Positions 1 through 20,000 of a stretch of 20,000 bases of DNA are shown in pieces. This DNA is from Xylographa opegraphella. Lineage: Eukaryota. The stretch covers positions 231,046 to 251,045 of the forward strand of contig JALDZX010000032.1 of NCBI GenBank assembly GCA_022813865.1, in the 5' to 3' direction. Every line of letters starts with the position of its first letter. The stretch's first letter is position 1. A program made the translations under genes and the position numbers. The notes under the pieces are model-generated. The model saw only the letters and a program-made list of their open reading frames with translations, made no database searches and was not told the origin of the DNA.

Positions 1-167
1 CTCTAGATTTCTCAAAGCTCTCCGAGCAAGATAACTCTCCTCCCCTCCCTCACCTGGACTGACAACAACAGACCAGCGAGACTGACTGATAAACCCCAAT
101 AATACCCAAATCCTCCACACCCCGTCCCCCATAACCCACCCCTTAACCACGCTCCCCCCCAAACCAC

Positions 168-1017
168 TCACTCATCCACCACGCCCTCCACTCTCACAAA
201 CCTCCCGGGCTCCCTCAACAGCACCGGTGACCGATGAATCCCATACCCCCTCAATTGACCTCCCCACTCCCTCAGATCCACATCCACAAAGCCGGCATCC
301 ACCCACCCGTACCGCCGGTACAGGTTCCGCCCCCGCATCTGCGTCCCGATGTACACCAGCTCGCGCTCCAGCCCGAAGGTCTCGAACCCCCACGCCAGCA
401 AGGCGGTCCCGATCCCCTGCCGCTGGTACTCCGGCAGCACGTGCAGCGCCGACCAAGCTGGGAAGGACGGGGGTCTCGTTGTCAGCGAGGCAGGGACAGC
501 AAATGTAAAGCAGGAAGGTAACACCACCTCCCCTTCTTTCCAGAAAATAGAATGGAAAGAATAGAAAACAAAAACATCAGAGCAAAACTCCCAAAAACCT
601 ACCAACATGCCTCCTCCCCTCCACCGCACCCCACCTCGCCTCCGCCATGCGCGCATAATACATCCCACAAAACGCCGCATCCATCCCCTCGGGAAAGCCT
701 CGCTCCCCCCCATTCGACGGCGGCAGCTGCGGCGGCCGCTCCCCGCTATAGAACGTCAGACTCGCAAACGCAACCACCACCGGCCCGTCGCCCTCGTCGT
801 TCCGCAGAGTGGCCTTGAACACTCGCGTGGCCGGATCCTGCAGGCTGGCGGGGTAGGTCGCGCGGCAGAGGGCCCGCTTGGTGGCCATGGCGCGCTCGTG
901 GTTGGTCCCGAATTGGAAGACGTCGATGAGGTCGGCGGCCATGGCGCGGCTGATGGTGGTGGCGATGGCGTCCATGTCGCTGGGCGTGGCCATGGAGATG
1001 TGGATTGGGGGCGTCAT
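168..1017 (-). CDS. GNAT-family N-acetyltransferase (234 aa, 2 exons: 1017-603, 457-168)
   Basis: ATG at 1017 in CACCATG context. Intron 602-458 has GTAGGT donor, GCTGAC branch and CAG acceptor, and joins in frame as RRHV-AWSALHV. Acetyl-CoA motif A 'LHVLPEYQRQGIGTALL' and C-terminal 'GRNLYRRYGW' are typical of fungal GNATs. Confidence 0.88.
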
Positions 1018-1371
1018 GGTGGGTGGAGAGGAGGGAACGGCGTTCGACGGCGTTGATATGGGGAGATGGTGAGTGAAGAGTGAGGGAGAGTCTGCGGTGG
1101 TGATAGTGGGAAGGTATCCTGTCCCAGCATAGTGCTGATCCATCCAAACTGAAGATCATACGCTCAGAACGACCAAAATGATATTGATGGGTTCTCTTGT
1201 TCGTGTGTTTTTCAATAGATGATATCCTTTAGTCCATACAGGGACGAAACAACCCCTTGGTTTGACGATATTTTACTGTACATGTACATAGCGATGCCCA
1301 AAATGCTCAAAATGCTCATACGGATCACGGAAACGACCCTTCCTGATGTACACACAGCGTGCTATTTACCA

Positions 1372-4300
1372 TTACCATCCAAACACCTCATTGATAGCAA
1401 CCACGTTCCATCTATATCCACCAACAGCAACCAGCGCCCCCACCAAGTCGACCACCAAAAGCACAGCGGCTCCTGTCATGAATCTGGGACTGAATATCCT
1501 GTACAGCATCAAGTGCCGCCTCAGCCAGCCAGCCCAGATCGTGGTGGCAAGGTTGATGACGCCGTAATAGCAGATATGCCTCATCATAGCTCGAGCTACA
1601 TCTCCGAGCAATCCCGTCTTCTTTGGTGGTTGCTTCCACAGAACGACCAACGGAACGGCTATTACGGTCAAGATTTGAGCTCCGAATGTATTCAGAACTA
1701 TAAGAATCGGAGACCAAGGGTAACGAACGGTTTTCAAGGCGATAAAGGCGACATTCCATTGTATGCTTGCCGGCGTGGCTTGATGCCCAGTCTTGAAAAA
1801 GTGGAAGCTGCCGAGCAAAGCGAGAACGATGGGACCAATGGCGCTTTGCGAAAGGTCATTCGTATCCACGATTTCGAGCAGCGAAAGTATCTGCAAGGCC
1901 AGGAGACCCAGCATGCCGCCACCCATTGGTTTTTGAAGCAATATGATACCGAGTAGCCAAGCACTAAAAAGCAAAAAATAGCGGCTGCCATGCACGTTTG
2001 CATAGCCTAAGATAGTCATAGTCTTAGGCTTTGGTTTCCCTGTTTCCGAAGACCCATCAACAGGAGCTACCTCCAGACGGATACAAGGCGCAGCCCATAT
2101 GAAAGTTGTTGTTCCAGCGCCGAAAGCCACGGCCAGAATGATTTGAGCTAGGTTGATTCGGATGTTCAATAAGGTCGTACTACTCATAGATAACCAGTTC
2201 CCATCGTCCGCGGTATCCAAAGTCCAGTATATTGCACTACCTAAAAGTCCAATTCGAAAAGCGAATCCTATCCAGAATCGGGCTGAGCCTTCATACGACT
2301 TTGTGCGTTGATAGTACGATTTGATTACCTCTGGAAGCAGTATGGCAACAAAATAGGAGATGAGAAGTTGCCAAGTGGCCGAAGTCGATGTTGTCGCTGA
2401 AGCGTAATATGTAGATCTGCAGTATGGCATCTGCTCATCTCGACATAGTCGAGAAAAAGATGATACTCTGGTAAGCCCTAAGAACAGCAGGGAGTGATAC
2501 ATGCCCAAGATCCGATCGGTTGTATTGACTTGCCGCAAAGATGCAGCCGCCGCTATCACCCCAAAGGAACTCAGGAAGAACAACAAAATCTCGTCCTCCC
2601 AAATAGTGTACGAATTGGACGCAAAGCCGATCGACTGGCTTAAAGTGAACACAATGGCCATCCAGCCCCACAGAGTCATACCATTACCGATGAAGCTCGT
2701 AGCACGATTTTGCCAAAAGGCCAATCCGTTTCCGATTAAACCGCCAATGGCGGCTCCAAAAGCCACGCAATCGTTACTAAGTGTGTCGGGAATGAACAAT
2801 CTTGAGAGATATGCAATTGAAGCTCCCGCAGGGATACCTATACCAATTTTCTGCAACAAGGCTGGTACGCTGTCCGCTCGATCTTCAGAGCTTGGCCTTG
2901 CAAATGCTATTGTTGAGAGAAGAGCGAATGATAATATACCTATCCCTTGTAGCATGTTTGGGATGTCGAATCTCGCCCACAAGCTTCGACAAACATGAAG
3001 GTTCTCTATTTGATAGTCTGAGAACGCCGTATAGGTGGCCTGCAAGTCCTCAATTGTGGTGAGCCTTCCAAACCTCAGCCGTACCCAGTAATTGATGGCC
3101 TTTAGCCATCTCTCTTGTACCAGAGACGTTGCATCTTCATCGAGTCCTCGGGCCTGTGAATACTCAACTTGATAATTATGGATCTGAGCACCTGTAAGGG
3201 CGTTAACAATGGCTAACTTCTCCCACTCCGGCTCGTTGGGTCCGATAAACGCTTCTTCGATCGGGGCTCCTAAGTTGTTGAAAGGGATTGGCAGACCCAG
3301 CAATAGGGAAAGGGTAGGCACAAGATCGATTTGTGCCACGGCACGCTCTTTCGCCGTGGCCGGAGGATCTACGTATTCTGGTTTGCTGCGACCAAAGCTG
3401 GCTTTCTTGGAATACATCCATAATGCGGCCTCTACTTCATCGTCCGATTCGCCTCCGTGGTCGCCCTTGGCGTCCATTCCATGGTCACCCATGACAACTA
3501 GTAGGGTCTGATCGTCAAGGACTTCTACTAATTGACGTAAGATAGCGTCCATTTGCGAAAGCTTCGCTGCCATCGCAGGGTGATTGGGGCCGTAGCGATG
3601 ACCGGCATGGTCAACACCGAGAAAGTGGGCAAATAATACGTCCCAGCGACTCACTAACTCGGGTGCTAATAGAGGCAGCAAATGCTCTGTAATCCCATCG
3701 TCGACAGTATGTAGATCCCAAGCATTGAATGAATCATAAGCGTGGGTAAGATTGGCGTCGAAATACCCGGGGAAGAGCGAGTGCCAGGTGTCATCACCCA
3801 GGTGTACCAAAGTCTTGTTTGCTTCTCGTAATTGCGCGAGGATATTGTCCTCTTCAATCGCTGTGCCAGAAAAACTGGCACCGGCGTCTACGAAAGTAGG
3901 TAGTGTACCTGTTGTCAATCCCTTCAATCTTTGGAGAGTCACGGTAGGAGGATCTGCAATGAATGGAAGAAGAAACGCATTGTGAGGTTGTTCAATTGCA
4001 GTCTCATGTAGCACCGTGAGTGTGTTATGATAGTGTCGAGGTTGCGCCTGGTACGGAACGGTGAAGTCATAGCGTAAGGCATCAATGATTATTATAATGG
4101 CTTTGTCGAATTGTTTGGGATGCCAGCATCCCCCTCCGATAGAGCTTGTATGTGAGACCTTCAGGGGTGGCTGCAGGCATTCAGACTTGTCATTGAGGAC
4201 CAGACGTGTGAGGAGGAAACCCTTGGTGAAGAAATATATGCCGATCGCATGGAGAAATCTAGACCAGTTAGGTTCTGCATTTGTTCTCGGGAAGTTGTGA

Positions 4301-4478
4301 CTGACAATATCCACAGGAAGAAACCTACAACGAGTAGGTGGAGAGACTTGAATCGTACCATACTTTTTCTGTTCCTCTCTGCTAGTTCTTGAACATCCTT
4401 CGAGCTTTTGATCCGGTTCCCACTAACAGCAGCATTGGGCTTCACGATGTCACCGTATTGAATGCTTCCAGCTTCCAT
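1372..4478 (-). CDS. GPI13: GPI ethanolamine phosphate transferase 3 (Gpi13/PIG-O), 1019 aa, 2 exons: 4478-4306, 4258-1372
   Basis: Motifs GIYFFTKGFLLTR, IIDALRYDF, FIADPPTVTLQRLKGLTTGTLPTF, HFLGVDHAGHRYGPNHP, MGDHGMD, FFKTGHQAT, RRHLMLYRIFSPRF, plus many C-terminal TM segments. The 47-nt intron 4305-4259 (GTCAGT...CTAAC...TAG) restores the N-terminal TM (FLWIL-FLHAIG). Confidence 0.96.
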
Positions 4479-5057
4479 GTTGGGAAGGATCTCGCGCGCA
4501 AACAGCCACATACATCACGACCTGGATGTACATTGGATGAATGGATGCTGTGGGTTCGAAAGCACAGAGAGCGAGGTTTGCATGACGACGTGCTCCTCCT
4601 CAACGTATCCCATCATGAATGCGATATTTGGAGGCACAATCACTGAAGCGAGGTTCTCATACACCGAGCCCGATTAAGCCTTACCCTCTCATGACTGTTC
4701 GCGACGGCCGAGCATACTTGCAATACAGTCTACATCTTATCGTATCCCTACTACCTCCGTAATACCTAGACCTTGGGGTCTTAGGAGGTTGCCCAGGCGG
4801 TATCCTTAAGAGGTCCGCAAAGCTGTATCTTACTACTACTAGCGCGTGCGACGACATTTGGTGTACTGCTCCGTATATAAACCATGATCAATTCATCGTT
4901 TCCTCATGTTACTACACCCTACGATCAAAACGACGTCGCCCCCAGAGTATCGTAGTGAATAGTGATCCATTATCTAGTATACTACAAATACCTGCCGGGA
5001 CTGACTCGAAACACATGATTAACGACTGAGCCATAGCCAACAGAGCAAATAATTTCC

Positions 5058-5077
5058 AGTCATAACGAGTCATAACG
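5058..5077. repeat. Perfect 10-bp tandem duplication (AGTCATAACG x2) in the 3' flank of the Ub-CAX gene
   Basis: Directly visible: agtcataacg agtcataacg. Confidence 0.8.
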
Positions 5078-5133
5078 CATTAAATGGCCTCCAGCTTTCG
5101 CCTTATTCCTCTCTCGCCCAACATTGATACCTA

Positions 5134-7443
5134 TCAAGGCACGAAGTATGCGGCAATGGAAATAATAATCCATACCTCGATTAACAGGGCGCCTTGTATC
5201 CTTTGGAGCTTGTCAATAAGGTCCATAAGCTATTGGGGAGAGGAAAGATATACCATGTAGACTGTCCGTCCTGCATGATGTAGTTAACGATTAGTATAGA
5301 AGCAAACAGTGCTAGGACTTCGAATGCGCTGAAGACCAAGGTCATCTCGTCAATATCCATACCCCAAGCGATTATAAGTACCAACGGAATCACCATCAAC
5401 GAAGTCTGTATGCATTTCCCTGTGGTCAAGGCAAGACTGAGATCCACCTTGTCCTTGTAAGCCGTCACGATAGTTGTCGGATCGTTGCTCAATAGGGGAA
5501 GGATGACCAAGCCAACAAAGGTCTCGGACAGGCCAGCCTCGCTAAGGAGTCCATCGATGGAGTCCGTCGCAAACTGAGTGTTGAATGCAATGAAGACGGT
5601 TGACACAATGATTGTGGCTATTGCAACCCATATGCTTAATCGTGGAATTTCCTCGTCGTCGATGACATGGCTCCCGCTGATGCCAGTCGCCGCCGATTTC
5701 GCCCCAATTGCTGCGATCGCCCTGAGAGGTTTCACTCGATCCATCCGTCTTTTCTGTGTAGGTTGACTTCGTTTGTGTGGGCGAATCGGGTTGGTATATA
5801 GCTGAAAAAGCAGCCAGAGGCCGTAAGACAATAGCAGTACCACCCCTGTCCCGCGGGATTGAACCACAATATCTCTCCGGGAGGTAGTGATCAAAAAGTG
5901 GGAAACCGTGGGGACGATCAGACTCGTGGCTGCAAGTAAAAGTAGGGAACCCACGAGCTTGGCGATGCTGCTATCGAATCGTTGCTCGGCCCACTTGATA
6001 CCGCCAAGGAGAAAGCCAAGGCCGGTCATTAGGAGAAGGTTGGAGAGAATGCCACCGATCAAGGAGGTTTGTAGCACAGTGATCTGTCTAGTTTTCAGGA
6101 GAAAGATCGACGTGATCAGTTGAACAGCATTACTGTCTGAATCTCAAAACCGGTTCATAAAAGTCTGTAGAGTTTCGCATACCTGAAGGTCATGCTTATC
6201 AGCCCCTCCAGTAGTTCACCAACACGCAATGAGAAATCGTCGATGGCAAAAGCAAGGATCATAGCACTGGGTACGATAGCAAGGAAATTTACAGTGAAGA
6301 TAGCAATTGGATTGACATGGGTATAGTTGAGTACGAAACCAACGGGAATGAGTAAGATTAAGATATGAAACGATGAATTGAAGAGGAGGATCCTGGCTTG
6401 GTCGATGAGGGTGAAGTGATCAACCTCTCCAGCAGGAGTTACATCCTTCGTCGTCCCATCTGGTCTGAAAGCGATGAACCTTCGCTTTCTTGGAGAGATC
6501 TCATCAACCTCCTCGGATTCAGGGCCACCGCCGCCTCTCAGGCGCAGGACAAGGAAAATTGTGTCCCCCTAAATAAAGGTATTAGCAATTACATGGGGAC
6601 GGTCGCCGTGGTACGTCTCACTGGTTTGATCTTATAGGCATTCAAAGCTCGTTCTTGCGTAAAGTTAGCAATTTGATGATGTGGAAATGCTTTTAACGAA
6701 GATACCGTCCTCCAATTGCCTGCCTTCCCAGATGAGGCGCATCTGGTCAGGCGGTATCCCCTCTTTGTCCTGGATCCGAGTTTTCAGATTGTGAATAGTA
6801 AGCTTTCGCGCGCCGTGGATTGGGATAACCTTGCCCGTCAAGGTACGTATACGTAGTTCTATCTCGTTGTTATCGCTGATGAACGGCCGGTGCTCATGAA
6901 GCGACACTCGATCTTCATTCCCACTGGCAGACGCATCGGCATTAGCAGAATCCACAACCTCTTCGACCCTTGTCTTTAGACTTTTGTCTCTTCTGCGTAC
7001 TATTGCCCCTTTCATGTCATAGTCCCAAGGCATCGTGTCACCACGCCTCGGAACAAGATGTGCCAATTTATCTCGAACTTTCAATGGGGTCGTGGAAGCA
7101 TGCTTCAGACCAGTAGTTATAGTTTCTACGCCAGCATAATTCGCGGCTGTTTCGTTTTCTGTGACAGGCTCAGAGACAAGAGCCTCTTCTGCATCCAGTG
7201 ACTCCTGGGTGACAGGCACGACTGTAGAAGCCGGATCTGCAGAAGCCAACGCGGCGGCGTCGATTCCACCTGATTCGGCATCGTTATCGTTAGGCGCTTT
7301 TTTCCTCCGCAGAGCAAATGGGTTGAAGGCACTTTGGTTGTTGGGACCTCTCCAGGCGGCGGAGTATGCATTTCTCCGAATTGAGTCTGCGGTCTATGTC
7401 ATTGAGAGGCACAAGTCAATCGGTGTCATACATACATACACAT
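5134..7443 (-). CDS. Ubiquitin-domain / CAX (VCX1-like Ca2+/H+ exchanger family) fusion protein, 682 aa; exons 7443-7440, 7386-6706, 6653-6622, 6568-6183, 6132-5254, 5200-5134
   Basis: Five 50-53 nt GT-AG introns join with consistent phase, totalling 2049 nt = 683 codons. Ubiquitin domain is residues 177-252. CAX hallmarks: [100 protein letters not shown]...AYFVP*. The 4-nt first exon is the least certain part. Confidence 0.85.
6530..6862 (-). other. Embedded 76-aa ubiquitin domain ending LRLRGG, split by two introns (6705-6654, 6621-6569)
   Basis: Spliced translation [76 protein letters not shown] aligns without gaps to ubiquitin 1-76 (42/76 identical to yeast ubiquitin, manual count). Confidence 0.93.
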
Positions 7444-7721
7444 GTCTGAATCAGCAAAACATCTACAACATACGGAGCACCACGTTCTTGGAACCTGGTT
7501 GCGGGGCAGGGAAGCGCCGAGGTCGGACTCGGCAGAGGATATATAATACATACATATAATACATACAATAATACAATACAGGGTTAGGATACCATATAGC
7601 GCGAAGAGAGCAAGCGAGGTATCCCAAACAACGATTATCAGGCTTCGTGACCGAGTGTGTCGAACTCCGTGACGAGGACCGCAGTCCAGAAGATAGATCA
7701 GGGCGACTGCCATCGCTCGCT
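7444..7721. promoter_or_regulatory. Probable bidirectional promoter (278 bp between start codons) with an ATAC-rich low-complexity tract
   Basis: Divergent ATGs at 7443 (-) and 7722 (+). ATATAATACATAC x2 plus further ATAC/ATAAT units at about 7541-7580. Confidence 0.5.
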
Positions 7722-9125
7722 ATGTCCGTCCCTCGGTTACCTTTTCTGTATCCACATCTTTTCCGCAGCCTTCGCATCGCGGAACCATATACTACCCTTC
7801 GAACACCGGCTCCAAGAGTTGCTGCAGCTTCCAACCGCCAACTCCACAAGACGGGCAGAAAGCGGCAAGAGACGTACGCCCAGCGATATGGCCCTGCCAC
7901 CGAACCTCCTCCTCCTCCGCCGCACATTTCGCAGAAGCCGGAGGATAGAAAACTGCCAGTGGCAGCGCAAAAACAGCCAAGGTTTCAGCAAGGGAAGGAA
8001 AGTGATGCAAAAGACAACAGCCGCACCTCGGAGGTGGAAGGTCGTGTATCTCCAAAATTGAAGAACGAGAGCGCCGATACCGACATTTCCCAAGGCCCTG
8101 ATAAGGCGGAGGAGATAGAGAAGGTCGCGCGACTGACCGCCCGGGACGCTGAGGAGTCTCATCCAAAAGAAGCTATCAGAGGGCCCCGCCAGGAAGCAAC
8201 CACTACGCCCCTTGAGACCGTATTACACATAGAAGCACCTACTTCTAACAAGTCAGATGAACACAAAATCCATATGCATGCACCACCATATGTTCACCAT
8301 TTCGACACCTACACGCTGGTCAATGACCTGGGAAAGGGGGGGTTCACCCAGGACCAAAGCATTACAATCATGAAAGCTGTAAGAAGTCTCTTAGCAATTA
8401 ACCTGGATGTTGCCAGAGAAGAGCTGGTATCAAAATCCGACGTCGAGAACGTATGTCTAATCCGAGATCGGACCGGGCGACTTGGGATACTGCTAACCTT
8501 ACTTTTGTAGGAGACCTACCTTTTTCGCGCAGCATGCTCCGAACTGCGCACGGAAATTCAGAACCTTCGCAAAATATCAAGTGAAAAGATGCGCATCGAC
8601 CGTGCTCATTTGCAGCATGAAGTTGATATCCTCAATCAGAAGCTCACGCAGGATTCTATGACCTTGAAGGATGATCTGCGCGGGATGTTCAATGATCGAA
8701 AAATGGCCGTGCGAATGGAGCAACGGTCAATGGACAGCGCGATACAGGAACTGAATTACAAAATTACGGTGGCTTTGAACAGCGATAGCCGAGGCGAGGT
8801 CGAAGGCCTCAGATGGGTATTGACGAGGAGAGCTGCCATGGCAATTGTAGGGATGGCTTGTAAGTTTCTCTTCGTTTGTCAATCGAACCTTCCTGACGAC
8901 CTGGCAGTTCTGATCCTTGGATCACTACGCTATTCCTCATACATGATGCACATGCAGGATGTAGAACGGAAACGCATGGCAGCAACGGCCCCGACATACA
9001 CGGATAGCGGCGGAGGCAATTATACAACGCCCTCCAGGAGTACAGCGACCCAAACTGGAGACTCGGACGTAATGGTTGCAAGTATTGATTCCGGGACGAA
9101 TCCTAGTTATGTGTCTCTAGGATAG
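7722..9125 (+). CDS. DUF1640 (CCDC90/MCUR1/Fmp32-like) mitochondrial coiled-coil membrane protein, 431 aa; exons 7722-8450, 8511-8859, 8908-9125
   Basis: Arg-rich presequence-like N-terminus (MSVPRLPFLYPHLFRSLR). Conserved PPYVHHFDTYTLV...GGFT..QSITIMKAVR, ENETYLFRAACSELRTEI, a coiled coil, EVEGLRWVLTRR and a C-terminal TM. Introns GTATGT..GCTAAC..TAG and GTAAGT..CTGAC..CAG. Confidence 0.88.
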
Positions 9126-10418
9126 CGATGATACCCCAACGTTTCAACGTTCAAGTTCTGATCCTTTATCGATATACTCCAGATTATCCCCGTGCAGATC
9201 TGATCTCGCGCTCTATTCTTGTTTCCTCATCCTGTCAGTGCCAGCATCTCGTACCCGTCACTTCATAACAGCCGCGGTCGAGAGACTCCCTACAATCCTG
9301 CAATACAACTGTGCACGATCGTTGGCAGTTAGTCTTTTCCCAGCCTTAGATTACCGTCTGACAAATCAGGCATCCATCCGGCACCAGATACACTGCACTG
9401 TGCTCCTAACTCAAATCCAATGCACTGATTCTAGCCATAATCTTCCCCAATGCCTACGCCCTTTTTGCCCAGCCTTCGTTCCCCAAGATCAATACAGATG
9501 CGCCGCAAAAGCTAGCTCCTCTTTGATTACCCATCAATGTCATCCCCACGTTGAGAGTGATTCAGCTACGCGGCGCGGAACGAAAGACATGTTTCCAGAC
9601 GGCCACACCATTCAAGAAAGGCTACCACCGCGGCGCTCCTGACGCTGCTCCAGGCTTGGCTGCGTCGTGCAGAGGACATGCAAAGCCACACGAACCGGGC
9701 TGCGAGAATCCATCTCTGACCGCCAGGATCTAACAGTCACTGAGAAATGCCACTCACGGCCTTCGCAGCAGCGTCGGAACCTTGGTAGAGGGCTGAGGTA
9801 ACGCACAGGTTGTAGCAGCGGAGCGTGGTGTCGAGCTTTGCGAAATCGAGTACCTGACTCTTTTGGGCAAGGGCGCTGATCACCACACTGGTTTGCGGAG
9901 CCGTAGTATTGCATGGACCAGAACGCGAGCTGGGAAAAAAGAGACTGGGAAGATGCGTCCGTGTTTGAAAAATGTGGCTTGGACGGAGGGAAAAGAAGTA
10001 GCAGGTAGGTATTGGGAAGCGGGAGGAATGGTATTCATCGTGGGTAGGCTTGGTATACGCCCAAAAGTGACAGACCTGCAATGAGTTTCTGGACAAGTCA
10101 CTATACAGAAGATGAGTGGATACACGAGAAGGTAATCACCAGTCTGCAGTCAATAGACTATGTGTGTTACTTCCGGAGGCAGGCATGGCAGGGAACAATA
10201 GATTGCACAGCTACCCGTTCGGTAGGAAGTTTGAATTTAAGCTGTATACCCCTACGCAAATATATAATAGGCTTGTGCATGGACACCCTTTTCGTACTGA
10301 TTTTGGATCCTACTTCGGGAAAGCTCTAAAAAATTCTTATGAGTATTCTATAAAGTTCCTCGAGAAATCTATAAGGGTACTCTAAAATCTTCGCCATCTA
10401 TGTCCACCCAGCCGGTCG

Positions 10419-13400
10419 TTAGGCTCCGAAGGTGAGCTTCAACGCTATGCTGGGCTCTTCTTTGCCACGCCCATCGCGACGAGCATCACTCTTGCTAGCG
10501 CCACCTTCTTTGATGATCTGCTCCATGAACGCGCGCTGCTCAAGATTCATCTTCTCTACTATAGACCTGAAGGCGCCCTGATCAATGCTTGCCATGGACA
10601 TAAGTCGGGAGGCTGTATCATCATAAGAGTCTTTGCCTTCTCTCGAGGCTACATGTAGGACTAAGGGAACAACAAGAGTGTACAGAGTAGCGGCTTGTTC
10701 GTCTTGCAGCGTCGATGCGTAGGAGATGATTGTTGCCAGTATGAGACCCCTTGAGTTTTCGGGGTCTTGTTGGGCGTCGTCAATGAGGAATTGCAATAAC
10801 CGTGGGAGCAGATAAGCAGCAATGGCTTGGCCCACTTCTCCTTTCGGCTCGGTCAGCAGTAGGGATCTTATGCAATTGGCAGCCACTTTTCCTAGTCCAC
10901 GATCTTGTAGACAGTCGAGTAAGTCGTCGATGAGCTTCAACACTAATGGTTCATTAGGCAAGATGCCTTCGGAGCCATTGGTGAGAAGAATGACCGAAGC
11001 CATAAGAGTGTTCTTAGCACAAAGCAAACTCGCTTCTGATTCGCGTCTTTGAGCGTTGGCAAGAATGGAACGCAGCTTTTGGAGGCAACTTCTGAGCTGC
11101 TCGGTGATACTTGGGTTTTCCTCGACGTCTTCGGTGATAGTCTGAACAAACCGCCGGAAAATCGGTAAAACTTTTGGTACTACGGATGCCTGGCATACGC
11201 CCGTACCGAGAATAGTGGTAAAGATATGGATGATGCAGGCGCGCAGATCAGTACGGATGACAGAAGGAAAGATACCTGAGACGTCAACGAGGGCTTCGAG
11301 CGACAAGTCGAGCAATGCCACTCCTTCGGCAGGGATCTGATGTCGAATCGTTGTTGGTTTCTCTCCAAGATTGGGAAGAACACTGGCGATTACTAAAACT
11401 ATTATTCTTGTAAGCTCGAATAGCTGTTCGATATCGTCGGATAAGTGTTCGTCTCCCTCGGTGCCCTCCTTGACCGAAGGATGAGTCAGACATAGATTGC
11501 GAGTAATCTCTACAATAGCTCCCTGCACAGCAGAGCCTTCTGTTAAGGCTAGACGATCGAATAGCTCCATAGTCTCTGAGAAGACAACATCTTGGTAGAC
11601 AGCATGACCAGAGACGGAGGGACGAAGAATCCGTTTCAACGCCAGCAGAATCTCCAAGGTCTGATCATTTGTGTTCTGAGTATCCATGTCTGGACGCTTG
11701 ACTAAGGCCTCGAAAGATATGCCGTACAACATGAAAAAGAATGCCACTGGCTCGTTGCGATAGCTGATGTCGTCCCTATTGGACGCTGCACCACTACTTA
11801 CCGAGTTGCCTGTCTTACCGTCGAGGGCGTCAAACACGACATCGCCATCTTGGTCTATTAAGCTTGCAATAGCTTCCACAAGTTTAAGCCAAGAGTCCTG
11901 GTAAAACTGTAGCTATGTCAGTAGATGGTTCGGGTGAGGACAAATAATGTGCTACCTTGAGAAGAGTTTGCCGGTTGAACGCGGCATATATCGTGTCAAG
12001 GCTGTCTCGGCCGTTAATTCCCATGCTACTGGAGATATCCGGCTCGAAACGCAGACGAGCAAATTCTTGTAATGAAGATAGCCACAAAGGCGTTAGAGTG
12101 GCCGTATGTGATTTGACAACTTCCACCAAATAACCCTGTTCTGTGCTCGCAACCTGTAACTCAGCCCATGCTGATAACACAGACATCTTGACCATCGTTT
12201 TCGCATTGGAGCTGAGGCCTTTAAGATCTCCAATAGCTGGACTTCCCGTATCAACTAATTCAATCAGTAGCTGCATCACCTCACGATCATCAGAAGGCAT
12301 ACCGGTGAAGCTGTTCAAAGTAGACACTAATAGCTTGAGAATTCTACCCATACGATCAACGTCTTTGACTAGTCCGGCAGAAATGAAGGTTGCGCAGACG
12401 CTGATTGCCACTGAAGCAAGCTCAGGAGACGAGTCTGCTCCAAATGCTGGCGTAAGCGCAGAGCTGATCTGCGCTTGGTATTGCTCCAGCAAAAGTGCCT
12501 CCGAGAAATCCGGATCTGGAGTCTTCCCGAATATCTGATACGAAGGTTAGATATTAAGTCGATGTTCGCAACATGTGATCTGACACTTACTAGCAAAACC
12601 TGGTCTATCAGTTTGAGCCCCCGAACTCGAAGCTCTATGACTGAGGCTGTGGATGCGAGAAAAGCTATCCGGATAAGATCGGAAACTTTCTGTTGCATGG
12701 CAAGCCCGGCCAGGGAGCCAGGATGTGCTAGCATGTCTCGTGCAACCGTGCTAAGAATATCACTGAGACACTCCAGCGTAAATGCACGTACTTGCCATCT
12801 TAGCAGCTCCTGGCCGACAGAATTGTTATCCCCATCGTCATCCTTGCCATCTCCAAGTGCGAATCCGGCAACTTCCTCATCTTGGACATCTGGAGCAGCG
12901 GAAGGCAGTGTTTGTTCGGGACCTGGCGTAACTCCATTTGATTTTGTCACTGTTTTTGTCAACAGATTCTGGCAGCGATTGATCCACTGCGTTGTCTGGG
13001 TCAAAGTTGTCTGCTGAAGCCAGGCTTCCACAATGCTTCGAATTCCACCTTGCTCGTACGGGGTATCTAAAGACTTCCAGATCTGATCCTCAAAACCTTC
13101 AACAGCTACATTCATCGTCTGATCAGCGTTTCGCCGCATAAGATTATAAAGACCATCTGTAGCAATATCGCGAATGTCATTTCCGGGAAGGGCCAGACCT
13201 TCCCGCAACTGCTGTACGTATCTTGATAGTTCAACATAGGAAGGAGCATATAGATATATGTGCTCCCAGCAGCGCAGCGCTTGACCCCGAACCAATGTTT
13301 CTTCATCAGCATCAAATTGTCGTACGAGGGTTAGGATCAAGTCACGAGCCTTGCCCATGTCCTGCAGATCAGGCCCTAAAACATTAATCAGAGACGCTAT

Positions 13401-16400
13401 GCAGTGGGCGATGGCACCAGTGGTTGGCAATTCTAGTTCTGCATTAGATGTGCCGACGGCGTCCGCCTCTTCACAGTGGCTGTCAGATATCCACAGCTGC
13501 GCCAGCAAACCAAGGGTACTCGGAATATATCCGGAGAATGTAAGACCAGCAGATTCCGCCACTTCAGAAAGCGCCTCAATAGCCCAGAAGTGCACCGTAG
13601 GATGTGGATCGCTACACAAAGACATCAAAACACCATGGATTTGCCGTAGATGAAACCCTGCAGCCATACCGCCAACATTTGAATGTATGGATCCCAGTGC
13701 CATAGCACATCCAGCACGAGCATCGGGTTCTCGATTTGACACAATGGTTTCAATCAAATTGTTGACAACGGCGGTGGTAAATGCATTACCAGAGCCATTG
13801 CACATGCGTCCCAATGCTTCACAGCCAACGTTACGAACATATTTGTCGGGGTCTACTACGAGGCTCTACTTGGCAGTCAGTCCCATTACCCAAGTATGTC
13901 AATAGCGGTACGTAACCCTTAAAAGTTCGTCAAAATACTTTTCCACAGGAGGTGATTTTAAATCACCGGGAATGGCTAGAGTTTCACTCAATGTGACTTT
14001 CAAAGCTCCCAGAAGTGCCAAAGCAATATTGACCGTGACTGCTGCCTTCCTTCCCGGGTCCCTTTGAAGAATCTTTGCTCCAAGAAAAGTAGATAGTTGT
14101 TCGAGTATGCTCTCTTGAATTTTCGGGCTTTGTAGCGGGAAAGCCGCTGCAAACACCGAAATCGCCGAATTGACGACTTCTGTGGCAGGTGGATCCGGCA
14201 AATCCTCTGCGGTGTTGAAGTCCTGTGTGTCTATATAAACGGAATCGTGTTCCAAGGCACCGCATGTGGGAGATAGCAACTAGTAATGTCAGCGCATTCT
14301 GGAATGTACGTAGACTCTTAGCGTACTAGGCGTTCTAAGATGTATTCGACATCACTCCTATCATACCAAGATGACTGAACACCATCTGATTGCTCGCCTG
14401 CCAGTGGCTTGACGTGCAATCCTTTCATCAGACCTGATACTCCGTATCCAGAGTTGTCGGCCACATTCCAAATGCTATCGAAATTACTCGCCGAATTTGC
14501 TATGGACGTTCCCAGAGAGCCTTGTACATATCCTTCCGGTTCGGCAAAGCAAGATATGGCAAAGGCGACGATTCCTGACTGGGAGAGAGTCTCTCGGCTA
14601 GCGTGCGGACTTCTGATCGCAAGCCTGGTCAAGCATTGTAGTACCCTTCTTCTGACCATTTGTACGAGGTCTGGTAGTTGAAGCGAAGGAAGCATACGGG
14701 ACGACATTTCACTTTCGGCTCTGGTGGTTGGGATGTGGTCAAGAAACTCGATTGTGTTCTGCAGCATGGTCGCAATACGCTTGGACACGTCGGTGGTCAA
14801 CAAGCGTCCATTGAACTCGAGAAAAGCTAGAATTGATCCCAAAGCACATTCCCGAACGTGTACTAGATAGCTGATCTCAGCCATCTGTCGCTGCCCAGCA
14901 TTCTCTTTGGTCAGAGCTTTCGGAAGAGAGTTCCTCCACAGTAGTAAAAGCTGAGTCAAGTGAATCTTTACGAAGTTCGGTCCCAGTGACATGAGACCCC
15001 CTATCAGAATCCACGCTACTTGGACTTGCGTGCCCGAAATTCGAAGTTCAGTGTTGACACTCGACTTGAGCAACTCAGTTGCTTGCTGTAAGACTCGGGA
15101 ACTAATCTCCAACGAACTATACAAGGGCTGTAGACTTGATATGCTTATAACCGCTGCAAGACCGTTCGCATACCCGACACATTTTCTAGCCGAGAGGCGC
15201 CCTGTATTTAGCAATTCCAGTTCCCTGTTAAGAGAATCCATGGAGGTAGAGGCGCATTGGATAAGTTGTGATGGACAGGCCAGTGTGAAGAGACGAAGAC
15301 AGTAAGAAGCATGTATTTGCACTGTATAGCTTGGATGCTGCAGAACTTGCAAGAGAGCATCTCGACAGCTATCGGCTAGTGGACTGAATGCTGATCCGAG
15401 AGCTCTGATCAAGGAAGCTAAAACATCAAGAACACCTGTCAGAGTATTCTTCGTTGGCTCACTCTTTTCCTTGAGCACCCTAGGATAATTCTTCAGATAA
15501 TCGTTGATCAGTAGCTTTGCTGCAACAGTCTGAGCTGCTTCACCAAGTATAGATCGACCCACCACATCGGCCAGCAGCTTGTGTACAAACCGTCTGGTTA
15601 AGAGAAGTCGATATCGGTGGTGAGTTATCAAAGGACTGCTTAGGATGTCGACCAAAAAATGATCTGCTATGATAGCGTAATTCGCTTCTATGACACTAGG
15701 GTCTAGAGTCTGGAAAACCCTAGAGTAGCAGCTTATCACAGCAGCTCTGCCTCTATTACTGGTCGAAGAGCGTATATATTGAGCCGAAAGTTGCCGTAAC
15801 ATGTCTGGAAGCGTCAGATCTAGCTGTACAGAATTCTTCTTCCAAGTTGGAGACGCTAATCGTAAGGTGTCCGAGTCGTCTCCATCAGGCGCAGAAAGAT
15901 TCTGGCCTGGAAGTGGTTTCTTCGCTCTCTTGAACCGTGGTGTCTTGGGTATTTTCGGTGTCGACGTCAATGGAGTCATCGCCGAATACCCCTTGATCAT
16001 CAACGCTGCCAGACATGATGCAGAGGCTTGCCGCACAGCAGACACCGAGCTGTCCCCGGCTTTCCATATCGTGGTCTTCAATGACTCAAAGTCGTTGGTA
16101 TTGTTGAAGTGATCTGTTACTCGTACGAGTCGTTCGAGACAGACGCAAGCCTTGATCTGAACCAAAGCTCCTCGATCGCCTGATGCCGCAGTCCGAGCTT
16201 GCTTGAAGATCTCACGGGCTACAGACTCGTCAAGTGACCCCTGAACAGCTTCAACCACCCTGCAAAGGGATTGGAATATTGCCGCTCGAAGCGCGACATG
16301 GCCTGTTGCAGCTTTCAAGAGCTTGATGATGGCTGTACTAGTAAAACTAGACAGATTGACCGCCCCATCTCCTGCGACTCTATATATCTCCCCCAGACAA

Positions 16401-16822
16401 AGGACGGCCGCTTGCTTATTCCTGATTTCTTTCTCAATTTTACCTACATTCAAGGACTCTCCTAGCTCGGTGATCGTTTCGAAAAGGAGCTTCCGGTCTC
16501 CTTTTCCAAAAATATGTCTTAAACAGCGGCCGATAGCATTGCGAACCGGTCTCGTAGGTGGCGGAGTAGGAAGGTTGATGATCTGCAGTAGTTCTTTCTT
16601 CAGTTGGACTTGCTCCTCCTTGAGGACTTCAATCTTCAGCGATTTGATATGCTTCTCGGAATTTGTCACGAAGTTAAATAAGTACAAGGCCTGCTGCTCG
16701 GAGGGTAAGGAGTGAAGCTTCGTGATGTCAAGTTCAACCTCCTGCTTGACATGTTTGCTGGGTATACTCTTGGCCTCTCCGTTGCCATTTGAGACATGTG
16801 AAGACGACGGGAGATGGGACAT
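10419..16822 (-). CDS. LAA1: HEAT-repeat AP-1 accessory protein Laa1/HEATR5 family, 2050 aa; exons 16822-14327, 14279-13917, 13865-12591, 12534-12303, 12254-11956, 11906-10419
   Basis: Motifs ELDITKLHSLPSEQQ.LYL, GDRKLLFETI, QVQVAWILIGGLMSLGPNFVKIHL.QLLLLW, ARAGCAMALGSIHSNVGGMAAGFHL, FGKTPDPDF, LLEQYQAQISSALTPAF, FYQDSWLKLV, C-terminal EPSIALKL.F. Five 47-56 nt introns all in phase (6153 nt total). Confidence 0.93.
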
Positions 16823-16980
16823 GAATTACACCTTGACTGTGCTTCGTCGAAATGCATTTCACATCATTGTGAACACACGGCGGAACTTGGCTTTGGTTTG
16901 CGGAAAGCGCTCGCTTCCTCCACGCCCTAAATAAATTTTGGACCAGCAACTCTCGAAGCAACAGTCTGCAGAGTCTGCAC
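16823..16980. promoter_or_regulatory. Very short bidirectional promoter region (158 bp between start codons)
   Basis: Divergent ATGs at 16822 (-) and 16981 (+). Confidence 0.55.
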
Positions 16981-17885
16981 ATGATCGGACCACGACTACT
17001 GCATAGCTGTTGCTGCGCTCGTGCAAGTCTACGAAGGATATCCACCTCCACTTCTTTGCTTTCGGGACATAACCGGTGGTCCAAGATCAAGCATGATAAA
17101 GCCAAGGTCGACGGAGCAAAAACACGGCAGCGCTCTAATATCGCAAAGGAGCTGACCAGTGCCTCTAAAGGTAGGCAATGTAGTCGGCCTTAGTGTCTCC
17201 ATAGGCTCATGTTATTATAGCGGCAGGTGCAGATCCAACCACCAATACACGGCTTGCCGTTCTCATCGCAAGTGCCAAAAGGGCCGGCTTCCCAAAAGCT
17301 TCGATAGACACTGCCATAGCTCGAGGCCAGGGTATCTCCAGTAGCGGTGCGCCTCTCGAAAATGTCACCCTGGAGGTGATGCTACCCCATGCCGTTGCTG
17401 CTGTGATCGAATGTCAGACGGACTCGAAGGCACGACTGCTTCAGGATCTTCGAGAAATCTTCAAGTACTATGGCGCAAACACTACGCCCACCACGTATTT
17501 GTTTGAGAAGAAAGGGCGGATTGTGCTCGAATCATCGAGCGAGATTGAGGAGGAGGAGCTACTGGAACAAGGGATCGGTGCAGGGGCGCTGGATATCGAA
17601 CAAGACGACGACGGTAGCATTGTCGTTCTCACAGAACCAAACCGGATTACGGCAGTGGGAGAAGCACTTACGAGCGCTCTCGGACTTAAAATAGACAGGA
17701 CTGAATTTATCTGGGACCCGAAGGATGATACGAAGGTGGACATACCCACTCCGGAATATGCGGAGAAACTCAACAGGTTCACAAGTTAGTACTTGCTGCT
17801 GTATGGCTGTTGGTTAACTGATCAGTATGCAGGCAAACTAGAAGAAGATGCGAGCGTGCAAGGCATTTACCTCAATACCACTTGA
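16981..17885 (+). CDS. TACO1/YebC (DUF28) family mitochondrial protein, 268 aa; exons 16981-17170, 17221-17784, 17833-17885
   Basis: Presequence followed by the family signature SGHNRWSKIKHDK, then GADPTTNTRLA..IA.AKRAGFPKASIDTAIARGQG, IECQTDSKARL, YLFEKKGRI, GALDIE, and LEEDASVQGIYLN. Two canonical introns. Confidence 0.93.
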
Positions 17886-17960
17886 GCAAGACTCGCTTTT
17901 GCACATTCTACCACCAATATTATTGATGTAACATAATCTCAAGTCAATCCCGCGGGAGCC

Positions 17961-19153
17961 CTATTCACCCGTTTGTAGTCCCAAGATCGGTACCCTCATT
18001 CTCGTCAATGATACATTGTCATTAAGAAGTGTAATTTCATCGTCTAAATTGTCCCTACACTTCGCAATATCTCGAAGTGTATCACGACAACGCTCTACTG
18101 CTAATTCCTCACGACATTCTTCCAAGTGCAGCCTTAATATATCAAATGTTAATGAAAATTTTGTATCGCCGCCGTCCGTGGCATTGAGAGGGTAGAAGTC
18201 ACTGAGTTTCAAATCAAGTTCCGAAGTTGCATTATCTGGAACAAAATACTAAAACAAACCCGAATTAGTATATATTGTAATTAAGGAAAATAAAGGGAGT
18301 TAAACATACTGATCGAGTTCCTTGCTGCTTCGCCTGTCCGTTCAGTGGATCCCTTTTCCATATCTCGAGAAAAACGCTCATTTTATTGACCCAGACGAAA
18401 TTATTTATCTGTAGTGGGCCAAAGGTGCTGTTCGGATCTTTCGAAATAACCATGTCGGTATCAAGATCTTTGTAGTCAGGGAATCCAAGATTTTCAACAT
18501 CGTCGTCTTCAAATTTGCTGATAGGGGAACGGTATGCTGGATTCTCCTCCACTTTAATCAGTATAACAGTTATTATTTCTCTCGTTCCTTCTATCCACAA
18601 TTTCGCGTCATCAACAAGTTCTTCGTAGCTCTCAGAGACGCCAATTTCAACCACCGCGGTATATGAGGTTTTACGATCTTGTCTTCTGTATTTGAACAGA
18701 ACATCAGGTTCCTCAGTACTATTTTCGTAAATCCCTCTAAAGGCGCCTACTCTTTGACTCCCAACAACAACGAGGTGCGCCGCTATTTCAGATCGAAGGT
18801 TTTGCCTAGCAGCAAAGCCGCTTTCGATGAGAGAGGCCGCAAAATTGTCGTGGACAGGCGATGGCATCCACTGGATTACAGCAGTGGAGTTTTGAGAGTT
18901 ATAGGACAAGGACGGCGAGCTGGTACATATCACATTAGCTATCATAATCTTCATATCAGATATTGATCACATACTACAAATCGTTTCCATCATCATCAAG
19001 AATTTCATTCAGCTTTTGAAATTCGATCATTGATACGTGTAGTCTTTCCACATTACGCAAAGGTTTGAACCTGAGATCTCTGCGTTGCTTAGCGGCGAGA
19101 ACGCTCTCTTTAATTCTAGCCTTGTAGATAATAAACTCTGAGGGTATTAACAT
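17961..19153 (-). CDS. Fungal PD-(D/E)XK restriction-endonuclease-fold (Uma2/CR-REase-like) protein, 358 aa from ATG 19153; exons 19153-18975, 18919-18310, 18248-17961; may be a 5'-disrupted longer gene
   Basis: MPSPVHD ... EPD ... [23 protein letters not shown] ... VILIKVEE pattern typical of Pezizomycotina REase-fold families. Two GTATGT...CTAAT...YAG introns in phase. The frame continues upstream past a single TAA (19192-19190) to ATG 19342. Confidence 0.65.
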
Positions 19154-19475
19154 CTCGAGTGGGCTTTCGGGAGGCGTTACTGGATGATTTTACAGGACGG
19201 CCGGATTGTGTGTCGACGAAATATTATGCTCCAAATTATATACATGCCGGGCATTTCCTGGTGAGGTAATTTTGCGTCGTGGCGGCTGGTTCGAAGAAAG
19301 TGAGGCAGTAAAAGAAGAAGTTCTGTTCGGTGATTGAAACATTGAAACTTGTTCAAAAGCTTGATGAGAATTGTAATTGCTTTTCTTATTATGCAATGTC
19401 ACGGACTCGCGATAAGCCATAACAGAGTAATGCCTAAAAAGGCTCGGCGGAATTATCCAGCGAAATGTAAAGGGA

Positions 19476-19565
19476 TTTTTAGTAAATTATAATATTAATA
19501 ATAAAGATTAAAAAAATTAAAATTATAATAATAAAATATATATATAAAAACTATTGAATTTAATC
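19476..19565. repeat. Extremely AT-rich, TpA-rich tract (possible RIP-degraded repeat relic)
   Basis: About 90 bp of nearly pure A/T (aaattataatattaataataaagattaaaaaaattaaaattataataataaaatatatatataaaaa), in sharp contrast to the genic regions. Confidence 0.5.
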
Positions 19566-19716
19566 ACTAGGCACAGGGGTTTTGGCAGCAGATAGCAGTG
19601 CATTGCTTAATCACTAAGAAGGTGAAGAGTTCTCCTGAAGCGGAAGCTTCATGTTACGATCCTGCCTCTCACTAGTATAGTTCGATTAGGGATCTGGGTT
19701 GGATTCGTCAATGAGT

Positions 19717-19726
19717 NNNNNNNNNN
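19717..19726. other. Assembly gap (10 N)
   Basis: Run of ten n characters. Confidence 1.
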
Positions 19727-20000
19727 TCACGATGCAGTCTTAATGCTCCAGTCTAATAGTCTTCGTACAGTATTGTATTGAAGCCTAGTAGCCTAAGATC
19801 ATAACATGAGTTGAACACGACCTTCTACAACATAGGAAATCCTCCACTCTATATAGAAGTCCTGTTCACGGGTGCCCTTCGTGCCCTCCATGCCCTCACA
19901 CAAGGGCATCAGTGACACCAGGGGCATCGGTTGGGAAAAGAGCCGATCCGGCCAAGCTATCCCCTCCCGGGCCTAGCTTACCCTGTGAAGGTGAGAACCT

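Follow-up and report, generated by a model that had tools for sequence, protein, structure and literature searches.

FAU, SDE2 and TUG are proteins in which a ubiquitin-like domain (UBL) is cut from what follows it at a diglycine, as described in the accessible part of PMC8013793. USP5 is the deubiquitinase (DUB) that cleaves SDE2, whose UBL is less than 20% identical to ubiquitin, and USP16 that which cleaves FUBI (available sections of PMC13572447). In TUG the cut is internal and the N-terminal piece becomes a modifier (available sections of PMC9556833). In the CAX-family exchanger Vcx1, E106 and E302 are key for Ca2+ transport, with G102, N103, G298 and S325 as their partners (excerpts of PMC10531375), and the N-terminus is cytosolic (excerpts of PMC9407949). 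CAX proteins furthermore form both homo- and hetero-oligomers, according to the available portion of PMC13591097. The gene described here joins these two kinds of protein in one reading frame. It lies in the window, i.e. the whole 20,000-nucleotide stretch of Xylographa opegraphella DNA that was analysed.

A single minus-strand gene was predicted at 7443-5134, with six exons and five introns of 50–53 nt, all GT..AG, that together encode 682 aa in one frame (Table 1). The NPF of an N-terminal R/K..A..W..NPF motif falls at residue 23 and the UBL begins 176 residues after the protein start. Exon 2 is 63% identical to the X. pallens protein across 191 columns, and the residues matching exon 1 stand at Met29 of that protein. 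The original prediction that introns 6705-6654 and 6621-6569 complete a 76-aa domain was borne out by their GT..AG ends, by branch-point-like motifs and by collinearity with relatives P0003 and L001. The exon that follows (6568-6183) is open throughout, as had also been claimed, and contains the LRLRGG and, after a linker of 43 residues, the opening CAX helices. Three other acceptors for intron 4 (models A-C) resulted in early stops in each case. A stand-alone start for the CAX part was rejected, the first Met after the diglycine being residue 342, inside helix M2, and a splice that skips the UBL was not supported, as it needs an intron of several hundred bases compared to the lengths modelled. 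The gene is flanked on one side by a Phosphodiest-family match, presumably a GPI13/PIG-O-like gene, and on the other by a divergent CCDC90-like gene.

Table 1. Predicted features of the UBL-CAX gene, in positions of the window.
Feature	Positions	Strand	Remarks
Exon 1 (micro-exon: start codon and one base)	7440..7443	-	ATG+1 and intron position common to L001 (fused) and L002, L003 (unfused)
Intron 1, 53 nt, GT..AG	7387..7439	-	Position common to unfused CAX genes
Exon 2	6706..7386	-	CAX N-terminal motif, hydrophilic tail, UBL residues 1-52 (from 6862)
Intron 2, 52 nt, inside UBL	6654..6705	-	If retained, protein ends at 241 aa; missing in L001
Exon 3, UBL residues 53-63	6622..6653	-	Completes the domain of 76 residues without a gap; P0003 and L001 are collinear
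Intron 3, 53 nt, inside UBL	6569..6621	-	If retained, protein ends at 249 aa
Exon 4	6183..6568	-	End of the UBL (residues 64-76), linker, and CAX helices M1-M2 as far as alpha-1
LRLRGG tail, predicted cleavage after G76	6530..6547	-	G76 = residue 252 (6532-6530), then Gly
Intron 4, 50 nt	6133..6182	-	Position and phase identical in L001; donor at matching place in L002, L003
Exon 5, body of the CAX part, ion site rewired	5254..6132	-	Alignment to Vcx1
Intron 5, 53 nt	5201..5253	-	Position identical in L001
Exon 6, final membrane-spanning helix and stop codon	5134..5200	-	Agrees with C-terminus of X. pallens P0002

Both domains anticipated from the sequence were recovered by profile, PF00240 on exon 2 (E=6e-13) and PF01699 in two stretches on exon 5 (E=1e-20). 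Six other fungal sequences were found to carry both parts, which together with these E values speaks against a chance match. Among 676 candidates the junction exon was present in one protein only, X. pallens MMC27_003071 (P0002; 77% over the exon), which is the nearest named relative of the window protein and is 85% identical to it in the membrane part. With P0002 as query, P0003 and P0004, the latter representing a 12-member cluster, were found to have both Pfam domains among the 120 listed of 214 matches. A profile search (50% representatives, best 150 listed) combined with a local UBL profile, which was applied to each of the 265 fetched proteins, brought in P0152 and P0129, the latter from the Sordariomycete Thozetella, so that five protein fusions besides the window are known among these 265 best-ranked matches. 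A metagenome scan resulted in 10 loci, of which one (L001) has the UBL. In L001 the tail motif, the entire 76-residue UBL and helices M1-M2 lie in a single intron-free ORF and no splice assumption is therefore required for the junction, as the original prediction had argued from the window itself. The seven fusions were drawn from top-ranked matches and are no census. A homolog search with a five-fusion alignment returned P0129 alone among 8000 candidates and was uninformative on further fusions, while every ESM Atlas match scored below 0.9, P0003 matching clusters of plain exchangers and exon 2 small clusters with a UBL, and these were taken as leads only. Public annotation already carries the architecture unremarked, the Thozetella protein being labelled 'ubiquitin-domain-containing protein'.

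The shared architecture of the six other fungal sequences, together with the ORF of L001, argues against an artefact of assembly or splicing. Misassembly, or two neighbouring genes read as one, is in fact next to negligible as an explanation: the six independent sequences have a matching junction, which L001 holds in one exon, the position of residue 342 within helix M2 leaves the exchanger without a start after the diglycine, and a CAX motif and a CAX intron stand at the 5' end of the gene. Fusion-bearing lineages include a Lecanoromycete and a Sordariomycete and, on the sequences compared, the UBL-CAX fusion is a real single gene that is old and conserved in at least two fungal classes. The X. 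pallens gene model is without 36 UBL residues. This gap closes at about the end of window intron 2, so that a misplaced donor in the gene model is suggested; it could also be a real loss.

The domain had been read as ubiquitin. Its 76 residues, L8/I44/V70 patch and LRLRGG tail uphold this description, and residues 2-52 can be aligned to PDB ubiquitin with no gap, but a hand count gave 42/76 identical residues (55%) and the name does not hold in the strict sense. L8, I36, R42, I44, V70, R72 and R74 are kept, as are K11, K27 and K33. K48 and K63, required for chain building, are absent (K48R and K63P), and the changes beside the I44 patch (F45W, A46E, K48R and H68F) could weaken DUB binding. As the domain departs from the near-invariant sequence of ubiquitin, it is to be classed as a divergent UBL and not as canonical ubiquitin. 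NEDD8/Rub1 has Ala at position 72, and the window UBL, with R72, does not belong there.

The diglycine is present in 6/7 fusions and is followed by Gly every time. In P0129 the diglycine and I44 are both lost and the UBL is otherwise retained, and further tail substitutions are T72 in P0152 and H74 in P0004. The patch residues are kept in 6/7 (L8), 5/6 (I44) and 6/7 (V70) fusions, and the exact length of 76 residues is found in the window, P0003 and L001. For the five closest fusions, pairwise identity was 93% (84/90) at UBL positions 30-44 and 85% (68/80) at 69-76 compared to 26% (31/118) at positions 13-29, while distant fusion pairs are 22-36% identical in their tails and 61-63% in their membrane parts. 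At fourfold sites the window and L001 are identical in 31/118 cases in the membrane part and 0/5 in the UBL tail. As these sites are saturated while the residues are kept, selection acts on the protein. Positions 30-44 and 69-76 thus appear selectively conserved, with the tail-side surface far above the rest, although only fusions were compared and the two blocks might be those that change least in any domain derived from ubiquitin. Surface residues contacted by USP enzymes and E1 lie within positions 30-44 and 71-76.

Many CAX proteins of Pezizomycotina that are not fused likewise begin with the motif found at the start of the window protein. The window and L001 have introns 4 and 5 in common, and both UBL-internal introns are missing from L001. 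The N-terminal motif and the first intron of CAX genes both stand at the start of this gene, and the UBL is therefore placed within the native tail of the CAX. The original prediction, in which ubiquitin was placed in front of the exchanger, is hereby replaced: judged from motif and intron, a ubiquitin-derived domain is inserted within the cytosolic N-terminal tail. Trees were built from the membrane part alone, of which 243/267 rows cover at least 75%. These comprised 177 canonical rows, 51 degenerate rows with neither glutamate motif and 15 mixed rows that were excluded. A quick tree of all 51 degenerate and 20 canonical rows agreed with a careful tree of 42 rows. In the latter the degenerate rows form a single clade (100/100). 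All seven fusions fall in a nine-row clade with a support of 94/91, just below the starred level. The two remaining rows of this clade are P0010 and P0156, both N-terminally truncated so that they do not reach the place of the UBL. The local UBL profile detected the domain in 0/177 canonical rows and in 0/22 unfused degenerate rows with tails of at least 60 residues, the tails of the remaining 22 unfused degenerate rows being too short to judge. A single insertion is the simplest reading, and two insertions, one per subclade, may instead have taken place, since support for the clade of fusions stops slightly short of the starred level.

The membrane part was aligned to Vcx1 (4K1C, with chain numbering offset by five). 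In alpha-1, Q replaces E106 (6122-6120), and in alpha-2 a 3-residue deletion removes E302 and H303, leaving D-P with the Asp at 5483-5481. S325 is replaced by Lys (5417-5415), and G102S and G298S are further substitutions. N103, S132, N299 and Q328 are kept, and alpha-2 still has an Asp. These changes are not confined to the window, as Q at 106 was observed in 7/7 fused and 39/44 unfused degenerate rows, the alpha-2 gap in 7/7 and 43/44, and a basic residue at 325 in 7/7 (K) and 39/44 (K/R). All of the 60 canonical rows that were aligned, out of 177, keep E, E and S at these positions. The designation CAX-family cation exchanger hence stands for fold and PF01699 repeats and falls short for the ion site, where E106 and E302 are lost and Lys stands at S325. 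Taken together, E106Q, the alpha-2 deletion at E302 and S325K make canonical Ca2+/H+ exchange unlikely, and the membrane part is very probably not a canonical Ca2+/H+ antiporter. The Asp remaining in alpha-2 could partially replace E302. As a basic side chain is conserved at a position of the cation site, the site points to having been rebuilt and not decayed, with the Lys probably filling the cation site and pairing with the alpha-2 Asp. The membrane part would then either carry some other solute or, without transporting anything itself, be a partner of canonical CAX.

As for the fold, PDB matches of the membrane part were 4K1C, 9VSA/C and 4KJR. The TIGR00378 cut-off of 211.15 bits is passed by the relatives P0002 (218.5) and P0003 (233.3), with canonical rows at 373-375, and window exon 5 alone, which is one part of the protein, scored 168 bits. 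Structure models were folded from relatives P0003 and P0129 and fold readings were carried over to the window protein. The AlphaFold2 model of P0003 (68 sequences) had a mean pLDDT of 74, with 91-97 in the UBL and values below 50 in residues 272-295, an unstructured stretch after the UBL. Its top Foldseek matches were Vcx1, AtCAX1 and YfkE at a TM-score to target of 0.79-0.89, and its UBL fell within 0.6-1.5 A of ubiquitin in several entries. The P0129 model, made from five sequences, had a mean pLDDT of 38 and was unusable outside the UBL. The CAX fold is, in the model, intact.

We propose that a Pezizomycotina CAX paralog lost its Ca2+ site first, that the UBL entered its N-terminal tail afterwards and that a cross-reactive deubiquitinase of the USP type cleaves the protein behind G76. 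The cut would free a 252-aa soluble head and leave a 430-aa membrane protein that starts with Gly, in which the conserved tail motif is gone and the 43-residue linker is kept. Cleavage would accordingly mature or switch the protein, removing the tail with its CAX motif and altering sorting, partners or lifetime. The predicted site has an intact diglycine followed by Gly and not Pro, as had been noted from the sequence, and a low-confidence coil follows the UBL in the P0003 model. The head of approximately 252 aa was likewise confirmed as predicted, G76 being residue 252 with no hydrophobic segment before residue 253, and the topology of Vcx1 would place the cleavage site in the cytosol. Features of a DUB-processed UBL precursor, namely a diglycine UBL, an accessible non-Pro site and a diglycine in 6/7 orthologs, are found in the predicted protein and its relatives, and conservation of the diglycine favours cleavage. 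UBL-diglycine precursors that have diverged much further from ubiquitin, such as SDE2, FAU and TUG, are also cut by DUBs. As the fusion is seen again in a number of further fungi, DUBs may clip a membrane protein in a manner that did not turn up in the literature searched. N-myristoylation of the exposed Gly was considered and rejected; its consensus has Ser at the fifth position, which is found in 2/6 cases (window and P0003).

That the UBL is a built-in processing site cut by a DUB seems reasonably likely to us, and the explanation as a whole, with insertion of the UBL into the tail of an already rewired CAX paralog and removal of the 252-aa head, we rate as evenly balanced between right and wrong. 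Against processing stand the loss of diglycine and I44 in P0129, T72 in P0152, H74 in P0004 and the 36 UBL residues missing from the X. pallens model. The wider proposal, namely a CAX-fold polytopic protein made as a UBL precursor and matured by a DUB into a pseudo-exchanger or a carrier of a new substrate, with the released head acting as a lineage-specific modifier or signal, is offered tentatively.

Cleavage by a DUB and a tethered signal are supported as the two live options. For the latter the UBL would stay on, or be cut slowly, as a permanent mono-ubiquitin mimic and serve as a sorting or docking tag for receptors such as ESCRT-0. In yeast, ubiquitin fused in frame is able to direct membrane proteins to multivesicular bodies. 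Since CAX proteins oligomerise, an uncleaved tag would possibly act on canonical CAX partners as well and could send the pseudo-exchanger and its oligomerised partner to the vacuole lumen or to turnover. The conserved L8, I44 and V70 and the retention of a UBL without diglycine in P0129 agree with such a tag. A tag has no need of a diglycine, however, and the diglycine is kept despite saturated synonymous sites; in addition I44 is lost in P0129 as well, and residues near I44 (45-48 and 68) are more variable than the tail-side block. We therefore regard a permanent tag as somewhat unlikely. It is quite unlikely that the UBL is tolerated as a passenger and slowly decaying, with its glycines persisting as a flexible linker. 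The scarcity of fusions (five others among 265 fetched proteins and one among 10 loci), the 22 long-tailed degenerate relatives without a UBL, the gapped X. pallens model and the lost tail of P0129 are what decay would leave behind. Decay does not, however, account for two blocks at 93% and 85% identity in a domain with 26% at positions 13-29 when synonymous sites are saturated, nor for the exact 76-residue length kept in the window, P0003 and L001.

Cleavage could also serve mainly to free the head as an N-terminally extended modifier that is E1-activated and conjugated in the manner of TUGUL. The window UBL has R42, R72, R74 and GG, all of which play a role in E1 recognition. TUG itself is a precedent, as far as PMC9556833 is available, but the part of the head that precedes the UBL shows little conservation (22-36% among distant fusions) and R72 and R74 are changed in P0152 and P0004 respectively, which renders this purpose decidedly improbable. 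On the original prediction an ordinary Ca2+/H+ exchanger would be kept inactive by its tail until a DUB takes this away. The CAX fold seen by Foldseek, the relatives that pass TIGR00378 and the activation of plant CAX1 transport by tail removal (excerpts of PMC10531375) are in its favour. In its canonical form the suggestion is hardly tenable, given that E106Q, the loss of E302 and H303, S325K, G102S and G298S alter the ion site, with both alpha-repeat glutamates gone, and that a cut after G76 leaves a 43-residue linker beside the membrane, no shorter than the autoinhibitory region of 36 residues in the plant protein. Processing after G76, of a protein whose membrane part is probably no longer an ordinary exchanger, is the reading preferred here.

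A UBL-CAX fusion, a pairing of PF01699 with PF00240 or a degenerate CAX clade was not found in the literature searched, which lay mostly outside subscription papers, and the word 'ubiquitin' did not occur in the fungal calcium-transport reviews examined. Within that literature a conserved UBL-diglycine fusion on a CAX-fold protein appears to be undescribed. The results bring to light a wide Pezizomycotina CAX clade (51/243 well-covered rows) with E106Q, the alpha-2 deletion and S325K/R, whose members databases label as ordinary calcium exchangers. This clade is natural material for the study of transport-independent CAX functions, a question raised for plant CAX1 in the available portion of PMC13591097. 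If the proposed processing is true, DUB cleavage would be a switch by which, in filamentous and lichen fungi, the handling of ions by the vacuole is coupled to the ubiquitin system.

Compared to known exchangers, the window protein shares its fold and two PF01699 repeats with Vcx1 (4K1C), Arabidopsis CAX1 (9VSA) and Bacillus YfkE (4KJS), and N103/S132/N299/Q328 and a long cytosolic N-terminal tail are likewise common to it and this group. It differs from all three in that both GNxxE motifs are broken, H303 is lost, Lys stands at S325 and the tail holds a UBL. Canonical long-tailed Pezizomycotina CAX proteins, such as those of Histoplasma (P0011) and Zopfia (P0049), have the same R/K..A..W..NPF motif and about 40% identity in the membrane part, but keep GNAVELI and GNAAEH, with the UBL in none of the 177 canonical rows. 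Polyubiquitin, Ub-eL40 and Ub-eS31 likewise have a 76-residue domain that ends in LRLRGG and continues in frame into another protein. Unlike in these precursors, the domain in the window is non-canonical (42/76), internal and unable to supply the free ubiquitin pool. In Rad23/Dsk2, Dsc3 and MUB an uncleaved UBL acts as a docking surface, sometimes on a membrane protein. To our knowledge UBLs of that kind are generally without a processable diglycine, whereas 6/7 fusions keep theirs. The closest systems are SDE2/Sde2, FAU (FUBI-eS30) and TUG in which, as far as the sources are available, a divergent UBL with a diglycine is likewise fused to a functional C-terminal part. The window UBL, at 55% identity, is much nearer to ubiquitin than FUBI (about 36-38%) and SDE2 (<20%). 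TUG likewise has an internal site and releases an N-terminally extended piece. The known DUB-processed UBL precursors (SDE2, FAU, TUG and USP1) are soluble in the descriptions available, whereas the C-terminal product predicted here is a polytopic membrane protein and, if the proposal is true, would extend the logic of these precursors to proteins of that type.

Comparison of the sequences showed that both alpha-repeat glutamates (E106 and E302 in Vcx1) are missing across a broad clade of degenerate fungal CAX paralogs, in which the position of Vcx1 S325 is held by lysine or arginine. Named sources of its members are Lophium, Lindgomyces, Lophiotrema, Trichoglossum, Aspergillus sclerotiicarbonarius and Botryotinia. 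Despite these changes the members are annotated in databases as ordinary calcium exchangers, and no description of the clade was found in the literature searched.

The membrane parts of degenerate and canonical CAX proteins fall into separate clades. Unlike these, the N-terminal tail of the unfused degenerate CAX at metagenome locus L002 (2872-3588) closely resembles its counterpart in the canonical CAX P0049 from Zopfia: the two share 48% identity across 258 columns, and the first 80 residues contain long stretches without a difference. Either the tail is strongly constrained or paralogs may have exchanged their tails. GC-AG introns were observed in the UBL-fused L001 and the unfused L002 and L003 where the window or other relatives use GT-AG.

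Features of the window and its relatives
Feature	Location	Strand
GNAT acetyltransferase gene	window 168-1155	-
Head-to-head gap, fusion gene/CCDC90-like gene	window 7443-7720	
Long multi-exon HEAT-repeat-like gene	window 10419-16825	-
TACO1/YebC gene	window 17205-17789	+
233-aa ORF in low-GC stretch	window 18265-18966	-
GC-AG intron sites	L001:3046-3101; L002:3582; L003:108	
Degenerate CAX clade, proteins	P0005-P0010, P0015, P0028, P0051, P0116, many of P0122-P0250	
Degenerate CAX clade, loci	L002-L010	

The starts of the fusion gene and its CCDC90-like neighbour lie within some 280 bases of each other in head-to-head orientation, which suggests a common promoter region and leaves little space for additional upstream exons. 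The other neighbours look ordinary, namely the GNAT, TACO1/YebC and HEAT-repeat-like genes, the last of which we take to be Laa1/HEATR5-like; its 835-aa exon had no Pfam match. From 18000 onward the GC content of the window is 39-44%. The 233-aa ORF there had no match in Pfam or NCBIfam, and its PD..VEIG..S pattern is reminiscent of PD-(D/E)XK nuclease-like proteins.

In the Xylographa pallens fusion P0002 the gene model lacks 36 UBL residues (at residues 206-245) and the protein therefore falls below the Pfam ubiquitin cut-off. Owing to gapped models of this kind UBL-CAX fusions may be under-counted in databases. The UBL of the Thozetella fusion P0129 (residues 127-202) has neither the diglycine nor I44, making this protein a natural uncleavable control among UBL-CAX fusions.
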